Part shown: in pieces, positions 1-64,000 of the stretch | Position numbering within the stretch: position 1 is the first letter of the stretch | Layout of the letters: every line of letters begins with the position of its first letter | Source of the DNA: a phage | DNA: 64,000 bases | Strand: one strand, 5' to 3' | Sequence record: PX930851.1 | Position numbers and translations under genes: made by a program | Notes under the pieces: generated by a model | What the model saw: the letters and a program-made list of their open reading frames with translations, nothing else | What the model was told of the DNA's origin: nothing | Database searches by the model: none

Positions 1-2178
1 TTAGGCCGCAAGGGCCTTCATAGTTTTAGCGATTTGGGAAACTTCATCATCACTTAAAGAGTTGCGATATCCGATGAAGTCGGAAACAATACGGAATTTC
101 TTGGTAAACTCAGCAACCATTTTATCACTGTTTTTTGAAGCATTATTTGATAATACATCAAAAAGATTAGTTACTGTCCAGATGTCATGACCGATGGTAT
201 CTTTTCCACCATTAAAATATACACCGCGCAATGAACTAACTATATTAGCAAGTCGTGTATATTCTTCAGAAACTTCATCTGTACTGAAGTACTTCATCAT
301 AAAATCTAGTTCAGGATACTTGATAATTTTATCAATATATCGTTGAGCTGAACTTGAATAACCTACATACTTATCATAATCTACATCATCAAAAGCATCT
401 ACATATAAATCACGCAAAGCTTCAAAAATACATTGGCACTGACCGAGTTCTTTTACCTTTTTCTGTAAAAGCGGACGAATAACATAAAATTCATTAATGC
501 CAATAAGATTAGCCATACGAATTAAAATATTCATAGATGGATGACAAAGCGATGTAGTACCATCCATAGAGAAAATATCAGAACGATGCATATACGCTAC
601 ATAACCAGTAATTTCATCTGCTTCTGATGTAAGTGTAAATAGTTCCTCTTTTTCCCATCGCCCATCTTTAATTTCAAACTTAAATGCTGTAGCAGCTTTA
701 GGACGAGGAGCTTTACTTTTAACTACCTTTGGAATATAGCTTTTAACTAAAGTTTCAATTTCTGACAAATAATGAATGTTAACTTCATCACTTTCAAACA
801 TTGTCATAATATCAGGTAGTAAATCAATCTGCGATTCTACTTCCGGATTAATAAACAGAAGACGCTCATTGTGATGAATATTCAAAGTGTTATTAAATTC
901 ACTATCATCTAACGCGTGTGCTAATCCACGGACAATATTAACACGATTTTTAATATTATCAATAACGATATTAATTTTTGTTGTATTAATACCAAACAGA
1001 CGATAACTTGATGCAACGGCTGAAGTTTCATGGCTTTGCTTAATGCGTTTCAGTCGAGGGTCAAGATTTACTTCATACACAACCCCTGCATTGCATAACT
1101 TACTGTCAGGTTCAAACATGCTCTGCATCTTTTTATATGACAAATTTTTAGTCGTGAATTTGACTGAATTACTAATCATATAATCTCGAGCAGAATACCC
1201 CATCTTCATCAATTCACGATATGTGTGACGAGGAGATGTAGATTCTTTAAATCGTTTTACATCTTCATTAAATGCTTTCTCACTAAGCTCTTTAACTCGT
1301 TCAATAATATTTTTACGAGTACGATCATCCAATGAAAGAGCTTCACGTGATGGAGCAATATCAAGTGAACCCATTGGAAACTTAATGTAATTCACTTCAT
1401 TGCGAATGCTTAGCCAGTTACGGTCTCTAATAACACCATCGATAGGATAAACGATACCGCCGTAGATAGCATATAATCCACCACGATCAGGCCAGTATCT
1501 TTCTGGATTTACACCGTAATAATCATCAAAATCCGGAAAATAATCAATTTCGCGGTCAAGGCCATTAATGATAGCCAAATCTTTGAATGGTCGCATGATA
1601 TAAGAAACTTCATAAGCAAAGTTTCTAAAGTCTTTTTCTTCAACTGGAACTACGATTTCAATACCAGTTTTATCGTCTGGACCCATTTCTTTCACGAATG
1701 TAGGTTTAATTTGCGGACCATCACCATCCATATAAGCAACATATCCACGAATTTCACCTTTATGATACGAAGTAATACTAAATGTATCAGTATAACTAAA
1801 TGGAGATTTAGAACCTAAACCAAATCCGCCAATAAAGTCATTAGATTCAGCTTTAGATGAACTGAAGTATGAATTATACAACCCAGGAGAATTATCATCA
1901 CCTTGAATATCAAAATCACTCATACCCGGACCAAAATCTCGGCAAACAAATCGTGGATCTAAACGTCCAGGAACTTGAATGATAAATTTTTCAGGATTTC
2001 CATTGAGAGCATGGGCATCAATCATGTTGGTAATCAATTCACGAACAACTGCGCGAATCTTATTTGTATACAAATCAGATGATAAGATTTTAAATACTTT
2101 AGGAGATGCTGTGATGCTAAATGCTTTTGATTTAGAACCATTACCAAGAATTGTTTCTTTTTCAGTGGTGATAATCAT
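1..2178 (-). CDS. rIIA: rIIA protein (membrane-associated, GHKL ATPase-like N-terminus)
   Basis: 725 aa ORF; GHKL-like N-box [10 protein letters not shown] and G1 box DFGPGM; position at the start of the rIIA-39 block. Confidence 0.85.
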
Positions 2179-2188
2179 AATTTCCTCA

Positions 2189-2392
2189 TTAATTCATATT
2201 ACGCTTAATAACTTCAGCAACTTCTAGTAGTTCGTCTTTAGTTGCGGTGTCGGATTGAATTTTATCTCTAATATCTTTAAAGCGGTTTTTAAATTCTTCG
2301 GCTTCTCCCATATCGAAAAAGCGTTGAATGATTCTATATTCTCGATGAACTGCTTTATCAAAAAGTTCTAAATTTACTTTATATGATTTCAT
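2189..2392 (-). CDS. hypothetical small protein (rIIA.1 position)
   Basis: 67 aa ORF directly downstream of early promoter 2418..2447; SD-like GAGGA upstream. Confidence 0.5.
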
Positions 2393-2417
2393 TCCAATAT
2401 CCTCATTTGCCCAATTA

Positions 2418-2447
2418 ATTATACCACATCCTTGTGGTAAAGTAAAC
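2418..2447 (-). promoter_or_regulatory. T4-type early promoter (GTTTAC-N18-TATAAT)
   Basis: minus strand reads gtttac, 18 nt spacer, tataat; upstream of rIIA.1/rIIA. Confidence 0.6.
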
Positions 2448-4267
2448 TACTGGCTCATCCATTCTTTACGAAGGTCAGCATTATCTCCCATGAGCATTTC
2501 AAAAAGCTCTTTCCAGTTCTCAGGAAGTTTAACAACATCATATACTGGATTTTGAATCATCTCACGATATTCAGATTTTTCCAAAGAGCCAAGTCCCTTA
2601 ATATAACGGATGCTATGTTTAGGTAGAGCATCTTTAGCACTCTCATATTCAGCGACTGTATAAAACCATTCTTGTTTTTTACCGACCTGAGCGATGATTA
2701 CAGGAGTTTTGACAAAGCGAATTCTTCCTTGTTCAAACAGTTCTGGCCAATTACTAAAAAATCCGAGCAGAGAAGGATAAATGCTTCCTAGACCATCATG
2801 GTCAGCATCAGTCATAATAGCAATATTATGATAATTCAAGTTTTCAGCTTTTTCACCTAGAACTAAACCCGTGATTGCGCAAATATCAAACAGTTCTTTG
2901 TTTTTAAGCATATCAGCATATGACATACCCCAACTGTTGAGAACTTTACCACGTAATGGATAACCACCATGAAGTTCTTTATCACGAACATCAATAAGAT
3001 ATCCGATAGCAGAATCACCCTCAGTCAAGAAAAGAGTAGTGTCAGCATCTTTACCACAAAGATTCGCTTTGATATGTTTATGAACCTTAGCTTTAGAAGC
3101 CTTTTTAGCTGCTTTAGTTTCTGCTGCTTTTTCTGCTGCTAATTTACGTGCTAAAGCAGCTTCAATAATCGGCATTAAAATTGCTTCATTATTTAGAATA
3201 GCGCGTGAAATCTTTTTAGCATCAAGTTGAATATGACTACGAATTTCGCCAAATGGAGAAGTCAAACGCTCTTTAGTTTGAGAATCAAATCGCATGTTTT
3301 TCATATCACGGACAAACATAACGATAGTCAAACATTCTTTGACACGTGCTTTAGTCACATCAATTTTGAACTTACGTTTGATTTGCGGAATAAGGTCTTC
3401 ACAAATATCATCCATAACACAGTCAATGTGATGGCCACCATTCTTAGTGTGAATGTTATTCACATAAGTTAATTGACGAAATCCATCCGGTGAACGACCA
3501 ACCGCAATAGAACAATTTTCTTGTTCTTGAACAATAGCATGTTCATCATACTGTCGTGCATATTTCTTAAAATTGCCCTGAACCTTTTTACCATTAAAGG
3601 TAAATTGAATATCAGGATAAACAACAGCAAGTGTCTGGAGACGATCTAGTGTAATGTCAAGATAAACTTGGGACAGCTCATTAGTTTCAAATGACATAAA
3701 ATCAGGAATGAAAGTAACACGAGTTCCTTTCCATTTTCCTGGAATAGTTTCCCATGATTTATTTTCCATGCCATTTGAACAACGAACTACAATATTATTT
3801 TGACCATCGCCAGTTTCACCGATAAACATCACAGAAAAAATGTTAGTTAAACTAGAACCAACACCATTCATACCACCGGTGACACGTTCTTTATCATCAC
3901 CGAAGTTACCACCTGCTTTTGGAATAGTCCAGGCGGCAACAGGACCAGGAATTTCTTCACCAGTAGGTGTTTTAACCATCGCTTGTGGAATACCGCGACC
4001 GTTATCTTCAACTGTTACTTGATTGTTTTTAATAGTAACATTAATTTTATTCGCGAATTTAAACTTAGTACGAATACCTTCATCTACTGAGTTATCGATA
4101 ATTTCATCAATAAGCTTAACAAGACCAGGTACATACTGAACACTTTCCCATTTACCAAACAGAAAGCGCTCATGCATTTCATTAGCAGAAGAACCAATGT
4201 ACATGCCGCTACGCTTTTTGATATGTTCAATATCGCTCAGAATTTTAATTTCATTCTTAATCATCAC
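2447..4267 (-). CDS. 39: DNA topoisomerase II large subunit, uninterrupted (equivalent to T4 gp39 plus gp60)
   Basis: 606 aa; GHKL ATPase motifs (IDNSVDE, EDNGRGIP) and TOPRIM motifs (LTEGDSAIG, MTDADHDG); no gene 60 split and no mobA. Confidence 0.9.
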   Translation of the reverse strand: MMIKNEIKILSDIEHIKKRSGMYIGSSANEMHERFLFGKWESVQYVPGLVKLIDEIIDNSVDEGIRTKFKFANKINVTIKNNQVTVEDNGRGIPQAMVKTPTGEEIPGPVAAWTIPKAGGNFGDDKERVTGGMNGVGSSLTNIFSVMFIGETGDGQNNIVVRCSNGMENKSWETIPGKWKGTRVTFIPDFMSFETNELSQVYLDITLDRLQTLAVVYPDIQFTFNGKKVQGNFKKYARQYDEHAIVQEQENCSIAVGRSPDGFRQLTYVNNIHTKNGGHHIDCVMDDICEDLIPQIKRKFKIDVTKARVKECLTIVMFVRDMKNMRFDSQTKERLTSPFGEIRSHIQLDAKKISRAILNNEAILMPIIEAALARKLAAEKAAETKAAKKASKAKVHKHIKANLCGKDADTTLFLTEGDSAIGYLIDVRDKELHGGYPLRGKVLNSWGMSYADMLKNKELFDICAITGLVLGEKAENLNYHNIAIMTDADHDGLGSIYPSLLGFFSNWPELFEQGRIRFVKTPVIIAQVGKKQEWFYTVAEYESAKDALPKHSIRYIKGLGSLEKSEYREMIQNPVYDVVKLPENWKELFEMLMGDNADLRKEWMSQ

Positions 4268-4291
4268 TTATCCTCGTTTGGTTTCGGGAAT

Positions 4292-4316
4292 ATTATACTC
4301 CGGCATTCATAAAGCT
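4292..4316 (-). promoter_or_regulatory. possible MotA-dependent middle promoter for gene 39
   Basis: minus strand AGCTTTA (MotA-box-like), 12 nt gap, then TATAAT. Confidence 0.35.
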
Positions 4317-4317
4317 A

Positions 4318-4335
4318 AAGGCCCGAAGGCCTTTT
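4318..4335 (-). terminator. UUCG-tetraloop hairpin (RNA stabiliser/terminator)
   Basis: aaaggcccgaaggccttt; on minus-strand RNA forms GGCC-UUCG-GGCC, follows stop of 4334..4603. Confidence 0.5.
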
Positions 4336-4603
4336 ATTTAAAACGAATAGTTGAATCCTTAAAGAACAGCCCAGAACATACTGTTCCTTCTACTTTCTGC
4401 CCGGTAGGTCCAACAGCACGAAATCCAGTATGTTGGAAATCATTTTCAGAGCAACCGAACCAGTTATATCCAGTGATTTCAATATTCGTAAAACCACTTG
4501 ATGATAAAATTTTAGTTGCATTATCAGCATCAGTACATCCTACTAAAGATACTGCTAATACTAATGCTGCGATAGAACGATTAACATATTTCATAATTTT
4601 CAC
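4334..4603 (-). CDS. small lipoprotein (signal peptide plus lipobox LVGC)
   Basis: 89 aa; N-terminal hydrophobic segment and LVGC cysteine. Confidence 0.5.
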   Translation of the reverse strand: MKIMKYVNRSIAALVLAVSLVGCTDADNATKILSSSGFTNIEITGYNWFGCSENDFQHTGFRAVGPTGQKVEGTVCSGLFFKDSTIRFK

Positions 4604-4974
4604 TTAAATTTAATGGCTTGAAGGAGACTAATAATTCTCAAACGGCTTCTTTCATCTTTAACTGTAAAAGAAAGAGGGTCGCCAGATTTCATGGTAATAG
4701 TGCATTCAAAATCAAAATCTTCAGTGACTTCTTCGAAGAAGTCAAATTCTTCATCATAAATTAGAACACTACTTTGCAGACTGTGAAGAGTTTTTCCAGC
4801 ATTTCTGCTAACTGCTGTACTAATCATTGTAACATTATGACCTTTCATATCTTCAACGATAAATTCACTAGTCAATATTACAGCATTAATAGAACTATTC
4901 CTATTACTAGCAGAAAGTAGAAATTTCTTTTCTTCGCCTTCGCGAATACGATACTTCTTACCAATTTTAAACAT
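4600..4974 (-). CDS. hypothetical protein
   Basis: 124 aa ORF, start overlaps upstream stop. Confidence 0.45.
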   Translation of the reverse strand: MFKIGKKYRIREGEEKKFLLSASNRNSSINAVILTSEFIVEDMKGHNVTMISTAVSRNAGKTLHSLQSSVLIYDEEFDFFEEVTEDFDFECTITMKSGDPLSFTVKDERSRLRIISLLQAIKFK

Positions 4975-4976
4975 AA

Positions 4977-5153
4977 TTACCCTTTAAGTAAATCGTAAAA
5001 TCCACCATTCACATGCTTAGGAGCAGAAGGCCGACGAGTAGACAAACGATGACATTTAGGACAAACATCATTTTCTCGTTCAGAAATCTTTTTAATTTTT
5101 TCATATTCATGCCCGCAATCTTCGGATTGGCATTTATAATCATACATTGGCAT
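4977..5153 (-). CDS. small zinc-ribbon protein (CxxC...CPxC), not in supplied ORF track
   Basis: 58 aa MPMYDYKCQSEDCGHEYEKIKKISERENDVCPKCHRL...; hand-translated; stop abuts next start. Confidence 0.45.
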   Translation of the reverse strand: MPMYDYKCQSEDCGHEYEKIKKISERENDVCPKCHRLSTRRPSAPKHVNGGFYDLLKG

Positions 5154-5155
5154 AA

Positions 5156-5581
5156 TTATTCCTTAAAATGAGCTTTCAGCATCTGATACAAGGACCATGC
5201 CTGTTCATTATTTTCAATAGTAACTTTCATGACCGGGAATTCTGTGAAATCTTCTATCTGTTCTTGCTCTTTCTCTTCCTGCTCTTGCTCTTCGGCTGCC
5301 TGGTATGGATTTTCCACTTCATCAAAGAACACAGCTTCGCTCGTTGAAAGCCAGATAAAATCTTCATCCAAAATATCTTTACCAGAAGATAACGCCAATT
5401 TTCCACTAGATGTCACAAGTTTAGTAGGACGACCAAGATAGTCAATATCTGTAACTCTAAAAGGTTCCATACCAAGACGACGTGCATAAATTCCGTTTTC
5501 AGTATGGTCCTTGATAAAATCTTCTTGAGCTTGTTTATTTTTAAATTGATACCATTTATTAACTTCAAATTTAATAGCCAT
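5156..5581 (-). CDS. hypothetical acidic protein (goF position and length, 141 aa)
   Basis: 141 aa with acidic [10 protein letters not shown] stretch; assignment by position only. Confidence 0.4.
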
Positions 5582-5796
5582 TAATAAGTTTCCTTCCAGT
5601 AAGTTGTGCCATCTTCAGTAATTTCACGAAACACACCATAAATTGGTTGTTTATCACCAACTTTTTCGTACACATAAACCGAAGTCAAGTGAGTAAACTT
5701 ATTAGTATGTTCCTTTTGAACTACTACCAAATCTGGATCAAATAATACATCTTCAAATTCGTTATTAGTGCAATTCTGAACAATTTTACGTTTCAT
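5581..5796 (-). CDS. hypothetical small protein (cef position)
   Basis: 71 aa ORF. Confidence 0.4.
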
Positions 5797-5809
5797 TACA
5801 ATTTCCTCA

Positions 5810-6091
5810 TTAATTGAACAGTGGAGCGATGCGTTTCAGAAGAGTAGCAGCACCTTTAGCGAATTTTACATCATGAAAAACAGTTTCTTCTTCCGTTACA
5901 ACACGAGCTTTAATGTTTTCACAATCCCAATTTTTACGAACAATCTTCAAAAGCTGCAGTAAATCTTTACATTCAGCAATATCGATAACACATCCACGAG
6001 AATCTTCCATTATCGCACGATAACCGTAAGCCATACCATAATCGTTGAAAGATTGCTCGATGATAATTAAGTTTTCCATTTTATTCTCCAA
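5810..6091 (-). CDS. hypothetical protein
   Basis: 93 aa; SD GGAGA upstream. Confidence 0.45.
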   Translation of the reverse strand: MENKMENLIIIEQSFNDYGMAYGYRAIMEDSRGCVIDIAECKDLLQLLKIVRKNWDCENIKARVVTEEETVFHDVKFAKGAATLLKRIAPLFN

Positions 6092-6105
6092 GTTGTTTTC
6101 TGTAT

Positions 6106-6144
6106 CAGTAGTTGATATTGATATAGTACCATAATCAACTACTG
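6106..6144 (-). repeat. perfect 11-bp inverted repeat (cagtagttgat / atcaactactg) around promoter-like core
   Basis: arms 6106..6116 and 6134..6144 with 17 nt between; intergenic. Confidence 0.5.
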
Positions 6145-6176
6145 ATGTATATAGTTTTATGAAAAAATTTTAAACT

Positions 6177-6668
6177 TTATGCATAGCGAGCTTTGCTATA
6201 GTGTTTAATCCAACTTTCAGGAATGACTTTGTATGTTCCTAAAAATACCGCGTTGTACAGCTTAACACCGTCTTCTACCCACTGATCGGTAATGTATGCG
6301 CACATAGCACGAGTACGGTTAACAACACCTTCCTCACCTTCAGTAAATTCAAACTCATAAGGAGCAACGAACTTGATAGCTTGACCGAGTTTCCACTTAA
6401 AGTCTACACCTACATGCGAAGTATCAATCGTTTCAATTCCTTTAGCGGGAACAGCTTTCAAAAACGCAGGCTCAAGAAATTTCCATCGAACATAACCAAA
6501 CTGAGGTTTAGACATTCCATCTTTAGGAATGATACGCACTTTTACTTCAGAATCTTCATCTTTAACACCATGTTTAAGCTGAATGCTTACGACTTCAACC
6601 AATTTTCCTGCTGCTTTAGAACGGGATTTATCAGATACACGAGCAATTTCACCAATATTAATATTCAT
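6177..6668 (-). CDS. hypothetical protein (MotB position); paralog of 6742..7242
   Basis: 163 aa; C-terminal ITDQWVEDGVKLYNAV resembles VTDQWIEDGVELLNVV of neighbour. Confidence 0.5.
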   Translation of the reverse strand: MNINIGEIARVSDKSRSKAAGKLVEVVSIQLKHGVKDEDSEVKVRIIPKDGMSKPQFGYVRWKFLEPAFLKAVPAKGIETIDTSHVGVDFKWKLGQAIKFVAPYEFEFTEGEEGVVNRTRAMCAYITDQWVEDGVKLYNAVFLGTYKVIPESWIKHYSKARYA

Positions 6669-6712
6669 AATTATCTCTCACTTGTTAAAAAGATTTTATA
6701 CTCCGCAGGACC

Positions 6713-6742
6713 ATTATACTCTGGTCCCAAGAGTTTGTAAAC
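6713..6742 (-). promoter_or_regulatory. T4-type early promoter
   Basis: minus strand gtttac-N18-tataat. Confidence 0.55.
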
Positions 6743-7242
6743 TAGCTTACACGAACATTAATCACTGCGCTGCGAGGAACTACAGAGTACTCTCCAGCAT
6801 GAACTACGTTCAGAAGTTCAACACCATCTTCAATCCACTGATCAGTTACCCAACCGCCAATCGGATTCGCGAATGGACGACGAATATAAACTGCCTTACA
6901 CAACAAATCAGTCGGGTCTTCAATTTTTTCAACTGGTGTTACATACATAGAAACTAAATCCATATCAATATGGGATTTTTCTTGTTCTTCTTTTTCAATT
7001 TCTGTCAATAAATTGAAATCTTCTTCATAGATGATGAATGATGATATCCTTCCATAATAGTTTCTAATTTCCATGTACACTGTACCAATGAGAATTCCGC
7101 TATTAACACTAATAACAGTAAAAGGATATCCGCCAGTTGTACCAAGAAGTTCCCAAAACTTGCTATCAGTCGTATTCGACATTGTCTGGAAATCAATTTC
7201 AGATGGTTTTTTCATTTGATACGTAGTATTAATTTTAATCAT
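6742..7242 (-). CDS. hypothetical protein, paralog of 6177..6668
   Basis: 166 aa; shared C-terminal motif; SD AAGGA. Confidence 0.5.
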   Translation of the reverse strand: MIKINTTYQMKKPSEIDFQTMSNTTDSKFWELLGTTGGYPFTVISVNSGILIGTVYMEIRNYYGRISSFIIYEEDFNLLTEIEKEEQEKSHIDMDLVSMYVTPVEKIEDPTDLLCKAVYIRRPFANPIGGWVTDQWIEDGVELLNVVHAGEYSVVPRSAVINVRVS

Positions 7243-7251
7243 AATTTTCCT

Positions 7252-7764
7252 TTAATCTAAGGTAATAAAGCCTTTTAATTCGGCATGCGATTTGCGAAAC
7301 ATTACTTGATGCCCACCAATGATAACTTGATCATCTGGCACTTCATAAATCGCAATGTACATTCCACGATCTTTTAAGTCTTCACGCTCTTCTCGAGTAA
7401 ACCATCTCATTATATCATATTCACTAGCGAAAGCAAAATGATATAATGCAATAAACCACAATGGAATATAATTTTCAATTCGTGAATAATCTTTATTCCA
7501 TTTAGTTTTAATAGCATCATTAGCATTTTCAACTAATAACTTATCATCGTGTGGAATAGGAATACTTTCATGGCTTTCATAATTATCGCTATGATGATGA
7601 AATGACGATGAATTAATACCGCAAAATTTTAGCCAAGTTCGAGTTTTCATAGAATCAAATCCACGATAAGGAGTTGATTGAACGCATAACTCTTGCCTAA
7701 TTTTCACTATACCACTATCATCATTTAATGCGCTAAACGATGATTCAACACGATAAATTTTCAT
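7252..7764 (-). CDS. hypothetical protein
   Basis: 170 aa taking ATG at 7764 (track start 7803 lies inside promoter); SD GAGGA. Confidence 0.5.
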   Translation of the reverse strand: MKIYRVESSFSALNDDSGIVKIRQELCVQSTPYRGFDSMKTRTWLKFCGINSSSFHHHSDNYESHESIPIPHDDKLLVENANDAIKTKWNKDYSRIENYIPLWFIALYHFAFASEYDIMRWFTREEREDLKDRGMYIAIYEVPDDQVIIGGHQVMFRKSHAELKGFITLD

Positions 7765-7791
7765 TTTATTATCCTCAGTAGCTATTGTGTT

Positions 7792-7821
7792 ATAATACCA
7801 CAACTAACCGAGGAAGTAAAC
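7792..7821 (-). promoter_or_regulatory. T4-type early promoter
   Basis: minus strand gtttac-N18-tattat preceded by tgg. Confidence 0.5.
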
Positions 7822-7827
7822 AACTTT

Positions 7828-8511
7828 TTATCGTTTTGTTGGAAGAGACAGAGGATCGCATTCTTCCTCTGACGGAGCATCTTCAAGACCCATAGCATAT
7901 CGCAAAGCATACTTCATCATCAGGATGTCTTTCGCACAGTCATGAATAGAATCATGCGCAACGAATCCATCTAAAGTTCCTTTTGGAAGAGGACACGTGG
8001 TCATATCACGAACAAGGAGAAGTGCTTCAATTCTGGTACGAATATCACGCTGATTCCAAAATTTACAAGGTTCTAACTTAAATGTGTCAAGCTCATTCTC
8101 GGAAACGCCGTTAAGACGTTGAATATCGCGAATGAGATCGACTAAAATTGGAAAATCAAACGACATTCCACGGCACCAGCCTTGAGATTTCCAAGGATCG
8201 ATATTATGCGCATTGATGTAATCGTTGAATTTTGCAATACCATCAATGGTGCTTACATCTTCATCTGATGGTGCAATATTTTTTCTAGCTTCAGGAGATT
8301 GATTCTTCCACCATTCGATAGTGCTTTTAGTAAAAAGACGATGTCCTTTTTGGCTTTTTAAATCAAATTTGATTTTAATGCCACGTGAAACTAATTCATC
8401 AAATGTTTCAACGACTTCTGGATTAGGGTCAAAAGCAATTACAGCCAAATCAATAACAGCTGCTTTTTCACCGCTTCCCATCGTTTCAAAATCTATAATA
8501 AAATCAAACAT
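7828..8511 (-). CDS. dexA: exonuclease A (DEDD 3'-5' exonuclease)
   Basis: 227 aa; Exo I motif FIIDFETMG; position upstream of dda. Confidence 0.8.
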   Translation of the reverse strand: MFDFIIDFETMGSGEKAAVIDLAVIAFDPNPEVVETFDELVSRGIKIKFDLKSQKGHRLFTKSTIEWWKNQSPEARKNIAPSDEDVSTIDGIAKFNDYINAHNIDPWKSQGWCRGMSFDFPILVDLIRDIQRLNGVSENELDTFKLEPCKFWNQRDIRTRIEALLLVRDMTTCPLPKGTLDGFVAHDSIHDCAKDILMMKYALRYAMGLEDAPSEEECDPLSLPTKR

Positions 8512-8753
8512 TAAACTTTCCTCGCTAAATCGCGAATTTGACCTACAGTATAATCTTGGATATAAACTTTATTAATGGGCTCATCAATAAATTTTGCCAT
8601 AGATTCAATATCTTTTTGTATCTCTTCAAGACTGTATACTATCTTTGAAGCTTTTTCACGAATAGTTGCATTTTCAGGTCCTGGATTTTCTTCAATGACA
8701 GCTTTAACATTTGCCATAAGAGATTTAAACTGATACCAACTTAATTCAATCAT
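8511..8753 (-). CDS. hypothetical small protein
   Basis: 80 aa. Confidence 0.45.
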   Translation of the reverse strand: MIELSWYQFKSLMANVKAVIEENPGPENATIREKASKIVYSLEEIQKDIESMAKFIDEPINKVYIQDYTVGQIRDLARKV

Positions 8754-9006
8754 TAATAATCGCCTTATAAAGATGGCTAATTTCGCCTAAAACATAATCA
8801 CTGATTGTAACAGTTTTCACTTCACCACAAAAGAATTCTAACGCAATTAAATCTCGTTCAATTTCTTCTAATTGAAGCATTAACTTGCCTGATTCAGTTT
8901 TCACATTTTTGCGATTTTTGCTATAAGCTATTTCATAAATTTCGCTTACTTTATCTTGAAGAAGATAAAACTGATCTTTAGTTATTTCCACGAATAGCTT
9001 CCTCAA
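8746..9006 (-). CDS. hypothetical small protein
   Basis: 86 aa. Confidence 0.45.
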   Translation of the reverse strand: MRKLFVEITKDQFYLLQDKVSEIYEIAYSKNRKNVKTESGKLMLQLEEIERDLIALEFFCGEVKTVTISDYVLGEISHLYKAIIND

Positions 9007-9238
9007 ATTTAATTAGTAATTTACAGACACTTTCATCTAGTGTAATTACCGTATCTGTATTACTGTGATATGATTGTTTTTCAATTCGTTTAATTGCTAA
9101 TATAGTATCACTTATAAGATAAAGCTTATGAAGGAGCTCAGCTCCTGTTACCATAACATCGAGATTATCTTGCTTATTAGTATGCTTCCTTATACCATCT
9201 ATTAGACGATTTAAATATTTTGAATTGATGTTAATCAT
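8978..9238 (-). CDS. hypothetical small protein
   Basis: 86 aa. Confidence 0.4.
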   Translation of the reverse strand: MININSKYLNRLIDGIRKHTNKQDNLDVMVTGAELLHKLYLISDTILAIKRIEKQSYHSNTDTVITLDESVCKLLIKFEEAIRGNN

Positions 9239-9244
9239 ATATCC

Positions 9245-10564
9245 TCACACATAAAATACGTCATAACGACCACGGGTAACACCAACATAAAGAAGTTGTT
9301 GAGCTAATTCAGCATCTGCATAATGAATACAAGGCGTATAAATGAAAGCACGGTCTACAGACATACCCTGAGCTTTATGGAATGTTGATGCAGGAAGTGC
9401 TTTCACTTTACTAAACTGTGATTTAGCATCCCAAAAATCACTCCACGGAGCTTTTCCGCCTTTATTCCAATTTTTATAAGTTTCTGCCGTTTTACCTAAA
9501 AACAGGTTAAACTTATATAGCTCTTCATCAGATGAAATTATTTTAATCTTTTCACGATAATATTCATCATCGCCGTAAGTTTCTACTGTTAAATCCCAAT
9601 GACGAATTAGATATTCTCCAGGAACACCACGAGCTTTAACAAAGGTTGATGTATACTCTGCTTCTATAATACGAACTAATTGTCCGTTATTAAAAATAAT
9701 TTCTGATACCGGTTTTCCGTCAATTTTATACGTTTTAATTAACGGTTCTTGCATTACAATAATTTCACCGACAATAAAATCTTTATCAGTTTCAAAAATC
9801 TTTTTACGAATAATGCTATTTAACTTGTCAACAGATTTATTCGTAAATGCCATTACGCGATTTTCAAACAAATCATCTAATGATTTGACGATTGAAAAAT
9901 AATTTACCATAAAATCGCGTAAAGCGGTATCACCAGTAAATCCACGTACTCCATGACCGTCAACAACTTTATCATAAATCCACTTACCATTACGAACATC
10001 AGTAGCTACATCAATAATAGGAGCATTACTGCGTTTAACTTCAGTAAGTTCACACTGATAAAAATCTTTGTGTGTAAAGAATGGACTGATATAAGCAGTA
10101 TTTTCTCCTGGATCAACAGGTCTAATTTGCTTATTATCACCTATTCCAATTATAGTACACCAAGGTGGAATAGTTGAAAGCAGAATTTTAAATAGCTTTC
10201 TATCATACATTGACACTTCGTCGCAGATTAATACCCTGCATTTAGCTAAATCTGGTACTTCCTTCTGTTCAAAAAGAACGTTTTCTTCATACGTAACTGG
10301 GTTAATTTTAAGAATACTGTGAATAGTACTCGCTTCTTTCCCCGACAGTTTTGAAAGAATCTTTTTAGCTGCATGTGTAGGAGCTGCTAAAATAATACCA
10401 GTTTCGCCTGTTGATATTAAAGCTTCAATGATGAATTTTGTAAGAGTAGTCTTACCAGTACCAGCAGGTCCATTAATAGTTACATGATGTTTCTTTTCTT
10501 TAATAGCCCTCATAACGATGTTAAAGGCATTTTTCTGACCTTCGGTCAAATCATCAAATGTCAT
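9245..10564 (-). CDS. dda: Dda SF1B DNA helicase
   Basis: 439 aa; Walker A GPAGTGKTT, Walker B LICDEVSM. Confidence 0.9.
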   Translation of the reverse strand: MTFDDLTEGQKNAFNIVMRAIKEKKHHVTINGPAGTGKTTLTKFIIEALISTGETGIILAAPTHAAKKILSKLSGKEASTIHSILKINPVTYEENVLFEQKEVPDLAKCRVLICDEVSMYDRKLFKILLSTIPPWCTIIGIGDNKQIRPVDPGENTAYISPFFTHKDFYQCELTEVKRSNAPIIDVATDVRNGKWIYDKVVDGHGVRGFTGDTALRDFMVNYFSIVKSLDDLFENRVMAFTNKSVDKLNSIIRKKIFETDKDFIVGEIIVMQEPLIKTYKIDGKPVSEIIFNNGQLVRIIEAEYTSTFVKARGVPGEYLIRHWDLTVETYGDDEYYREKIKIISSDEELYKFNLFLGKTAETYKNWNKGGKAPWSDFWDAKSQFSKVKALPASTFHKAQGMSVDRAFIYTPCIHYADAELAQQLLYVGVTRGRYDVFYV

Positions 10565-10872
10565 CGTAAATTCCCTGCAATTGGTATACTAACAATACGC
10601 CCAGTATCTAAAATTCGCCGATATAATCTTTGTGTGTCTACATCAGGCTTAACATGTTTAACTTCTATTTTATTAAACCAAAACTTGCGTGGAGTCTCAA
10701 CTAGTCTTGGAATTCCTATACCTAAAGCTAGTTTATATTGGTCTTTGAGAGTAGTAAAAACTCTATCAGCAATCTCTCTTTCAAAAAACACAGCAGGACG
10801 ATGTTCATCAAGTGGAACTGGCGCCGTAAATCCGTCTTTGTCTCGGTAAACTATCGCATATACATAAACCAT
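10561..10872 (-). CDS. hypothetical protein (dda.1 position)
   Basis: 103 aa, overlaps dda start. Confidence 0.5.
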   Translation of the reverse strand: MVYVYAIVYRDKDGFTAPVPLDEHRPAVFFEREIADRVFTTLKDQYKLALGIGIPRLVETPRKFWFNKIEVKHVKPDVDTQRLYRRILDTGRIVSIPIAGNLR

Positions 10873-10873
10873 A

Positions 10874-11620
10874 TTATCCTCGGATAAGTTTAAAAATTGA
10901 ACAATTTAGCGGGTATCCTCTTTTCAGTTTAAGTTTATCAATAAAAGACAAGTTTTGATACCGCTCTACACCTTGAATAATTTTATCACACATATCATAT
11001 TGCATTTCTGCTTCTGACAACTTTTTCACAATTTTCCAATCCGAGCCTTTAAGAAGAACGTTCAATTTAACAACTTCAGCGCCTTCTGCTATGCGAGAAC
11101 CATCAATACGTGCTTTAAGTGCTATAATCCTTAGCTTAATGTCAGAGGTCTGTTTTGATTTAGAAAGCTGAGAAATGTGCTCAATTCGGTTTTCACGTTT
11201 TTTCTGTATAGCTTTAATTTGATTATAAGTCTTTTTGATTTTAGCCCATTTCTTTTCATCTAAATTTAGTTTATGAACTTTTTTCGCAGATGAACGACCA
11301 ATTCGCAAAGCAAATAAATCCCGTTTTTCAATCAACTCTTCTAAAGTATAATCAGAACGAAATGTATTATACTTTTTCTTTACTGTAATAACATTCCCTT
11401 TAATGTATCCAACGTTATTATCAAAACGTTCTAATGATAATTTCTCTCCTTCAATACGATTATCAAAAGGTTCTCCCGAGTAAGCGCAAACTTTTTGATC
11501 TAAAATGTTCTTAATGTAATTGAAGTCTAAGTTAAAATCTTTAGAACGTCTTTTTGCAGATGCCTGAGTATGCTCTAGACGACGTTTAATTTTACGAATT
11601 TGGTTATTAGACAGCTTCAT
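10874..11620 (-). CDS. basic protein at srd position (possible Srd-like)
   Basis: 248 aa lysine-rich; between dda.1 and modA; assignment by position. Confidence 0.4.
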   Translation of the reverse strand: MKLSNNQIRKIKRRLEHTQASAKRRSKDFNLDFNYIKNILDQKVCAYSGEPFDNRIEGEKLSLERFDNNVGYIKGNVITVKKKYNTFRSDYTLEELIEKRDLFALRIGRSSAKKVHKLNLDEKKWAKIKKTYNQIKAIQKKRENRIEHISQLSKSKQTSDIKLRIIALKARIDGSRIAEGAEVVKLNVLLKGSDWKIVKKLSEAEMQYDMCDKIIQGVERYQNLSFIDKLKLKRGYPLNCSIFKLIRG

Positions 11621-11656
11621 ATTTTTCTCACATCTTACGGACGGTTAACTACTTAT

Positions 11657-11686
11657 ACTATAACATTTTTACCTTAACTTGTAAAC
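11657..11686 (-). promoter_or_regulatory. T4-type early promoter
   Basis: minus strand gtttac-N18-tatagt. Confidence 0.55.
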
Positions 11687-11743
11687 AACTTTATGTAAAA
11701 ATGCTTTAAAACTTTCATGGTATAATGAATCTAAGTCCTTCCA

Positions 11744-12346
11744 TTATAGATTAAATCCTTCAAAATCAAGAGTATAGATAGTATATGTTGAATACTTTTT
11801 GTACTCATATCTATCTGCAATTCTAAATACACTTCCAGCTGGTATCATTACTTCTTGTTCATCTGAAACTAATTCCATATTACGATAACGATGGCTATCC
11901 GGAAACTTAAAGTTTGGATTGTATTCTTTACAGCGCAGAGCTTTTATAGCATACTCCTGGAAATTGAATACCATAGGAGCTTTGAATTCAAAAATAACTT
12001 GTGTGTTATACTCTAAACCGGAAGCAAAATGTAGAGCTATATTTTTATCATATGAAGCTGATACGACTTTATCAAATGTAATAATATCAATTCCTTGATT
12101 TAATACTTGTTTAGTCTCAGCTGGAACACCTCTCCAAAGAGGTTTATCGTTTGGTTCCAAACGAGATTTGATTATTTCATTTAACCAAGTATGGTCATCT
12201 GGTTTATTAGTAATACAATGAATTAAAAGTTCAATTTCAGATAAATTAAACCCTTCAGAAAGTAATTCTTCACGAATAGAAGCACGCACCGATGCATCCA
12301 TTGATTTTATTTTAAAATCTTTTAGTTGCATTACCGAGTATTTCAT
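11744..12346 (-). CDS. modA: ADP-ribosyltransferase ModA
   Basis: 200 aa; R-S-E type motifs (WRGV, SASY, QEVMIP); adjacent paralog. Confidence 0.6.
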   Translation of the reverse strand: MKYSVMQLKDFKIKSMDASVRASIREELLSEGFNLSEIELLIHCITNKPDDHTWLNEIIKSRLEPNDKPLWRGVPAETKQVLNQGIDIITFDKVVSASYDKNIALHFASGLEYNTQVIFEFKAPMVFNFQEYAIKALRCKEYNPNFKFPDSHRYRNMELVSDEQEVMIPAGSVFRIADRYEYKKYSTYTIYTLDFEGFNL

Positions 12347-12966
12347 TCAACTACCTCAATATCATAAACTTTAAATGTTCCAAATGAATCGTGTAATTTT
12401 TCTTTTGAAATAGAAGTTATTCTATACTTTCCAATTGGAATCATCCATTCCTGTTCACGCACAATCATCATTAAGTTATCAGTACGCTCTGAATCTAATC
12501 CATCAGTATCTTCATACGTGTACTTAAACTCAGTATTAGGAGAAGAAAGTATAATATCGCTGATATGGTCAGAATAATTAAAAGCTTTATCAGTTTTTAA
12601 GCGAAGTATTATTTTAGTAAAATATTCAGCGTAAGAAAAAGAACATGCTGTGAGCAAACTAGTAGTAAATGAATCTACTCTATTCGTTGAAAACACTTCT
12701 CCAACTTGTAAATCTTTAATAAGTTCTTCTGTTGATTTTGATATACCACGATATAACTGATATGGTGATTTAGTTAAATGCTTTTTAATGATTTTATTCA
12801 ATTGCCGATGAAGAGCTTCATTCTTTTTGGCTTCCATACATTGCCAAAGAACTGACTGCTCAAAGTCAGTAAATTTTTCACAGACCTTTTTATACATATC
12901 ATATTGAAAATCGACGCTTTCAGCTTTTATAGATAACTGTTCAACATCTGCAAGATTAATAATCAT
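12343..12966 (-). CDS. modB: ADP-ribosyltransferase ModB
   Basis: 207 aa; YRGIS, FTTS, EQEWMIP motifs. Confidence 0.6.
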   Translation of the reverse strand: MIINLADVEQLSIKAESVDFQYDMYKKVCEKFTDFEQSVLWQCMEAKKNEALHRQLNKIIKKHLTKSPYQLYRGISKSTEELIKDLQVGEVFSTNRVDSFTTSLLTACSFSYAEYFTKIILRLKTDKAFNYSDHISDIILSSPNTEFKYTYEDTDGLDSERTDNLMMIVREQEWMIPIGKYRITSISKEKLHDSFGTFKVYDIEVVE

Positions 12967-12992
12967 GATAGCCTCCGTATACTTCAGAAGCT

Positions 12993-13022
12993 ATCATATC
13001 ATCGTTAGAAAGGAAAGTAAAC
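12993..13022 (-). promoter_or_regulatory. T4-type early promoter
   Basis: minus strand gtttac-N18-tatgat. Confidence 0.5.
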
Positions 13023-13033
13023 AACTTTTTGAA

Positions 13034-13216
13034 TTATTTTGCCCAGGGAGCCCAGGGCGGAGGGTCAAGATGGTATGAAGCTAGTTCTTCTAGAAGAGCA
13101 TCTGGGGCTTCAATTCCATAATTCTGTAATACTATACGGTACTCTTTCTTATAATCACTAGAATCATTCTGGATATTCGTAGAATGATTATCTTCTAACA
13201 TCTCAAATAAATCCAT
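13034..13216 (-). CDS. hypothetical small protein
   Basis: 60 aa; GC-rich 3' end encoding PPPWAPWAK. Confidence 0.35.
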   Translation of the reverse strand: MDLFEMLEDNHSTNIQNDSSDYKKEYRIVLQNYGIEAPDALLEELASYHLDPPPWAPWAK

Positions 13217-13224
13217 ATTAATTC

Positions 13225-13707
13225 CTAGCGATAAAAACCAAATTGACGATTAGCTTCAATAATCTTTCTTTCTTCTTCGGACATTCTCCAGCGTAGTCCA
13301 ACATCAAAATGAGCCCAGACCATCTTAACAAATGCATTTATATCTTTAATATCTTCAATAATGAATGTTTTACTTTTAAAAGGCTGACCTGCTAAATTAA
13401 GCGCTAATTTAACTTTATCAACTTCAAACAGGTCAAAAAGACCATATTCATGAGCTCTTTTATAGCCTTTAATAGTTAAAGCTTCAGAAGAAGAAAACGG
13501 TGAATCAGTATTCTGCAAAATATCTTCAGTATGCTTTATAATTAGAATAACATTTTCTGGATATTTTCTTTCTTTTATATCTTTAATTAAAATATCCGGA
13601 TTTTCTGCTAAAGGAATAATTAATGAGCACTCTTTATCAAGTGTATTTACTGATTTACCTTCTTTAGACATAAATTCTATTGAATAGTGTTTTGCTACTT
13701 CAATCAT
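13225..13707 (-). CDS. hypothetical protein
   Basis: 160 aa. Confidence 0.5.
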
Positions 13708-13852
13708 GTGATTTCCTTTTGCCTACTAATGGACCGTCAGGAATTTTGTTTTCCTGAATGTATTTCTCATTTTCTTCCATCATTTTACTGCCAATTTTAA
13801 GAAGCAAATCCATTGCTTCATTTGCTTTAGCTTTAGCCTCTTCTAACGTCAT
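13700..13852 (-). CDS. small ORF, not in track
   Basis: 50 aa [21 protein letters not shown]...; stop overlaps next ATG. Confidence 0.3.
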
Positions 13853-13860
13853 ATCTCTGT

Positions 13861-14064
13861 TCACGATTTATCCCCATAGATGTCTCTCATTAATTTAAGC
13901 GCTGAGCGTTCTAATTTCTTTTCTTTCTCAGCACTAATCATTGATTTCATCCATTCTTCTGATTCGTTCTGCATTTCTTTATTTGCTTGTTCAACCCAAC
14001 CATCATCAATATACATTGAGTTTGGTCTATTGAACCATTCAAGCATCTTCTTCAGAACTTTCAT
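13861..14064 (-). CDS. hypothetical small protein
   Basis: 67 aa. Confidence 0.4.
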
Positions 14065-14536
14065 CTGTTTTACCTAAAACAACAGTAGGAGCATCATCAA
14101 ACTCATGAATTTTTAGCAAATTTGGATGTAAACTATTCCATACAGAAGAAATAAAGTATGATAAAGCATCTTCGTCCACAATTATAAATTTATTTCCTTT
14201 ATCTATTTTCCAACTATATACTGAATCGTACGAATAAAAAGATAAAGGTTCATCATTATATTTTTCTGTGTTAACATTAATGTATTCTGATTTAGTAAAT
14301 GCTTCAATTGCTCTAAATGGAATATTTGGCACAGTTTCAATAATACCAATCTTTTTAAGTTTTATTTCAGCATCTTCTGGAACTGGCATTGAAACGAAAT
14401 TTTCTACGAGATACATTGGGTCACAATAACCCTTATCAATCATTACCGCTACGGTAATTGGAACATCTTTAGCAAACGACAAACTATTACTGCTAATATA
14501 CATTTCAAACAAAATCGCTTCCATAATTTTCCTCAA
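14039..14536 (-). CDS. hypothetical protein
   Basis: 165 aa. Confidence 0.5.
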
Positions 14537-14871
14537 TCACAAGATGTAGATGAACAACTAGAATCACAAGAACTTCCGCATGAATCGCCCGTCCATACAT
14601 GAACAGGAACATTAGTATCATATGAATCAGAACTAGACTGTGTATTCTGCGTATTAGATGATGTAGGTGTTGACCAACGCCAAGGATTTTTATAATATTC
14701 CTGGGCTTCTTCATAAGTCATAGTAACTGCTTCTACTGTTCCATCTCCCATATAAACATATTCAACTACAGTTAAAGGAAGGTAGTCATTTGAAATAGGA
14801 ACTACACCTTCTCCGGGAGTTGTAGAGAAAAAATCCGTAAAGAAACTTTTAAACCAATTAAAGATAAACAT
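14533..14871 (-). CDS. hypothetical protein with Cys/Ser-rich C-terminal tail
   Basis: 112 aa ending [18 protein letters not shown]. Confidence 0.5.
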
Positions 14872-15077
14872 TACAAAAAGCCTCTTTTGAATTCGACTTG
14901 CTTTTCGCCATAATCATATCGAATCTCTGCATTAAATTCGACAGAACCATCTGCGTACATCATAAATGAATGCACAACAACTTCTGTAGACCATGGCTGT
15001 AGTTCATATTTCTTCATTACATGCCGTGAAATGATAATATCTAAATCTTCATTTGGTTTAATCCAGCGATTTAACAT
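14871..15077 (-). CDS. hypothetical small protein
   Basis: 68 aa. Confidence 0.45.
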   Translation of the reverse strand: MLNRWIKPNEDLDIIISRHVMKKYELQPWSTEVVVHSFMMYADGSVEFNAEIRYDYGEKQVEFKRGFL

Positions 15078-15147
15078 AGTGCTCTCCTCTATAAGATAAT
15101 TCTATTATACCATACTCATTTTGATATGTAAACTGCAAAAACGAAAA

Positions 15148-15169
15148 AAGGAACCCCGAAGGATTCCTT
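15148..15169 (-). terminator. UUCG-tetraloop hairpin after soc
   Basis: aaggaaccccgaaggattcctt; minus RNA stem with UUCG loop. Confidence 0.5.
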
Positions 15170-15174
15170 AAATT

Positions 15175-15432
15175 TTAACCACCAATACCTGGAGTTGGCG
15201 TAACAGTCCAAAGACCTTCATTAGCAGTGATCCATTCAGTACGCTGATTTTCTTCATATACTGTAGAATATGCTGCTTTTTCAGAAGGGAATGTCTGATA
15301 ATGAGCACCAGAAATTTTGTGAACATCAGAATAAAGAGGGAAAGCTACAGAAATTTCTTTACCCTGAATTGTACCACCATCAACTGCTTGGTCAAATGTT
15401 TTGATATTAACATAACCGCGAGTACTAGCCAT
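15175..15432 (-). CDS. soc: small outer capsid protein Soc
   Basis: 85 aa MASTRGYVNIKTF...SVAFPLYSDVHKISGAHYQTFPSEKAAYSTVYEENQRTEW; late promoter upstream. Confidence 0.85.
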   Translation of the reverse strand: MASTRGYVNIKTFDQAVDGGTIQGKEISVAFPLYSDVHKISGAHYQTFPSEKAAYSTVYEENQRTEWITANEGLWTVTPTPGIGG

Positions 15433-15448
15433 GTAATTCTCCTTTTAT

Positions 15449-15658
15449 TTAAATTACATGATTATTTATAATAAATTCTCGCGGAACGTTAAAATATCCG
15501 ATTTTAGTTAATATAACAACATCACCGTTAATAATTACCGGAGAATAATCTTCTGGAGCATTAAATTTCCAATGGGCTCTAATATTATATCCATCAGAAC
15601 CAAATGCTCGAGTAGCCGGTCTCCCGGCTTTTTGCCACGCGTAGAAATCAAATTTCAT
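15449..15658 (-). CDS. hypothetical small protein
   Basis: 69 aa. Confidence 0.45.
   Translation of the reverse strand: MKFDFYAWQKAGRPATRAFGSDGYNIRAHWKFNAPEDYSPVIINGDVVILTKIGYFNVPREFIINNHVI
15463..15470 (-). promoter_or_regulatory. T4 late promoter (TATAAATA) for soc
   Basis: exact TATAAATA on minus strand about 30 nt upstream of soc ATG. Confidence 0.65.
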
Positions 15659-15855
15659 TTTGAATGCTCTATAATTAATTTTAAGGCTTCTTCGCTGACA
15701 AAAATTTCGTCAGGACCTTCTTCTATAACCCAATCAACCATACGAAGTTGATTAGTTAAGAGCTCACATACGAGCTCCTTGTTATAATCTTTAAATAGCT
15801 GGTCAATACGTTTCTTATGGGCTTTCTTAAGCTGACGCTTATTTAAACGAGCCAT
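15655..15855 (-). CDS. hypothetical small protein
   Basis: 66 aa. Confidence 0.45.
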   Translation of the reverse strand: MARLNKRQLKKAHKKRIDQLFKDYNKELVCELLTNQLRMVDWVIEEGPDEIFVSEEALKLIIEHSK

Positions 15856-16373
15856 TAATAACCTCGGTCTTGACGAGCGAAGTTTTCAGCATTTTTCAGG
15901 TAATAAAGTTTAAAGATTTCTTCAGCTGACATTCCAAGAGCAATAAATTTATTCATGAAAAAGTGAAATTGGTCAATCAGTTCAAATTTAATTTCAAGCT
16001 GATCTTCGGGAGATAAATCTTGAATTTTCTTGGATTGCATTTCAGAATAACGTTTCTTCCAAGGTTTCCATACAGCAGAAGCTTCTTTTTCACCATTACT
16101 CATACCACCAAGAGAAGTATATAGTTCGCGAGTTTCATCTGCGATATAATCGTCTTGGTTTCGCAACCAAGCAAGAACTTCTCCTGCGGTTTCAAGTGAA
16201 TCAGGATGACGATTTGTTTCTGGTTTATCATTAGCCAAACGAATCTGTAAATGCCGCTGCATATCAAGCATAACCTGCAGTGGGTCAATATTGTGCATAA
16301 TATTCTCAGCATATGCACGATTTGCTTTATCAACACCTTCGATCAAATGAGCACATTCATTAAAGTAAGCCAT
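15855..16373 (-). CDS. 56: dCTPase gp56 (dCTP pyrophosphatase, MazG-like)
   Basis: 172 aa from ATG at 16373 (MAYFNECAHLIEG...); SD GAAAGGA; track ORF extends further upstream. Confidence 0.75.
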   Translation of the reverse strand: MAYFNECAHLIEGVDKANRAYAENIMHNIDPLQVMLDMQRHLQIRLANDKPETNRHPDSLETAGEVLAWLRNQDDYIADETRELYTSLGGMSNGEKEASAVWKPWKKRYSEMQSKKIQDLSPEDQLEIKFELIDQFHFFMNKFIALGMSAEEIFKLYYLKNAENFARQDRGY

Positions 16374-16444
16374 TATTTTTCCTTTCAATTCATGGGTTAG
16401 TAGATTAATTATACAATAAATATATAAAGCAATAAGGAGGACAT

Positions 16445-16645
16445 ATGGTACAAAAATTAATGGCACTTGTTAATGCCATAAAAGGTAATAAAAAACGTAT
16501 AGCTTTTACTATTTCTGCTATGGTAGGAATTTTACTCTGGAACTTTATTCTATCACCTGTTGCAATTGCGCATGGTATTAATATTCCAGTAGTTACTCTT
16601 GATACATTTGTAGATTTAGCATTTGCTTTAGTTGGGTTGATTTAA
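16445..16645 (+). CDS. small hydrophobic protein on the plus strand
   Basis: 66 aa, consensus SD taaggagg 4 nt before ATG; only plus-strand ORF not overlapping a minus-strand gene. Confidence 0.4.
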   Translation: MVQKLMALVNAIKGNKKRIAFTISAMVGILLWNFILSPVAIAHGINIPVVTLDTFVDLAFALVGLI

Positions 16646-17670
16646 ATCTTAGCATATTTAGATAGCCGCATTTTAGCCATCAACCCCTGGGCAATATTAT
16701 TTTTCATATATTCCATAATTTGTTCAGGGGTTGCACCTTCCTTTCTAATCATATCATTGACATCTTTTGATTTCCAGGGAGATTTATCCCAAAACATAAC
16801 CCTTTCTCCTGCATCAACTAATTTAGTCATTCGTTTGATAGTGTCAGGGTGACGAGGTTCATTATCTAAAACCCACACTCGTCTATCTTTAAATGGAACA
16901 ACTTCTAGGTCTAATTGACCACCTGTAATAGCTATACCATTTTCAATAAAAAGTGAATCTATAGGTCCTTCTAGAACATATACATCACCATCTTTAACTC
17001 GTTCAACACCGTAAATTTTTGTTGCCTCAGGATAAGCTTTAATGGTGATATATTTTTGAGGAGCATCTTTCTTTAATGCACGTCCTTGAAAAGACTCAGC
17101 TTTTCCATTAGCATTATAAATTGGAATAACAAGACGAGGCTCAGAAATTTCCTTTTTGTATGTTCCCGGTGCTATGCTATTAACTAATTTAGGCCATTCG
17201 GTTGTAAACCAAAGATATTTCCATTTATCCTTTGGAATACAACGAGCTTTTACATATTTTATAATTGGATGGTCTTCCGCCAGTTTATCTAATCTAACAC
17301 ATGACGGAAGAGATTTAATTATTTTCTTCTCAGGTTGTTTAGGAAGTTCTTTAGGTTTTTCTACTGGACGACTTTTACCTTTTTCTTTTCTTATTTCAAA
17401 GATATACTCACGATATAAATCAGGTTCAAACTCCTTTAAATATATTCCGATTGGTGCGTGATAGTTACAGTTATAACAATGAATATTTCCTTCATTATTA
17501 TCACCATAATACCATCCACGAGCTTTATTATGATCGGTTTTTGAATCTCCACAAACAGGGCATCTAAACCGCAATTTAAAAGTTGAACTATTATTTACTT
17601 GCGTGAATTTAGGTAAATGAGCTAATGCACGATACGCAAACTCATTATCAATCCAAGGTATTGATGACAT
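16642..17670 (-). CDS. 61: DNA primase gp61
   Basis: 342 aa; zinc ribbon CPVCGDS...CYNCNYH; TOPRIM-like VLEGPIDSLF. Confidence 0.9.
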   Translation of the reverse strand: MSSIPWIDNEFAYRALAHLPKFTQVNNSSTFKLRFRCPVCGDSKTDHNKARGWYYGDNNEGNIHCYNCNYHAPIGIYLKEFEPDLYREYIFEIRKEKGKSRPVEKPKELPKQPEKKIIKSLPSCVRLDKLAEDHPIIKYVKARCIPKDKWKYLWFTTEWPKLVNSIAPGTYKKEISEPRLVIPIYNANGKAESFQGRALKKDAPQKYITIKAYPEATKIYGVERVKDGDVYVLEGPIDSLFIENGIAITGGQLDLEVVPFKDRRVWVLDNEPRHPDTIKRMTKLVDAGERVMFWDKSPWKSKDVNDMIRKEGATPEQIMEYMKNNIAQGLMAKMRLSKYAKI

Positions 17671-17672
17671 TT

Positions 17673-17837
17673 TTACTCTTCTTTTTCTTTAGATTCCTCT
17701 TTCTTCTTTTTAGGAATCTGTTCAGGACCTTTATTTACTACAGCGCCTGACGTTGTTCCAGTAGAGATATTTTCAGGATTACCACCTGAATCTCCAGCTA
17801 CCATATCTTCTTTAATAAATTCTTTATATGTTTTCAT
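17673..17837 (-). CDS. small protein with capsid-targeting-sequence-like N-terminus, not in track
   Basis: 54 aa MKTYKEFIKEDMVAGDSGGNPENISTG...KKKKEESKEKEE; hand-translated. Confidence 0.4.
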   Translation of the reverse strand: MKTYKEFIKEDMVAGDSGGNPENISTGTTSGAVVNKGPEQIPKKKKEESKEKEE

Positions 17838-17883
17838 ATTAACCTCTATTCATAAAAGCATTAAAAATTTGGTCATCAATAGA
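17835..17883 (-). repeat. about 49-bp near-identical direct repeat (second copy 18193..18241)
   Basis: both copies encode SIDDQIFNAFMN(R/K)G, stop, and the next gene's ATG. Confidence 0.6.
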
Positions 17884-18195
17884 TGGCACAGTAATATTTT
17901 CTGCATCATTTAGCAAATCATTAATTTCATCAGATAGCATAACACATGTGCCTTTATTTCCTGTAATTGTTACTGCACAATTACGAACGTTTTCTTTATC
18001 AAATTTTAGGTTAATATTTTCGTAGTGAAAATCCTTTAATGCCGAATATATCTTTAAAATGAAATTGTCTTTTACTACAATAAACCCAACCTCACTATTA
18101 AAACGTGGTTCATGGAAACTGTAATAAACCTTTTCATCTATAAAATCGTATGAAATTTTTTCCATTTTTAAATATGAAAATTCAGAACTATACAT
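17839..18195 (-). CDS. hypothetical protein (61.1 position)
   Basis: 118 aa; C-terminus SIDDQIFNAFMNRG shared with next gene. Confidence 0.5.
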   Translation of the reverse strand: MYSSEFSYLKMEKISYDFIDEKVYYSFHEPRFNSEVGFIVVKDNFILKIYSALKDFHYENINLKFDKENVRNCAVTITGNKGTCVMLSDEINDLLNDAENITVPSIDDQIFNAFMNRG

Positions 18196-18196
18196 A

Positions 18197-18838
18197 TTAA
18201 CCTTTATTCATAAAAGCATTAAAAATTTGATCGTCAATAGAAACATTTACTTTAGACTGTTTTTCTGATGGTAATTCATATCCACATATTACAATTTTGT
18301 GATCAATATCAAAATACACAGAAGCAATATGATTAATGATGTTTTCAGTAAAGTCTAAATCAACATCAATATCTTTTTGACCACAGCCCAAAGGATAAAT
18401 AATGCGAGTAATTCGATTATCTTTAACAAATATTCCACCGACATACTCTGTGCTGCGTTTAAAGTTTACACGTTTCCTAAATGAAAAATATTCAGGTTCT
18501 TTATGAGCCCGACTCATAGGACACAATGAGTAGCTAGAATAAGAGATGTCAAATCCTACACCTTCAATATGAGCCAACGCGTCATGATTAAACCAATTAT
18601 AATCATATGCCAAATCCATTATATTGTAATATGTGAAAGGCACCGGATTAACATCATGTGTTGTACCTTTAAAATCTGCCCAGGCAACGATTTCGTTATC
18701 TTTAACAATTACAAAAATTGTGTCAATAAGATATCCACGGTTATTTTCATCAGGCGTTATATTATAACATTGTGCATCAGGAAATTTACCGTATTTAAAC
18801 GGCGGATTTTTGTGCATATAATAAATCATATTATTCAC
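18197..18838 (-). CDS. hypothetical protein (61.2 position)
   Basis: 213 aa; C-terminus SIDDQIFNAFMNKG. Confidence 0.5.
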   Translation of the reverse strand: MNNMIYYMHKNPPFKYGKFPDAQCYNITPDENNRGYLIDTIFVIVKDNEIVAWADFKGTTHDVNPVPFTYYNIMDLAYDYNWFNHDALAHIEGVGFDISYSSYSLCPMSRAHKEPEYFSFRKRVNFKRSTEYVGGIFVKDNRITRIIYPLGCGQKDIDVDLDFTENIINHIASVYFDIDHKIVICGYELPSEKQSKVNVSIDDQIFNAFMNKG

Positions 18839-19124
18839 CTGTGATTTCGGTTACGATATTTTTGTTATTAAAGTTTTTATCGCAATACAGAACATAATTA
18901 TACTGCATTACACCACCAGACTTAAGTTGTTTTTGCACTTCAGCTTTCATTTTAGGACGATCGCGCTCAACAATATTCATAATATCCGCTTCAATTTGAG
19001 TTTCAACTTCAGTCTGATCTGCAGTCATAGACCATTCACACAAGTCTTTATCATATCCTGCCATAGCAGGCTGAGCAGCACAAGAAGCCAAAGTAAAAAT
19101 TGTAGCAAAAATAAATTTTTTCAT
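18831..19124 (-). CDS. periplasmic protein, Spackle-like (61.3 position)
   Basis: 97 aa with signal peptide MKKFIFATIFTLASCAAQPAMA; position and length. Confidence 0.55.
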   Translation of the reverse strand: MKKFIFATIFTLASCAAQPAMAGYDKDLCEWSMTADQTEVETQIEADIMNIVERDRPKMKAEVQKQLKSGGVMQYNYVLYCDKNFNNKNIVTEITGE

Positions 19125-19184
19125 GATAATCTCCTCAGTAGTTTATGTTTATATAGTATCTCAATTTCCAACAAAAGTAAACAG

Positions 19185-19484
19185 CTATTTTAAAACTTCT
19201 GCATAATCACATGTTACAAACTGTTTCTCTAGCTTAACGATCTTACGAAAGTATCTTTTGCATTGACGAATCTGCCGTTTCGTAGGACGTACAGCAAACT
19301 TAATAAATTCCACTCGACCAAATGGAGGGCTTTCTTCTGCCGGAATATCTAACACCAATTCCCACGTATCCGCAATAAGTGCTTTGAATTGAGTATTTTT
19401 CCTGACGTTATACGGAGTAGGTTTAAATAAAACAATATGCATATTATCCTCGGCAATCCACTTCGCACACTTTCTTGTCATCAA
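19185..19484 (-). CDS. hypothetical basic protein (61.4 position)
   Basis: 99 aa. Confidence 0.5.
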   Translation of the reverse strand: MMTRKCAKWIAEDNMHIVLFKPTPYNVRKNTQFKALIADTWELVLDIPAEESPPFGRVEFIKFAVRPTKRQIRQCKRYFRKIVKLEKQFVTCDYAEVLK

Positions 19485-19626
19485 TGAAAGCTTTAACTAA
19501 TGCTTTATTAACTTCAGCATATTGAGTAGTAGCCCATTGAACGTCATCTTTCATCATTGTGATTTCTTTAGTAAACATGCTTTCATTCTTAAACCACCCC
19601 ATAAAAACTACCTTTACCAATTCCAT
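19444..19626 (-). CDS. dmd: Dmd-like antitoxin (61.5 position)
   Basis: 60 aa; position next to gene 41 and early promoter upstream. Confidence 0.55.
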   Translation of the reverse strand: MELVKVVFMGWFKNESMFTKEITMMKDDVQWATTQYAEVNKALVKAFIDDKKVCEVDCRG

Positions 19627-19655
19627 AACAATCTCCTCATTTAACCAACAAGACT

Positions 19656-19685
19656 ACTATACCATAGTCTTGTCAGCTTGTAAAC
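19656..19685 (-). promoter_or_regulatory. T4-type early promoter
   Basis: minus strand gtttac-N18-tatagt preceded by tgg. Confidence 0.55.
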
Positions 19686-21112
19686 TAAAATTTTAATTCA
19701 TTTGCCAAAGCATCTAACTGAGCTCGAGTGGATTCATTTCTTTGATAGCGATTCTGCTCAGCCTGAATCTGTTGTGAACCTGCTACTTCACTCACTTCAG
19801 TTGGAGTAGAATCTTGTTCAATTTCTACCCATTTTTGATTTCCTTTTTGAACACCCATCAAAAACTTATTCCACTTATTCTTATCACCATATCGTGATTT
19901 GATTTGCTTAATAAGTTGTTGTTCAGCAGCTGCTAGCTCCTCGGTTTCAATGACCGCAAGCATAAAATCAGCTGTTGCTGGAAGACCAGCAGATTCTGCA
20001 ATATCGCTCATGTTAACATCGGAAGAGTCCCAAGCTTGTTTACCGACCTGTGCTGCAGTCCAAAGAACAGTTTCGGTTTCAACAGCCAGAGCACGCAATT
20101 CCTCTGCGATAGCTTTAACAGTTGTGTAACTATTTTCTGAATAAACTCTAATGCGGCAAGATTTACAAATACCTAGATAGTCGACAATAATGATTGTTGG
20201 AACAAAATTCTTTTTGAGCTTTAATTCATTTAAAAGCGATCGAAATGTATTAGCGTCTGCCCCACCATTAGGATACTGTTTAACGATTAAACGACCGAGA
20301 GTAGATTTCTCACGCCATTTTTCCATTTTTCCTTTATACTCAGCGTAAGAAATATGCCCATCATCAATATCGTCAAGAGAAACATCGAGCATGTTAGCAT
20401 CAATACGTTTAGCACAGACTTCTTCTGCCATTTCCATGGAGATATAAAGAACGTTATGACCAAGCTGCAAATAATCTGCTGCTAATGAACAAAGTCCTAA
20501 TGACTTACCAACGTTAACGCCAGCCATTAAAACGTTCAGTGTTCCTGTTTCAGCTCCGCCTTTAGTAATTTTGTTTAGAATTCTGAGTTTAAATGGAACT
20601 TTACGAGCTTTATTCATATAAGATAGCCAGCGTGCTTCGTAGTCATCCATCCAATCATGACCAACGTAGCTATCAAATGAAATTGATAATGCTTGACGCA
20701 TGATGTCAGGAATAGCACCAACATCCGGCATTTTCTTATTTCGTTTTTCCGGAGGAAGCTCAGCATTAGTTTGAATTTCGATTATTTTAGACGTAGCATT
20801 AAACATCGCCCTTTGCTGAACATATTTTTCTGTTTCTTTTACTAACCAACTGTGGTCTTCTGGAGAATCGGCTAGTTTTGAAATAAGTGTTTTTACACCA
20901 GAATATTCTGTTTCAGTAAATGAACTATTTTCTAATGCAACATTTAACGCATTAATAGATGGAACGCTATGGTACTCATTAACGTGAGATTTAATTAATT
21001 TGAATGTATTTTTAGCTGGACCACTTTCAAAATATTCTGAATCCATATATGGCCAAACTTTTGAAAAATAAGCTTGATCAAATATGAGATGAGAAAGAAT
21101 AATTTCTACCAC
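19685..21112 (-). CDS. 41: replicative DNA helicase gp41 (DnaB-like)
   Basis: 475 aa; Walker A GVNVGKSLGL. Confidence 0.9.
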   Translation of the reverse strand: MVEIILSHLIFDQAYFSKVWPYMDSEYFESGPAKNTFKLIKSHVNEYHSVPSINALNVALENSSFTETEYSGVKTLISKLADSPEDHSWLVKETEKYVQQRAMFNATSKIIEIQTNAELPPEKRNKKMPDVGAIPDIMRQALSISFDSYVGHDWMDDYEARWLSYMNKARKVPFKLRILNKITKGGAETGTLNVLMAGVNVGKSLGLCSLAADYLQLGHNVLYISMEMAEEVCAKRIDANMLDVSLDDIDDGHISYAEYKGKMEKWREKSTLGRLIVKQYPNGGADANTFRSLLNELKLKKNFVPTIIIVDYLGICKSCRIRVYSENSYTTVKAIAEELRALAVETETVLWTAAQVGKQAWDSSDVNMSDIAESAGLPATADFMLAVIETEELAAAEQQLIKQIKSRYGDKNKWNKFLMGVQKGNQKWVEIEQDSTPTEVSEVAGSQQIQAEQNRYQRNESTRAQLDALANELKF

Positions 21113-21121
21113 ACTTACTCC

Positions 21122-21484
21122 TTAAAAGAATTTAAACTTTTTCTTTGACCTTTTATTAAATGCATCTTGTAGTTGCATTGTAATACATTTTTCTACATGA
21201 GGAGCTAACTCAGCTTTTCTTTCTTGGTCAAGAACAGCAAAGTCCATTACGACTTTTCCATCAACCCAATCTAATTTTGTCACATACACAATGTGTGTAG
21301 AACCATCTTCTAGTTTAATGACAATCTCCTGGATAACATTTTCCATGGCAGATTTAATTATCTTAAGAGATTCATTAAAAAGACGTTCTTTTCTTTCTTC
21401 TTCCCCCTCCGAAGAGGGGGATTCATCGATAATTTCTAGATCTAAATCTAAATCATCTTTATTCATTAAATTCTTCCATATCAC
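21122..21484 (-). CDS. 40: gp40 (head vertex assembly protein), start uncertain
   Basis: 120 aa acidic ORF between uvsX and 41; 5' end overlaps uvsX. Confidence 0.55.
   Translation of the reverse strand: MIWKNLMNKDDLDLDLEIIDESPSSEGEEERKERLFNESLKIIKSAMENVIQEIVIKLEDGSTHIVYVTKLDWVDGKVVMDFAVLDQERKAELAPHVEKCITMQLQDAFNKRSKKKFKFF
21403..21420 (-). other. UUCG-type hairpin inside gene 40 coding sequence
   Basis: ccccctccgaagaggggg, 7-bp GC stem. Confidence 0.4.
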
Positions 21485-22640
21485 TTAACTGCTCGAGGTC
21501 AGTTTCTAAATCAGCAGCTGATTTACTTTTACTTTCTGGAGATTTAAATTTTTCAACCTTTGAGTTAATTAATTCATCAACTTCAGCTTCAACAATTTCA
21601 TTACTATCAATAGCACCTAACTGATAAGCGCGTTTAATAGCATCTCGGAATGGTTGATGCTTAAATAAAGGACCCCAGAATGTAGTGCAGTTGGTATCTT
21701 TTGCACGCCAAGATTTTTCTTCGCGAATCATCTCACCGGTTTCTTCATCAAGAAATTCACGAGCATACCAACCATTCTTAGGTTTTACTACAAATCCTAA
21801 TTCTAGAGCCATATCTAACAATCCAGAATAAGGATCGATACCACCGTCAAATTTAACATCAATAAAGAATTTACTTTTTTCTTTAACGGTACGAGATTTT
21901 TCTACATTTAGAACAAATTGATACCCCTGAAGATCAGAACCATCTTTAATCTGACGCTTACCGATAATGAATACGGTATCAGCCGAATACATTACGCCTG
22001 TACCACCTGTCATCACGGTTTTACTAAACATTTCAATTGTTTCAATTGTATGGTTAACCGCAACGCATGGAATATTTTTAATGCTAAAATAAGGAGTAAC
22101 AATACGAAATAATGACTTCAGTGATTTAGCACGAGTCATATCTGCCACAGATTTTTCATTCAAGGCGTCTTCCGTTTCTTTCTTAGAAGCCATATTACCG
22201 ATTGAGTCGATGAATACAATAACCTTTTCACCACGCTCAATAGCTTCAAGCTGATTCACCATATCAATTTTCAGCTGTTCAACTGACTGAATCGGCGTAT
22301 GAATTACTCGTTCCGGGTCAACTCCCATGGATCGCAAATAAGCTGGAGTAATACCAAATTCGCTATCATAGAATAGACAAACCGCGTCAGGATATTTGTT
22401 CAAATATGCCGCAACCATAGTCAAAGACATATTTGATTTAAAGTGTTTAGAAGGCCCTGCGAAAATAGTTAAACCAGACTGCATGCCGCCATCAATCGCA
22501 CCAGAAATAGCAATATTAAGCATTGGAATTTTTGTACGAATTACATCCTTTTCATTAAAGAATTTAGATGTAGTCAGTTCAGCAGTCATTTTAGAAGTGG
22601 AAGCTTTAATCAAACGGGATTTTAAATCTGCAATAGACAT
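21459..22640 (-). CDS. uvsX: UvsX recombinase (RecA-like)
   Basis: 393 aa; Walker A GPSKHFKSN. Confidence 0.9.
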   Translation of the reverse strand: MSIADLKSRLIKASTSKMTAELTTSKFFNEKDVIRTKIPMLNIAISGAIDGGMQSGLTIFAGPSKHFKSNMSLTMVAAYLNKYPDAVCLFYDSEFGITPAYLRSMGVDPERVIHTPIQSVEQLKIDMVNQLEAIERGEKVIVFIDSIGNMASKKETEDALNEKSVADMTRAKSLKSLFRIVTPYFSIKNIPCVAVNHTIETIEMFSKTVMTGGTGVMYSADTVFIIGKRQIKDGSDLQGYQFVLNVEKSRTVKEKSKFFIDVKFDGGIDPYSGLLDMALELGFVVKPKNGWYAREFLDEETGEMIREEKSWRAKDTNCTTFWGPLFKHQPFRDAIKRAYQLGAIDSNEIVEAEVDELINSKVEKFKSPESKSKSAADLETDLEQLSDMEEFNE

Positions 22641-22693
22641 TCATTTTTTCCATAGGCATCATTATATTTTCCTCACTGGTTAAAGATAGAGTA

Positions 22694-22719
22694 ATTATAA
22701 CACAATAAATTTAGGCATT
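22694..22719 (-). promoter_or_regulatory. possible middle promoter for uvsX
   Basis: minus strand TGCCTAA (MotA-box-like), 11 nt, TGTTATAAT. Confidence 0.3.
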
Positions 22720-23566
22720 AATCAACTGCTATTGGATGAATAGCATTAAACTTATGAAATGCTTCTGATTTTTCTTTACGCGAAACGCACATGCGAAGAA
22801 CCTTTAATGGCTCGTCTTCTTCACCCAACGATTTTCGTTTTTCAATATTCGACGTTTTCCAACGAGCTTGCTCTGGAAACTCTCTATTGATTTGCTCAAG
22901 CGCTCTATTATGTTTAGAATTACTACGAATTGAACTACACCCACCAGGAGCTTGCGCTTTTCCAGATACAACCAGATATTTGAACAAGGCCAAATGCGGA
23001 TAACCTTGATTAATTAAATTGAGAAATGCATACATATCTTCACATAAATCAATTTTTCCATACCCAATTTGTTCTGTCGTAAGTTTTCCGAGGTCATACC
23101 ATGTATTCGTGAATCCATATGAATTTTCACGGTAATTACCCCAAGATGAAGTAATTTTAAAAATTGGTAAACGAGCATGACCATGATAATACCCGCAATC
23201 CATGGCATCTTCAACGTATTGAATCAATTCATAGAACTGTTCACGGGTTAATTGATTGACTTTATCTACACAACGACGGTCATCTCTTTTTCGCATTGAA
23301 CTCATACGAATAGTAGTATCATCGTCAATCATCCAGATTCGTTGACCTGCATACATATCAGTAATTGCTTTACGAGTACCGGCAATTCCGTTTACATCAT
23401 CAGGAATAGTTATAATTTTAGCTCTAGACCCATAGGCATCATAATAAGCTTTTTCTTCATGTTCACGTACTACGATATGAGGTTCATAATCAGTCGGAAA
23501 CATATCAAGGGCAGAAACTGCCCCTACACGTTGATAGCTCGGAATTACGAATTGAATCATTTCCAC
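22718..23566 (-). CDS. glycosyltransferase with DxD motif at the beta-gt locus (possibly T2/T6-type beta-alpha-glucosyltransferase)
   Basis: 282 aa; WMIDDDTTI; between uvsX and 42; shorter than T4 beta-gt. Confidence 0.45.
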   Translation of the reverse strand: MEMIQFVIPSYQRVGAVSALDMFPTDYEPHIVVREHEEKAYYDAYGSRAKIITIPDDVNGIAGTRKAITDMYAGQRIWMIDDDTTIRMSSMRKRDDRRCVDKVNQLTREQFYELIQYVEDAMDCGYYHGHARLPIFKITSSWGNYRENSYGFTNTWYDLGKLTTEQIGYGKIDLCEDMYAFLNLINQGYPHLALFKYLVVSGKAQAPGGCSSIRSNSKHNRALEQINREFPEQARWKTSNIEKRKSLGEEDEPLKVLRMCVSRKEKSEAFHKFNAIHPIAVD

Positions 23567-24297
23567 TCACCGTTATAATCTTTTTTCATAATATGAGTTT
23601 CGCCAGTATTCCACCAATGATCAACCAAGTAAAAATGACGAGAATATACATGAAGACTTCCAACATTCCATATAATAGAACCTGCTTTATACTGACGAGT
23701 TGAATCGCCTGCATTCAAATCAGATACTAATTTATCTAATACGTATTTTTGCCATGCATAATCATTACGGAATCCGAAGACCACGTCATTTGAGCGCATG
23801 CTTACTACTGCATTGACTTTCTTATCACGAATCAGGTACTGTACTGTATTAGTACACATGAAATCTGACATACCGTCTTTATTATAGTCAAACTGCATAG
23901 ATGGACGAGTATAAATCATGATACCACGTCGAGAATCAGGATTTTGACCAAGTTCAGCTAAACACATGTCATACTGGGCATAGTTATCTTCTGACCAGAT
24001 AGCCCAACCATAATTCGAGTTAATTTCACCTTTAGAAGATGCTACTTGTTGCCAAATCTTTGGTGTTTCGCCTGGAATATCTTTAACAAACAAGCTCTTA
24101 GATTTATACCATTCAAGTTCACGCTGAATGTATTCATCATTGAGAGCGCCAAAAATAAACGGTTCATCTGCTACAAATGATGCGCCAATAATTTCAATAG
24201 TTTTAACACCGGTTTTATCAACTACGAAATCTTTTTCTTTTAATGCAAGCCCCAAATGAAGACGGATTTCTTCAACTGTCATAGAGTCACTAATCAT
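23557..24297 (-). CDS. 42: dCMP hydroxymethylase gp42
   Basis: 246 aa; position upstream of imm. Confidence 0.9.
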   Translation of the reverse strand: MISDSMTVEEIRLHLGLALKEKDFVVDKTGVKTIEIIGASFVADEPFIFGALNDEYIQRELEWYKSKSLFVKDIPGETPKIWQQVASSKGEINSNYGWAIWSEDNYAQYDMCLAELGQNPDSRRGIMIYTRPSMQFDYNKDGMSDFMCTNTVQYLIRDKKVNAVVSMRSNDVVFGFRNDYAWQKYVLDKLVSDLNAGDSTRQYKAGSIIWNVGSLHVYSRHFYLVDHWWNTGETHIMKKDYNGEWK

Positions 24298-24304
24298 TTA
24301 AACC

Positions 24305-24454
24305 TCAATTGATACATTCATATTTAACTTGTAACAGTAATAAGCTCCAACCTAAAATAATAGTTGGAATCATAAGAGGAACCGTTACACTATAGTATAT
24401 ACTTATTATAATCATCAAGATTAAAAGCAACACTGCTATAATTTTGCTTTTCAT
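24305..24454 (-). CDS. small hydrophobic ORF, not in track
   Basis: 49 aa MKSKIIAVLLLILMIIISIYY...; ATGA overlap with imm stop. Confidence 0.3.
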   Translation of the reverse strand: MKSKIIAVLLLILMIIISIYYSVTVPLMIPTIILGWSLLLLQVKYECIN

Positions 24455-24702
24455 TCCTTCTCTCTGATGATAATTACCTGATTTGGCTGTGCAGACTTTT
24501 TAGTTTCACCCGCAATTGACCAAATAAATGTAATAAACCAACCAATAATTGACCAGTTAAACAGTAAAGACGTGAAAAAGATTCCTACTGTCGATTTTGA
24601 CCCACGCATCAAGGCGATGAACCATGGAAGCATGTATATAATAATAGCCAACACACCTGAAACTAAAACCATAAAAATTGAACCTGCTACTAAAGTTTCC
24701 AT
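24451..24702 (-). CDS. imm: Imm superinfection immunity membrane protein
   Basis: 83 aa, two hydrophobic segments; position between 42 and 43. Confidence 0.75.
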   Translation of the reverse strand: METLVAGSIFMVLVSGVLAIIIYMLPWFIALMRGSKSTVGIFFTSLLFNWSIIGWFITFIWSIAGETKKSAQPNQVIIIREKE

Positions 24703-24709
24703 GTTTTCC

Positions 24710-25090
24710 TCACTTAGTTAAATTTTTTACGCATGAATTATAAGAATTCACTACATACTCCATCGGAGCATTTTTACCGGTACGCCATTGGTAATTATTA
24801 GCCCAATTTGCCCAAAGCTCGGCGCAGTAATTTTCAATTTTTTCTTCGCGTGTAATTACATCTGAATTACGATATGCTTGAGCAGATTCATCTGGACGAA
24901 TAGCTTCGTCAAAATTCGCCTGCATTTGTTCTACTGTTTGCTTTGGAGCTTCTTTATAACACTTGACATTAGGATTATAAAATTTGCTTGAACAGTTTAC
25001 AATTTTTCCTGCATCAGACTGATTTACTACCGGTCCTTGAGCTACACAACCAGTAAGACCTAATGCAATAACCAAAATAGCGATTTTCAT
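24710..25090 (-). CDS. lipoprotein (imm.1 position)
   Basis: 126 aa; signal peptide with lipobox LTGC. Confidence 0.5.
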   Translation of the reverse strand: MKIAILVIALGLTGCVAQGPVVNQSDAGKIVNCSSKFYNPNVKCYKEAPKQTVEQMQANFDEAIRPDESAQAYRNSDVITREEKIENYCAELWANWANNYQWRTGKNAPMEYVVNSYNSCVKNLTK

Positions 25091-25100
25091 AATAATTTCC

Positions 25101-25349
25101 TCAAATGCAAGTAGTAATTACTCCAGTAGTGCTTATGCAGGTATTACCCATTTGCACACCTAAAGATCCATTTGTATTCACATGAAGATTATCATCAATT
25201 TTAACTGATATTTTACCATTAGTGTGAATAACGGTGCTAGATTCAATCACAGGTTGAGTATCATTTTCAACACTAACAAATGGAACTGCTGCTAATGCAA
25301 CTAAACAAACTGCTAAGCATCCCATAACAATTTTCATTTTATTCTCCAA
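25101..25349 (-). CDS. small secreted protein
   Basis: 82 aa with N-terminal signal-like segment. Confidence 0.45.
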   Translation of the reverse strand: MENKMKIVMGCLAVCLVALAAVPFVSVENDTQPVIESSTVIHTNGKISVKIDDNLHVNTNGSLGVQMGNTCISTTGVITTCI

Positions 25350-25371
25350 ATCCGTATTAGTTGATAGTTGT

Positions 25372-25401
25372 ATAGTACCATGGAAGAACAGTCTTGTAAA
25401 C
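25372..25401 (-). promoter_or_regulatory. T4-type early promoter
   Basis: minus strand gtttac-N18-tactat with A/T-rich upstream tract. Confidence 0.5.
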
Positions 25402-25487
25402 AGTTTTGTGAAAATTTTTTAGGGAATTCTAAAGGTCCAGAACCATCTGTTTTTCATAAGTATAGATTTATATTACTTGTATGAAAA

Positions 25488-25505
25488 AGGGACCCGGAGG
25501 TCCCT
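25488..25505 (-). terminator. intrinsic terminator after gene 43
   Basis: agggacccggaggtccct hairpin followed on minus RNA by UUUUU. Confidence 0.6.
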
Positions 25506-25517
25506 AGATTTATTCTA

Positions 25518-28214
25518 TCAGCCAAACAGGAAGTCTAACGAAGCTTTTTCTTCATAGTCCATACCAGCCGATTCACACATACCCGCAAGCGGTTTAACAA
25601 ACGATTTTTGGAACAAAGTTGAGTAGTCAATCCAAGACAGTACGTCAGAACGAATTTCTTTTGGAAGTTCTGTTCCCGACGGCCAAGCAATGCACTTGTC
25701 ACCAAATGGATTTCCTTCACGCAATGGAAGGACCATTACTTTATTTCCATCCAAAATTGGAGCTACACCCAGACCACTAACAGCTCGACGATAAGTTAGC
25801 ACACCACGAATATGGAACGGACATTTAAATCCTGGCCAACCTTTATCATCATATTTCGCTATATCGTTCGCAGTTTTTACTTCAGCAATAACTTTATAGT
25901 CAAGTTGACGATATTCTTTCTCGAAGTTCTTGTAATATTCTTGGACAGACTCTTCACCTTCCTGAAGAATACGACGAATACTTTCTTCGAGAGCTTCTTG
26001 GACCGCTTTAGGCGTTGAACTCTGCTGAGTTTCCATACCCATGATTTTTAGATGTGGTTCAGCAAATCGCTTATCTTCCATATCATAAACGTTCAGAGCA
26101 TAACGCTTTTTCGCTTTCCAAAATCCACCAACGCCCTTTGAACCAAGTGGAGGGCAAGAAATAGCTTCACGGTCCATATGCATCAGATGCTCGCGGTTAT
26201 TCATATAATCACATAACTCACGATATGCAACATCAATCATAGGTTCCATCTTTTTCTTACCGAACTGATTCATGAATTCAACTAAATCGTTCTGCTCTTT
26301 GAATCGGTCAAGACCAACTTTTTCAATAACTTTATCTACACAAACATATACCGAATCAGTATCACCTGCTGCGATGAAATCTTCACCATTAGTTCCGCAC
26401 ACTTTATTCAGATACTCATTAATTTTACGAGCAATCCACTGAATACCAACTTGACCAAAAATTGTGATAGCAGTAGCATTTCGCAAATCATAGTAACGGA
26501 AATGAATATTACCAAGAGCACCGTAAAGGCTGTTAATAAGAATTTTACGGTTCAGCTGATTTGTATTAGCAAGTGTAGCCGCTTTTTCACATTCCTCAAT
26601 CAGACTATTGAGAACAGATTCAGTATAATTCGATAGTTCATTTAAGAAATCATCACTGAACTTAACATATCGTTCAACTTCAGGTTTAGTTGAACAAGAC
26701 CCTGCGCCTTTCATAATAATCTTTTTAATAGCTTCGGCATTCATTTCTTCAGCGAACATTTTCTTTTTCCAATCTTTACGCTGGAAAAATACTTTAGCGA
26801 TTTCCTTTGGAATGATACCTTCTTGATGCTTATCATACATCCATCCATTCGGAGAACAAGAATATTCATCACTCGGTTTAGGAGCTGTTCCTGCGATATA
26901 TTCATGAATTGGATGAACTTTAAACTGACCACGAATAGTCTCAGGACTAATGTTAACCTGACGAATAATGCTAGGATACAGAGACGTCAAGTCAAAACTC
27001 ATAATATATCGACGAGCAATTGGTTTAGGTTCAAATACAAATGCACCTGGAAAACTTTGTTTAACGTGCGAACCTTGTTGAGGAATAACCTTATGTTCAC
27101 CTTTCAATGAGTTAAAAATAATAGCATCCCAGGTTTTAATAGGACTCATTACACCAGAAAAAGGCATTTTAGCGTAATAAGACATACTTAAAACTAGATC
27201 GATAAACCCGCGAATTTTATCAATTGCTTGAACTGATTCTACGTCAATGATGTTATAACTAATATATCGTTGATGATTAGTCTCACGAAGTTTATTAATA
27301 GGACCGTCGTATGGTAATTTGCCCTTTTTAGTTTCATGCTGAGCAACTGATTCCAAAGAGAATGACGGCAAATTAGTAAATGCGAATTTCTTATACAAAT
27401 CTAAATAATCAAGAATAGATACGCCATCAATAGAATAAATTTCTTTGCTACCGTACATATTTTGAATTAGTTTAGATTTTACTCGACCGATTGGAGAGAA
27501 ACGTTTCATACTGCGTTCACCGAGAACCATTTTAACGCGATTCATGATATACGGAACGTCAAATCCCTCAATATTCCAACCAGTAAAAATAGCAGGTCGT
27601 TTCTGTTCCCAAAGATTGATATATTCCATGAGCATATCGCGCTCATTATCGAATGGCATATAAATTACTCGGTCAAGAATTTCTTGAGGAACTTCATCAC
27701 CACCTTCACAGTCAAGCTTAGCAGCTAACTTTGCATCCCATTTTGATACTGAACCGTACATTGAATTCAAAAGGTCGAAAACATAAAAACGATCATCAAT
27801 TGAATCGTAATGAGTGATAGCATCAATTTCATATTCAGCTTTCATTGGGTCAGGAAATTTATCACCAGTAACCTCAATGTCACAGTTAGCTACACGAACA
27901 AATTTTCGGTCATAAACAATTTCTGAACCATATGTATCACTGATATAAGCGAGTTTAAAATCGTTCATACCGAGAGCTTCGAGACCGATGTCTTCCATTC
28001 GTTTCATCCAATCTCGAGCATCTTTCATTGATGGAAATTTTTGAGGAGCGCAGTTTTTACCATAAATGTCTTTGTACTTTGACTCTTCCTTACAATGTCT
28101 AAACATAGTTGGAAGATATTCTACTTCACGAGTACGTTCCTTTCCGTTTTCATCAATATAACGTTCAACAATGTTATTTCCGACTGTTTCAATAGAGATA
28201 TAAAATTCTTTCAT
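25518..28214 (-). CDS. 43: DNA polymerase gp43 (family B)
   Basis: 898 aa; exo motif ANCDIEV, polymerase motif AAGDTDSVYV. Confidence 0.95.
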   Translation of the reverse strand: MKEFYISIETVGNNIVERYIDENGKERTREVEYLPTMFRHCKEESKYKDIYGKNCAPQKFPSMKDARDWMKRMEDIGLEALGMNDFKLAYISDTYGSEIVYDRKFVRVANCDIEVTGDKFPDPMKAEYEIDAITHYDSIDDRFYVFDLLNSMYGSVSKWDAKLAAKLDCEGGDEVPQEILDRVIYMPFDNERDMLMEYINLWEQKRPAIFTGWNIEGFDVPYIMNRVKMVLGERSMKRFSPIGRVKSKLIQNMYGSKEIYSIDGVSILDYLDLYKKFAFTNLPSFSLESVAQHETKKGKLPYDGPINKLRETNHQRYISYNIIDVESVQAIDKIRGFIDLVLSMSYYAKMPFSGVMSPIKTWDAIIFNSLKGEHKVIPQQGSHVKQSFPGAFVFEPKPIARRYIMSFDLTSLYPSIIRQVNISPETIRGQFKVHPIHEYIAGTAPKPSDEYSCSPNGWMYDKHQEGIIPKEIAKVFFQRKDWKKKMFAEEMNAEAIKKIIMKGAGSCSTKPEVERYVKFSDDFLNELSNYTESVLNSLIEECEKAATLANTNQLNRKILINSLYGALGNIHFRYYDLRNATAITIFGQVGIQWIARKINEYLNKVCGTNGEDFIAAGDTDSVYVCVDKVIEKVGLDRFKEQNDLVEFMNQFGKKKMEPMIDVAYRELCDYMNNREHLMHMDREAISCPPLGSKGVGGFWKAKKRYALNVYDMEDKRFAEPHLKIMGMETQQSSTPKAVQEALEESIRRILQEGEESVQEYYKNFEKEYRQLDYKVIAEVKTANDIAKYDDKGWPGFKCPFHIRGVLTYRRAVSGLGVAPILDGNKVMVLPLREGNPFGDKCIAWPSGTELPKEIRSDVLSWIDYSTLFQKSFVKPLAGMCESAGMDYEEKASLDFLFG

Positions 28215-28232
28215 AGATATTCCTTAGTTTAT

Positions 28233-28250
28233 AGCCCGAGTTATTAGGCT
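28233..28250 (-). promoter_or_regulatory. gene 43 translational operator hairpin
   Basis: minus RNA GAGCCUAAUAACUCGGGCU (5-bp stem, 8-nt loop) just 5' of SD AAGGAA and ATG. Confidence 0.6.
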
Positions 28251-28272
28251 CTTGATATATTATACTCCAAAT

Positions 28273-28290
28273 AAGGGGCCGAAGCCCCTT
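28273..28290 (-). terminator. UUCG-tetraloop hairpin
   Basis: aaggggccgaagcccctt. Confidence 0.5.
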
Positions 28291-28292
28291 GC

Positions 28293-28514
28293 TTAAATTA
28301 GTACTATTTGCCGGGTGAAAATTGTCAATCCATCTGCATTAATTGACTTAACGACTGCAGTAAAATGTTTTTGTTCTGGGTGAACTAATTTTTGAAATTC
28401 TACCTGAAATTTTAATTGGAGGTTTTCTGGTAAATCAAAAAGTGTTTCTGTTGCAGAAAGATTATATTTTTCTTTAAGAGACGCCATGTATTCTTGCGGA
28501 GTTATAGCAGTCAT
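28293..28514 (-). CDS. hypothetical small protein
   Basis: 73 aa from ATG at 28514, just after regA stop. Confidence 0.4.
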   Translation of the reverse strand: MTAITPQEYMASLKEKYNLSATETLFDLPENLQLKFQVEFQKLVHPEQKHFTAVVKSINADGLTIFTRQIVLI

Positions 28515-28515
28515 A

Positions 28516-28884
28516 TTAATTACCAATCGTATATTTAGGAACGAGTTTCCATTCATGTTTTTGTTTAAAAGAAATAACTCGGAAGTTATTAGTTAAATCT
28601 TTCATAAAAGTTCTTTGACCAGGAACGATTTCAATCAGTCCCCAATCTTCTAACAGCCATGCAATCGAATCACGACGAACTTCATCTTCTTCTGTCATTT
28701 CAACTTGACGGCCATCCATACGAAGCATTTCTTTAAAATGAACGATATAGTATAGTCCTTTTTTCTGAAGAATATGACAGGACTGATACAGAACTTTATC
28801 TTTATTATTAGCAATTCCCATACGAGTCAAAGTTTCTTTTACTTTCAGAAAATCTTCAGGTTTTTTAAGAGTAATTTCAATCAT
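28516..28884 (-). CDS. regA: RegA translational repressor
   Basis: 122 aa MIEITLKKPEDFLKVKETLTRMGIANN...; position between 43 and 62. Confidence 0.85.
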   Translation of the reverse strand: MIEITLKKPEDFLKVKETLTRMGIANNKDKVLYQSCHILQKKGLYYIVHFKEMLRMDGRQVEMTEEDEVRRDSIAWLLEDWGLIEIVPGQRTFMKDLTNNFRVISFKQKHEWKLVPKYTIGN

Positions 28885-28885
28885 T

Positions 28886-29449
28886 TTACCATTCCAATGC
28901 TAGTTTTTTGAGTTGTTTCTGTTCTTTTACGTTCTTAGTCACTTCTTTCAAAAAATCATCCGTGACTAATCCTTTAAGTTCTTTTAATACTAAAGGTAGT
29001 TTTCCATTTTTAGTAAGAATTGATTTATAGTTAATTGCATCATTTGTATTAACTTGATAACGCTTAGCAAGTAACTTAATAATCAATACTTCGGTGGAAT
29101 CTTCAACTAGTTTTGCCCATTTACCATATCTTTTACCACGAGGAACTGCAGCCATTAGATAATTAAAATGGGCTTCATCACTTAAGCCTGATCCAATTAA
29201 ATTCATAGCATATACAGCTGGCATGCACTCTGGAAATTGTGATAATGCATTTTCAACCATGAATTTTGAATAATCTTTTTGAGCAATAGAGCATTTAGTT
29301 TTATTATTAATAGCTCCAATTATTTCAAAAAACTCATTTTCAGCTTTTTCTTTAAAAGAATCAGCAGCGGATTGGACAGCTGTCCAATCTTTTGAATACC
29401 AAGCAACTTGATGCTCGTTTAATTGAATATCATCTTCAAATAAGCTCAT
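28886..29449 (-). CDS. 62: clamp loader small subunit gp62
   Basis: 187 aa from ATG at 29449 (overlaps gp44 stop). Confidence 0.8.
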
Positions 29450-29450
29450 A

Positions 29451-30410
29451 TCACTTCCACTGCATTTCACATGCTAACTGAATGAAAAGATAAGCTAAAT
29501 GCAATTCAGTATTAGCTGCAATACCATGATACTGATTATTTTCGCCGACAATTTCGTACATACGAATAATACTCTGTGGAGTTACACGTGAATAGATTTC
29601 TTCGGCAAGTTTACCCACGAACCACGAATAATCGGTTGCATATTTTGGTGCTAAAGCTCTGAGTTGTTTAACATCTTTATTTTTGAGAGACTCAAGAACA
29701 TCATCAATAGCACCACGATCGTTAGTAACCAGTGATAAAATACCAGCATCCAAAACACCCTTAGATGAATAACTATCGAGCTCGCCAATAGTTTTACGAA
29801 AATCAGGAAAATTCTTTTTAACCAAAGCTGCTACAACTTTCATATCAGCTATAGCAATTCCTTCATGCTTGCAGATTTCAGTCAATCGACGAATCATCTG
29901 CTTCATCATTTCAATTTTATCTTCATCAGTTGGTTGACCGAATGTAATAACTCGGCAGCGTGACTGAAGTGGTTTAATAATACCATCAATATTGTTAGCA
30001 GTAATAATAATACTACAGTTTGAACTATAAGCTTCCATAAAGGAACGAAGATGTCGCTGAGACTCTGCTAGCCCTGAACGGTCAAATTCATCAATAACGA
30101 TTACTTTTTGACGACCATCAAATGAAGCTGCGCTGGCAAAATTAGTCAAAGGACCGCGAACGAAATCAATTTTACAATCTGACCCATTCACAAACATCAT
30201 ATCAGCATTTACATCATGACACAATGCTTTTGCTACAGTTGTTTTACCTGTTCCTGGAGAAGGAGAATGAAGAATAATATGTGGAATCTTACCTTTACTT
30301 GTAATAGATTTAAAGGTTTCTTTATCAAAGGCGGGAAGAATACATTCATCGATAGTAGATGGACGATATTTCTGTTCAAGAATGTGTTCTTTTTCATTTA
30401 CGGTAATCAT
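29451..30410 (-). CDS. 44: clamp loader ATPase gp44
   Basis: 319 aa from ATG at 30410 with SD GAGGA; Walker [10 protein letters not shown]. Confidence 0.9.
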
Positions 30411-30444
30411 AATTTCCTCATTCAAGTTTTAGTGTAAATTATAA

Positions 30445-30458
30445 AGGGCCGAAGCCCT
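30445..30458 (-). terminator. UUCG-tetraloop hairpin
   Basis: agggccgaagccct between 45 and 44. Confidence 0.45.
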
Positions 30459-30461
30459 CTA

Positions 30462-31148
30462 TTAAAAATCGTGGGTAGAATCAGCTTCAAGAGCTACTAC
30501 ATAATTCGCGTGTTCACCTTCAAATTTAGCAGCACCTTGTTTACCTTTTGCCCAGAGCAGAAGTTTATAATTTCCTGGTTGCATTTTCATATTTGCCATA
30601 TTGATAATGAAATTAAATGTATTTTCACCATCATAATCACCAAGAGTCAAAGAATATTTAACACGGGTCAGAGCAGAATCTTCTACTTTATTAAAACCGT
30701 TAATTACGATTTTACCTTCTTTTACCGTGATAGCAATTGTATCAATTTGCAGACCACGAGATACACGCAACAGTTGTTGAAGGTCTTCAGCTTTAATTTC
30801 AGTAACAACAGATGCTACCGGAAATGGAATTGGTTTATTAGGAGCAACTACTGTACTCGGATCGGCTGCTGGCCAAAAAATTGTTGAACGAGCATCAGCA
30901 ATTTTAATATTTCCATCTTCTGACTGGGAAATTTCTGCATCATCATTAACTAGCGACAGAATACCGAGAAAACCGTTCAAATCGTAAATTGCTACATCAA
31001 AATCAATAACGTCAGAAATATTTGCTTCCGCGTAAGTTGTACCATTAACTGCGCGAGTCATAATAAATTGACCGGATTTAAGCATAATGCCAGAGTTAAT
31101 AGTAGCGAAATTTTTCAAAATATTCAGTGTATCTTTAGACAGTTTCAT
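30462..31148 (-). CDS. 45: sliding clamp gp45
   Basis: 228 aa; position in 45-44-62 block. Confidence 0.9.
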   Translation of the reverse strand: MKLSKDTLNILKNFATINSGIMLKSGQFIMTRAVNGTTYAEANISDVIDFDVAIYDLNGFLGILSLVNDDAEISQSEDGNIKIADARSTIFWPAADPSTVVAPNKPIPFPVASVVTEIKAEDLQQLLRVSRGLQIDTIAITVKEGKIVINGFNKVEDSALTRVKYSLTLGDYDGENTFNFIINMANMKMQPGNYKLLLWAKGKQGAAKFEGEHANYVVALEADSTHDF

Positions 31149-31179
31149 GTAATTTCCTTCAATTCAAATGAGATTTAAT

Positions 31180-31202
31180 TTTATAACTAATTTAATAAAG
31201 CA
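31180..31202 (-). promoter_or_regulatory. possible MotA-dependent middle promoter for gene 45
   Basis: minus strand TTGCTTTAT MotA box, 10 nt, TATAAA. Confidence 0.35.
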
Positions 31203-31203
31203 A

Positions 31204-31593
31204 TTAACGATTAAAATCAGCCGCAATTGTTTCCGCAACAATTTGAGCAGCAACAATTAGACGTTCATCTGCATTACCACAATAATCATCTTCAAGGCGT
31301 TCACCACATGAAGTCATAATAAATTTAGCACCGGCGTTTAGGGATTCTGTAGTATGTTTGCGCATTAGTTCAATCCATTTATTACTTACTTCACGATCGA
31401 TAGCTTCATAATACGCATGACGAGCAGGTGCAGATTTAATTTTATTCTGAATAACTTCCATTGCGTTATCAGAAAGAGACAAAACCCATGCGCGACGAAT
31501 TTTATTTTGGTTTTGTGGATTTGATTCAGAACGCACGTGTTTTGGCTGAATATCTTTTACATCAACAGTATAATTCACAGTAATTTTAGTCAT
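31204..31593 (-). CDS. rpbA: RNA polymerase-binding protein RpbA
   Basis: 129 aa between 46 and 45. Confidence 0.65.
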
Positions 31594-31602
31594 AATACAC
31601 CT

Positions 31603-31791
31603 TTAGTCATAATAATCAGTAACAGTCCAAGCTTCATTTCTATTGGACATTATTTTTGTATATTCTGCTTTAAATGCATTCCTAAGCATAGATTCAGTAA
31701 CTATATGCTCTTCATTAGAAAAATTATTTCTCAGAATATATCGTTTTATTTCAGGAATAGTTAATAGATGCTGTCCAGTTGAATATTCCAT
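31603..31791 (-). CDS. hypothetical small protein
   Basis: 62 aa. Confidence 0.4.
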   Translation of the reverse strand: MEYSTGQHLLTIPEIKRYILRNNFSNEEHIVTESMLRNAFKAEYTKIMSNRNEAWTVTDYYD

Positions 31792-31846
31792 GTTTTTCCT
31801 CCATAGAGATTATACTCTAATAAATTAAAGCATAATCTCTTATAAA

Positions 31847-33529
31847 TTAAACCATTATAGTAAATCGACCAACTTTCTTCATTTGAAGATGCTGACCATA
31901 TTCTTGCGGGTCATGGTCTTTATGCGAAATTATAAAAACATTAGTGTTTTTCATTGAATTTATAATATTAGCTACACCTTTAATACCTTCGGCATCAAAT
32001 GACCCATCAAACACTTCATCAAGAATTAATGTACTAATACTAACACCAGATACGATAGAAGCAATATCACGCCAAGTAAATAAAAGAGCAATATCAATTC
32101 GTGCCTTTTCACCTTCACTAAATGAAGCATAACTAAAATCTTCACGACCACGGGATTTAATTGTCTCATTAAATTCTTCATCTAATGTAAACACATAATC
32201 CGCTTCCATTATTTTAAGATAATGGTTAATCTGCTTATTAAATAATGGAATGTACTTTTTAATAATAGCACCTTTAATACCAGAATCTTTGAGCATATCA
32301 GTCAAAATTCCTCGGTGGTATTTTTCCATTACTAAATTAGTTTTTGTCTTAACAATTTTATCAAGTTCTTCTTGAAGCAGTGCTATTTCATCAGCATGGT
32401 CAATAAACTCAGAAGATGCTTTTTCTATAGCCGCTTTAACTTTTTTAGCTTTATCTACCGTCGTGATTAGAGATTGCTTTTTATTGCGAATATCATTTGC
32501 CAACGACTGCTGGGTTTTAATATTATCTCGGTATTCATCAACAAGAACTTTTAAATTATCACGGTGTGTTGAAAGCTGTTCAAATGAATGCGTACATTCA
32601 GAAACTTTATCTTTAATTTTAGAAACAACTTTATCACCGGAACTTAATTGTGACAAACAGGTTGGACATAATCCACCTTCATGATACATATTAATGACTT
32701 TATTATACGAGTCAATTTTTGATTTAATTAAAAATGCTTCTTGACCGATTTTATTAAATGCATCAGTCGGGTCTTCATCTAAAACAATATTAACTAATCT
32801 TTCATTAGCTTCTTCTATTTCCGATTTTAGCGTTCTAGCTTCTTTTGCCAAATCATCATACATATTCTGCAGACGAGTAAGGTTGTCACCAGACAATTTT
32901 TTCTGGCGTTCAACGTTATCATTATATATTTTAATTTGTTGGATAATACTATCTTTTTTAACATCAAGCACTTGGTTCTGCGAATTTAATTCACGTATTA
33001 GTGCTTTATTAAGCTTATCCATTTCAGCTAATGTTCCTACCTCAAGCAGGTCTTCCACAAGCTTTCTTCGTGCAGGGGTCGACAAACCCATGAAAGGGGT
33101 ATACCCTGCTGTACCAAGGACAACAATCTGCTTGAAACTGGCATATGACATTCCGATAAGCTGTTCAAATTCTGCTTGGAAATCTTTACTGCTGGCAGAT
33201 TCATTAAGACGTGTACCGTTAACGGTGATTTCGAAAACGTTTGGTTTTTGTCCTCTTTTGATATAGTACTTTTTCTCATCATATTCCATCCACAGTTCAA
33301 CTAAAAGTTCTTTCTTATTTGTGCTGTTTATTAATTGACCTTTCTTTACATCACGAAATGGCTTACCAAAAAGCCCAAATGTGATGGCTTCTAGCATAGT
33401 AGACTTACCACCGCCATTTCGTCCAGTAATAAGAGTTTTTTGAACCTTATCTAATTGAATGTCAATAGGATTTCCACCTACTGACATTATATTTTGATAC
33501 CTAACTCGGTTTAGTTTAAAATTCTTCAC
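31847..33529 (-). CDS. 46: recombination nuclease subunit gp46 (Rad50/SbcC-like)
   Basis: 560 aa; Walker A GRNGGGKST, coiled-coil middle, zinc hook CPTC. Confidence 0.9.
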   Translation of the reverse strand: MKNFKLNRVRYQNIMSVGGNPIDIQLDKVQKTLITGRNGGGKSTMLEAITFGLFGKPFRDVKKGQLINSTNKKELLVELWMEYDEKKYYIKRGQKPNVFEITVNGTRLNESASSKDFQAEFEQLIGMSYASFKQIVVLGTAGYTPFMGLSTPARRKLVEDLLEVGTLAEMDKLNKALIRELNSQNQVLDVKKDSIIQQIKIYNDNVERQKKLSGDNLTRLQNMYDDLAKEARTLKSEIEEANERLVNIVLDEDPTDAFNKIGQEAFLIKSKIDSYNKVINMYHEGGLCPTCLSQLSSGDKVVSKIKDKVSECTHSFEQLSTHRDNLKVLVDEYRDNIKTQQSLANDIRNKKQSLITTVDKAKKVKAAIEKASSEFIDHADEIALLQEELDKIVKTKTNLVMEKYHRGILTDMLKDSGIKGAIIKKYIPLFNKQINHYLKIMEADYVFTLDEEFNETIKSRGREDFSYASFSEGEKARIDIALLFTWRDIASIVSGVSISTLILDEVFDGSFDAEGIKGVANIINSMKNTNVFIISHKDHDPQEYGQHLQMKKVGRFTIMV

Positions 33530-33741
33530 AAAAGATTCCTTTTAATGTATCTTTTAGACCATTCTATCATATCATCATAATCTAAAAAGTATTCATCAAA
33601 TTCAGCCATGCAAACAACACCTTGTGCTGTTTTTGATGTAATATAAATTATTCCAACATATCTAGAATCTTCTTCGGTATAATCAATATTTGCTATGAAT
33701 TCATCATTAATGTCAAATGTCGAAAACTTCACAATATGCAT
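33526..33741 (-). CDS. hypothetical small protein
   Basis: 72 aa from ATG at 33741. Confidence 0.4.
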   Translation of the reverse strand: MHIVKFSTFDINDEFIANIDYTEEDSRYVGIIYITSKTAQGVVCMAEFDEYFLDYDDMIEWSKRYIKRNLL

Positions 33742-33976
33742 CCTTAATACAAGATACAGCCATATCTCGTAATGATTTAGGTGTGTCATTATCTAAAATG
33801 TTGAAGTTAAAAGATACAGCCCAGTCAGTGCAGACCGTAACCTTTTTAATACAATTATCTTCAACCTCTAGCGGTTCAAACCAATATTCAATAATTTCTT
33901 TATGACCAATATCATCTTTTACTTCGCATTCAAAATGCTGACTCATCATAACATTTTTAAATTCATCAAAAGTCAT
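33713..33976 (-). CDS. hypothetical small protein
   Basis: 87 aa. Confidence 0.45.
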   Translation of the reverse strand: MTFDEFKNVMMSQHFECEVKDDIGHKEIIEYWFEPLEVEDNCIKKVTVCTDWAVSFNFNILDNDTPKSLRDMAVSCIKDAYCEVFDI

Positions 33977-34992
33977 TGTGTTGCCTCTACATATAACTGA
34001 TTTGCATATTGAATAAGTGCTTCGCGATCAGAATCAGTGATGTCTGGAATTGCATTAATGTATTCTTCCATCAACGTCTGAAGAGATTGAACTTCAACTT
34101 CTTCACTGTCATCTGACTCGACAGAGTTATCAATCTTTGACACAACTCGTAATGAATGCACAACTTTTTCTAGTTCAGATTCGAACTTCGTTAGATTTTT
34201 GTCTACTTCAGTTACTATAACACGTACTGATAGATTTGTAAAATCTTTATAGTCAATTTTTCCTTTAAATGGATAATGAATTCTACGATGCCAGGTAGTA
34301 TTGTTTGGAATAAATTCCATTCGTTCTGTTTCTGTATCAAACATCCAGAACCCACGAGGGTCATTCTCGTCACCTGCAGTTAGTGTCCATGGTGTCCCAA
34401 TATATCTGACGTTTGCAGCCTCAGAAATAGTATGGAAGTGACCAGACCACACTTCTTTATAAGTCTTAAGGAAATCAGGTTCAAGACCATGAGATTTCAT
34501 TCCTTTATAAAAATAAAATCCATTCAGTTCCCAGTGACCAACACAAAAAGAAGCAGATGAAGTTTTGATGTGTTCAAGAATTTCACCAGTATTTTCTTCA
34601 CACATCCAAGGAATTAAATCAATTAAACATCCGTCAAAATCTACTGTAGTAGGCTTATCATATACTTTAACATTAGGATATTTAGCCAAAAGCTCAGTAG
34701 AGGCATTTGGAGTTAAAGTATTTTTAAAGTGCATATCATGGTTTCCTACAATAGTATGTAGGGTAATACCAGCATCATCAAGCATTTGAACTATTTCACG
34801 AGCAAACTCCATAGTTTTATGCGTGATCGCTTTTCGCACATCAAAAATATCGCCGTATTGAATCCAGGTAGTAATTCCATTTTTCTTAGAATATTCTATT
34901 GCTTGTTTAATTCCATCCAACTGAATGGATTGAACCCACTCATCATCAGCTTTAACGCCTAAATGCCAATCACCTAAATTTAAAATTTTCAT
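33973..34992 (-). CDS. 47: recombination nuclease subunit gp47 (Mre11/SbcD-like)
   Basis: 339 aa; phosphoesterase motifs GDWHLG and GNHDMH. Confidence 0.9.
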   Translation of the reverse strand: MKILNLGDWHLGVKADDEWVQSIQLDGIKQAIEYSKKNGITTWIQYGDIFDVRKAITHKTMEFAREIVQMLDDAGITLHTIVGNHDMHFKNTLTPNASTELLAKYPNVKVYDKPTTVDFDGCLIDLIPWMCEENTGEILEHIKTSSASFCVGHWELNGFYFYKGMKSHGLEPDFLKTYKEVWSGHFHTISEAANVRYIGTPWTLTAGDENDPRGFWMFDTETERMEFIPNNTTWHRRIHYPFKGKIDYKDFTNLSVRVIVTEVDKNLTKFESELEKVVHSLRVVSKIDNSVESDDSEEVEVQSLQTLMEEYINAIPDITDSDREALIQYANQLYVEATQ

Positions 34993-35129
34993 ATATCAAG
35001 AACCGTCATTGAAATGCAAAATAAAATTATTGAAATAAATCCATCTGGAGTGCTAAAGAACCCAATCCAACATGCTCTAGTGAATAGATAAAATGCAAGA
35101 AAAAGTATCACATATCCAAGAAATATCAT
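34989..35129 (-). CDS. small hydrophobic ORF, not in track
   Basis: 46 aa MIFLGYVILFLAFYLFTRACWIGFF...; stop overlaps gp47 ATG. Confidence 0.35.
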   Translation of the reverse strand: MIFLGYVILFLAFYLFTRACWIGFFSTPDGFISIILFCISMTVLDI

Positions 35130-35152
35130 TATATCAAACTCCGTATAAAGCT

Positions 35153-35170
35153 AAAGGGCCGAAGCCCTTT
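35153..35170 (-). terminator. UUCG-tetraloop hairpin
   Basis: aaagggccgaagcccttt at alpha-gt stop. Confidence 0.45.
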
Positions 35171-36371
35171 ATTTTGTAATAATGTCAAACTGTTCTTTAA
35201 AGCAGAAGCTTGAATCTTGATGCTGATACAAAAATTCATAAGCTTTTTCACGTTCACGGTCATAAAGAGCTCGGTCAGATGACAGTTCTTTAATACGTTC
35301 AAATGTTGATTCCATGTCATTTTCATCAAACCAAACGATACCGCTATCATGAGAAATTAATGGAGTATTATCAACACGGAATTTTAAATTTTCGCCCGTA
35401 GATTTCCAAAATACCGGAATTGTTCCACATGCACCAAGCTCGAGATGAGTGTATTCTAAAGAACGTTGTAGATATTTTTTATCCAACTTACTCAACTGAT
35501 AACCAAAACCGGATTTACTCATACGTTCAAGCATTTCGCTATTTACATAACGGTCAAGAATTTGCGTTGGCAAATTAGGAGCAATTTTAATTTGGTCTAC
35601 TTGATGAAGACGATAATACTCATATGGAATTCCTTTTTCTTTAATAGGAATGAACGCAGGAGAACGTTCCAGACCTTCCATAATAGTACTTAGCCCAGCA
35701 GGTTTAAGATGTTTTTCGTGAAAATCAAACATCTGATAAAAACCTTTCCATGTAGTCGTACGACCAATCCAACGGTTGATATTCATGTTAATTTCAGAAA
35801 CATCTTTCCAGTAGGTTGATCGAACCTTCGCAATATCCATCGGAGGCTGAAAGTTATATACTGTCGGTGCTTCTTCAATATCATCAAACAGAGAAACAGT
35901 TTCTGGATACCACTCTTTCATCAGAACTTTATTAAAATCACCATTATCGGAATGGCTAAAAATAACATCAGCTCGACGAACAGTTTCTTCTAATCCCAAA
36001 TTTCGACGCAAAGAAAGAGAAGAATGGTCATGCTGATAAACTACAACACGAACCGAAGGTTTAATGTTATCAATAATTTTTTTATAGTTATTAATAGTGT
36101 CTTCTTCAACTGAAGTAGCAGGAACTGAATTGATAATTAGAATATCACAATCATTTACCAGCTTAAGTGTTTTATCATATTCTTTTGCCAATAAAACCGG
36201 AATTGAAAATGATTTATAATCATGCGCGCAATTACGAGTAAATGATTTATCTTTAGCATAAACCAAAGTTACTTCATGACCATTTTTAATAAACCAATCA
36301 CGTTGCTCAAGAGAAAATTTAGTTACACCGCAACCTTCAAGACCTCGAGCCATAAAAATACATACTTTCAT
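35169..36371 (-). CDS. a-gt: alpha-glucosyltransferase (hmC DNA)
   Basis: 400 aa; position between 55 region and 47. Confidence 0.85.
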   Translation of the reverse strand: MKVCIFMARGLEGCGVTKFSLEQRDWFIKNGHEVTLVYAKDKSFTRNCAHDYKSFSIPVLLAKEYDKTLKLVNDCDILIINSVPATSVEEDTINNYKKIIDNIKPSVRVVVYQHDHSSLSLRRNLGLEETVRRADVIFSHSDNGDFNKVLMKEWYPETVSLFDDIEEAPTVYNFQPPMDIAKVRSTYWKDVSEINMNINRWIGRTTTWKGFYQMFDFHEKHLKPAGLSTIMEGLERSPAFIPIKEKGIPYEYYRLHQVDQIKIAPNLPTQILDRYVNSEMLERMSKSGFGYQLSKLDKKYLQRSLEYTHLELGACGTIPVFWKSTGENLKFRVDNTPLISHDSGIVWFDENDMESTFERIKELSSDRALYDREREKAYEFLYQHQDSSFCFKEQFDIITK

Positions 36372-36421
36372 TTAATATCCTCTTTGTTTTGGTTTATTTT
36401 ACCAAAAATTTATAAAGCAAT

Positions 36422-36441
36422 ATAGGAGCCGAAGCTCCTAT
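36422..36441 (-). terminator. UUCG-tetraloop hairpin
   Basis: ataggagccgaagctcctat. Confidence 0.45.
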
Positions 36442-36458
36442 CCGCATAATACACCGTA

Positions 36459-36480
36459 TAGAGGCTCATTAGAGCCTCTA
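36459..36480 (-). other. 9-bp stem hairpin
   Basis: tagaggctc atta gagcctcta. Confidence 0.45.
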
Positions 36481-36611
36481 AATTTTATACGCTTATATGT
36501 TATAGTTCCTTCTGCTTTAGCTTTATCATGAGACTCTTTAAAGCGTCTCATCATTTCCTCTTTAGAGGAACGAATTTTATTATCTATTTCAGAAGTCTGG
36601 GTGTTCATCTT

Positions 36612-36818
36612 TCATAACTGCCACCATTTTTTGACTTGATAAGAATCAACCCACACTTTCATATTAGGGTCTGCTCTTACAATAGGAGGATTAACTTCTT
36701 TAATTGAACTATCATGGTATTCTTTTTCAGAAATTTTCACACAAAGATGACCATTCAAAGATTCAGTAAATCCTGCATTAATTTTAAGACGCTTGAATTT
36801 TACGTGTGTAAGCATCAA
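36612..36818 (-). CDS. hypothetical small protein
   Basis: 68 aa. Confidence 0.4.
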   Translation of the reverse strand: MMLTHVKFKRLKINAGFTESLNGHLCVKISEKEYHDSSIKEVNPPIVRADPNMKVWVDSYQVKKWWQL

Positions 36819-37101
36819 TCATATCCTCAATCTGTGATCTAGTAGTCTTCCAAAGAATACTGATGAGTTCATCGTTATATGGCTGTTTTAGAATATCCCG
36901 ACTTTTCTTGATAGCATATTCGTATTGAGCAAAATTATTATTTTCAGCTGCGATCTGAGCGTGCTTATAAAGACGATTCAGTTCGCGTTTGTTTTTAGAC
37001 AATAACTTATTTGCTTTTCTTTCTGCTTCAAGACGGTTCTTTTCTTCAATAGAAGAAATAAGCTTTTCAACTTCATCATTAATTTCGGGTTTATCAGTCA
37101 T
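36784..37101 (-). CDS. hypothetical coiled-coil protein
   Basis: 105 aa. Confidence 0.45.
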   Translation of the reverse strand: MTDKPEINDEVEKLISSIEEKNRLEAERKANKLLSKNKRELNRLYKHAQIAAENNNFAQYEYAIKKSRDILKQPYNDELISILWKTTRSQIEDMIDAYTRKIQAS

Positions 37102-37102
37102 A

Positions 37103-37321
37103 TTATTTCTCTAATATAAAATAAAAATCATCATCTGTTAAATGATACCTGTAATTTAATTCTACACCATTAGATTTAAAAGCGGTATCATACGGATTTT
37201 CTGGATCAATATCAATGTCAAGAGCTAAAACTTCCCTGAGATACATTTTAAGTAAATAGGGAATAGCTTCAACTTCAGGTATTTCTTCCAAGAATCCGGA
37301 GAGGTTAATCGTTAGCCTCAT
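37103..37321 (-). CDS. hypothetical small protein
   Basis: 72 aa. Confidence 0.45.
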
Positions 37322-37862
37322 ATAAAAAATCCAAACTAGGAGAATCGTCTACAACACTTTTCTTTTCAGCCCCCGGTGTTCTATAGGTTGATTCTTCGTA
37401 ATGCGTCATTTTATCATAGATGTCTTGAATAAAAGTTTCATCTACTAACGCAACCATATCGTCGTCACGACTGTCATAGACATTGTGAACGAAGTAACTA
37501 TATTTCTTTGCAACTTCCTTACGTTCTTTTTTAATACGCTGGACGAATGCATTAAAACAAGCTTGAGTTATATATGCATGTGGGTTTTTATATTTCGTTT
37601 CATCAAAATTGTGAAGCCCCTTAATAGAAGCTTCTATACCATCTGCAATCATTTCTTGTTTCCAAGACTGGGTGTATCCTGAAAAGTTGAAACGCTTAGA
37701 TAAGCCTTCTGCAATAAGCATAATGGCTAATCCGATAGTATCATTCTGACGAACTACTTTATTTGGGTCTTTATTATTTGCTAATTCTGTTTTCCAATCA
37801 ATAATAGCTTGTAAAAGCTCTTTATTGTTTACGTAATTATATTTAGGCTTAGTTTCTGACAT
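37305..37862 (-). CDS. 55: late-transcription sigma factor gp55
   Basis: 185 aa from ATG at 37862 ([23 protein letters not shown]...). Confidence 0.9.
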
Positions 37863-37940
37863 TTTCACCTCTTAGCTCAATTCATAGATCTATTATATCA
37901 TAATATTTGAAGATCCATCTTAAAGCATAGAGGATATCAG

Positions 37941-38210
37941 TTATCTAAGTAAACAGTATGCTTGGAATACTTTCTCCATCATCTTTTTAAATTCATGAAT
38001 ATCTATATAATGACTAGTTAGATCAGCATGATATAAAAAGTCTAAAAACTTTTCATGTGTACTAACATATTCGCTTTCATTTAATTCAGAAACATGGCTT
38101 TCCCAATATCCAACACCAGTCTTATTTGGGAAAAATGAAATTTTCATGTATTGGTCAACATAGAAAATGCCATAATTTTCAATAGTAATAGAAATATTAA
38201 TAAATTTCAT
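37941..38210 (-). CDS. hypothetical small protein
   Basis: 89 aa. Confidence 0.45.
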   Translation of the reverse strand: MKFINISITIENYGIFYVDQYMKISFFPNKTGVGYWESHVSELNESEYVSTHEKFLDFLYHADLTSHYIDIHEFKKMMEKVFQAYCLLR

Positions 38211-38422
38211 ACATTCATCAACTTAGCCGCTCCAAGAGCTGCATCTAGTGAATCAAATTGGTCAACGTATTCAATCAATTCGCCGTAATTGGCATATAAC
38301 CACCATTGGCTAAATTCATACTCAAGGATGAATCCGTTTCCTTCAATTTGAGTTAAACCATTGCCGTTTGTATTTACTTCATATCCGGCAAGACGCAAAT
38401 CGTTAATAAGAGCTTCGTTCAT
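38207..38422 (-). CDS. hypothetical small protein
   Basis: 71 aa. Confidence 0.45.
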   Translation of the reverse strand: MNEALINDLRLAGYEVNTNGNGLTQIEGNGFILEYEFSQWWLYANYGELIEYVDQFDSLDAALGAAKLMNV

Positions 38423-38424
38423 AA

Positions 38425-38751
38425 TTATACCTTAGTAATTTTCAGGTCTGCAAATTTTTTCTTGCGTTGATTTTTCATGCGACGAATAGTTTTATCGGAA
38501 ATTTCATGCTTTTGATAAGCTTTAGATTCTACACCAAAAGCTTTAACATCAAATTCTGACAAGATATATTGAACCAACAATTCACGGACAGTATTGCGTC
38601 CAATCTTCTGATCATTCTGTTTCATCGTTTGATGAAGCTCTTTTTCCCATTTATCCAAACTTTGAGGAGTTACAATATCGCCTTTTTCTAGCAAAGAAAC
38701 TACTTTATCATATGCGTAAGAATTGATGGCGTTTTTAATTTGAATAGTCAT
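38425..38751 (-). CDS. hypothetical protein
   Basis: 108 aa. Confidence 0.45.
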   Translation of the reverse strand: MTIQIKNAINSYAYDKVVSLLEKGDIVTPQSLDKWEKELHQTMKQNDQKIGRNTVRELLVQYILSEFDVKAFGVESKAYQKHEISDKTIRRMKNQRKKKFADLKITKV

Positions 38752-38789
38752 ACATTATCCTCAATTGCGTTAAAATTTTATTATCCAAA

Positions 38790-38805
38790 AAGGGCCGAAG
38801 CCCTT
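38790..38805 (-). terminator. UUCG-tetraloop hairpin
   Basis: aagggccgaagccctt. Confidence 0.45.
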
Positions 38806-39004
38806 AGCTAAACTTTTTGGCACCCTTCCAGCCTTCGTACATCATTGCGGCTGATATTAATATTGCTCCTGAGCAACTTGAATATTTGTGATTCCAAAAC
38901 CAGTTTAGAAAAACTTCGTCATCAATACCTTGGGCTATCATATTTTCAAAGAACTGACGACGAGCTTCGGCAATTCGCTGCGATAATTTAGATTCAGGAT
39001 TCAT
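38804..39004 (-). CDS. hypothetical small protein
   Basis: 66 aa. Confidence 0.4.
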   Translation of the reverse strand: MNPESKLSQRIAEARRQFFENMIAQGIDDEVFLNWFWNHKYSSCSGAILISAAMMYEGWKGAKKFS

Positions 39005-39143
39005 TTAAATTTTCCAGTTACCGTTTTCATCAATAAATTCAATCCAGTCATTTACTGACCACTTAGTTGTATCACCTTTTGGAGTAACATTTAAAGTGTA
39101 TAACCCCTGCTTAAAAAGCATTCGTTTGATATTCATATTTTCC

Positions 39144-39437
39144 TCAGCTGTAACGATAACACTCGTTTGATTTACGTTTAGCAACTCGTTGAGATGTATT
39201 ATAATCTAATTCATCGTCGATGTAAACATCTTTTTTCAACTTTCTCACTTCATTACGTAATTGACGATTTAATTCATTCTTAACCTCTGAATCAACACCT
39301 CGCATACGTCGCCATTTATCTGAACGAAAAATGTTTTCAACCATATCTTTATGACTTACACCATCAGGAGCTTTACGCTTTCCGAAATAGTCATAATCAC
39401 GTACTTTTAAATCTTTACGACGATACGTTTTACCCAT
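39144..39437 (-). CDS. hypothetical basic protein
   Basis: 98 aa from ATG at 39437 (MGKTYRRKDLK...). Confidence 0.4.
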   Translation of the reverse strand: MGKTYRRKDLKVRDYDYFGKRKAPDGVSHKDMVENIFRSDKWRRMRGVDSEVKNELNRQLRNEVRKLKKDVYIDDELDYNTSQRVAKRKSNECYRYS

Positions 39438-39606
39438 GGAGTTTAATTTCCTTAGCAACTGAACTAAATACAGCACGATCGCAAATCATCTGTTTATTCC
39501 ATTTAAGTACAGTATAATGAACATCTAGATCATCTACTGCTGTAACAATAACAATATGTCCGTTAACACGATAATACTGATCTCTTTTAATCTCTTTATC
39601 AACCAT
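39430..39606 (-). CDS. small ORF, not in track
   Basis: 58 aa MVDKEIKRDQYYRVNGHIVIVTAVDD...; follows early promoter 39637..39666. Confidence 0.3.
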   Translation of the reverse strand: MVDKEIKRDQYYRVNGHIVIVTAVDDLDVHYTVLKWNKQMICDRAVFSSVAKEIKLHG

Positions 39607-39636
39607 ATCAAATCCTCAAAGGCAATTCATATGTTA

Positions 39637-39666
39637 ATAATACCACAGTTTGAACTTCTTGTAAAC
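39637..39666 (-). promoter_or_regulatory. T4-type early promoter
   Basis: minus strand gtttac-N18-tattat preceded by tgg. Confidence 0.5.
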
Positions 39667-39747
39667 AACTTTGTGAAAATTATTTTAGGGAATGATAAGA
39701 AGGGAACGATAGCTTAGAATGGTAATATACAGAATGTGAGAAAGAAA

Positions 39748-39760
39748 GGCCCAGAGGGCC
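39748..39760 (-). other. short GC hairpin after nrdH
   Basis: ggccc aga gggcc. Confidence 0.3.
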
Positions 39761-39764
39761 CGTC

Positions 39765-40088
39765 TTAATCTTCTATGATATCTCTATCATATCCAAGTGA
39801 AATGAGAGTTTCTTTGAAGTGTTTAATGTTCTTTTGTCTAGAATCATTAATGAAAATGACTGGATAACGAATGTTAAGAGATGTGAATCCGGCACGTTTG
39901 GCAAGAGATACAATCAGTGGACGATCATACTCAATCTTACCATTATTTGTAAGAACTTTATAGAAAGTAAAAGGAGCATTGAGCTCCTTTAGAAGTTTTG
40001 TAACTGATTGACATCCAGGACAACGACCTACTTCATCTGGAATTCCATAGACTTCAATCTTATTCTTTAAGTTCGAGTTTTGTTCCAC
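39765..40088 (-). CDS. nrdH: thioredoxin-fold redoxin at nrdH position (start uncertain, possibly GTG)
   Basis: KIEVYGIPDEVGRCPGCQ redox motif; track ORF begins upstream at a likely non-native start. Confidence 0.55.
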   Translation of the reverse strand: MEQNSNLKNKIEVYGIPDEVGRCPGCQSVTKLLKELNAPFTFYKVLTNNGKIEYDRPLIVSLAKRAGFTSLNIRYPVIFINDSRQKNIKHFKETLISLGYDRDIIED

Positions 40089-40371
40089 GAGAAATAATTC
40101 CTTGGTAAGCCCAATAAGGAGGATTAACAGAATCCTCACCAGAGTTTTCTTCAGGAAAATAAACCTGGATAACGAAGCCGGATTCATCAAAGGTGAAATA
40201 AGTAGTAGGCAGTTCACCTAACAAATCGGCACGAGCGTTGATTTCTTCGAGGTCTTGTTCACGTCCAGCCCAGAAGCTTGGGTTCAGACTACATTCATAG
40301 AAATAATAGTCATTACCGAACATATCAAAACCATTCCAACTCTCTACTACATACCGCTCAAAACTAATCAT
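40060..40371 (-). CDS. hypothetical protein
   Basis: 103 aa. Confidence 0.4.
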   Translation of the reverse strand: MISFERYVVESWNGFDMFGNDYYFYECSLNPSFWAGREQDLEEINARADLLGELPTTYFTFDESGFVIQVYFPEENSGEDSVNPPYWAYQGIISRGTKLELKE

Positions 40372-40373
40372 AA

Positions 40374-40589
40374 TTAAGCCTTTTTATCAAGAACAGCATT
40401 CAGCTTGTTAGTAATTTTATCCAGACGCTCATTGAACTCACTAGAAGATAAGCCCTTTTCTGGAGAAATTAAACTAATAACGAAAAATACAACAATAAAA
40501 GGAATAAGAAAAATAGCTCCAACTGCCATAAACAGAAAGAATGTTACAGTTGTAAGAAAATCAGCTAAACCTTTACGAAATTTATACAT
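40374..40589 (-). CDS. small membrane protein
   Basis: 71 aa with one long hydrophobic segment. Confidence 0.45.
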   Translation of the reverse strand: MYKFRKGLADFLTTVTFFLFMAVGAIFLIPFIVVFFVISLISPEKGLSSSEFNERLDKITNKLNAVLDKKA

Positions 40590-40704
40590 ATTTTACCCTT
40601 AATTGATTAACCAAGCATTGATAAGCACTAAACTATATTGCGAATAAAATTCTGGACCAAAATGAAAAATCATATCATTTATAGTATCCATAATGTAATT
40701 CAAT

Positions 40705-41175
40705 TTAATCATGTTTCCACACCCCATCGGTATTTGACCAAAGTCGCTGATTATCTGATCCTCGCCACAGCTTTTTAGTCGGAAGATTTTTCTCATACTT
40801 CCCATCAATAATAACATCAACATATTTAAGCATTTCTAGTTGTTTAATATCTTCAAACTTATATCCTGTCCACAACCAAATGCTTTTATTGGGATAAAGA
40901 TTTTTTACTGTTTGAACAATGCAATGAATAACATCTCGGTTATCAGGATAGAGAGGGTCTCCTCCAGTTATAGTTAATCCTTCTATATAATCATTATTCA
41001 AACATTCAATTAATTGTTCCAGCGTTTCACCAGTGAATGGAACACCGTTTCTAGCATTCCATGTTGATTTATTATAACACCCTTCGCATTTATGCAAACA
41101 ACCTGTAACGAAAAGAACGACCCTGCATCCAGGGCCATTCACAAAATCACAAGGATAAAATCTATCATAATTCAT
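40705..41175 (-). CDS. nrdG: anaerobic ribonucleotide reductase activating protein (radical SAM)
   Basis: 156 aa; CLHKCEGC (CxxxCxxC) cluster motif. Confidence 0.85.
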   Translation of the reverse strand: MNYDRFYPCDFVNGPGCRVVLFVTGCLHKCEGCYNKSTWNARNGVPFTGETLEQLIECLNNDYIEGLTITGGDPLYPDNRDVIHCIVQTVKNLYPNKSIWLWTGYKFEDIKQLEMLKYVDVIIDGKYEKNLPTKKLWRGSDNQRLWSNTDGVWKHD

Positions 41176-42989
41176 TGGTGTTTAACCCTATGCATGATTT
41201 CTTTATTTTTTCCAAGATTAAATCCGCGTTCATTCGGATTTCCCAAATAGCCACAAGTTCTTCTTATTGTGTTCATCTTTTTAGGATCAGTTTCTCCACA
41301 AATAGAACAAACAAACCCGTTTTCAGTAGGAGTCATTTCATGGGTACTTCCACACGTAAAACATTTATCTACTGGCATGTTAACACCAAAATAATCTAAA
41401 TGTTGTGCAGCATAATCCCATACAGCCTCAAGACCTTTTAAGTTATTTTTCATATCAGGAAGTTCAACATAAGAAATGTGACCACCTGTTGCAATGAAAT
41501 GATATGGGGCTTCGCGAGAAATCTTTTCAAACGGGGTGATATTTTCTTCTACTGAAACGTGGAAACTGTTAGTGTACCAGCCTTTATCAGTAACATCCTT
41601 TACACTTCCATATTTTTCGGTATCAAGTTTACAGAAGCGATAACAAAGGTTTTCAGCAGGAGTAGAATACAAGCTAAAAGCAAAACCGGTTCTTTCAGTC
41701 CACTGCTTAAGACGAGCATTCATTTTAGTTAAAATTTCTTGTCCAATATCACGACCGGCAAGAATATTCAATTCGTGAATACCAATGTATCCTAAGGACA
41801 CTGAACTTCTACCGTTTTTAAATAACTCAATTATGTCGTCATCAGGTTTAAGACGAACCCCAAATGCACCTTCTTGGTAAAGAATAGGAGCAACAGTCGC
41901 TTTAACTCCTTTTAAGGAACTAATTCTGCACATCAAAGCTTCAAAACATAAATCCATTCGTTCATTGAACAATTCGATAAATTTCTGTTCATTGAACTGT
42001 GTTCCAATATAAGAATCTAACGCGATGCGAGGAAGATTCAGTGTTACAACACCAAGATTATTACGTCCATCAAGAATTTCATTACCGGTTGAATCTTTCC
42101 ACACACTCAAGAAACTGCTGCAACCCATTGTAGAAACAGGAATAGATGAGCCGGTGATAGCTTTATTGTTCTTAGCTGAAATAATATCAGGATACATTCT
42201 TTTGCTTGCGCACTCTAGAGCAAGCTGTTTAATATCATAGTTCGGATCGTCTTTATAAAGATTAACACCTTCTTCAACAAACATAACAAGCTTAGGGAAA
42301 ATAGGAGTTATCCCATCACGACCAAGACCTTTAATACGATTTTTCAGAATTGCTTTCTGAATCATTCGTTCAGTCCAGTCAGTTCCTGTACCAAATGTAA
42401 TTGTTACAAAAGGTGTTTGTCCGTTTGAACTAAAGAGAGTATTTACTTCATATTCATAAGCTTGGAATGCATCGTATACATCTTTTTCTGTTTTAGATTG
42501 AGCATAATTCAACGCATCAGCGATTTGCCATTTTTCTGCATCCTCAATATGTTTTGCATAGGTGCGTTTAACATAAGGAGAAAGTACTTTATCTACATTA
42601 GCAAAAGTCGTTCCGCCATATTGGTGAGAAGCAACCTGTGCAGTAATTTGTGCCATAATTGCAGTAGCAACACCGATTGATTTAGGAGTTTCAATCTGTG
42701 CATTACCAAGCTTAAATCCGTTCTCAAGCATTCCTTTTAAATCTACTAAACAACAATTAGTAAATGGAAGAGCAGGGGAATAATCAATATCATGGAAATG
42801 GATAATTCCGCTTTCATGCGCTTTCATAATAAAAGACGGGACCATATTTTTGGCAATGTGTTTAGACACAATACCAGCCATAAGGTCCCGTTGAGTTGGA
42901 AAAACACGAGAATCTTTATTAGCATTCTCGTTTAAAAGGTCTTTATTAGTTTTATGAATCAATCCTTCAATTTCTTTTTCAATTGTCAT
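41172..42989 (-). CDS. nrdD: anaerobic ribonucleoside-triphosphate reductase, uninterrupted
   Basis: 605 aa; C-terminal glycyl radical motif RRTCGYLG and zinc ribbon CFTCGS...CSICG; no intron. Confidence 0.9.
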   Translation of the reverse strand: MTIEKEIEGLIHKTNKDLLNENANKDSRVFPTQRDLMAGIVSKHIAKNMVPSFIMKAHESGIIHFHDIDYSPALPFTNCCLVDLKGMLENGFKLGNAQIETPKSIGVATAIMAQITAQVASHQYGGTTFANVDKVLSPYVKRTYAKHIEDAEKWQIADALNYAQSKTEKDVYDAFQAYEYEVNTLFSSNGQTPFVTITFGTGTDWTERMIQKAILKNRIKGLGRDGITPIFPKLVMFVEEGVNLYKDDPNYDIKQLALECASKRMYPDIISAKNNKAITGSSIPVSTMGCSSFLSVWKDSTGNEILDGRNNLGVVTLNLPRIALDSYIGTQFNEQKFIELFNERMDLCFEALMCRISSLKGVKATVAPILYQEGAFGVRLKPDDDIIELFKNGRSSVSLGYIGIHELNILAGRDIGQEILTKMNARLKQWTERTGFAFSLYSTPAENLCYRFCKLDTEKYGSVKDVTDKGWYTNSFHVSVEENITPFEKISREAPYHFIATGGHISYVELPDMKNNLKGLEAVWDYAAQHLDYFGVNMPVDKCFTCGSTHEMTPTENGFVCSICGETDPKKMNTIRRTCGYLGNPNERGFNLGKNKEIMHRVKHQ

Positions 42990-43459
42990 TTTAAACTCTT
43001 TCTAAGCTGCTTCTTGAATGAAGCTATTAATTGTGTTTTGGTGTCAGATTCATTATATTCAAATCCTCTTTGAAGCATCTCGGCCATCATTTCCTCTTTT
43101 CCTAAACGAGAAAATTCCTTTGATTTATCTCCAACGAAGTTAGGGTGAATATTATTTTGGGTGTAATCGGATTTTAAATAAGTAAGTAAATTTTCTAACC
43201 ATTCAAGATAATCAACACCTTGTCCCTTTAAGCCAGAACGATTAAATTTATGCTTCATTTGACCTTCTGCGGCATTGCAGAGATTACAGAGCAATCCACG
43301 TACCTTTCCTGCTTTTGGTCCATTTAATTCATGGTCATGGTCGAGGTGATTAGCTTGAACGTCAGGATTTAGTTCTCGTTGGCAAATTAAGCATTTACCA
43401 TTTTGTGCATCATAAAATTTCTGTTTTTCTTCTTTATATAATTTGCCAGTCAATAACAT
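42986..43459 (-). CDS. 49: endonuclease VII gp49 (Holliday junction resolvase)
   Basis: 157 aa; NHLDHDHELNG and CNLCN motifs. Confidence 0.85.
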   Translation of the reverse strand: MLLTGKLYKEEKQKFYDAQNGKCLICQRELNPDVQANHLDHDHELNGPKAGKVRGLLCNLCNAAEGQMKHKFNRSGLKGQGVDYLEWLENLLTYLKSDYTQNNIHPNFVGDKSKEFSRLGKEEMMAEMLQRGFEYNESDTKTQLIASFKKQLRKSLK

Positions 43460-43501
43460 AATAAAACCCTTACCTTAAATAGATAAGGGTATTTATTATT
43501 T

Positions 43502-43987
43502 TCAAGTATTGTAAAACATTTGATTCAATCGCTTATATTGCCGAATCTTTTGGTCAGAAAAAGAAATTTGGGTTTCAAGCCATTCAATATATTCTGCCGC
43601 AGCTTGCATCAAATTTCCTTCATAGCCATCGTTATTTTCTTGTGCAGCTAATTTAGCTAATGCGTACGGAATACGTTCACCTTGAAAATCGGCTTTAGGC
43701 TTCTGAACAACTTGATTAGTTCTCTCTACAACTTCCTCGATTTCACCATTTTCTACTGATTCAGTATTCCACAAGCACCAATACGCAGTTGGCTTATCGT
43801 AGATGTTAATAATCTTTCCATCAGAAAGTTCAATTTCAATAATTCCAGTATCAGGTTCTATATCATCTTCACATTCTTTTACAAGTTCACGAACTTTAAA
43901 GACAGTACCTGCACTAAGTTCCGGCCAGTAATTACATAGCTCTTTATCAGCACGATTAATTCTAAACCACTTATCTACTGTAATCAT
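43502..43987 (-). CDS. hypothetical protein at pin position (161 aa from ATG)
   Basis: track ORF starts at upstream TTG; ATG at 43987 gives 161 aa. Confidence 0.4.
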   Translation of the reverse strand: MITVDKWFRINRADKELCNYWPELSAGTVFKVRELVKECEDDIEPDTGIIEIELSDGKIINIYDKPTAYWCLWNTESVENGEIEEVVERTNQVVQKPKADFQGERIPYALAKLAAQENNDGYEGNLMQAAAEYIEWLETQISFSDQKIRQYKRLNQMFYNT

Positions 43988-44282
43988 GTCCCATCTCCAT
44001 ATCAATTAAGTCATTTATCGTTGGTTCATTATACATCGTTTCTTCATCAGTGTAAACCGGTTCTTCCGGCTCTGGCTCTACAGTTTCCCATCTAGCCGCC
44101 CACCAAGGTTTAACCCCGAAGCTTATTAAGTTCTTCATCATCAATCCAGGATTCTAGTCCTGTTGGCAGGTCACATTCAATTTCCCAAAGAAGTTCTTCA
44201 ATTTTCTGAAGACGATCTAGTTCTTCGGCTGGAATAGTAACCATTGACGGAGTTCGTGATACATTAATATCGTAAATCATAT

Positions 44283-44498
44283 TTACCCCAATTTAGCCAT
44301 ACAATCGCCGTATTTCCACTTAGAAATAGACTTTTCACCATTAGAATAATAAACTTCGAGTTTAGCACGATTATTTTTAATTTGAATAACCTTGGCTGTC
44401 ATCAAAGTTCCATACCCATAATAAACTGCAACTTCATCACCTACATATACCACGCTTCCGCGGTAATCGTGAATATAGTCAGTTCCTTCGAGCATCAT
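44283..44498 (-). CDS. hypothetical small protein
   Basis: 71 aa. Confidence 0.45.
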   Translation of the reverse strand: MMLEGTDYIHDYRGSVVYVGDEVAVYYGYGTLMTAKVIQIKNNRAKLEVYYSNGEKSISKWKYGDCMAKLG

Positions 44499-44758
44499 TT
44501 AAAATATTCTCGCAGTTGGTCAAATCCACCAATATGACTTCCATCAGGAGCAAATACCTGGGGCATTGTCAAGCCGATTTGAGTATCACGACCTAGTTTA
44601 GTCAGAAGCTCAGCGATTTTCTCATCATCAAAAACACCTTTTTCCGGCATAATGTTGATAAATTCAAACGGCTGTTTCTTCACGGTCAAAAGACGTTTTG
44701 CATTATCACAATACACACATTTATGAATGTTGCTATCATAACCATATACTTTAAACAT
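44495..44758 (-). CDS. nrdC: glutaredoxin-like thioredoxin NrdC
   Basis: 87 aa; active site CVYC. Confidence 0.8.
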   Translation of the reverse strand: MFKVYGYDSNIHKCVYCDNAKRLLTVKKQPFEFINIMPEKGVFDDEKIAELLTKLGRDTQIGLTMPQVFAPDGSHIGGFDQLREYFK

Positions 44759-44759
44759 A

Positions 44760-45002
44760 TTATTCCTTAATTCCTAGTACTTGTTTAAAAGTCTCGTCGT
44801 AATCAAGACTTTGGCACGTTTGTTCTTTATGTTTGTATATAATATCACTTACTTCTGATAGCATATTTTTATATGAACGAGTTAAAGCAGATTTAAGCAC
44901 GCTGTATCTATCAGGAAATTTACCGTGTTCATTATAATAAGCTATTGCTAATTCACGGACTGCCTTTTCAGCAGTCTCCATATATTCTTTACGCTTGGTC
45001 AT
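44760..45002 (-). CDS. hypothetical small protein
   Basis: 80 aa. Confidence 0.45.
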
Positions 45003-45004
45003 TT

Positions 45005-45394
45005 TTAATCCAAAATATTATTAGGCATTGGTTGAACACTCACAAGTTCTTTAAAGAACTCAGTAGAGTCAGGCAATTTAACCATTTCCGGAGCATGCTT
45101 ACTGAATTTATGTTTACATTGACGGCATTTATATTCAAGCTCTGGTTTACGCCAGTTAATCAACTGAACTTGTTCAGTACCGCATTCAGGGCAATTAGGA
45201 ACGTTTTTAGAAGCTCTTTCACGTCGTTCAACCATAGCCATAATAGCATCCCATGCTGGAGGTTTAAAATCTAAATCGTCGCAGCCGTGAATCTTTCCAC
45301 GCATTTCCATATCATCTTCCTCACCAGCCATAATAATTTTAATTAAACTGGAATTACTTGAAGCTGCAATGTCTTCTAATAAACGCTTTTTCAT
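45005..45394 (-). CDS. zinc-ribbon protein
   Basis: 129 aa; CPECG...CRQC. Confidence 0.5.
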
Positions 45395-46317
45395 TTCAAT
45401 ACCTCAATAGCATTACGTAAACCATGTGCTTTGGCGGTTAAAGCCTTAAGAACTTTAGTATGCTCTTCAATTTGTTTTTCAACTTCAATCAAACGAGCAT
45501 TGAGATATTCGTGTTCTTCTTTCATAGTATCATTTCCATGATTGGATTTTGGTGTAGGTTTAAATTCACTAGGGTCTTTTAATTTAATAACAAATTTAGT
45601 TTCAAACAGTGAAAGACCATAATTCGTATTATCATCAAAGGATTTGACTACATCCATATCAGATAATAACACGCGCAAATTATAAGCCAAAGAACTAATA
45701 GTTTCATTGTGTTTATTAGCTTCGCGTGGTTTCATATACGGAAGATTTTTATATATCTCATGCGGAGCGCAAACGATAATTGACAATTCAAATTGTCCAT
45801 TCTGGGACGATGGAATGAATTTAGCCGTAACCCAGTCTTTTACATTCACATTAATAGTACGGTTATCACCATGACAAAACAGTCTACGAGAATGCTTAAA
45901 AAGCATATTCACGTTATTATTGAATTCGTGTGAAAATTCACTAGCAAATTTTTCTTTACTATCTTTAGAAAACCATTCTTCTAAATAAGTTCTTTTCACG
46001 TCATTAATAATATTAAATGTAACAACACTAGCATTTGATACATTAGTCTTAATGTAGCTTGGATACATAAATTTTTTAACATTATTAACAGCTATCACAG
46101 AAGATAGTAATCGGGAACGTTTGAACCACTCGAGCAAAGAACCAAGAGAATGTGAATACGCATTTTGTGTATCTTTACAAATATGGTTTTCCCATCCAAT
46201 ATAGTCTAAAAAATCACGAAGAATATTATTGATTACTGCTCTGTGTCCAATCTGATAATTACGATGTTTAGTAATAAGACTGTCAAAATAATCAATATAA
46301 TGTTTACGAGTTTTCAT
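45391..46317 (-). CDS. paralog family member 1 (C-terminal coiled coil)
   Basis: 308 aa; N-terminus MKTRKHYIDYFDSLI; coiled-coil tail. Confidence 0.55.
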   Translation of the reverse strand: MKTRKHYIDYFDSLITKHRNYQIGHRAVINNILRDFLDYIGWENHICKDTQNAYSHSLGSLLEWFKRSRLLSSVIAVNNVKKFMYPSYIKTNVSNASVVTFNIINDVKRTYLEEWFSKDSKEKFASEFSHEFNNNVNMLFKHSRRLFCHGDNRTINVNVKDWVTAKFIPSSQNGQFELSIIVCAPHEIYKNLPYMKPREANKHNETISSLAYNLRVLLSDMDVVKSFDDNTNYGLSLFETKFVIKLKDPSEFKPTPKSNHGNDTMKEEHEYLNARLIEVEKQIEEHTKVLKALTAKAHGLRNAIEVLK

Positions 46318-46369
46318 GTTCTTCTCACTTGGTTAATGATTTATACTCCGAGCCATCCTTGGCTTTAAA

Positions 46370-47371
46370 TTACTTAATTAACTGTAAAGCTTGTTCCAGA
46401 CGATCAAGACGATTAACAGATTCTTCCCAAATCCTTTTAGCCTGCTTATATTCTTTCTGCGCTTTATTAGAAATTTCTAGAACTTCTTTATAAGCTTTTT
46501 CTAGTGCAATAACTTCTGGACGAATTTCTACCGGTTCAGGTGAATCATCAAGATTATCCATTAGTTCCTCAAGGGTAGTTTCTTCTTTAGGAGTATTCAC
46601 AATTTCATCACATTTTTGTTGATAAATTTCTTTATCAGTAGGTGAGTACGCGCACTTTACTTCACGAAGACTAATTACAATTTTATATCCTTCCCAACCA
46701 CCCATATTTTTGAAAGGATATGTATGAATACTTTTTACAGTTTCCATACAATCCAAAGCCGTCTCTAATTGATGAGTTATAGTGCTAGCAATTGAGAAAA
46801 ATTTATTAATATTCTTTTGGTTAGCTTCTGGTGTAAAAAATTCATAATTCACAAAAATAGCTGCTTTATTTTTATCGAGTTCATATTCTTTTATGATAAT
46901 CATATCAGAAGCCAAAGGATGAATTTGACGATAATCGCCATAACATAATTTAGAAGCTGATTTTAGAATTTGCTTTTTGAAAAGTCTGAAATTACTAATC
47001 CAACGACGAGTAAAAATATTCTTAGGGTCTTCTTTGATATTAAGATGATAAGAATTAACATCACCGAACCAATTGTATCCTATTACACCTTTAGTTCGTT
47101 TAATTTCTTTCCCAAAATTACCAAGAATATCCCGATTAACCAAATATGAAAGAAGACGAGACCCTTTAAAGATTATCTTAATATCATCTTTATCTACACG
47201 GCTAGAAATTTCACGAACTTCATGAATAAATTTACTGGAAGAAACAATACTTGCATCAATACTGCTGAGCCATTGATTGATAATAGAAAGAACAGCGTTC
47301 TGACTAGACATGGGTTTAACTTTATCATCAATAACGCTATTGAATGATTTGATATATTCGTTACGAGTCAT
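46370..47371 (-). CDS. paralog family member 2
   Basis: 333 aa from ATG at 47371 (MTRNEYIKSFNSVI); SD GAGGA; track start lies inside promoter. Confidence 0.55.
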   Translation of the reverse strand: MTRNEYIKSFNSVIDDKVKPMSSQNAVLSIINQWLSSIDASIVSSSKFIHEVREISSRVDKDDIKIIFKGSRLLSYLVNRDILGNFGKEIKRTKGVIGYNWFGDVNSYHLNIKEDPKNIFTRRWISNFRLFKKQILKSASKLCYGDYRQIHPLASDMIIIKEYELDKNKAAIFVNYEFFTPEANQKNINKFFSIASTITHQLETALDCMETVKSIHTYPFKNMGGWEGYKIVISLREVKCAYSPTDKEIYQQKCDEIVNTPKEETTLEELMDNLDDSPEPVEIRPEVIALEKAYKEVLEISNKAQKEYKQAKRIWEESVNRLDRLEQALQLIK

Positions 47372-47399
47372 ATTAATCTCCTCAGTAGAAAGTAAGAAC

Positions 47400-47429
47400 A
47401 TTATACCACATCCTTGTGGTAAAGTAAAC
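47400..47429 (-). promoter_or_regulatory. T4-type early promoter, 32-bp identical to the one at 2418
   Basis: minus strand gtttac-N18-tataat; 47400..47431 equals 2418..2449. Confidence 0.6.
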
Positions 47430-48448
47430 TAGTTTAGTGCGTTTAGTGCGTTGTTCAGTTTAGAACGTTGCTTCGTGAGATTTTTGACTTTTTCTTGTGC
47501 TTTTTCTAGCATCTTTTCAGCTTCTAACACTTCATTGGTCGCTTTAACGAGTTCATCATCTACTGCCTTAAGGGACTTCTCAATCGCATCCGCGTGCCAT
47601 TTTTCAACAGGTTTAAGACTCGGATTTTCAATAGGAAGAAAATTCACTTTATTGAATTTCCATGCATCCTTATTACCTGAGCTATACATCCAAAATTTAG
47701 GATCGTTTGATGAGCAATTAGATAAATTTAAGTTATCTTGCACTTCCTGCTTTTTCTCTTGCGTGACTTCGTCCTTTCTCAAAAAATCGTATTTAAATGA
47801 AACGATCATATCAAGTTCATACGTTGTTGTGTCTAATTTAAATCGTTCAAAACGAGGTAAAATCTTAGACTGAACAGCGGCAACAACATCCATATACTTA
47901 AATGCTTCTGTCAACTGTGATTTAAGGCATTCACAAATTGAAAGAGAATTTTTTGTATTAGGTTTAAAGCTAATTCGTGCAGTTCTATTATTTTCTTTTA
48001 ATGGTCTTACTTCCATCTGAAGAGTATAACCATCAAATTTCAGATTCTTTAAGTTAATATCAGAACCTTTTAATCGACTAGCAGTAGACAAAATTTGCTT
48101 TAATTGTTTACGGAATAGAGCAATAAATCTCCATTCAAGACGATAATGATTTGGATTAAAAAATCCTGTTGATAAATCGACCTTACTCTGACCAACGCCT
48201 TGAACAAATAGAGGATTTTTATAATCAATAGTTTTACAGAAATCGGTGAGCTGTTCGCGAGCAGTCATTTGCGTAATATATCCAGCTTTATCAAAATGTC
48301 GCAGCCATTCACTGCTATTCATATACTTAAAGTGAATATCACGATTAACTTTATCAGGGTCTAAATTATTTTGGCACAAAAATGTCATAACATTACGGGT
48401 ATAGCTGGCATTACGAACCATATCTTCAATTTGAGAACGAGTTTTCAT
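47429..48448 (-). CDS. paralog family member 3
   Basis: 339 aa; N-terminus MKTRSQIEDMVRNAS; coiled-coil tail. Confidence 0.55.
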   Translation of the reverse strand: MKTRSQIEDMVRNASYTRNVMTFLCQNNLDPDKVNRDIHFKYMNSSEWLRHFDKAGYITQMTAREQLTDFCKTIDYKNPLFVQGVGQSKVDLSTGFFNPNHYRLEWRFIALFRKQLKQILSTASRLKGSDINLKNLKFDGYTLQMEVRPLKENNRTARISFKPNTKNSLSICECLKSQLTEAFKYMDVVAAVQSKILPRFERFKLDTTTYELDMIVSFKYDFLRKDEVTQEKKQEVQDNLNLSNCSSNDPKFWMYSSGNKDAWKFNKVNFLPIENPSLKPVEKWHADAIEKSLKAVDDELVKATNEVLEAEKMLEKAQEKVKNLTKQRSKLNNALNALN

Positions 48449-48456
48449 AGTGTTCC

Positions 48457-49365
48457 TTAAGATTTAAGTAAATCAACAATTTTAATTAATTTTTCACGTT
48501 CAGATTTAGCTTTACTACTCAGTCCAGATAGTCTGAAAATTTCATCGTCATATTGTTGAATAGAAATATTCAGCTCTTCAATTTGCTTATTAAAATAATC
48601 AATTTGTTCAGAATGTTTTTCGTTACTACGAACTGGTACAGGTTTTGTAGGCAATTTAGTTAAACTGGATTCATCCGGGCGATAAATTAAAATACAATTT
48701 GAACCAATCGGGCATTTTGCACCAGACGAATATTCTAATGTTCCGGCTTCTTTTAAAACTTCAAAAGCTAAACAGAGATGATGCCCCATATTAACATAAT
48801 CTGTAGAGCGAGCTCTGACGTAATAATCATCGCCGCGAATACTAAATTTAAAGCATTTAAGGTCTTCTGTATTATTGGTCTTAAAAATCATTTGTTTATC
48901 TAGACCTTTAGCTAATCGAGCGCCTAATGCTAATAATCGTCGTTGATTTTCCCACAAATCCTCAATCATTTGATCGAATGATAATTTTGGCATTAGTCGA
49001 CCATAAAGGTCATATCCTTTATTATAATTACGAAGGATTTCACTCGCGTTAATACGAGACAATGCTCCAATTTTATTAAGAGCTTTCATAATGCGATTAG
49101 ATAAACCCATTCCAGACCCGTTTGTTCGCTGTAAATGTTTTTCTAATCCAAATCCAATATCAACTTTAAATTTATCTAAAATTTCAGCATGAACATCTTT
49201 GTCAATAACATTCAAATCCAAAGTTGGGTTAAATCTATGAAAAAATTTATCTGGCTCTCCACGACGAAGTACAGTCCATTCATTCAATTTTTTATTAACT
49301 AAAGATTTAATTACTGCATTGACATTATTAATTACTACTGACATATTTTCCTCACTCAATTTCAA
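48457..49365 (-). CDS. coiled-coil-tailed protein, possible fourth family member
   Basis: 302 aa; C-terminal coiled coil. Confidence 0.5.
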   Translation of the reverse strand: MKLSEENMSVVINNVNAVIKSLVNKKLNEWTVLRRGEPDKFFHRFNPTLDLNVIDKDVHAEILDKFKVDIGFGLEKHLQRTNGSGMGLSNRIMKALNKIGALSRINASEILRNYNKGYDLYGRLMPKLSFDQMIEDLWENQRRLLALGARLAKGLDKQMIFKTNNTEDLKCFKFSIRGDDYYVRARSTDYVNMGHHLCLAFEVLKEAGTLEYSSGAKCPIGSNCILIYRPDESSLTKLPTKPVPVRSNEKHSEQIDYFNKQIEELNISIQQYDDEIFRLSGLSSKAKSEREKLIKIVDLLKS

Positions 49366-49759
49366 TTTTACTAAATATACAGAATAAGATGGAACAGACT
49401 ATATAAGCACCACACACAGATTGAACTAATACCATTCCAAAGAACCAAACAATATTATCAAACAATGTCTGTTTTACGTCGAAAGGACGTAAACTTACAG
49501 TAATATTATCACCTTTTTCTATTGAAGAATACATCTCTGGTGAAATATATTCGCTAAATCTATAACCGTCATTTAGTTCATATACAGCAATAAACGATAA
49601 ACTAGACCCCTTTCCTTGAGTTCCTGTAAAGGTATTAACTACAGTAACATCATAATCTTTATAATGCATATAATCATTAATTGCGTAATAACCATATGCA
49701 ATTACTATACATAAACAACATATCAATAAATTCAATCTTTTAATTATCAACTGTTTCAT
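49352..49759 (-). CDS. membrane protein
   Basis: 135 aa with N- and C-terminal hydrophobic segments. Confidence 0.5.
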   Translation of the reverse strand: MKQLIIKRLNLLICCLCIVIAYGYYAINDYMHYKDYDVTVVNTFTGTQGKGSSLSFIAVYELNDGYRFSEYISPEMYSSIEKGDNITVSLRPFDVKQTLFDNIVWFFGMVLVQSVCGAYIVCSILFCIFSKIEIE

Positions 49760-49814
49760 AATAATCTCAATTAAAAGGGCTTAGAACCATTATACCATCC
49801 TTGGTATAAAGCGG

Positions 49815-50342
49815 TTATGCGAGTACCGTCTTTAACCGTTCTTCAAACTTCCGAAGAGTATTTTGGCGTTCAGCTCTTTGCTTTTTGTAAGTTTCAATAC
49901 GCTCTGAAATGAGAGTGTATCGTTCATTTACTGATTCTTTCATAAAATCAGGAATTTCACGAGAAGCTTTAATCTCATCAAATTTATCAATAACAGCTTG
50001 CTCTTCAGCAATTAAGTTATCATACATCAAAATATCTTTCTTGATGAACTCAATATCTTCTTGAGTTACACGAGATAATTTAGATGCTTTATCCTTTTTG
50101 TACTGTTCGTTAGTATCACGAGACCAGTGTAATGTACGATTTTTATTCGTGTTCTTGTAAATTTCTACAATACCAATCTCATCGATAATAACGATCCAAT
50201 TCCAACGAGATTTATAAATTTGTCCTCCATCAACTGTGATTTCACCTCCGATTGAGATGTCATTAAAGAACTTGCTTTGTGCTTCAGATTTAAATTTACC
50301 ATCATTGTAGTTTACCAAGTTGAAAATATCTTTAGCATTCAT
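49815..50342 (-). CDS. hypothetical protein
   Basis: 175 aa from ATG at 50342 (MNAKDIFNLV...); track start lies inside promoter. Confidence 0.5.
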   Translation of the reverse strand: MNAKDIFNLVNYNDGKFKSEAQSKFFNDISIGGEITVDGGQIYKSRWNWIVIIDEIGIVEIYKNTNKNRTLHWSRDTNEQYKKDKASKLSRVTQEDIEFIKKDILMYDNLIAEEQAVIDKFDEIKASREIPDFMKESVNERYTLISERIETYKKQRAERQNTLRKFEERLKTVLA

Positions 50343-50369
50343 TTTTGTTCCTCCGTAGTTGATAGTTGT

Positions 50370-50399
50370 ATAGTACCACAGAGGAACAGTCTTGTAAAC
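50370..50399 (-). promoter_or_regulatory. T4-type early promoter
   Basis: minus strand gtttac-N18-tactat. Confidence 0.5.
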
Positions 50400-50401
50400 C
50401 A

Positions 50402-50716
50402 CTAAAAGAAACTTCTTTCACAATTTTTTCCACTGAACCAAGCGCTCACTGCTTTCTTAGTCTCAGGAGCAGTGTTATCCATAAACCATTCAAAGGCAGC
50501 CTTTTTATGATTCTGGAGGGCTTCTCGGGCTTTAATCTGCTCACGGTCTATTAACACTAACATATGAGCCTTTCTTGTCACCAGGGGCTTCTTATGATTT
50601 TTTGAATGCTCCCAATCATTTGTCCATCGCATCGTTGTTGCGAACTGAAATACTGCTTCTTTAATTTTAGTTTCGTAAATTTCACGAGCCTTTGAGTATA
50701 ACATCACTACCTCCAT
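50402..50716 (-). CDS. hypothetical protein
   Basis: 104 aa. Confidence 0.45.
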   Translation of the reverse strand: MEVVMLYSKAREIYETKIKEAVFQFATTMRWTNDWEHSKNHKKPLVTRKAHMLVLIDREQIKAREALQNHKKAAFEWFMDNTAPETKKAVSAWFSGKNCERSFF

Positions 50717-50805
50717 TTACCAGTTTAATTCTAGTCATCTTTTTGATGGCAGTCCATATAATCTATTTCTGAACTGCCTTTTTATCTTAGAAGGCCTCTT
50801 ATGAA

Positions 50806-51786
50806 TTATTTCAGAAGAGTAACCTCAGCGATTTCTTCCCAACCGTTTTTGTCGGTCATAATAAAGTCAGCAAGATAAAGTGCAGTACGCAGTGAAACAT
50901 TGCGTAAACGGTTAACATTGACTTTCATCCATGATAATGCTTTATAAGTTTCTTCATCAGAAAGACCGCGTTTTTGCATCATGTCAGTTGAAAGAATAAC
51001 ATCTTCAACCCTGACCATAATTTCTTCATTAGTGTGAACACCCAAATCTAAATAAACTGAGCGGGAAACTAATGCTTGTAAATGTGGAGCAAGTTTAGTA
51101 CCACGGTCTAATTCGCGGTCAATGTCAACGTTTGTGATAAAAACAATCGTTCCTTTAAATTCAAACTCACGCTCAATGCCTTTTTCTTCTAAGTAAGAAG
51201 ATGCGGTGCTCCAGCAGACTTTACGGGTCTCTCCGGTGTCCAGAGCAGCTTTCAGAAGATTAAGAATGTCCATATCAGAGAAAACATCCACATCATCAAT
51301 CAAAAGGACAGAATTCTCTTCACGATTATTCCAAAGCTGTTCATAAAGACCGATACCAGAGATTTTACCATTAATGCTTTTATATTCGATGTATCCAATA
51401 TCATTTGCTTTATTTAAAGCTTTATCTAAAGAATACGTTTTACCAATACCTGCTGCTCCAGAGATAATTAATGAACGAATGTTTCCGTTAATAATACCAT
51501 TCGTCATCATTCCCATAACATTAAATCTTTTATTAATGCGGGTTTTCATATCTTCATACGATTCTTTAACTTCTTCAACTTTTACACCATCATATGAAAT
51601 GTCTGATTTGTAAACCCAAACACCGCGACGCTTACCGTCAATTTCAACAAAAACTTTACCATCTCCTTGTGCATCTACCGGAGCATTATCTGGGAACCAT
51701 TCACCTAAGAGCTCAAAAGTTCCAGAGATTTCTTTACCGAAGTAGATACCCTTATTGATAGTTACAGTTTTCATTTTATTCTCCAA
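50806..51786 (-). CDS. P-loop ATPase (AAA-like)
   Basis: 326 aa; Walker A GAAGIGKT, Walker B VLLIDDVD. Confidence 0.6.
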   Translation of the reverse strand: MENKMKTVTINKGIYFGKEISGTFELLGEWFPDNAPVDAQGDGKVFVEIDGKRRGVWVYKSDISYDGVKVEEVKESYEDMKTRINKRFNVMGMMTNGIINGNIRSLIISGAAGIGKTYSLDKALNKANDIGYIEYKSINGKISGIGLYEQLWNNREENSVLLIDDVDVFSDMDILNLLKAALDTGETRKVCWSTASSYLEEKGIEREFEFKGTIVFITNVDIDRELDRGTKLAPHLQALVSRSVYLDLGVHTNEEIMVRVEDVILSTDMMQKRGLSDEETYKALSWMKVNVNRLRNVSLRTALYLADFIMTDKNGWEEIAEVTLLK

Positions 51787-51843
51787 TTTTACATTTGTTT
51801 TGATAGGGTAATAATATCACACTACTACCCTGCTGTAAACAAT

Positions 51844-52107
51844 TTATTTTAATGTTTGCCAAATTTTTACTGCTTCACGACGAGATACTTCTACAGCTCC
51901 AAGTTCTACAGCTTTTTGGCGTCGCCGAGCGTGTAAGTCATAATGTTTAATGCGTTTATCTTGAAACCAAGAACGTTTCATTCCTATTGCTTCTGCCATT
52001 TCGTGAAGCTCTTCAATATCTCCATCAGTGAACATATGACAATTTTTAGTTGGATGACCGCGAAGTTTCCATCCATGATTCATTAAAACATCTACGTAAA
52101 CTGTCAT
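51844..52107 (-). CDS. hypothetical protein, DUF4031-like by recollection
   Basis: 87 aa MTVYVDVLMNHGWKLRGHPTKNCHMFTD... Confidence 0.45.
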   Translation of the reverse strand: MTVYVDVLMNHGWKLRGHPTKNCHMFTDGDIEELHEMAEAIGMKRSWFQDKRIKHYDLHARRRQKAVELGAVEVSRREAVKIWQTLK

Positions 52108-52253
52108 TGATTCTTCTCCAAATAAGTTTCGATAATTTTCTGGGCGAGATAAACCGCGTTATCTTCAGTTGCGTCTTCCAAGAAACTTTCAAAACACTCT
52201 GAAATTTCTTCTGTATCAATCAACTTTTTTACTTCAATTGGTGTAATTTTCAT
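52104..52253 (-). CDS. small acidic ORF, not in track
   Basis: 49 aa MKITPIEVKKLIDTEEISECFESFLED...; ATGA overlap with next gene. Confidence 0.3.
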   Translation of the reverse strand: MKITPIEVKKLIDTEEISECFESFLEDATEDNAVYLAQKIIETYLEKNQ

Positions 52254-52289
52254 TTTGTTTTCCGTTTAAGTGTTTGTTTTGATAGTTGT

Positions 52290-52319
52290 ATAGTACCATA
52301 AAGCTTTATGCTTGTAAAC
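52290..52319 (-). promoter_or_regulatory. T4-type early promoter
   Basis: minus strand gtttac-N18-tactat. Confidence 0.5.
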
Positions 52320-52348
52320 CGTTTTGTGAAAAATTTTTGAAATAAAAA

Positions 52349-52368
52349 AGGGAGCCCGAAGGCTCCCT
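52349..52368 (-). terminator. intrinsic terminator (UUCG hairpin plus U6)
   Basis: agggagcccgaaggctccct followed on minus RNA by UUUUUU; directly after nucleotidyltransferase stop. Confidence 0.65.
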
Positions 52369-52369
52369 A

Positions 52370-53383
52370 TCATTTATAATAACTTCGATGGTTTTCAAGA
52401 TAAACCTGTTCGAGGAAATTATTCCAAAAGCTCATATCTACTGTTTTAGGCATACCGTTCTTAGAAGCTTCAGTAGATGCTGCTTCTACTTGATCAACCA
52501 CATCTTCCAAAAACTCTTGAACTGTTTTAAATGGATGTTTACCCAGCTTCACGTCGAGAATAAATGGAGCATCTTGGAGTGGATAAACCAAGTCGCCAGT
52601 TTTGTAAATTTCCAATAGTTGAAGTCCACCACGACAAGCATGACTTAGTGCTTTCCAGTCAATGCCTTCATTAGCTTCGGCTTTACGAGCACGTTCACCA
52701 TATTCAGCATCTAATTTATTCAGTGACTGCTTAAGCTCGATAAGAGAAAGTGTTGTCTGATATTTACGACCCAACACAGTGTAGAACGTTTGCGGGCCTG
52801 TTTTCTCGTGATTATGGAACACCCATTCACAGAACTCATTTTCAGGGAGTCTGTGTTTGATATCTTCTATCTTAGTACGACGAAGTCTATCAGGGATTCC
52901 TTCTTGATAGTCGACCCACTGGTCAGGGATTTGATTAACTACTTTTAATACATCACGTAATGCGGCCAAACGAGAACCCTTGACACCGTATTTAGAAGCT
53001 TGCTTGCGGACATATCCTAAATAGGATTTCATGTTAGTTGTATAAAACCGTGAACGATTGTCTTGGATAAATTTCCATACATCAGGCAAATCAGATTTAA
53101 CCACTAGTTCAGGCGGAGTGTGAAGCATATCCAATGCTACAGTTTCACCATCTGCTGCTAATTTAAAGAAATACTTAAGACTGTATAGTTCATGGTCAAT
53201 ATCATCTTTAGTGTTTTTAGATGATGTGTTGTTAGTGTTTTTACTCATATGCTCTTTAACATTTCCGATAAGAATATCGCGAGCACGAGGAACAAAGATT
53301 TCTTTAAAATCTACATCAGATTCTGGAGTAGAAGTTCCATAAAGATGACTACCAAAATAGCTTTTCATTACTGTTTTCATCAT
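52370..53383 (-). CDS. Pol-beta-superfamily nucleotidyltransferase, unknown substrate
   Basis: 337 aa; YFGSHLYGTSTPESDVDF (GS-x10-DxD) and downstream VALDMLH. Confidence 0.6.
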   Translation of the reverse strand: MMKTVMKSYFGSHLYGTSTPESDVDFKEIFVPRARDILIGNVKEHMSKNTNNTSSKNTKDDIDHELYSLKYFFKLAADGETVALDMLHTPPELVVKSDLPDVWKFIQDNRSRFYTTNMKSYLGYVRKQASKYGVKGSRLAALRDVLKVVNQIPDQWVDYQEGIPDRLRRTKIEDIKHRLPENEFCEWVFHNHEKTGPQTFYTVLGRKYQTTLSLIELKQSLNKLDAEYGERARKAEANEGIDWKALSHACRGGLQLLEIYKTGDLVYPLQDAPFILDVKLGKHPFKTVQEFLEDVVDQVEAASTEASKNGMPKTVDMSFWNNFLEQVYLENHRSYYK

Positions 53384-53841
53384 TCAGCCTTATATTCAAT
53401 AACAGGACATACTTTAGCTTTACGAGCTTTTAAAAATTCGACGATAATAGATTTCTTGGGTTGAATAGGAGGTAAACCTTTATACGCCCTATCAATATTT
53501 TCTACATGTAAAGCATAATCCTTTTTCCATTTATAATCTTTATATTTTTCACGCAAATGTGCAGGAATAACAAATGAACCGATAATAAGTAAAACAACCA
53601 AAAGCGCAAGTATAAATGCTGATGGAAGCAAAGTCCATAAACTACCAAAAATAAGCCAGCGCTGTAAACTTTCTGCACAAATAATTGTCAGCCCTACGAG
53701 TATAGCACACCCAAAAATAGAAACGAAAAATGTAGGGATAACAATAGACCAAAAGTATGCACATAGCGTCTTAGGTCGTTGCCATTCGTCGTTAAACAAT
53801 TTGAATAATTTATAATGCCAAGAGTTTTCATTAATAATCAT
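53380..53841 (-). CDS. multi-pass membrane protein
   Basis: 153 aa with about three hydrophobic helices; ATG overlaps next gene. Confidence 0.5.
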   Translation of the reverse strand: MIINENSWHYKLFKLFNDEWQRPKTLCAYFWSIVIPTFFVSIFGCAILVGLTIICAESLQRWLIFGSLWTLLPSAFILALLVVLLIIGSFVIPAHLREKYKDYKWKKDYALHVENIDRAYKGLPPIQPKKSIIVEFLKARKAKVCPVIEYKAE

Positions 53842-53843
53842 AA

Positions 53844-54365
53844 TTATCCTTTCATTGGAGGCGTAACGGTTGTTAAATACTTAATCATAGCTTCAGCTTC
53901 TGATTTTGATAATGAAATTTCTTCATTGTTTTGACGAATAGAAATAAAATCCGGATGACGGTCACCACCAGCTTTTAAAACACACATATAAGTATCAACT
54001 TCGCCTTCAATATTTGAAATGATTGAAGCAGTTCCACATGAATGCGGTTTTTGATAAATCAATACAGCTTTTCTTCCACCGTTTGACTGTTCATAGGCTT
54101 TTAATACATCAAGCAAATCAGTTCTTTTATCAATAGCTAAAATATTATTTTCATCTTCAATGTTAAATCCTTCGGATACTTCATAAAGCGTTACCCATAA
54201 ATCACCGATGTCAATAACAGCATTTACTTTTCCACGGCTTTCAAGAGTATGACAAATTTTCTTGATTTCGTCATAACTCATTTTAATAATATCATCTCCT
54301 TGACTAAGAAAGATGTCATTTTTAAATTCAACACGAATTAAACCACTTCCACTTGAAATAAACAT
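53844..54365 (-). CDS. hypothetical protein, paralog of 54372..54929
   Basis: 173 aa; C-terminus SKSEAEAMIKYLTTVTPPM resembles TKDEAIALKTYLDSVIPTM. Confidence 0.5.
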   Translation of the reverse strand: MFISSGSGLIRVEFKNDIFLSQGDDIIKMSYDEIKKICHTLESRGKVNAVIDIGDLWVTLYEVSEGFNIEDENNILAIDKRTDLLDVLKAYEQSNGGRKAVLIYQKPHSCGTASIISNIEGEVDTYMCVLKAGGDRHPDFISIRQNNEEISLSKSEAEAMIKYLTTVTPPMKG

Positions 54366-54371
54366 ATTTCC

Positions 54372-54929
54372 TCACTTTGAAATCATAGTTGGAATGACAG
54401 AATCAAGATAAGTCTTTAGTGCAATAGCTTCGTCTTTGGTAAATGTGACAATATGTGCTCGAGAATCATCAATTTGGCGAATAGTTAAGACATCTCCCTC
54501 TTCATAACATTTTGATACATTTAAAAGAGTTTCATCATTCTGATTGCAATCGTTAGTAATAATAGCATTGCAATTTTTGAGCCATTTTAAACTATGTTTT
54601 CTTTCATTAGAATAATAAAAATATTTAATCTTAGCTATAAAACTATCCCAATGAATAACTGATAAACACATTGACTCACTTTTAATATTAAATCCTGGGC
54701 ATGAAGAATAAAAATGAATTTTGTGCTCATCATTGATGCTTACTATTTTATCAGTATAAGGATATTCAATTTGGGTTAAATGAATGATTTCACTAGGCGT
54801 AAAATACAGCATATCGTCTTCTTGCGTCAAACGATACATGTTATTTACTTTTTCTATAGCCAATTCACCAAAAAGCGGACTAACTTCTAATACTAATCGT
54901 TTCATATTGATTCTCTTCGACTCGCTCAC
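54372..54929 (-). CDS. hypothetical protein, paralog of 53844..54365 (GTG start likely)
   Basis: 185 aa; AGGAG 9 nt before GTG at 54929. Confidence 0.5.
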   Translation of the reverse strand: MSESKRINMKRLVLEVSPLFGELAIEKVNNMYRLTQEDDMLYFTPSEIIHLTQIEYPYTDKIVSINDEHKIHFYSSCPGFNIKSESMCLSVIHWDSFIAKIKYFYYSNERKHSLKWLKNCNAIITNDCNQNDETLLNVSKCYEEGDVLTIRQIDDSRAHIVTFTKDEAIALKTYLDSVIPTMISK

Positions 54930-55064
54930 AATTACATACTCCTTTGAATAATATCAATAATGTTGTTCACCAGATTATAAGTAAACATTGGGTAATTATA
55001 TTGAATCATCACATACACAACAAACAAAACTTTCATTCTCTTCTCCTTGGCAGTTGACAAGATT

Positions 55065-55094
55065 ACTATACCACAACCTTGCCAACTTGTAAAC
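55065..55094 (-). promoter_or_regulatory. T4-type early promoter
   Basis: minus strand gtttac-N18-tatagt preceded by tgg. Confidence 0.55.
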
Positions 55095-55259
55095 CATTAA
55101 ATGACGTTTTCAATAAAATTTTGAAGCTTTGTGTGAGCATCAACCATGATTTTCATTTCTTCTTTGGCGAAAGCTGTACCTCTTTCCCGAGAAGAACACT
55201 CATAGTCAGAAACTGCATTAGCATATTCTTCAATTAGTTTCATTAAAAACATCTGCTTT

Positions 55260-55454
55260 TCAGTTTTCATTATTCCACCTAATTATTTCAAGATATTGAA
55301 CTAACTTAGCTTTAGATTTATCCAAATCCTTTTTAGCTGCTTCTATACCGTCGTATGAATATCCTTCACAATGCTCAACTGCTAATTGATATGAATCTAT
55401 TTCAACATCACGTGCTAATTTAATGATTTTTTCAAACTGTTCATGTGTTAGCAT
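55260..55454 (-). CDS. hypothetical small acidic protein
   Basis: 64 aa. Confidence 0.4.
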   Translation of the reverse strand: MLTHEQFEKIIKLARDVEIDSYQLAVEHCEGYSYDGIEAAKKDLDKSKAKLVQYLEIIRWNNEN

Positions 55455-55456
55455 AC

Positions 55457-55660
55457 TTAAACTCTCGTATTATGATCGATAATTTCATCAAGAAACATAT
55501 CTAACGCTTCTAAAGCATTATCAACTTTAGCTTCAAAGTCTTTAATGCCTTTATTCGAAATACCCGATGAATACCAAGCAAAGTCAATCAGCTCTTCATC
55601 TGCTTTACGAATTGAAGCCACTAATTCCTTGATTTTATCTGCTTGCTCTATACTAATCAT
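55457..55660 (-). CDS. hypothetical small acidic protein
   Basis: 67 aa from ATG at 55660. Confidence 0.4.
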   Translation of the reverse strand: MISIEQADKIKELVASIRKADEELIDFAWYSSGISNKGIKDFEAKVDNALEALDMFLDEIIDHNTRV

Positions 55661-55848
55661 TATTCCACCACATATGACAGAGAGAATATTGCACACGCCA
55701 TGTGAGTTGCAACTTCATCACACATATTATAACGTTTCTTAAGAAGTTCTACAAGTTCTTCACTAGTAACTTCATCCATGTCGACGAAAAAATCACCATT
55801 AATGATGACGTAGATATTTCCTTCTTGATTAAGTGCTTCAATTTTCAT
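55660..55848 (-). CDS. hypothetical small acidic protein
   Basis: 62 aa from ATG at 55848 with SD GAGGAG. Confidence 0.4.
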
Positions 55849-55876
55849 GATGTTCTCCTCTTTATCCGATGGTTGT

Positions 55877-55906
55877 ATAGTACCACAGCTCAAACGGAAA
55901 GTAAAC
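55877..55906 (-). promoter_or_regulatory. T4-type early promoter
   Basis: minus strand gtttac-N18-tactat. Confidence 0.5.
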
Positions 55907-55921
55907 CGGTAAAATGAAAAA

Positions 55922-55939
55922 AGTCTCCCGAAGGAGACT
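55922..55939 (-). terminator. intrinsic terminator (UUCG hairpin plus U6)
   Basis: agtctcccgaaggagact followed on minus RNA by UUUUUU. Confidence 0.65.
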
Positions 55940-55943
55940 AATG

Positions 55944-56330
55944 TTATTCGAGGGAAAGAAGATACTTACTCTGGTAAAACATCCCAGTAATATCATCTAT
56001 CGTGCTTTGAATGGCTGGAGGCATTTCTTTATAAATGCTGTTAGATTGGTCTAGTATGCGATCAATCATTTTAATTGTGTCGGTAGGAAGTTTACTGGCA
56101 TCTGGAATTGAAGGTGTGTATTTTCTACCAGAATACCCCAAATATTGCTCACCAAATTTATCAATCAAATCTGGCAATTCGGAGAAAATAAAATCGTATG
56201 CTTTGTGTCTAGCATAACTTTTAGTTTCAAAATGTGCAGAATGAAAATAAGCTTGTGCAGCCATTAATAAACCTAAGTATTCATCTGCCTTTGAAGGTTT
56301 TCCACTTTGTGAAAAGTCGCTGAATTTCAT
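55944..56330 (-). CDS. hypothetical protein (rI.-1 position)
   Basis: 128 aa immediately downstream of rI. Confidence 0.5.
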
Positions 56331-56620
56331 TCAGTCTCCAATTTAATGTTCATAATTCTAGCGTATGATTGTGCCATCTCCGCGCCTCGTTCTATACATT
56401 CAAAATCAGAAGAGCACGGGTCATTTTTATAGGTCGTTCTCATAAAACTATAGAACTGTTCAGATGATTCTACGCTTTTATTTTCAAAAAGCATATAAAC
56501 ATGTCTAATACCAGATTCCATAAATTTATCAAAATGAGGATCGACATTCGCTTCAATCGATGGAGATAAAGCAAATGACAATCCTAGCATGGCAAATAGT
56601 GCCGTTGCTTTTAAGGCCAT
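56327..56620 (-). CDS. rI: lysis inhibition regulator rI (periplasmic antiholin)
   Basis: 97 aa with N-terminal signal-anchor MALKATALFAMLGLSFALSPSIEA. Confidence 0.8.
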   Translation of the reverse strand: MALKATALFAMLGLSFALSPSIEANVDPHFDKFMESGIRHVYMLFENKSVESSEQFYSFMRTTYKNDPCSSDFECIERGAEMAQSYARIMNIKLETE

Positions 56621-56632
56621 AAAGGCCTCCTA

Positions 56633-56845
56633 TCATTTTTGTCCTGTATTTACTTTATGCCGATGCACGGCCTTAACTTTATCAAGGTATTTTTCAAAAT
56701 TTCGCAATCTAGTATAGTCTGCCGGAGATTGGTTGAGTGATACTTCTCGACGCAAAGCTGAAATGATATTTCCAACTTCCCTACGAATTTCATCTAATTG
56801 AAGCACAGTAAGATTGCGAAGTTGCTTTTCAGTTAATTGTAGCAT
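56633..56845 (-). CDS. hypothetical small protein
   Basis: 70 aa. Confidence 0.45.
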
Positions 56846-56887
56846 ATATACCCCTTTAGTTAGATAAACCTATTTATAACTTTTGCA

Positions 56888-57469
56888 CTAACCGAGCTTT
56901 TTAGTTAATTCGTTCCAGTGTTTTCTACACAAAGAAACATAAATTTCATCACCAATACAGATTTGATTACCTTCTTTAACTGGTGTTCCATCTTCCATCA
57001 ATCGAGCTGTCATAATCGCTTTTTTGCCGCAATGACAAACTGCCTTTAGTTCAATAAGTTTATCTGCAATCGCTAAAAGTTCTTTAGAACCTTCAAACAA
57101 TTTTCCAGCGAAATCAGTCCTTAATCCATAAGCCATAACAGGAACATTATATGTATCAACAATTCGGCTTAATTGGTGCACCTGTTCAGTTTTTAAAAAC
57201 TGAGCTTCATCTACAAATACGCAATGAATATCTTTTTGTGCTTCAGCCCATTTATAGAACTCGAAAATATCCATATCATCTGTAATAATATTCGCTTCCT
57301 GTTTAATTCCAATGCGAGAAACAACTTCACAGACAGAATCGCGAGTATCAATAGCAGGCTTAAGAACTAATACACCCATTCCACGTTCTTTATAATTATG
57401 TGCAGCAGTCAAAAGAGAAGCAGATTTTCCAGCATTCATTGCTGCATAAGTAAAAATTAAACTCGCCAT
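56888..57469 (-). CDS. tk: thymidine kinase
   Basis: 193 aa; P-loop AAMNAGKSASLL; C-terminal zinc motif CHCGK...CRKH. Confidence 0.9.
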   Translation of the reverse strand: MASLIFTYAAMNAGKSASLLTAAHNYKERGMGVLVLKPAIDTRDSVCEVVSRIGIKQEANIITDDMDIFEFYKWAEAQKDIHCVFVDEAQFLKTEQVHQLSRIVDTYNVPVMAYGLRTDFAGKLFEGSKELLAIADKLIELKAVCHCGKKAIMTARLMEDGTPVKEGNQICIGDEIYVSLCRKHWNELTKKLG

Positions 57470-57470
57470 C

Positions 57471-57659
57471 TTAGTCCTTAGTTAAATTTTCTAAATATGT
57501 TTCTAAATCATTTTCAGCTTTATCGATAGATTTTACTAATTCGTAATATGTTTCGGCATCTCCATATTCAGAAGATATTTCAAAAGACAAATCCTTTTCT
57601 AAACTAACAATTTCACTAACTAAAAATAATATTTCGTTCTTTTGTTCGCGAGTAATCAT
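57471..57659 (-). CDS. hypothetical small acidic protein
   Basis: 62 aa. Confidence 0.45.
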   Translation of the reverse strand: MITREQKNEILFLVSEIVSLEKDLSFEISSEYGDAETYYELVKSIDKAENDLETYLENLTKD

Positions 57660-57841
57660 AATGAATTTATATAATCAATGAGTTCTTGTTCTTTATTATC
57701 GAATTCTTTAGAAAGTTCTTCGTACTCGTTTGCACTAAAAGGACCGCATTCATTACAAACTTTTTCCAATTCGCTATTTTTATCCATAACTTCGTGGATA
57801 AGAGAAAAGAGTTTGTCTTTTTGTTCTTTACTCAGACTCAT
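57656..57841 (-). CDS. hypothetical small acidic protein
   Basis: 61 aa. Confidence 0.45.
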   Translation of the reverse strand: MSLSKEQKDKLFSLIHEVMDKNSELEKVCNECGPFSANEYEELSKEFDNKEQELIDYINSL

Positions 57842-58007
57842 ATATTAAATCCTAGAAGTTTTAAGATAATTCGCTTTTGCTTAAATATTTCTATCGTTAA
57901 ATGATCAGTATCTTTTTGACCAATTCCAATAGCAAAACCCTTATTTACGGCAAGTTCAATTAAATTATCAATATTGCGTAAAACTTCATAGCGTAACTCA
58001 AAACTAT

Positions 58008-58235
58008 TCATTTTGGTTTACCTTCTTTAACGAAATCAGGATAAGGATAAAATCCTGAATAAAATCCTTCACCTTTATGATTGATGCATCCTTTATTAGA
58101 ACAATAGCACCAATAATCGAAATCACAAGCCATTTCATCGTTGCATAAAGCAAAAACAACCGGCCACTTACACTTTTCACAGTGGGCATTTTTAAGAATA
58201 CTAGTTTGGCTCATAACCATGTAACCTTTAAGCAA
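58008..58235 (-). CDS. Cys-rich small protein
   Basis: 75 aa with CEKCKW...CNDEMACD...CYCSNKGC. Confidence 0.4.
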   Translation of the reverse strand: MLKGYMVMSQTSILKNAHCEKCKWPVVFALCNDEMACDFDYWCYCSNKGCINHKGEGFYSGFYPYPDFVKEGKPK

Positions 58236-58423
58236 TATTCTTCTACATGTTGTTTACGACCTTTCTTATCAATAAAGGTATATTCAACGAATGTTCCAAT
58301 GTAGTCTTTATCTACATCATGTGGACTATTAATTGGACATTTAGTGCGGCAAATGCGTTCCCATTGACGAATAATTACTGCTTTGTTTTTAGGATCAAAC
58401 GGATGTGGGTAATGTACTTTCAT
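58211..58423 (-). CDS. hypothetical small protein
   Basis: 70 aa. Confidence 0.4.
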   Translation of the reverse strand: MKVHYPHPFDPKNKAVIIRQWERICRTKCPINSPHDVDKDYIGTFVEYTFIDKKGRKQHVEEYCLKVTWL

Positions 58424-58874
58424 AATCCACCACTATTAAATCAATATCAGGAGTAAACATGTCGATTAATTTAGAAACTTTATCCCAATCGCCGCCAGCA
58501 ATACCACAACCTATACGTGGAATGTAAATTACCGGTTTAAACAAAAGGGTTTCTGCCTGTAGATTTAATTCTATCATGCAGTTTACTAAAGCACCATAAT
58601 CAAGATTAGGACCTGGTTCGTATTGCGTATACAAGTTATAACATATGCCAAACCCATTAGGTTTATGTTTAAAAACAATAGACACATCACCGAGTTTTTC
58701 ACGCGAACCATATTCAGTTGTGGTCTTATCTATTTCTAAAATTTTGGGATAGGCTCTTGCTAATTGACCAGCTACACCACTGCCCATTGTATGAAAACAG
58801 TTACACCCGTGCGCAATAATATTACCTTCAAGAAAGAGGGCGACAATATCGCCCTTGATATATTTTACAATCAT
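58395..58874 (-). CDS. macro-domain-like protein (possible ADP-ribose binding/hydrolase)
   Basis: 159 aa; HGCNCFHTMGSGVAGQL and IPRIGCGIAGG glycine-rich motifs. Confidence 0.45.
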   Translation of the reverse strand: MIVKYIKGDIVALFLEGNIIAHGCNCFHTMGSGVAGQLARAYPKILEIDKTTTEYGSREKLGDVSIVFKHKPNGFGICYNLYTQYEPGPNLDYGALVNCMIELNLQAETLLFKPVIYIPRIGCGIAGGDWDKVSKLIDMFTPDIDLIVVDYESTLPTSV

Positions 58875-59218
58875 CTAGTACTCAATCCTCGATTATAAGA
58901 ATCTACTAAACGGTCAACCATTGAATGACAAGCGGCTTTATCTTTTTCCTCCGCAACTGAACATTCTAGGGTATTCCACTTTTTAGCATATCGTTTTAAT
59001 AATGTATCGTTTTTGTATCTGCTTGATTTATCTCTTTCTCCGTCTTTATATGCATATATTAATTTCTGCGCAAATTCAGCTTGGCATGCTTTATTTTTCC
59101 CACAATAATCTGCCGCAGTGCGGTTCACATACTCCCTAATTTCAGTATATGATGTATCTGCTGACGCATAAGCAGAAAATGAAATTAATCCTATACATAA
59201 AACCAAAATTTTAGTCAT
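58871..59218 (-). CDS. secreted protein
   Basis: 115 aa with signal peptide MTKILVLCIGLISFSAYASA. Confidence 0.5.
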   Translation of the reverse strand: MTKILVLCIGLISFSAYASADTSYTEIREYVNRTAADYCGKNKACQAEFAQKLIYAYKDGERDKSSRYKNDTLLKRYAKKWNTLECSVAEEKDKAACHSMVDRLVDSYNRGLSTR

Positions 59219-59756
59219 TTACTATTTCCAAAAGTTTATTATTTTTAAGGTAATTAGCCTTTTCTAGGACTTCAGAAGCATATTTAGAACCTGCTTTAAC
59301 ATTCCATCCCGAATTATAAGAGGATATTGCTTTTCTTATATCGCCCTTATGTATATTTAACCAATAAGAAAGTTCAATGTACGCCCAGGAAGCTGAATTG
59401 GATCGTTTATTCAACATTCTTTTTATTTCAGCATCGGTCATATTATAACCAAGTTCCTTAACTCTCGCTCGCATAGTAGGCAAATAATTTTGGAACATTC
59501 CGTAAGCATGATGTTTTGGTTTAGATTTTAAATTAACTCCGCCAGAGCTTTCTTGCCATAAAATGGCTGCCATTATATGACCTAATCCACTCTTATGAAC
59601 ATTTTGATGTGTTTTATATTTTCCATCCTTAGAAAACTGTTCCCCGAATTGATACGCGTAACGCATGTTATCGAGTTGGACATTACTGAAAGTATGCTCG
59701 GAGCTATGTGCCATCATAGAAATGGCCAATAGACCAGCGAGTAGTGCTTTTCTCAT
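59211..59756 (-). CDS. secreted protein, function unknown
   Basis: 181 aa with signal peptide MRKALLAGLLAISMMAHS. Confidence 0.5.
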   Translation of the reverse strand: MRKALLAGLLAISMMAHSSEHTFSNVQLDNMRYAYQFGEQFSKDGKYKTHQNVHKSGLGHIMAAILWQESSGGVNLKSKPKHHAYGMFQNYLPTMRARVKELGYNMTDAEIKRMLNKRSNSASWAYIELSYWLNIHKGDIRKAISSYNSGWNVKAGSKYASEVLEKANYLKNNKLLEIVND

Positions 59757-59763
59757 GTTTACC

Positions 59764-60225
59764 TCATTGAGTTTTAATTACTGCTTTAGAAGCCTTTCCT
59801 GGTAAACGACGACTGTTGATAATTGCCATCCTACATTGAAGTGACGGGTCTTTGAACTTCTCATTAGGCTTACAAACCGTAAATCCAAGCCAAAGATTTC
59901 CATCTGTAATTTCTAAACGTCCAGGGCGATATTCAACTCCATCAATAAAATCCTCATCAATGTCAGGACGCGGAGGCATACTCAGGAATTCATTAACTTC
60001 TAAAACATGGTCTTTTATTTTATGGAATAATTCAAAAACATATGTCTCATCAATCTCCCGTTGAATTGCACGATCAAGAAGATGTTGAGAATATTTTAGA
60101 TGAAACGATGAGACTCCTGCTGCTTTTGATGCCTCACGAATCTCATTGTTAATTTGACGAAACTCCGACTCAAAATGACGACGAAGCTTATTTCGACGGA
60201 TAAAAACTTCTGTATTGATAGTCAT
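59764..60225 (-). CDS. regB: RegB endoribonuclease
   Basis: 153 aa MTINTEVFIRRNKLRRHFESEFRQINNEIREASKAAG...; early promoter upstream. Confidence 0.8.
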   Translation of the reverse strand: MTINTEVFIRRNKLRRHFESEFRQINNEIREASKAAGVSSFHLKYSQHLLDRAIQREIDETYVFELFHKIKDHVLEVNEFLSMPPRPDIDEDFIDGVEYRPGRLEITDGNLWLGFTVCKPNEKFKDPSLQCRMAIINSRRLPGKASKAVIKTQ

Positions 60226-60252
60226 GTTGTTCTCCTCTTAACTGATAGAAAA

Positions 60253-60282
60253 ATTATACCACAGTCAAGAGGAAAAGTAAAC
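60253..60282 (-). promoter_or_regulatory. T4-type early promoter for regB
   Basis: minus strand gtttac-N18-tataat preceded by tgg. Confidence 0.6.
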
Positions 60283-60284
60283 AG

Positions 60285-60605
60285 TTATTCTTTAAATCTA
60301 ATCAATTTATTCATAGACTTTGAAACTTCTGCACGAACCTCATGTAAGTTTTTAAGCTGTTCAAGACGCTGCTCATAGTAAGCAATTTCATCTTCTTCGA
60401 GACAGTCCTGTGAATCTTCTTTAAGATAACGTGCATAGTCCTGAAAAGCTTTACGGACTACTTCCTGGAAGTCATCAAGACTTTGAATTTTCTTAGGAGC
60501 GGCAGATACACGACGAGGTGCAGTATAATACTCATAACCAAACCCTGCACTTAATTGAGCCATTAGTATTTTTCCTCTGGTTGGAACACTGCACGACAAG
60601 CCCAC
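60285..60605 (-). CDS. hypothetical protein
   Basis: 106 aa. Confidence 0.45.
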
Positions 60606-60865
60606 ATACTGGCTTCTTTGAGTTTCGTTTTAGCAATAGTTAACTGATCGAGGCTTTCAGCATAATTCTTCGCGAATTCACAGTCTTCACAATTATCTAG
60701 TGCTTCCCAGAATTCATCGTATAAAGCGTCAAAGATAAGTCCCAAACGAACTTCAGCGTCTTTGATAGCATTCACTTTACCGATTTTCTCTTCAGTATGC
60801 GGCTTATAACCCTTAATATCTTCAATCATATTTAACTTCCTCACCAGTACATAAATCGTATTCAA
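60563..60865 (-). CDS. hypothetical protein
   Basis: 100 aa. Confidence 0.45.
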
Positions 60866-61043
60866 CTAAACGAATAGGTTCATGAATGCCATATCCCTGA
60901 ACAGAAATTTCTGTCGTAGGATAAATTCCATCAATATCACCCATATTCCAGGCTTCATTAAATTGCTGTTCGCCTGAATTACTAAACCACTCGGCGAAAG
61001 CATTTAGTACATCTTTAGAACCTTCAATAATTATCTTTGCCAT
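60822..61043 (-). CDS. hypothetical small protein
   Basis: 73 aa. Confidence 0.4.
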   Translation of the reverse strand: MAKIIIEGSKDVLNAFAEWFSNSGEQQFNEAWNMGDIDGIYPTTEISVQGYGIHEPIRLVEYDLCTGEEVKYD

Positions 61044-61405
61044 TATAAGCTCTCAGTAAAGGTACGAGCGATAACGTCGCGCTGCTGTTCCGGAGTCAGA
61101 GAGTTAAAGCGAACTGCATAACCGGATACACGGATGGTCAGCTGCGGATATTTTTCCGGATGCTTAACTGCATCTTCCAGAGTTTCACGACGCAGAACGT
61201 TAACGTTCAGGTGTTGACCACCTTCAATTTTAACTGTAGGTTGTGTTTCAATTTCAATTTCACGGGCATGCAAACCGTAGAAAATTTCCGGGTCTACAAA
61301 AGAGTCCTCTTTAAAGGTTTTAGAGACAATAATTCGTGCTTGAATACCATCTTCAAAATAAATAGTACCTTTATGTGTGCCTTCAAGAATTTGATATGCT
61401 TTCAT
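61043..61405 (-). CDS. autonomous glycyl-radical cofactor (GrcA/YfiD-like)
   Basis: 120 aa; C-terminal half [59 protein letters not shown] with RVSGY glycine-radical motif; 3' half GC-richer. Confidence 0.8.
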
Positions 61406-61412
61406 ATAAACC

Positions 61413-61742
61413 TCAATTAGAAAATAAATTTATCCAAGATTGTTCTTTAATTAAAAATGGCTCAGAATCATATGCCATTAAACTTTGGGTGATTAGTCCT
61501 TTAAAAGGTCCATCAATAAATTCCATGGTAAAATATGGAATTTTATTCATTAGCCGTGCATTAGGAGCAGTACATAAAACTCTGCATCCTTTGAATACAC
61601 CCTTTTGTAATTTGTATTGCTTGGGATAAAATTCGCTCAAAATGTTATTATTTGCTAAAATTTCAAAATGATTCACCAATTTATTTTTAATAGTTTTTGG
61701 CGAAAAATAGAGATATTCGAAAAGCTGTGTGTCTGTCATCAT
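61413..61742 (-). CDS. hypothetical protein
   Basis: 109 aa. Confidence 0.45.
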
Positions 61743-62281
61743 TGCATTCCAATAACAAAAAATTGAGGACGAACTGTTTCACCTGTTTCAGCATTATAGC
61801 TTCGACAACAGTGTTGTACCGTTTTAATATGGATATTGTAAATCTTATCCATATCAGGAGCTTTAATAGGTTCGTCAATTATGTACAAGATACGAGAAAG
61901 CGATAACCCACGGAATTTATGACCTTCATTACCGATAAAACTACGGACAGAATCAGTAAATAAACGAAAACGTATATCATCATTAGAATAACGCGAAAAT
62001 TCCTTTTTAATGTTATTTGCAGAAATTTTAGCGTAAGCTGAAGTATTAGAAAGAACAATAACTGTTCCGCCATCATACAGCCAATTAGCAGCAAAGTTAG
62101 TCACAGCAATTGATTTACCGGATTGACGTCCACCATCTATACGAAGTGTGCAGTACTGTTTGAGCACATCTTCCATTGGTGGAAGATAATCATTCTTACA
62201 AAGTTCTTCTACTCTAGCATCAGAATGGTGTGTAAAAGCATTCATCAGGGATAGATAAGGACCAGTTAAAAATGTTCTCAT
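61739..62281 (-). CDS. small P-loop NTPase-like protein (start uncertain; alternative ATG at 62329)
   Basis: Walker A GGRQSGKS, Walker B ILYIIDEP; 180 aa from ATG at 62281. Confidence 0.45.
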   Translation of the reverse strand: MRTFLTGPYLSLMNAFTHHSDARVEELCKNDYLPPMEDVLKQYCTLRIDGGRQSGKSIAVTNFAANWLYDGGTVIVLSNTSAYAKISANNIKKEFSRYSNDDIRFRLFTDSVRSFIGNEGHKFRGLSLSRILYIIDEPIKAPDMDKIYNIHIKTVQHCCRSYNAETGETVRPQFFVIGMQ

Positions 62282-62422
62282 TTTATTCTCTCTAAGTTTG
62301 GGCCATTCCGTGGCGCATGAATTGTCCATTTCTGTATTTACCCATTACCGCACTTGGGCTCGACCTTATCACAGGTTGGCGGGAATCCCTCATAGAATCA
62401 TGAGGTCCAGGTTGTTCCCATA

Positions 62423-62896
62423 TTATTTGAACGATTTAACGTACTGAATAGAACCTTTACTATTCACAAAGGCAATTTTACCATTTTTATTATACATGGT
62501 AGCAGTACGCTGATAACCATAGGTTTGTTTACCAGATTGATAACCAACTAATGCAAAATTATCTTCACCCATTTTATTCTGTTTAGCGCGAATGCGTTCA
62601 TGACCATGTGCCATAAGAACCTTAGCATCACCAGTTGCAATGGATCGACGAGTTTTTTCATCTTCAACTGCATTAACAAAGTCGTCAAATGAATCAAATT
62701 TAGCATGAGATTTATTATACAATTTTCCATCTACTGCATAATTATATCCCTGTACATCCATCTCAACTTCTGTACCATCATCCAATACAGCAGTAATTTT
62801 TTGACCTTTTTTAAATTTCAAAAGATCAGTAAAAGATTCAGCAATAATTTGAGAATTAATAGCTGCTTCAGTGATAAATTCTTGATATGTTTTCAT
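62423..62896 (-). CDS. internal protein with capsid-targeting sequence
   Basis: 157 aa; N-terminus MKTYQEFITEA matches the T4 IP targeting sequence with I-x-E cleavage context; adjacent to denV/e. Confidence 0.6.
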   Translation of the reverse strand: MKTYQEFITEAAINSQIIAESFTDLLKFKKGQKITAVLDDGTEVEMDVQGYNYAVDGKLYNKSHAKFDSFDDFVNAVEDEKTRRSIATGDAKVLMAHGHERIRAKQNKMGEDNFALVGYQSGKQTYGYQRTATMYNKNGKIAFVNSKGSIQYVKSFK

Positions 62897-62905
62897 GGGT
62901 TTCCT

Positions 62906-63322
62906 TTAAATGTAAATATTTTTACCGTAATACTTATACCAATGTGGTTTCATTAAAATTTTTTCATCAAGTCGTTGTTGACTCAATTTAATAGCTGATT
63001 TGCATGGATTATAATCATTTTTCCATTCTATTGGAATATCGCTGATGTCAGGAACTTCAGTATCTTTTATACTGAACCCGCGTTTTAAGCATTCCGTTAT
63101 AATGTCTAATTGACGCTTTCGCAAAAATTCTAACTTATCGTAAAAGAACGTAACATGACCAGAACCTAAAATAAACTCGGAAGATATTTTAAAATCTTTA
63201 ACGCGCTTACCGTTTGCCACATGCTTACGAACTATACCAAAAACACGCGGCAATTCACGGTATTCTGCGATTAAATGTTGATCAGCAAGTTCAGATACTA
63301 AAGTCAAATTAATACGAGTCAT
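62906..63322 (-). CDS. denV: endonuclease V (pyrimidine dimer DNA glycosylase)
   Basis: 138 aa [29 protein letters not shown]...; early promoter upstream. Confidence 0.9.
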
Positions 63323-63347
63323 TTTATCCCTCCAAGTAACTGTGAAT

Positions 63348-63377
63348 ATACTATCACAATTCTAGGAGAAAGTAAAC
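63348..63377 (-). promoter_or_regulatory. T4-type early promoter for denV
   Basis: minus strand gtttac-N18-tagtat. Confidence 0.5.
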
Positions 63378-63381
63378 AACT

Positions 63382-63927
<546 letters not shown>

Positions 63928-64000
63928 TCATTATTCGGTAAAGTGAAGGACCCATCACATATTGCCACTGAGTACGAGGAATAAGAGCAAAAGCATCCAT

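Follow-up and report, generated by a model that had tools for sequence, protein, structure and literature searches.

Imm and Spackle of phage T4 are small membrane or periplasmic accessory proteins that act in superinfection exclusion and are non-essential in the laboratory. Another small T4 gene, soc, is late-regulated and encodes a soluble capsid decoration protein. The T-even phages also possess a complete, characterised lysis set, with T as the holin, and pinholin S21 68 is a protein of ~66-70 aa with two hydrophobic helices, late expression and an inner-membrane location. Late promoters of T4 correspond to TATAAATA at positions -13 to -6; A takes the place of T at -13 in 9 of the 50 listed T4 late promoters, this position is poorly conserved among T4 relatives, and late transcripts run in either direction (PMC2988020; PMC1524935). 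In T4 middle promoters, a distance of 12 +/- 1 bp separates the -10 element from a MotA box of consensus (a/t)3TGCTTtA (PMC2988021).

We analysed a 66-codon plus-strand ORF in a T4-like phage sequence (record PX930851.1), the whole 64,000-nucleotide stretch being referred to below as the window. The ORF lies within a few kb of the genes for Imm and Spackle, which differ from it in being on the minus strand with early genes. It is about 1 kb from soc and is likewise a small gene with a predicted TATAAATA-type late promoter amid early and middle genes, but soc shares the strand of its early neighbours, whereas the ORF runs in the other direction and its product is a predicted membrane protein. 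RB32ORF030w and RB69ORF029w, two entries of PHROG 2024 that carry no function, are the same gene as the ORF of the window, in the same position and orientation and with no difference. We consider it likely that this is a genuine T-even accessory gene for a 66-residue inner-membrane protein, most likely expressed late.

The plus-strand ORF and its conservation

The window is a segment of a Tequatrovirus (T4-like) genome, 99.6% identical to several Escherichia phages over 15800-17700, and 95% of it is covered by minus-strand ORFs of at least 50 aa. A sequence-only reading had pointed to a lone plus-strand gene for a hydrophobic protein, preceded at 4 nt by a consensus Shine-Dalgarno, in a 268-bp gap between genes 56 and 61. 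All of these statements about the sequence were verified (Table 1). The gap extends from 16374 to 16641 and is filled by the ORF, the stop codon of which shares the palindrome TTTAAA with that of gene 61. Three plus-strand ORFs of at least 40 aa lie outside minus-strand coding sequence; this one is the only credible gene, the other two having no ribosome-binding site. A 53-aa plus-strand ORF at 39556-39717, in one of the few gaps of the minus-strand coding sequence (39607-39764), lacks a ribosome-binding site and is probably not a gene. The pattern AAGGAGG-N3-9-ATG occurs once in 64 kb, both strands considered, at the ORF itself. Because 0.65 occurrences were expected, this count is not significant on its own, and it is conservation that raises the ORF above chance.

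Table 1. Observed and predicted features at the gene 56-gene 61 junction (window coordinates)
Feature	Position	Strand	Remarks
Gene 56 (dCTPase)	15855..16373	-	Divergent from the ORF
TATAAT, predicted -10 of the gene 56 middle promoter	16408..16413	-	At MotA-box spacing
Predicted gp55-type late promoter core AATAAATA	16415..16422	+	Positions -13 to -6, A at -13; consensus from PMC2988020, PMC1524935
MotA-box match TATTGCTTTA	16425..16434	-	Part of the predicted gene 56 middle promoter; overlap with the 5' leader of the ORF
Shine-Dalgarno TAAGGAGG	16433..16440	+	Followed by the 4-nt spacer ACAT and the ATG of the ORF
CDS of the 66-aa predicted small membrane protein	16445..16645	+	ATG at 16445, TAA at 16643-16645; PHROG 2024; RB32ORF030w in RB14; unannotated in T4 reference records
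Terminator-like hairpin ATGGCATTAACAAGTGCCAT with T-run	16450..16479	-	Inside ORF codons 6-12, downstream of gene 61
Predicted transmembrane helix	16499..16570	+	Codons 19-42; invariant W32, N33, P38
Conserved HG-x3-P turn and short acidic, hydrophobic C-terminal helix (residues 52-63, predicted)	16571..16642	+	Codons 43-66
Gene 61 (DNA primase)	16642..17670	-	Convergent with the ORF; stop codons overlap

A tblastn search with the ORF protein retrieved 697-699 phage records, 89 of them at 99% identity or more and 196 below 60%. Synteny at the 56-61 junction showed the ORF equally placed and oriented in several Tevenvirinae genera, namely Tequatrovirus (with T4 and RB14), Mosigvirus, Gaprivervirus, Karamvirus and Kanagawavirus, as well as in two metagenomic T4-like contigs. 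In every relative it is convergent with the primase gene, whose stop codon it abuts or overlaps in most, and the GGAG(G) core upstream of it is preserved in all genera examined. When six Tequatrovirus copies were compared with the window ORF, five gave a dN/dS ratio of 0.1-0.2; in the sixth (RB14), all five changes are synonymous. From one genus to another, only 41-59% of the nucleotides are identical and synonymous sites have reached or nearly reached saturation, yet the frame stays open over 61-69 aa. These substitution patterns indicate that the ORF is under purifying selection and, together with its distribution, that it is a genuine gene, conserved among T-even phages, with a predicted membrane protein of 66 residues as its product.

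The family is also recovered by profiles. The product matches PHROG 2024 (function unknown) over its full length (E = 1.4e-31, residues 2-66 against profile positions 1-65 of 65). Among 1.84 billion cluster representatives searched with a profile, only 19 clusters reached E <= 0.001, all of 33-82 aa and forming a coherent family. When cluster P0118 was compared with the phage collection by tblastn, no match was obtained.

The gene is not new, since relatives already annotate it as a hypothetical protein; it is the T4 reference annotation that omits it. The window product is 100% identical to YP_002854367 of RB14 and to many other annotated hypothetical proteins. The RB14 record calls it RB32ORF030w, "similar to RB69ORF029w", and most other records simply call it a hypothetical protein. 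T4 has an intact copy between dam and gene 61 (3239..3439 of T4 locus L001) with two amino acid differences, and this copy is unannotated in AF158101, NC_000866 and MT984581. Literature searches returned nothing on this locus, whether by ORF name, by peptide sequence or among work on ribosome profiling and start-site mapping in T4. Although few viruses have been annotated as thoroughly as T4, these three records leave out a conserved, selected and probably late membrane-protein gene. Work built on the T4 annotation is blind to it, as with CRISPRi-ART guide libraries designed from annotated CDSs and the HIDEN-SEQ T4 gene table. Adding the ORF would be a small but real correction for what is otherwise an ordinary non-essential hypothetical accessory gene.

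The copy in T4 also bears on the origin of the ORF. The sequence-only reading had stated that T4 carries dam at the 56-61 junction, which is the case, and had suggested that the ORF could be a remnant of a replaced locus. In the alignment, an 899-bp dam cassette of T4 (L001 2327..3225) replaces 20 bp of the window (16414-16433) upstream of the ORF, and no Dam match with E < 1 was found anywhere in the 64-kb window. Thus, the ORF and dam coexist in T4, and the phage of the window merely lacks dam. We therefore rejected the remnant proposal, since T4 carries both dam and an intact ORF. A chance ORF, or one decaying where dam was lost, would be expected to look short and hydrophobic in AT-rich DNA, as this one does, and its absence from the T4 reference annotation would fit as well. 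Such an origin is nevertheless contradicted by the coexistence with dam in T4, by the conservation across genera and by the dN/dS values; the coherent family of 19 clusters obtained in the whole-library profile search also speaks against it, and we put its probability close to nil.

The side of the ORF that faces gene 56 is variable: T4 has dam there, Bas37 has dam and another ORF, and both Karamvirus and Kanagawavirus have a MazG-like ORF. Towards gene 61 the arrangement is nearly fixed, the sole insertion seen being a second copy of the small ORF, or its remnant, in Gaprivervirus. In Gaprivervirus VR26 (L004 2201-2401) this second copy is tandem and divergent and retains the motif; its 'MGTLFYQIWKL'-type form is also present in several Klebsiella T4-like phages. 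In the other Gaprivervirus record, EAWsc9 (L003 2193-2310), the 119 bp that separate the ORF from the primase gene hold an apparent decayed remnant of the second copy. Set against T4 (L001), the segment 15400-16433 of the window lacks segF in addition to dam. At the position of segF there is a 66-aa minus-strand ORF (15655..15855) that corresponds to RB14ncORF029c and bears the RefSeq label 'virion structural protein'.

The positional orthologue in phage Bas37 indicates that the ORF is dispensable in the laboratory. The supplements of a HIDEN-SEQ transposon study (10.1101/2025.11.20.689424) list bas37_0144, a 201-nt plus-strand gene (Bas37 91945-92145) with a 4-nt overlap with the 3' end of the primase gene, which we matched to the ORF by position and size. 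In these supplements, 20 of its 24 TA sites were hit, the gene was called non-essential, and two condition comparisons showed no significant change for it.

Predicted promoters upstream of the ORF and of gene 56

The TATAAATA-type element that marks a late (gp55-dependent) transcription unit is present upstream of the ORF as the predicted core AATAAATA, which is located 22 nt before the ATG and implies a transcription start at about 16428-16429. Such elements are rare in the window: WATAAATA was found 6 times on both strands, against 25.8 expected (about four-fold depleted), and the plus strand has 3 copies of ATAAATA where about 24 were expected. As a positive control, the same scan recovered the late gene soc, which is preceded by a minus-strand copy at 15463-15470. 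Further copies of WATAAATA are present at 43490, 56871 and 63903 (minus strand) and at 61357 (plus strand); the latter is inside a minus-strand gene and is not followed by a plus-strand ORF.

A late-type motif was found upstream of the ORF in seven of the eight T4-like lineages examined. The sequence xATAAATA precedes the ATG by 13-22 nt in T4, Mosigvirus, two Gaprivervirus, Kanagawavirus and both metagenomic contigs, in flanking DNA that cannot be aligned, and it is the only plus-strand copy, or one of two, in each 4-5-kb locus. In T4 the motif is in dam-cassette DNA unrelated to the window sequence, which indicates that it was kept or regained independently. Position -13 is G or C in T4, Gaprivervirus and Kanagawavirus, a less common deviation, and the Karamvirus ORF is preceded only by ATTAAATA. 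This pattern makes it most probable that the ORF is a late gene, transcribed from about 16428. After the onset of replication, the late RNA polymerase, with gp55, gp33 and the gp45 clamp, would recognise AATAAATA, as the motif and its conservation suggest. The resulting 16-17-nt leader, with its very strong ribosome-binding site, would then direct synthesis of the 66-aa product, for which the coding constraint is observed and translation is what we infer. Expression and timing of the ORF are thus predictions from motifs.

The same short region appears to serve gene 56 on the other strand. The sequence-only reading had described here an extended -10 for gene 56. The sequence in question, TGTATAAT (minus strand, 16415 to 16408), is indeed present and contains a perfect TATAAT, but its TG abuts the hexamer instead of having the canonical TGnTATAAT spacing. 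The minus strand also reads TATTGCTTTA (16434 to 16425), 11 bp and TATAAT (16413 to 16408). Since a MotA box 11 bp upstream of a TATAAT fits a middle promoter, the element is better read as a putative T4 MotA-type middle promoter for gene 56, and the extended -10 was set aside. On opposite strands, the putative MotA-dependent promoter of gene 56 and the late promoter predicted for the ORF would be interleaved within about 30 bp (16408-16434), the -13 to -6 element of the late promoter falling inside the spacer of the middle promoter. This arrangement could lead to mutual exclusion at the middle-to-late switch, and such a compact divergent middle/late pair would offer a tidy case for studying promoter competition during the switch.

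We also asked whether the hairpin ATGGCATTAACAAGTGCCAT might be a conserved terminator. Its sequence is the same in T4 and the other Tequatrovirus genomes but is not preserved in other genera; being confined to Tequatrovirus, it was dropped, and is at most a possible local feature.

Downstream of the ORF, no intrinsic terminator was predicted on the plus strand from 16645 to about 21200, so that a late transcript would probably run antisense into gene 61. This raises another reading, in which the key product would be the late plus-strand RNA, pairing with the primase mRNA to shut it off late in infection, with the peptide of secondary importance. In its favour, the ORF and gene 61 are convergent in all cases, usually with overlapping stop codons, and there are sites in T4 whose two strands are known to be transcribed at different times (PMC2988020). 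An antisense role would not, however, need the protein-level constraint that is clearly observed (dN/dS 0.1-0.2, invariant residues, conserved ribosome-binding site), and 119-200 bp lie between the ORF and gene 61 in EAWsc9 and VR26. We therefore consider it very improbable that the RNA is the main product. The suggestion of the sequence-only reading that the ORF could be antisense-encoded did not hold either: the ORF has its own intergenic space and only its stop codon in common with gene 61. Antisense and protein roles could coexist, an added effect of the late transcript on gene 61 being in itself rather improbable.

A long inverted repeat, CAACCCCTG ... CAGGGGTTG, is located within the 3' end of gene 61 (16681-16733). 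On plus-strand RNA the repeat would fold into a strong stem, and the T4, Mosigvirus and Kanagawavirus loci have stems of a similar kind. This predicted stem could be a structure of the gene 61 mRNA or a barrier to an antisense late transcript.

Predicted structure of the product

AlphaFold2, run with the family alignment, gave a model of the product with a mean pLDDT of 80 and helices at residues 2-12, 16-42 and 52-63. In a 20-sequence alignment, W32, N33, P38 and G44 are invariant and P48 is nearly so. The N-terminal part is rich in K/R in most of the 18 diverse members examined and contains five K/R and no acidic residues in the window ORF. The 21-28 residues that follow the membrane helix contain at most two K/R in 18 of 18 members, and usually one or two acidic residues. 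This charge distribution predicts a cytoplasmic N-terminus. The product is accordingly modelled as a protein with a basic cytoplasmic N-terminus, one transmembrane helix (W-N...P...G) and a short C-terminal helix, the latter predicted to be periplasmic or to form a second membrane span. On insertion, the basic end would stay inside, residues ~19-42 would cross the membrane, and the HG-x3-P turn with the short acidic helix would be on the periplasmic side or folded back into the membrane.

In view of what is generally known of membrane helices, the polar mid-membrane Asn, the Pro kink and the Gly/Pro turn suggest a specific helix-packing interface. The invariant Trp-Asn, the Pro five residues on and the Gly/Pro turn may thus mediate a specific helix-helix contact, late in infection, with another copy of the protein or with another membrane protein.

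Searches for described families gave little. Scans of the ORF and divergent homologues against Pfam, NCBIfam and PADLOC returned nothing meaningful, the Karamvirus copy giving only sub-threshold matches to Borrelia P13. The best hit of a PDB profile search was YejA, at E about 0.1, which is noise. Foldseek against BFVD recovered only the protein's own family, and tblastn of the ORF against the window showed no paralogue.

Lysis genes and distant family members

A small, predicted membrane-embedded and probably late protein could be a lysis-timing protein, that is, a holin, an antiholin or an accessory factor acting at the inner membrane with the T4 holin T, RI or the spanins. The copy of OE5505 is named 'Holin' in UniRef, and the GenBank record of EAWsc9 has 'holin family protein', but these labels found no support in any profile model tested: Pfam, NCBIfam and PHROGs yielded only PHROG 2024, of unknown function, and no holin model. 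The ORF product has the size of a holin and at least one predicted transmembrane helix. It matches no curated holin family and, instead of the charged C-terminal tail typical of holins, ends in a hydrophobic ...LAFALVGLI. Its gene lies between genes 56 and 61 in T-even genomes, away from t, e, rI and those for the spanins. Pinholin S21 68 resembles the ORF product in size and in its two hydrophobic helices, and also in the late expression and inner-membrane location predicted for the latter. There is, however, no sequence or model match between them, the charged tail is missing, the T-even gene is not beside an endolysin gene, and the T-evens use an unrelated holin, T. Transposon insertions are tolerated in the positional orthologue listed in the Bas37 supplements, and the T-evens already have a full lysis set. 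On this balance, we regard a lysis-timing function as unlikely, despite support from distant relatives.

This support comes from family members in unrelated phage contigs, which match PHROG 2024 at E = 1e-9 to 6e-11. There, the gene is co-oriented with endonuclease VII and downstream of tail genes, in an array that encodes, in order, a tail-tip protein, a transmembrane and coiled-coil protein of ~95 aa, endonuclease VII, the small membrane protein, and proteins of ~180 and ~106 aa; the start of the small membrane protein gene overlaps the end of the endonuclease VII gene. A T4-type lysozyme is found within 4 kb in three of five distant contexts, and the transmembrane and coiled-coil protein is nearby. 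Two genes for non-membrane proteins, however, stand between the family member and the lysozyme gene.

The distant contexts and the Bas37 data fit a late, envelope-related, possibly lysis-linked role; for the ORF itself, a late envelope or lysis-related role is a guess. Extended to the whole family, it would make PHROG 2024 a class of late inner-membrane proteins that tune end-of-infection envelope events (lysis timing, lysis inhibition or membrane steps of assembly), that T-even phages share with an unrelated phage group, in which they are translationally coupled to endonuclease VII, and whose late transcript might silence primase mRNA by antisense pairing. We hold this broader proposal to be unlikely; if it is true, a functional late gene has so far gone unlisted in the T4 reference genome. 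The reading that we prefer remains that of a T-even accessory gene for an inner-membrane protein.

Four metagenomic contigs of 16-40 kb (L014, L015, L018 and L020) show that the array is shared by an unrelated group of phages, in which the T4-like items are a T4-type lysozyme and T4_Cef. The presence of a serine recombinase in L014 suggests that these phages may be temperate. ATAAATA precedes the first gene of the array by 21 nt in L014 and by about 47 nt in L020. In a further contig of 2.2 kb (L021, 129-1383), a distant member of 59 aa is directly followed by a 352-aa protein with a RelA/SpoT domain.

Follow-up and report, generated by a model that had tools for sequence, protein, structure and literature searches.

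The 54-codon gene that lies directly in front of the primase gene of this phage is gene 61.1 of T4, a known gene annotated as hypothetical and functionally uncharacterised, and pairwise and profile comparisons show that its product is partially paralogous to gp23, the major capsid protein. What gp61.1 has of gp23 is no more than the last part of the propeptide, the cleavage site of the head protease gp21 and the N-fist, to which a basic tail is then added.

Identity and annotation of gene 61.1

In the window, i.e. the whole stretch of phage DNA analysed here (64,000 nucleotides), the ORF list and the sequence itself give a 54-codon ORF running from ATG to TAA, translated as MKTYKEFIKEDMVAGDSGGNPENISTGTTSGAVVNKGPEQIPKKKKEESKEKEE, a product of 5.9 kDa with a pI of 5.5 (Table 1). 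The original prediction was right in claiming an ORF at this place, and the strand, which it had not given, is the minus strand. It had also presented the ORF as unannotated, which does not hold: 61.1 is annotated in T4, T2, RB14, RB49 and hundreds of other records, and Sf23 carries it under the label 'similar to T4 gp61.1'. The T4 counterpart (NC_000866, 18966-19130; NP_049649.1; UniProt P39228) also has 54 amino acids and occupies the same site between 61.2 and the primase gene 61; the two proteins are identical at 52 of 54 residues, T4 gp61.1 (MKTFKEFIKE...ISIGTT...) having F4 and I26 where this phage has Y4 and T26. The gene is likewise in the same place in RB14 and Sf23, so that comparison with other T-even genomes, which had been put forward as a way of checking the ORF, supports it as conserved. 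The window DNA shares 99.8% identity with Shigella phage Sf23 and 95-99% with about 500 Tequatrovirus records, and the PHROG 1823 profile matches residues 1-54 of gp61.1 over profile positions 1-54 (E 7e-34).

In the literature, we found the name 'gp61.1' only in two gene tables and found neither a functional statement about it nor a paper linking 61.1 with a targeting sequence; the accession P39228 occurs in no main text searched, and a 2010 review of T4-related genomes never mentions 61.1. Scans of gp61.1 and its homologues against Pfam and NCBIfam gave no match. Some database records call the small protein a 'major capsid (domain-containing) protein'. This automatic label shows that annotation pipelines have noticed the similarity to gp23 without interpreting it, and the name 'major capsid domain-containing protein' overstates the kinship.

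Table 1. Gene 61.1, the segments of its product and its borders, in window coordinates
Feature	Position	Strand	Evidence
Gene 61.1 CDS (54 codons + TAA)	17673..17837	-	ORF list, T4 identity, PHROG 1823 match
Codons 1-10, MKTYKEFIKE, leader of the IP CTS type ending in the putative gp21 site I-K-E|D	17808..17837	-	CTS identity, gp23 alignment
Codons 11-38, DMVAGDSGGNPENISTGTTSGAVVNKGP, core conserved in the family, N-fist homologue (residues 66-93 of mature gp23*)	17724..17807	-	BLASTP, hhalign, hmmsearch
Codons 39-54, EQIPKKKKEESKEKEE, Lys-rich tail	17676..17723	-	Family alignments, representative sequences
GAGG, Shine-Dalgarno sequence of 61.1, inside the final codons (N-R-G-stop) of the 61.2-like ORF that precedes it	17843..17846	-	Read from sequence
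ATG of primase gene 61, 2 bases past the 61.1 stop	17668..17670	-	Sequence

Homology to gp23, the major capsid protein

In a BLASTP comparison, residues 2-38 of gp61.1 align without gaps with residues 57-93 of T4 gp23 (16 of 37 positions identical, E 1e-8), the sequences around the cleavage position being KTYKEFIKE|DMVAGDSGGNPENISTGTTSGAVVNKGP in gp61.1 and QAFGSFLTE|AEIGGDHGYNATNIAAGQTSGAVTQIGP in gp23. Alignment of the gp61.1 family with gp23 N-termini by hhalign places gp61.1 residues 1-43 over gp23 residues 55-98 (Prob 96.3%, E 1.8e-9). Altogether, the hhalign Prob values for gp61.1 and gp23 are 96.3% and 97.5%, and the gp23 range covered, in register with the cleavage site, is 55-98 for short forms of the family and 30-99 for long forms. 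When all PDB sequences (177,635 distinct ones) were searched with gp61.1 profiles using hmmsearch, the only significant matches were T4 gp23 chains (6uzc, 7vrt, 7vs5, 5vf3, 8gmo, 8t9r), with E-values of 1.4e-5 for the short-form profile and 3e-11 for the long-form profile. The gp23 propeptide has 65 residues (PMC5694885) and the deposited mature gp23* chains (456 residues) start at A66, so that Glu10 of gp61.1 falls on gp23 Glu65, the P1 residue of the maturation cleavage.

Beyond this position, gp61.1 and gp23 have in common the motif GD.G....IA.G.(T/S)SGA(V/I)...GP. The Gly/Ser/Thr segment that bears it had been described as low-complexity sequence in the original prediction, a description that has to be abandoned: the segment is the counterpart of the gp23* N-fist, it is the most conserved part of the protein, and the invariant columns of the family lie in it. 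The name 'N-fist' applies to gp23 residues 66-91 (PMC7136217). In the cleaved unexpanded head, gp23 residues 66-105 are disordered and directed inward, and are believed to have been in contact with the scaffolding core (PMC9546572); the capsid-length mutations A66D, A94V and G97S are located in this region (PMC9546572, PMC9958956). Upon expansion, the N-fist segment moves to the outer surface, where it touches four subunits and where the Soc binding site is built from it and the I-domain linkers (PMC9546572, PMC9958956).

The likeness is confined and old. The DNA segments encoding gp61.1 and its gp23 counterpart agree at 51% of positions, and at 12 of 37 third positions; such a degree of nucleotide identity points to an old duplication and rules out recent gene conversion from gene 23. 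The HK97-fold body of gp23 is absent from gp61.1, which has its Lys-rich tail in place of the N-arm. We therefore rejected the idea that gp61.1 is an HK97-fold protein of the Gp23 family (PF07068): there is no Pfam match, even for homologues examined up to E 10, the protein has only 54 residues, and the Pfam model begins at gp23 residue 88.

The full gp23 junction with the N-fist was matched only in Straboviridae; with the capsid proteins of cyanophages, Ackermannviridae and Campylobacter phages, the alignment sets in only at about gp23 residue 70-85. The taxonomic spread of gp61.1 is thus that of the gp23 N-fist junction, both being found in Straboviridae and neither in cyanophages or Ackermannviridae. 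In the Vibrio phages VH7D and D490, gp61.1 (EE|AVVAGD) and gp23 (NE|AVVDGD) both open the post-cleavage segment with AVV; elsewhere, this segment starts with DMVAGD in gp61.1 and AEIGGD in gp23.

Structure prediction assigns no stable fold to the 54-residue protein. AlphaFold2 gives a disordered, low-confidence model (pLDDT 61, pTM 0.19) with a short helix at residues 4-11 and a Lys-rich tail that is predicted, again with low confidence, to be disordered or helical.

A capsid-targeting-type leader

The N-terminal ten residues of gp61.1 resemble the capsid-targeting sequence (CTS) of the internal proteins (IPs). The original prediction had noted 8 of 10 identities to MKTYQEFIAE and an I-K-E cleavage context; both observations are correct, and the resemblance stands far above the background of the window. 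Scoring of all 1131 ATG-started peptides of at least 20 amino acids in the window against MKTYQEFIAE left only two with at least 5 identities out of 10, every other peptide having at most 4. The two are the product of an internal-protein gene at 62423..62896 (9/10) and gp61.1 (8/10). The former gene, on the minus strand and adjoining denV and e, encodes a protein of 157 residues with the leader MKTYQEFITE|AA, which a match to PHROG 3155 ('internal virion protein') covers from end to end; its length is unlike that of T4 IPII and IPIII, and the gene exemplifies the variable ip locus.

According to a review of Black's work (PMC9026906), residues 4 and 7 of the CTS serve chiefly for targeting and residues 8 and 10 for processing, gp21 cutting after the Glu of L/I-X-E. 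The gp61.1 leader keeps all four key positions, namely Y4 (F in T4), F7, I8 and E10, and differs from the CTS only at positions 5 and 9, outside the key ones; its end, I8-K9-E10, corresponds to the gp21 motif and forms the putative site. Codons 1-10 also align with gp23 residues 56-65 (AQAFGSFLTE), in which F59, F62, L63 and E65 correspond to CTS positions 4, 7, 8 and 10. This correspondence leads us to the hypothesis that CTS leaders imitate gp23 56-65, with gp61.1 as an intermediate form. Leaders of the CTS-like kind (MK[TS][FY]x[ED][FL][IVLM]xE) recur in short forms from many lineages, which begin, for example, with MKTFNEFLKE, MKSFTEFVQT, MIGFKQFVEE, MIKFKDFVE or MKNFNIFYE.

Like IPI, IPII, IPIII and Alt, gp61.1 thus has a ten-residue leader that ends in L/I-X-E, the identity to the IPII/IPIII CTS being that given above. 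Beyond the leader, the likeness ceases. An hhalign comparison with the window's own IP covers only gp61.1 residues 1-12, and PHROG 'internal virion protein' profiles reach the leader weakly. Unlike the IPs, gp61.1 is encoded outside the ip loci and is much smaller; its body is the gp23-like motif, whereas that of an IP is a folded effector, and IP genes are hypervariable, in contrast to the family-wide conservation of 61.1. Moreover, IPI, IPII, IPIII and Alt are processed by gp21, whereas the packaging and cleavage of gp61.1 are predictions from its sequence. The earlier interpretation of the ORF as a targeting-sequence-bearing peptide therefore stands as regards the key CTS residues and an I-K-E in register with the gp23 site; the gene is not a new one, though, and the element that defines it is the gp23 N-fist-like core rather than the CTS. 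Separately, PHROG 3966, a family of 117 residues, may be another CTS-bearing family: it matches residues 1-47 of gp61.1 at E 0.019 and, at E 9e-4, the window IP over its first 21 residues.

Conservation, forms and synteny of the family

A tblastn search found relatives of gp61.1 in 1433 phage records (Escherichia, Klebsiella, Shigella, Aeromonas, Acinetobacter, Enterobacter, Yersinia, Salmonella, Vibrio and other phages), and an exhaustive HMMER search of 1.84 billion representatives found 51 clusters, defined at the 50%-identity level, with E-values up to 1e-3. Protein-level conservation in 51 clusters implies that 61.1 is coding, and these comparisons show it to be a genuine conserved gene of the Straboviridae. 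That the ORF might be a chance one with a coincidental likeness to the CTS, as could be suspected from its shortness, its Lys/Glu content of one third and the fact that the protein has not been detected, is refuted by this conservation (1433 records, 51 divergent clusters, the PHROG match at E 7e-34), by the rarity of CTS-like peptides in the window and by gp23 being the sole PDB match; we consider it virtually impossible.

Two kinds of family members can be distinguished. Short forms, of about 50-70 residues, are those of T-even, RB49, RB69-like and Aeromonas Biquartavirus phages, and long forms, of about 120-165 residues (PHROG 2086), those of Slopekvirus, Acinetobacter, Aeromonas, Vibrio and Morganella phages. 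Long forms (e.g. KP27_034 and those of the KVP40 type) have the core, the cleavage-type site, the basic tail and the location beside the primase gene in common with short forms, from which they differ in that a folded N-terminal domain of about 100 residues replaces the CTS. This domain has a confident predicted fold (pLDDT >90) and no capsid-like match; its alignment with the whole gp23 propeptide is limited to the last ~35 propeptide residues. The idea that the short form arose by splitting of the long form, the N-terminal domain being left in 61.2 or in its 118-residue paralogue, was rejected (hhalign probability <1%).

Whatever precedes it, the cleavage-type site is retained: 71 of 72 family members have a Glu at a distance of 3-6 residues in front of the GD motif, and P3 is L, I, V, M or F in 66 of the 72, which shows that a gp21-type site is conserved family-wide. 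The basic K/R run of the tail keeps its composition throughout the family, and the acidic end is specific to T-even phages. Domain combinations extend further. In BFVD, the long-form N-terminal domain also occurs inside larger viral proteins of 387, 396, 672 and 913 residues, including a Rhizobium phage protein. In the metagenomic proteins P0037, P0053 and P0058 (149-251 residues), a second CTS-like stretch (M.E...FK.F(V/M)E) and a domain of about 100 residues come after the gp61.1 core and basic tail in the same frame; in some phages, 61.1 thus seems to be fused to another targeting-sequence protein or to lie next to one.

The location of 61.1 is constant: it lies between the helicase (41) and primase (61) genes in every lineage inspected, the order 41...61.1-61 being found in T4, RB14, Sf23, RB49, KP27, Acinetobacter phage Konradin, Aeromonas phages CC2 and SW69-9, Vibrio phage VH7D and Morganella phage MP1. 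This fixed place raises the possibility that gp61.1 is a small replication-linked protein working with the helicase gp41 and the primase gp61, for instance through binding of its Lys-rich tail to DNA or to an acidic replisome surface, its likeness to gp23 being an accident of domain capture. Early transcription together with the replication genes, the conserved basic tail and the confidently folded, non-capsid-like domain of the long forms point the same way. However, the sole detectable homology of gp61.1 is to a capsid-assembly segment, and none to replication proteins emerged from Pfam, NCBIfam or the PDB; knock-down of 61.1 is neutral (see below), although so is that of gene 61. Since head gene 40 is in the same cluster, synteny does not amount to function, and we regard a replication-linked role as distinctly unlikely.

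Expression, virion and fitness data

In time-resolved T4 omics, the 61.1 transcript is classed as 'early' and the protein is listed as 'NA', i.e. not detected (PMC9697503, Table S2), and the products of the neighbouring genes 61.2, sp, 61.4 and dmd were detected in the same infection proteome (PMC9697503). Early transcription is compatible with a head role, as ipII, ipIII and head gene 40 combine 'early' transcripts with 'late' proteins (PMC9697503), 61.1 being like ipII and ipIII in having an early transcript. No TATAAATA late promoter was found upstream of 61.1 on the minus strand before position 56871 (about 39 kb). One of only three occurrences of TATAAATA in the window lies at 15463-15470 (minus strand), about 2 kb downstream of 61.1; it is probably near soc, whose product binds the gp23 N-fist region.

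gp61.1 is not needed in laboratory hosts: when T4 61.1, whose function is listed as unknown, was knocked down by CRISPRi-ART, it was scored 'Not Fit' (score -0.84, p 0.93), i.e. without fitness defect (PMC11879866, supplement). In the list of 58 proteins found in virions of Morganella phage MP1, gp018 is followed by gp030, and gp027, the long-form 61.1 product, is absent; small cleaved peptides are easily missed in such data. gp61.1 is missing from the set of nine T4 head proteins whose gp21 sites have been mapped (PMC5694885).

A possible prohead substrate

The reading that we prefer, and hold tentatively with slightly more doubt than confidence, is that gp61.1 is a prohead-targeted substrate of gp21 that becomes enclosed and cut. 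gp61.1 would be made from early transcripts, like IPII, IPIII and gp40, and would bind the prohead scaffolding core via determinants common to the gp23 N-terminal region and the IP targeting sequences. The shell would then enclose it and the head protease gp21 would cut it after Glu10. The product would be a disordered peptide of 44 residues and 4.6 kDa, made up of the N-fist-like core and the Lys-rich tail, which would exit with scaffold fragments or remain in or on the head in small amounts. The predicted tryptic peptide of uncut gp61.1 is EDMVAGDSGGNPENISTGTTSGAVVNK, and the semi-tryptic peptide expected after a cut at E10 is DMVAGDSGGNPENISTGTTSGAVVNK. Note that the 4.6-kDa peptide could equally leave with scaffold debris via the 14-17 Å capsomer openings (PMC9546572); such an exit would fit the negative virion data and weaken the version of the proposal, put forward in the original prediction, in which gp61.1 is a packaged internal peptide.

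Several observations speak for this route: the retention of CTS residues 4, 7, 8 and 10, the recurrence of CTS-like leaders in short forms, the weak PHROG 'internal virion protein' matches at the leader, the homology to gp23 with its E10/E65 register, the family-wide hydrophobic-x-Glu, the early transcription in common with ipII, ipIII and gene 40, the taxonomic spread in common with the gp23 N-fist junction, and the fact that the gp23 segment copied in gp61.1 is thought to contact the scaffold core in the unexpanded prohead (PMC9546572). On the other side, the conserved hydrophobic-x-Glu could be an inheritance from gp23 that is not used, the long forms have a folded domain instead of a CTS, no TATAAATA late promoter lies within about 39 kb upstream on the minus strand, the protein was not detected in the T4 infection proteome, its homologue gp027 is absent from the MP1 virion list, gp61.1 is not one of the nine mapped gp21 substrates and its knock-down is neutral; a replication-linked role, too, would agree with the fixed place by the helicase and primase genes. 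If the mechanism holds, gp61.1 would join the CTS-bearing, gp21-processed prohead proteins. It resembles gp67, gp68 and gp22 in its small size, charged tail, predicted gp21 site and possible transient residence in the prohead core; these small or helical proteins are cut by gp21 and largely expelled, and, unlike 61.1, their genes lie in the late head-gene cluster. Homology of gp61.1, long form included, to gp22 or gp68 was tried and rejected (hhalign probability 0.1-0.2%).

The same data can be read in another way, according to which gp61.1 is never packaged and acts in the cytoplasm as a mimic or decoy: an early-made free copy of the gp23 junction and N-fist would bind whatever recognises that segment, thereby tuning head assembly or blunting host defence, the candidate recognisers being gp21, gp22, GroEL/gp31, Soc and a host capsid sensor. 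The early transcript class and the lack of a nearby late promoter fit this possibility, as does the fact that conservation is highest in the N-fist-like core and not in the leader. The predicted intrinsic disorder is what would be expected of a linear-motif mimic, dispensability in a laboratory strain is usual for accessory or counter-defence genes, and the N-fist contributes to the Soc binding site. Furthermore, the gp61.1 core co-varies, albeit weakly, with the gp23 junction of its own lineage (permutation p 0.03-0.07 for seven lineages, some of them paired at genus level), a signal on which we do not lean. What a mimic or decoy leaves unexplained is the near-universal hydrophobic-x-Glu and the recurrence of CTS-type leaders, whose known role is prohead targeting; as regards Soc as the partner, to our knowledge it is absent from several lineages that have 61.1, and no link to defence came to light in this analysis. 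Altogether, a cytoplasmic mimic or decoy seems rather unlikely.

Returning to the prohead-substrate reading, a broader version can be formulated. According to it, gp61.1 would be the tenth T4 prohead protease substrate and a living intermediate between the gp23 propeptide junction and the IP CTSs; CTS leaders would work by imitating the core-docking segment of gp23, and the freed N-fist-like peptide would dock in N-fist/Soc-type shell sites or on packaged DNA, throughout the Straboviridae. Taken as a whole, this chain of propositions is unlikely to be correct in all its parts. The question matters because T4 head assembly is among the best-studied morphogenetic pathways and because the CTS serves in engineering as a tool by which capsids are loaded with foreign proteins. 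Should gp61.1 be targeted and cut as its sequence predicts, the lists of gp21 substrates and of prohead core components would be incomplete. In that case, the action and origin of the CTS would also be explained as imitation of the scaffold-contacting N-terminus of the capsid protein, and gp61.1 would be a natural minimal probe of the interactions of the gp23 N-fist region, where the capsid-length mutations map. If gp61.1 is not packaged, an early-made mimic of a capsid N-terminus in >1000 phage genomes still calls for an explanation; either way, 61.1 is a widely conserved member of the helicase-primase block.

Neighbouring genes and signals

The genes on the minus strand follow the order 41 - dmd - 61.4 - sp - 61.2 (213 residues) - 118-residue 61.2 paralogue - 61.1 - 61, the primase encoded directly downstream of 61.1 having 342 residues. 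The original prediction had called the upstream neighbour a 61.1-like gene; this 118-residue ORF is instead a truncated paralogue of 61.2 (BLASTP, E 3e-8) and not of 61.1. The two 61.2-type genes stand in tandem on the minus strand (118 residues, PHROG 4122, 17839-18195; 213 residues, PHROG 3781, 18197-18838), an arrangement also present in RB14 and Sf23, whereas T4 has 61.2 alone upstream of 61.1. Both genes end in a common C-terminus, SIDDQIFNAFMN(R/K)G, and hence offer the same junction and the same Shine-Dalgarno sequence. The plus-strand ORFs that overlap 61.1 are short Phe/Leu-rich antisense readings.

The packing around 61.1 is tight, the stop of the upstream ORF and the 61.1 start being one base apart, and at the other end (Table 1) translational coupling of 61.1 to gene 61 is possible. 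In its strongest form, such coupling would make 61.1 a leader ORF with a role in cis, its translation bringing ribosomes to a weakly initiated primase gene and the peptide itself being irrelevant. The 2 nucleotides between the 61.1 stop and the gene 61 start, and the lack of a strong Shine-Dalgarno sequence in front of gene 61, are in line with this explanation. Across genera, however, it is the amino acids that are conserved and not the DNA or the spacing, 61.1 and the primase gene being separated by gaps of about 40-140 nucleotides or by two intervening genes in Acinetobacter, Aeromonas, Vibrio, KP27 and RB49 phages, and the homology to gp23 would be left unexplained, which makes a pure leader function very improbable.

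A scan of window positions 15000-21000 against Rfam (E up to 0.1) matched no family. A MotA-box-like TGCTTTT at 17860-17854 (minus strand) lies 12 nucleotides upstream of a TAATAT hexamer at 17841-17836, which overlaps the 61.1 start codon; together (17836-17860), they could form a middle promoter. The record of phage Lutter has a 'promoter' annotated at the same place and also at the duplicated copy upstream of the 118-residue ORF. If they do, the transcripts would begin inside 61.1 and serve gene 61 only. Further downstream, between genes 56 and 61, where T4 has dam, the window carries on the plus strand a hydrophobic ORF of 66 residues (16445-16645); the same ORF, a predicted membrane protein of the RB32ORF030w type, is annotated in RB14 and Sf23.

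Follow-up and report, generated by a model that had tools for sequence, protein, structure and literature searches.

Phages T2 and T6 encode a beta-alpha-glucosyltransferase (ba-gt) which adds a beta-1,6-linked glucose to alpha-glucosyl-hydroxymethylcytosine (alpha-glucosyl-hmC), giving gentiobiosyl-hmC, at 5% in T2 and 72% in T6 (PMC6024577; PMC13216743). Homologues of both T4 a-gt and T2 ba-gt have been tabulated in 12 RB phages, including RB14 (PMC6024577). [quoted passage not shown] Gentiobiosyl-hmC made up 40–67% and beta-glucosyl-hmC was found in neither group (PMC13390438). Solitary TAGT homologues, accompanied by neither an alpha- nor a beta-GT, were reported in 288 of 753 phage genomes (NAR 2026), and some members of the family must therefore use another acceptor.

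The second glucose matters for host defence. T6 without ba-gt has alpha-glucosyl-hmC alone in its DNA and shows increased sensitivity to the Brig1 glycosylase, which does not degrade wild-type T6 DNA (PMC11078745), and the BapA deglucosylase frees glucose from the DNA of T6 lacking ba-gt but not from that of wild-type T6 (bioRxiv 10.64898/2026.02.25.707755). Gentiobiosyl-hmC has been reported as a target of GmrSD too (PMC13216743), and BrxU cut all of the modifications tested (PMC13390438).

The ba-gt gene and its locus

The window, by which we mean the whole 64-kb stretch of DNA analysed, contains an uninterrupted minus-strand open reading frame of 282 codons between uvsX and gene 42 (22718..23566, opening with a GTG at 23566), as reported in the first-pass annotation, although the start is better placed two codons downstream. 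The features of the locus are:

22718..23560, minus strand: ba-gt (g-gt, TAGT; beta-glucosyl-HMC-alpha-glucosyltransferase), 280 aa from the ATG
21459..22640, minus strand: uvsX recombinase, the downstream flank of ba-gt, in synteny with RB14, T2 and T6
23557..24297, minus strand: gene 42 (dCMP hydroxymethylase, for the hmC precursor), 97% identity to T4 gp42, with a syntenic annotation in RB14

Translation probably begins at the ATG at 23560. This codon and the stop codon of gene 42 overlap in the sequence ATGA, and a Shine-Dalgarno-like GGTGA lies 6 nt ahead of it; the GTG has no such spacing. An 843-nt gene from the equivalent ATG is annotated in the records of RB14, T2, AdolfPortmann and KRT47, and the GTG start was dropped on the grounds of the Shine-Dalgarno spacing, the ATGA overlap and the annotation of all these relatives. 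Translation of ba-gt is probably coupled to that of gene 42.

This is a real, conserved gene. PHROG 842, "beta-glucosyl-HMC-alpha-glucosyltransferase", matched residues 2–277 with E=2e-89, which rules out a chance open reading frame, and the reading frame carries no nonsense or frameshift lesion. The Pfam family PF20691 (TET-associated glycosyltransferase, TAGT) matched with 38.9 bits against a gathering threshold of 27.5, with residues 5–209 aligned to positions 2–205 of the 205 in the profile. The protein was 100% identical to RB14 YP_002854377 and, over 280 aa, shared 99% identity with its counterparts at this locus in T2 (AP018813) and T6 (AP018814), and in a four-sequence alignment with RB14, T2 and T6 it had the majority residue at every column. 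The gene is therefore a T2/T6-type ba-gt, an enzyme which has been known and named for years, and nothing new is suggested here. A PDB sequence search with ba-gt gave two chance matches only (E>1), with no solved relative detectable by sequence, and NCBIfam contained no model for either ba-gt or the alpha-glucosyltransferase (alpha-gt) described below.

The gene order 43 / imm.1 / imm / 42.1 / 42 / ba-gt / uvsX / 40 / 41 is that of RB14, and T2 and T6 are arranged likewise. The surrounding 7 kb had 98–98.6% identity to Tequatrovirus phages, among them Sf23, wV7 and JK1. The GC content across the locus (approximately 0.35–0.38) is the same as that of its surroundings, so there is no sign of a recent foreign insertion at ba-gt. 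A scan of 22400..25600 for promoters and terminators gave 17 promoter-like sites where chance alone would give 13.9±3.1, and is no guide to expression.

The same terminator-like scan found a 9-bp GC-rich stem-loop, GGGGCAG-TTT-CTGCCCT (23506..23526, minus strand), in codons 12–18 at the 5' coding end of ba-gt; it is unchanged in all six of the phage sequences aligned and may be a product of chance or represent structure in the mRNA. Immediately after gene 43, at 25488..25505, comes a GC-rich hairpin with a perfect 7-bp stem and, on the minus strand, a T-run behind it; this resembles a terminator separating gene 43 from the small-gene cluster downstream. Between imm.1 and gene 43 there is also an 82-aa open reading frame (25101..25349, minus strand) with a hydrophobic, signal-peptide-like N-terminus. 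In T2 the matching gap holds a 252-nt CDS labelled "tail tape measure protein", apparently a mislabel, and in RB14, T4 and T6 no gene is annotated there, the T6 record marking an "attL".

In T4 the equivalent locus holds, in place of ba-gt, a 351-aa beta-gt, as previously noted for this position, together with the homing endonuclease gene segA. A BLASTP comparison of the window ba-gt with T4 beta-gt gave nothing better than E=2.2 over 8 residues, and by tblastn T4 beta-gt had no match within the 64-kb window. This lack of similarity ruled out a shortened or diverged beta-gt. The segA gene is absent between uvsX and ba-gt, and T4 segA was unmatched anywhere in the window.

Although the locus had first been presented as a departure from T4, it is T4 which is the exception: ba-gt was found at full length in 475 phage records at 90–99% nucleotide identity (megablast), whereas only 29 records, mostly T4 stocks and RB55/RB59, carried a T4-type beta-gt. 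The records with ba-gt have mostly Escherichia or Shigella phage names, with fewer from Yersinia, Salmonella, Citrobacter and others, and many of those listed are annotated as beta-alpha-glucosyltransferase. Within the genus alpha-gt together with ba-gt is the usual combination, and the alpha and beta pair of T4 is a rarity, in agreement with a published survey (NAR 2026).

Labels in public records are confused in both directions. The T4-type beta-gt of RB55 (KM607002) and RB59 (KM607003) is labelled "beta-glucosyl-HMC-alpha-glucosyl-transferase", and in several phages (including KRT47, MN781580, and AR1, AP011113) ba-gt itself goes under "b-gt" or "putative beta-glucosyltransferase". Gene 42 is named "thymidylate synthase" by RefSeq.

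Predicted fold and conserved residues

In a structure model, ba-gt was predicted to adopt a GT-A (nucleotide-diphospho-sugar transferase) fold of GT2-like type, and the test for a two-domain GT-B fold was negative; confidence in the model was moderate, with pLDDT below 50 at residues 131–150, 203–211 and 244–251 and low values also at the last three residues. Conservation was assessed over 152 family representatives, with counts given out of 153 (151 aligned for R11). The family set came from a full profile search, seeded with the 11 homologues which a word-indexed search had given. The principal motifs are:

23528..23530, minus strand: R11 codon, part of the N-terminal motif IPSYQR (similar to "PxYN" of GT2 enzymes); Arg in the window, His in T2
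23318..23326, minus strand: D79-D80-D81 codons, a DxD-type motif within WMIDDDTTI
23036..23041, minus strand: E174-D175 codons, the "ED" motif

The DxD motif noted at first pass is thus present, and comes after the fourth strand (E74–79) in the Rossmann-like half of the model. Its residues are conserved in 151 (D79), 153 (D80) and 146 (D81) of 153 sequences, and all 151 aligned representatives have Arg at position 11. D175 is invariant (153/153) and E174 less so (121/153), while R63 is kept in 143/153. Further conserved positions are G186 (152/153), G206 (152/153), G207 (153/153) and R212 (150/153). The window ba-gt retains all of the nearly invariant residues, namely R11, D79–D81, D175, G206–G207 and R212.

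The arrangement of IPSYQR, DDD and ED is typical of inverting GT-A enzymes, and the roles of individual residues are proposed by analogy. D79–D81 probably binds the metal and the diphosphate of the UDP-sugar, R11 and R63 are putative contacts to the nucleotide sugar, and D175, by analogy with GT2 enzymes, is the putative catalytic base. The enzyme is most likely an inverting transferase, a mechanism consistent with a beta-linked product made from UDP-alpha-glucose.

The glucosylation pathway and its expected product

Two further genes of the pathway are found in the window:

35169..36371, minus strand: alpha-gt (hmC alpha-glucosyltransferase), 400 aa, making the alpha-glucosyl-hmC that ba-gt extends
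15855..16373, minus strand: gene 56 (dCTPase/dUTPase, which excludes unmodified dCTP from phage DNA), found by tblastn with T4 gp56

The alpha-gt had been described as T4-like. That an alpha-gt lies here is borne out, and 504 phage records match it, those listed being annotated as alpha-glucosyltransferase; it is, however, better called T2-type, since its identity is 99% to T2 and 91% to T4 (92% to T6). T4 gp56 matched at 16373..15858 with 69% identity (E=3e-76). With gene 42, gene 56, alpha-gt and ba-gt all present, the whole pathway to gentiobiosyl-hmC lies in the window.

The 69% identity of gene 56 to its T4 counterpart may be set against the 99% of neighbouring gene 61 and the 97% of gene 42. 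In T4, segF adjoins gene 56, a region where marker exclusion between T4 and T2 is mediated by SegF. T4 segA, segF, mobB and dam, all four of which T4 has in the corresponding regions, had no tblastn match in the 64-kb window. Using the missing dam to place this phage in the group with approximately 1:2 hmC to gentiobiosyl-hmC, rather than in the 1:2:2 group, was dropped because the association is too loose.

We consider it very probable that this phage makes gentiobiosyl-hmC with a functional T2/T6-type ba-gt, given the sequence identity, synteny, pathway genes, fold class and motif conservation, while the chemistry and the defence phenotypes come from published work; the assignment covers the 64-kb window, and the rest of the genome could hold a beta-gt or another transferase. 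The phage DNA would be replicated with 5-hydroxymethylcytosine, dependent on gene 42 and gene 56, alpha-gt would add an alpha-linked glucose to most hmC residues, and ba-gt would attach a further glucose, taken from UDP-glucose, to the first by a beta-1,6 bond. In the resulting DNA a large part of the hmC would be expected as gentiobiosyl-hmC, alongside unmodified hmC and alpha-glucosyl-hmC, and beta-glucosyl-hmC would be absent. The level of modification is predicted rather than read from the gene, as the presence of ba-gt does not fix it: T2 has a 99% identical gene yet only approximately 5% gentiobiosyl-hmC.

The T2 and T6 records themselves contain unusual alleles. R11H (CGT to CAT) and P251S are found in all eight records which are 100% identical to the T2 query gene (AP018813, L003:4283-5125), these being five deposits named T2, a RefSeq copy, the query record itself and phage SV76. 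The T6 record AP018814 (L004:4135-4974) and its RefSeq copy NC_054907 have lost one Asp of the DDD motif in frame. A second T6 record, MH550421 (L008:28-30), has the DDD motif but carries a CAG-to-TAG amber at codon 10, with the depositor's CDS beginning at Met20. The T6 records therefore disagree, and either laboratory stocks have diverged or one record is in error. The window differs from T6 in having none of Y40N, D55G, R106H, the lost Asp (AP018814) or the amber at codon 10 (MH550421), and within the aligned first 40 codons none of the T2 and T6 changes was found in the window, RB14, AdolfPortmann or KRT47.

R11H might underlie the low gentiobiosylation of T2. A tentative proposal, which we rate as possible but rather doubtful, is that the window carries the wild-type ba-gt allele and the classical laboratory phages do not; R11H would then be a hypomorph, explaining the approximately 5% of T2 against the 40–72% of T6 and natural isolates. 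Were this so, the present phage would be heavily gentiobiosylated despite its T2-type alpha-gt. The T2 and T6 reference sequences may give a poor picture of the natural enzyme. We met no published explanation of the difference between T2 and T6, in literature which was not searched specifically for one.

The low level in T2 also bears on how active the enzyme is in this phage. A ba-gt which was weak or inactive here, as apparently in T2, would leave DNA that is essentially mono-alpha-glucosylated, and the 99% identity of the two ba-gt genes and of the two alpha-gt genes points that way. Against it, the window has neither R11H nor P251S nor the lesions of the T6 records, its reading frame is intact, every nearly invariant family residue is present, the majority residue is kept at all columns of the alignment with RB14, T2 and T6, and natural isolates with alpha-GT and TAGT show 40–67% gentiobiosyl-hmC, so that we judge a weak enzyme very unlikely. 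The location of ba-gt at the T4 beta-gt locus, and the genomes with a solitary TAGT (288 of 753; NAR 2026), would suit an enzyme which glucosylates bare hmC directly, as a functional stand-in for T4 beta-gt, rather than extending alpha-glucosyl-hmC. The window protein is, however, 99–100% identical to enzymes whose product is gentiobiosyl-hmC, T6 without ba-gt keeps alpha-glucosyl-hmC only, and natural isolates with both genes have no beta-glucosyl-hmC and leave approximately one third of their hmC unglucosylated. Were ba-gt to act on bare hmC, none of it would persist, and direct glucosylation of hmC is the least probable of these readings, with hardly any likelihood in our estimation.

Gentiobiosylation by a functional ba-gt, the reading we prefer, would change which host defences can attack the DNA. 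The proposed effect on defences against glycosylated DNA agrees with the published change in sensitivity to Brig1 and BapA on loss of ba-gt. Published work predicts reduced attack by Brig1 and resistance of the modified sites to BapA, with continued sensitivity to GmrSD/BrxU-type enzymes and, via the remaining bare hmC, to Brig3. Such predictions could help in the selection of phages for therapy or for defence-system screens. The phage falls into the Tequatrovirus majority, the class which makes gentiobiosyl-hmC DNA. The finding matters as annotation only and raises no fresh question, the comparison of alleles with T2 and T6 being its one forward-looking point.

Comparison with known glucosyltransferases

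A second glycosylation different from that of T4, of the T2/T6 gentiobiosyl type, had been suggested for this phage, and is supported by the 99% identity of ba-gt to T2 and T6 and 100% to RB14, by the co-occurrence of alpha-gt and by the lack of relationship to T4 beta-gt. The alignments proposed for checking it have been run and gave 99% identity to the T2/T6 enzymes; full-length identity to T4 beta-gt, which would have spoken against the suggestion, was absent (E=2.2).

The closest described system is the T2/T6 ba-gt (g-gt, ggt; UniProt Q06717/Q06718 as cited in PMC6024577; RB14 YP_002854377), which has the same length of 280 aa as the window protein and shares its position between gene 42 and uvsX, its partner genes and its motifs; apart from the T2 and T6 alleles described above, the two do not differ in any substantial way. 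The wider TAGT family (PF20691) has a GT-A fold and is a sister group to GT2. The window ba-gt differs from that family in its setting, as it sits in the T-even hmC pathway with gene 42 and has no TET/JBP dioxygenase context, and in its acceptor, which according to the literature is a sugar already on the DNA and not a base. T4 beta-gt (GT-B, 351 aa, PDB 1JG7 as cited in PMC13216743) shares with the window ba-gt the locus beside gene 42 and, from the literature, the sugar donor and the beta stereochemistry of the new bond. The two differ in fold class, T4 beta-gt being a two-domain GT-B enzyme and the window ba-gt a predicted GT-A one, and in acceptor, which is bare hmC for T4 beta-gt and alpha-glucosyl-hmC for ba-gt.

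Follow-up and report, generated by a model that had tools for sequence, protein, structure and literature searches.

The T4 gene nrdC.5, expressed alone from a plasmid, allows a T4 deletion mutant to plate again on cells with Dsr1, a SIR2-domain host defense protein (Srikant, Guegler and Laub, eLife 2022, PMC9391042). The rescued mutant carries several deletions and may still hold other paralogs of nrdC.5. That study treated nrdC.5 as a single uncharacterized gene, and in the literature that we searched, we found no report that NrdC.5 is paralogous to NrdC.3, NrdC.4, or NrdC.6 or shares an architecture with them. DSAD1 from phage SPbeta is comparable to NrdC.5 in that it is a phage protein that neutralizes a SIR2-domain NADase defense protein: according to three reports, the tail tube protein (a virion protein) triggers DSR2 and DSAD1 blocks it (PMC11087589, PMC10973363, PMC11263360). 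An anti-Septu role has been described for nrdC.1, a nearby gene (bioRxiv 10.1101/2025.11.20.689424), and an anti-OLD role for gp49.2 of T6 (PMC13096335). Both are likewise non-essential, belong to the gene 49–nrdC.11 stretch, and have single-gene anti-defense phenotypes, but they are small, unrelated proteins without the ~300 amino acid alpha/beta-core-plus-coiled-coil architecture of the four proteins that we describe here (ORF-A to ORF-D). Genes 49.2 and 49.3 are absent from the window, by which we mean the whole 64,000-nucleotide stretch of PX930851.1 that we analyzed.

The window is from a T4-like phage (Tequatrovirus), and across this region it is 97% identical to Tequatrovirus genomes. 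The four ORFs are consecutive, on the minus strand, at 45391-49365:

45391 to 46317, minus strand: ORF-A, 308 amino acids; ortholog of T4 NrdC.3 (91.6% identity); phrog_1435
46370 to 47371, minus strand: ORF-B, 333 amino acids; ortholog of T4 NrdC.4 (89.5% identity); phrog_1435, precomputed Pfam PF26897
47400 to 47428, minus strand: promoter-like site between ORF-C and ORF-B, (G)TTTACT-17-TATAAT with TG; from consensus match and conservation
47429 to 48448, minus strand: ORF-C, 339 amino acids; ortholog of T4 NrdC.5 (93.5% identity); DUF7235 (PF23882), phrog_2351
48457 to 49344, minus strand: ORF-D, 295 amino acids from the ATG; ortholog of T4 NrdC.6 (96.5% identity over 259 amino acids); phrog_2257, precomputed Pfam PF26899

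In AR1/RB51-type records, the nrdC.x numbers are one higher than in T4, which is an annotation trap: ORF-A is named nrdC.4 in those records.

The sequence-only reading of this DNA had listed ORFs of 308, 333, 339, and 302 amino acids. All four are present, but we moved the start of ORF-D. Starting from TTG 49365 gives the 302 amino acid version (48457-49365); the most likely start is ATG 49344, which is preceded by a GAGGAAA Shine-Dalgarno sequence and is the start annotated in T4. ORF-B would have 343 amino acids if an upstream ATG were used, but the position of the promoter-like site indicates a start at ATG 47371. This site, upstream of ORF-B, is of the sigma-70 type and is conserved, apart from a single mismatch, in T4 and in five other Tequatrovirus loci. 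The ORFs had also been described as lying downstream of nrdC (44495-44758, minus strand). This holds only in plus-strand coordinates: given their minus-strand orientation, the four ORFs are transcriptionally upstream of nrdC.

Judged by its sequence, ORF-C is the ortholog of T4 NrdC.5 (NP_049703.1). It has the same genome position, and the primers that were used to clone nrdC.5 (SS-45/46) match both ends of ORF-C, at 48427-48448 with no mismatches and at 47429-47449 with two. Given the 93.5% identity to a protein that counteracts Dsr1, we infer that ORF-C has anti-Dsr1 activity. The earlier statement that the function of these genes is unknown was wrong for ORF-C, while the suggestion of host-factor binding fits the known facts, as the T4 ortholog counteracts a host defense protein.

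ORF-C matches DUF7235 (PF23882) over residues 1-339 (E = 3.4e-122; 408 bits, where the cut-off is 30). ORF-A matches this family over the coiled coil only (E = 0.59), which excludes it from membership, and PF23882 did not match ORF-B or ORF-D. Instead, ORF-A and ORF-B match the NrdC.3/NrdC.4-type family phrog_1435 over their full length (E = 6.2e-100 and E = 8e-165, respectively), and PF26897 is the precomputed Pfam on all homologs of ORF-B. Searches of the four ORFs against Pfam, NCBIfam, and PADLOC did not find a functional domain. The sole PADLOC match was a weak hit of the ORF-B coiled coil to BrxC (E = 0.007, 12 bits). PDB sequence searches gave nothing real: the matches were to designed helical repeats and ribosomal proteins. 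No similarity to the DSAD1 chains in the PDB was found, either by sequence or by fold. When 1.84 billion representative proteins were searched with a profile, only nine matched, all of them apparently NrdC.3/NrdC.4-type proteins or fragments of these, and there were no bacterial or distant relatives among them.

Many GenBank records label these ORFs “thioredoxin.” We rejected a thioredoxin or glutaredoxin assignment: there is no Pfam or NCBIfam match to either family, CxxC is absent from all four ORFs, and the models of ORF-B and ORF-D are not thioredoxin-like. The spurious label presumably derives from the gene name “nrdC.x.” Together with the shifted gene numbering between T4 and AR1/RB51-type records, it could mislead other workers.

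The sequence-only reading took three to four of these genes to be tandem diverged paralogs. Because pairwise BLASTP detects only ORF-A/ORF-B (31.6 bits), profile comparison was needed. With hhalign, ORF-A aligns to ORF-B over residues 2-232 (98% probability, E = 1.5e-13), ORF-B aligns to ORF-C over residues 65-332 (91.9%, E = 6.8e-7), and ORF-A aligns to ORF-C over residues 65-196 (72.5%, E = 3.2e-5). These alignments firmly identify ORF-A, ORF-B, and ORF-C as tandem diverged paralogs. Identity is just ~25% for ORF-A/ORF-B and ~22% for ORF-B/ORF-C, which implies that the duplications are old. Also, the copies have been passed on stably in different genera, so the array is not one with rapid turnover. 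The collinear hhalign alignments define a shared core, which contains a central motif and, upstream of it, a second common segment:

46928 to 47170, minus strand: shared core in ORF-B, residues 68-148, FKGSRLLSYLVN ... ILKSASKLCYGDYR
45847 to 46125, minus strand: equivalent of the core in ORF-A
48056 to 48295, minus strand: equivalent of the core in ORF-C
48892 to 49098, minus strand: equivalent of the core in ORF-D
Central motif: MLFKHSRRLFCHGD in ORF-A, ILKSASKLCYGD in ORF-B, ILSTASRLKGSD in ORF-C, LLALGARLAKGLD in ORF-D
Second common segment: FKRSRLLS in ORF-A, FKGSRLLS in ORF-B, FDKAGYIT in ORF-C, LNKIGALS in ORF-D

The central motif had been noticed in the first three proteins, where it is real, and it is found in ORF-D as well. 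The related N-termini proposed for the same three proteins hold up for ORF-A and ORF-B, which align from residue 2-3. For ORF-C the N-terminal similarity is a match by eye: a TR-x-[EH]-[YFL]-I motif is also found in the C-family (MITREEFIASM in P0225, MAFITRRELIKEF in Mosigvirus gene 210), but the hhalign alignments to ORF-C begin only at about residue 50. ORF-D does not have this motif.

ORF-D is probably a paralog of the other three, linked by its fold and not by its sequence. None of the hhalign comparisons of ORF-D to ORF-A, ORF-B, or ORF-C is significant (0.7–11% probability), and both PHROGs and Pfam give ORF-D a family of its own. If ORF-D acquired its domain order and its coiled-coil tail independently, then the homologous array would have just three members. 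We consider this unlikely. The weak alignments of ORF-D are collinear, with both conserved motifs in register, and ORF-D is adjacent in every examined genus with more than one copy. The AlphaFold2 models of ORF-B and ORF-D (mean pLDDT of 84.7 and 78.8) have the same helix-strands-helix-helix order in their cores. Using Foldseek, the ORF-B model matches the JS10 ortholog of ORF-D (E = 7e-5), and both models match the same set of uncharacterized Straboviridae proteins (IME523, PM2, Mineola gp080, and Cronus). These cross-hits are reciprocal, with E values within 1e-4 to 1e-7 (7e-5 to 4e-7) and TM scores of 0.37–0.51, although long helices can inflate such scores.

All four proteins had been predicted to end in coiled coils, and this was borne out:

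45394 to 45519, minus strand: ORF-A C-terminal heptad-repeat helix, residues 267-308 (heptad test, p = 0.008)
46373 to 46519, minus strand: ORF-B C-terminal heptad-repeat helix, residues 285-333 (helix 285-332 in the model; p = 0.008)
47432 to 47599, minus strand: ORF-C C-terminal heptad-repeat helix, residues 284-339 (observed score not attained in any of 5000 shuffles)
48460 to 48621, minus strand: ORF-D C-terminal helices, residues 242-295 (helices 242-271 and 277-294 in the model; p = 0.0002)

Each protein keeps one heptad register over its 42–56 C-terminal residues (p ≤ 0.008, versus p = 0.89 for a control protein, in a simple custom script that compares the score to shuffles of the same residues and is not a standard coiled-coil predictor). 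The AlphaFold2 models of ORF-B and ORF-D have long C-terminal helices, which in ORF-D are broken at RLSGLSS. Based on the heptad periodicity, the C-terminal helix probably drives oligomerization. The ortholog of T4 NrdC.8 (49815-50342) has a heptad-repeat tail too. We considered it as a family member, but it has no profile similarity to the family, so we left it out. Family HMMs found no further copies across the window beyond ORF-A to ORF-D.

The composition of the array differs by genus: D-C-B-A, D-C-B, D-C-A, or a single recognizable copy. Across four genera of Tevenvirinae, ORF-D and ORF-C co-occur with ORF-B, ORF-A, or both. ORF-A is absent from Dhakavirus and from the VR20/25/26 loci; an origin as a Tequatrovirus-specific duplicate is ruled out by Mosigvirus APCEc01, which has D-C-A. 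In Aeromonas phage UP87, the homolog of nrdC.10 has a different neighborhood, and the annotation shows no ~300 amino acid gene just downstream. Could the four proteins be subunits of a single hetero-oligomeric complex, held together by their similar coiled coils and with one joint function? The co-occurrence of the genes would fit with this, as would the shared heptad register and common L-x-x-A-[LI]-x-[LV]-[LI]-K ending of ORF-A, ORF-B, and ORF-C, and so would the coiled coil, since no other block is as well conserved among distant orthologs. But copy number varies from one to four, and intact ORF-B is missing from some natural phages (it is deleted in P0224 and split in L008). Also, the ORF-D copy in the T4 reference record lacks the coiled coil, and T4 nrdC.5 alone suffices to restore infection of Dsr1 cells, with the proviso that the mutant may keep other paralogs. 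We therefore consider a joint complex to be quite improbable.

Another way to explain the array is that ORF-C is the sole immune inhibitor, and that ORF-A, ORF-B, and ORF-D are diverged copies that have non-defense roles in host takeover or are close to neutral and gradually decaying. All four T4 orthologs are non-essential in the laboratory host by transposon mapping, and disrupted copies turn up occasionally. The four ORFs also evolve faster than their neighbors, with gene-wide dN/dS of 0.07–0.34 versus 0–0.09 for nrdC, nrdC.8, and nrdC.10. In other words, they are under purifying selection that is relaxed ~2–5 fold relative to the neighboring genes. These values do not show pervasive positive selection or the “selection for variation” suggested earlier, and because they are well below 1, they argue against the neutrality of ORF-A, ORF-B, and ORF-D. 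Furthermore, hundreds of phage genomes retain intact orthologs: of 510 matching records, 462 span 80% or more of the array, and a homolog of ORF-D is present in 742 records. There are also several other anti-defense genes in the surroundings. So we doubt that ORF-C is the only inhibitor. Within ORF-A, which has two allele types, variation is concentrated in the core: the two types are 60% identical overall, with 85% and 82% identity at the ends and 45% in the core.

The explanation that we favor, with moderate confidence, is that the array encodes a family of non-essential accessory proteins with which T-even-type phages inhibit host anti-phage immune proteins, and that these are probably expressed early. 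Because ORF-C is the close counterpart of the anti-Dsr1 gene and the other three are its diverged copies, they are likely to be immune inhibitors too. All three are candidate inhibitors; ORF-A and ORF-B are remotely paralogous to T4 NrdC.5, and ORF-D probably is as well. Each protein appears to have four parts: an N-terminal helical region, the alpha/beta core, a disordered linker of variable length, and the C-terminal heptad-repeat helix. The alpha/beta core, which differs the most between paralogs and alleles, is probably the target-binding module, while the 42–56 residue helix, better conserved than the other parts when distant orthologs are compared, probably mediates oligomerization. ORF-C would bind Dsr1 directly, at either its sensor domain or its SIR2 domain, and the coiled coil would make the inhibitor multivalent. 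ORF-A, ORF-B, and ORF-D would inhibit other defense proteins or other variants of Dsr1. Early expression is probable given the consensus promoter match and general knowledge of this region of T4.

The nearest solved folds to the alpha/beta core are phage tail terminator or completion proteins with a lambda gpU-like fold (6tba_4A, 8q01_M, 9mu2_D, 8bcp_C, and 3fz2_A). From this resemblance one can speculate that the family is a modular decoy platform. The core would imitate structural proteins of the virion, early coiled-coil multimers would occupy the sensor domains of defense proteins that respond to late structural proteins, and each paralog would blind a different sensor before the true trigger appears. 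Major capsid proteins have been reported to be recognized by the Dsr1 sensor, and the tail tube protein is recognized by DSR2. We view the decoy reading as a long shot.

Although no lytic phage has been studied better than T4, most genes of its nrdC region lack an assigned function. Once NrdC.3, NrdC.4, and NrdC.6 are grouped with NrdC.5, which counters Dsr1, they become three specific candidates for immune inhibitors, and the combination of a variable alpha/beta core with a conserved coiled coil gives a handle on how NrdC.5 neutralizes Dsr1. The variation of the array between genera and the swapped core of ORF-A suggest that this family contributes to differences in host range among therapeutic T4-like phages.

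Four consecutive open reading frames, ORF-A to ORF-D, lie at 45391-49365, all on the minus strand, as the sequence-only reading had described. In a nucleotide search, this 3,975-base region matched 510 phage records, nearly all from Tequatrovirus of Escherichia, Shigella, and Yersinia. The top matches are 97% identical, and coverage is at least 80% in 462 of the 510 matching records. Because of these matches to Tequatrovirus, we consider the window to be part of a T4-like genome.

The array and nrdC:
45391-46317, minus strand: ORF-A, 308 aa
46370-47371, minus strand: ORF-B, 333 aa
47429-48448, minus strand: ORF-C, 339 aa
48457-49344, minus strand: ORF-D, 295 aa from an ATG that follows GAGGAAA
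44495-44758, minus strand: nrdC

Because these genes are on the minus strand, the four ORFs are transcriptionally upstream of nrdC rather than downstream as first described. The first three lengths held up, but the 302 aa given for the fourth ORF depend on a TTG start that sits within the upstream gene. 5' of ORF-B, there is a promoter-like element, GTTTACT-17-TATAAT plus an extended TG, as well as a ribosome-binding site (GAGGAG). The promoter-like element is kept, with one mismatch, in T4 and five other Tequatrovirus loci, so we favor the 333 aa form of ORF-B.

By sequence comparison, the ORFs correspond to T4 NrdC.3 (ORF-A, 91.6% identity), NrdC.4 (ORF-B, 89.5%), NrdC.5 (ORF-C, 93.5%), and NrdC.6 (ORF-D, 96.5% over 259 aa). 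In the AR1 and RB51 records, the genes are named nrdC.4 to nrdC.7; the T4 reference (NC_000866) has them one lower, as nrdC.3-nrdC.6. Also, many GenBank records label these ORFs and their neighbors as "thioredoxin" without thioredoxin features. We ruled out a thioredoxin-like identity for the family, as there is no matching domain, CxxC motif, or such fold.

T4 nrdC.5, when expressed alone, allows a T4 deletion clone to plate again on E. coli with dsr1, a SIR2-domain defense gene from strain ECOR17 (Srikant, Guegler and Laub, eLife 2022, PMC9391042). The cloning primers from that study, SS-45 and SS-46, match the window at 48427-48448 (0 mismatches) and 47429-47449 (two mismatches), which are precisely the two ends of ORF-C. 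Judged by sequence, ORF-C is therefore the ortholog of the published anti-defense gene nrdC.5. So the earlier description of the array as having no known function fails for ORF-C; ORF-A, ORF-B, and ORF-D are uncharacterized. Either the shifted numbering or the "thioredoxin" label can put the published anti-Dsr1 function on the wrong gene.

The array had been proposed to consist of tandem paralogs. Pairwise BLASTP detected just one pair, A-B (25% identity over 266 residues, 31.6 bits). In PHROGs, A and B are together in phrog_1435 (E = 6e-100 and 8e-165), C is in phrog_2351, the counterpart of Pfam DUF7235, and D is in phrog_2257. We then compared profiles of the families, built from homolog searches, 14 viral contigs, and annotated Mosigvirus and Jiaodavirus records.

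Profile comparisons:
A-B: 98% probability, E = 1.5e-13, residues 2-232 of A
B-C: 91.9% probability, E = 6.8e-7, collinear, 65-332 vs. 49-331
A-C: 72.5% probability, E = 3.2e-5, residues 65-196 of A
D vs. A, B, or C: 0.7-11% probability, E = 0.077-0.003, short collinear segments

We are highly confident that A, B, and C are homologous to one another. The weak alignments of D are collinear, and two conserved segments fall in register. The central motif in the sequence-only reading corresponds to a conserved segment that is in register in A, B, C, and, by weak alignment, D.

Conserved segments:
ORF-A: segment 1, FKRSRLLSSVIA; segment 2, MLFKHSRRLFCHGD
ORF-B: segment 1, FKGSRLLSYLVN; segment 2, ILKSASKLCYGD
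ORF-C: segment 1, FDKAGYITQMTA; segment 2, ILSTASRLKGSD
ORF-D: segment 1, LNKIGALSRINA; segment 2, LLALGARLAKGLD

In AlphaFold2 models of ORF-B (pLDDT 84.7) and ORF-D (pLDDT 78.8), the core elements follow one and the same order: a helix and a short strand region, then two helices and a short helix, a hairpin, a long helix, and another hairpin. In both models, the core leads into a linker of low confidence and then a long helix at the C-terminus. When we compared the models to predicted viral structures with Foldseek, ORF-B matched "nrdC.6 of JS10" (E = 7e-5), which is an ortholog of ORF-D (P0134). Both models also matched the same uncharacterized proteins of 300-370 aa from other Straboviridae, namely Enterobacter phage IME523, Pectobacterium phage PM2, Klebsiella phage Mineola, and Erwinia phage Cronus, and they matched consecutive accessions (E5E4A1 and E5E4A2) from Acinetobacter phage Acj61. 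The TM-scores for these matches are modest (0.37-0.51), in part because the two models orient the coiled coil differently. Overall, D is probably homologous to A, B, and C.

The coiled-coil C-termini predicted for all four proteins were borne out. Each protein has a single heptad register across its last 42-56 residues, and the a/d positions are richer in hydrophobic residues than when the same residues are shuffled (A, p = 0.008; B, p = 0.008; C, p < 0.0002; D, p = 0.0002). The nrdC.10 ortholog served as a control; its final 49 residues gave p = 0.89. This test is a simple purpose-written script rather than an established coiled-coil predictor. The endings of A, B, and C are alike and in one register (AIEVLK, ALQLIK, and ALNALN), and the C-terminal helix is the most conserved block among distant orthologs. 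We infer that these proteins oligomerize via their C-terminal helices. A heptad-repeat helix also forms the C-terminal end of the T4 NrdC.8 ortholog (49815-50342, minus strand, 175 aa from ATG; p = 0.004, ...RKFEERLKTVLA); profile comparison showed no similarity between this protein and the four-gene family.

To examine the distribution of the family, we compared the A and B profile to 1.84 billion representative proteins. There were just nine matches, each either the same kind of protein or a fragment of one, so at the sequence level the family appears to be confined to T4-like phages.

Composition of the array:
Tequatrovirus: D-C-B-A
Dhakavirus (six loci, L009-L014, one of which is vB_EcoM_005): D-C-B
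VR20, VR25, and VR26 (L005-L007), presumably Gaprivervirus: D-C-B
Mosigvirus APCEc01: D-C-A
Klebsiella phage Mineola (Jiaodavirus): one recognizable member, gp080 (22.7 bits to the C profile)
Acinetobacter phage Meroveus (Lazarusvirus): one candidate, orf115, in the same position beside the glutaredoxin gene, with the same size and a coiled-coil-like tail; its profile match is not significant

Because the composition differs by genus, we infer that the duplications are old and that the copies were kept differentially among lineages.

Within Tequatrovirus, we distinguished two types of ORF-A allele, with 60% identity overall (L001, L004, and L008 vs. 45391-46317 of the window). These are mosaic: identity is 82-85% over the N-terminal 85 residues and the coiled coil but drops to 45% in the alpha/beta core. 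Between type 2 and the Mosigvirus APCEc01 copy, identity is 78%, which suggests that ORF-A alleles have been exchanged between genera.

The tandem copies had also been thought to reflect selection for variation. Gene-wide Nei-Gojobori estimates of dN/dS against five Tequatrovirus relatives do not show pervasive positive selection: 0.15-0.34 for ORF-A, 0.18-0.28 for ORF-B (and 0.45 against a split copy in L008), 0.14-0.21 for ORF-C, and 0.07-0.18 for ORF-D. The orthologs of nrdC, nrdC.8, and nrdC.10 gave 0-0.09, apart from an unstable value of 0.25 for nrdC at very low divergence. All four genes are under purifying selection, yet they evolve faster than these neighbors.

Natural variants indicate that individual copies can be lost. 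In P0224 (299 aa, from a 167 kb contig), the middle of C (about residues 146-270) is fused in frame to the second half of a type 2 A; the fusion (junction ...AWKFNKVN|MLFKH...) has lost the 3' end of C, B in its entirety, and the 5' end of A. In the Tequatrovirus locus L008 (6971-8003), an apparent frameshift divides ORF-B into ORFs of 193 and 158 aa. And nrdC.6 in NC_000866 (L018, 10067-10894) encodes 275 aa and diverges past ...QIEEL (IFLFNNMMMKFSDYLD); its coiled coil is missing, seemingly through a frameshift. The gene is full-length in T4 record MT984581 and in the HIDEN-SEQ annotation of T4 (891 nt). Either the strains differ or a sequencing error is the cause. Separately, an ORF-D ortholog from Shigella phage Sf25 (P0064, 378 aa) has an internal tandem duplication of ~83 residues, with IRAHSTDYVNMGH...QIEEL present twice.

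In a transposon map of T4 (HIDEN-SEQ), nrdC.3, nrdC.4, nrdC.5, and nrdC.6 are all non-essential (96-100% of sites hit). Nearby genes have published anti-defense roles: nrdC.1 against Septu (bioRxiv 10.1101/2025.11.20.689424) and gp49.2 of T6 against OLD (PMC13096335). Using tblastn, we did not find T4 49.2 or 49.3 in the window between the 49.1 ortholog and nrdC (44110-44498, minus strand). This slot holds two other small ORFs (56 and 71 aa) and appears to be a variable position. The ortholog of T4 NrdC.2 (45005-45394, minus strand) is a zinc-ribbon protein with two CxxC pairs; it matches Pfam Zn_ribbon_8 at E = 6.6e-6, which falls short of the curated cut-off. Its length is 129 aa (104 aa in T4), its C-terminal tail differs from that of T4 NrdC.2, and it is 47% to 100% identical to its relatives. 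A terminator-like site at 52349-52368 (minus strand), with a GC-rich hairpin (AGGGAGCC-TTCG-GGCTCCCT) and then a T-run, is upstream of a promoter-like site (51839-51811) and of the nrdC.10 ortholog.

How might these proteins act? The TPR sensor domain of Dsr1 is reported to recognize phage major capsid proteins (2026 preprint, PMC12803255). In the related setting of DSR2, PMC11087589, PMC10973363, and PMC11263360 describe a SIR2 defense protein that is triggered by the tail tube protein and blocked by the phage protein DSAD1. NrdC.5-type proteins such as ORF-C would presumably act by binding Dsr1. By analogy, the variable alpha/beta core could be the binding module, the conserved coiled coil could make the protein a multivalent inhibitor, and A, B, and D may act on other defense proteins or on other variants of Dsr1. 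We found no relationship of the family to DSAD1 (by PDB comparison) or to known defense proteins (by PADLOC profile search), and PDB sequence searches found no solved structure for any member.

In the searchable literature, nrdC.5 is named as a single gene only, nrdC.4 appears once, in a genome announcement, and we found no paper for nrdC.3 or DUF7235 and no report of the family's paralogy or common architecture. We view the array as one ortholog of a known anti-Dsr1 gene and three uncharacterized paralogs, which is unsurprising for the accessory region of T4. This turns three anonymous accessory genes of T4 into specific, testable candidates for immune inhibitors, and it supplies a structural frame for the inhibitor NrdC.5.
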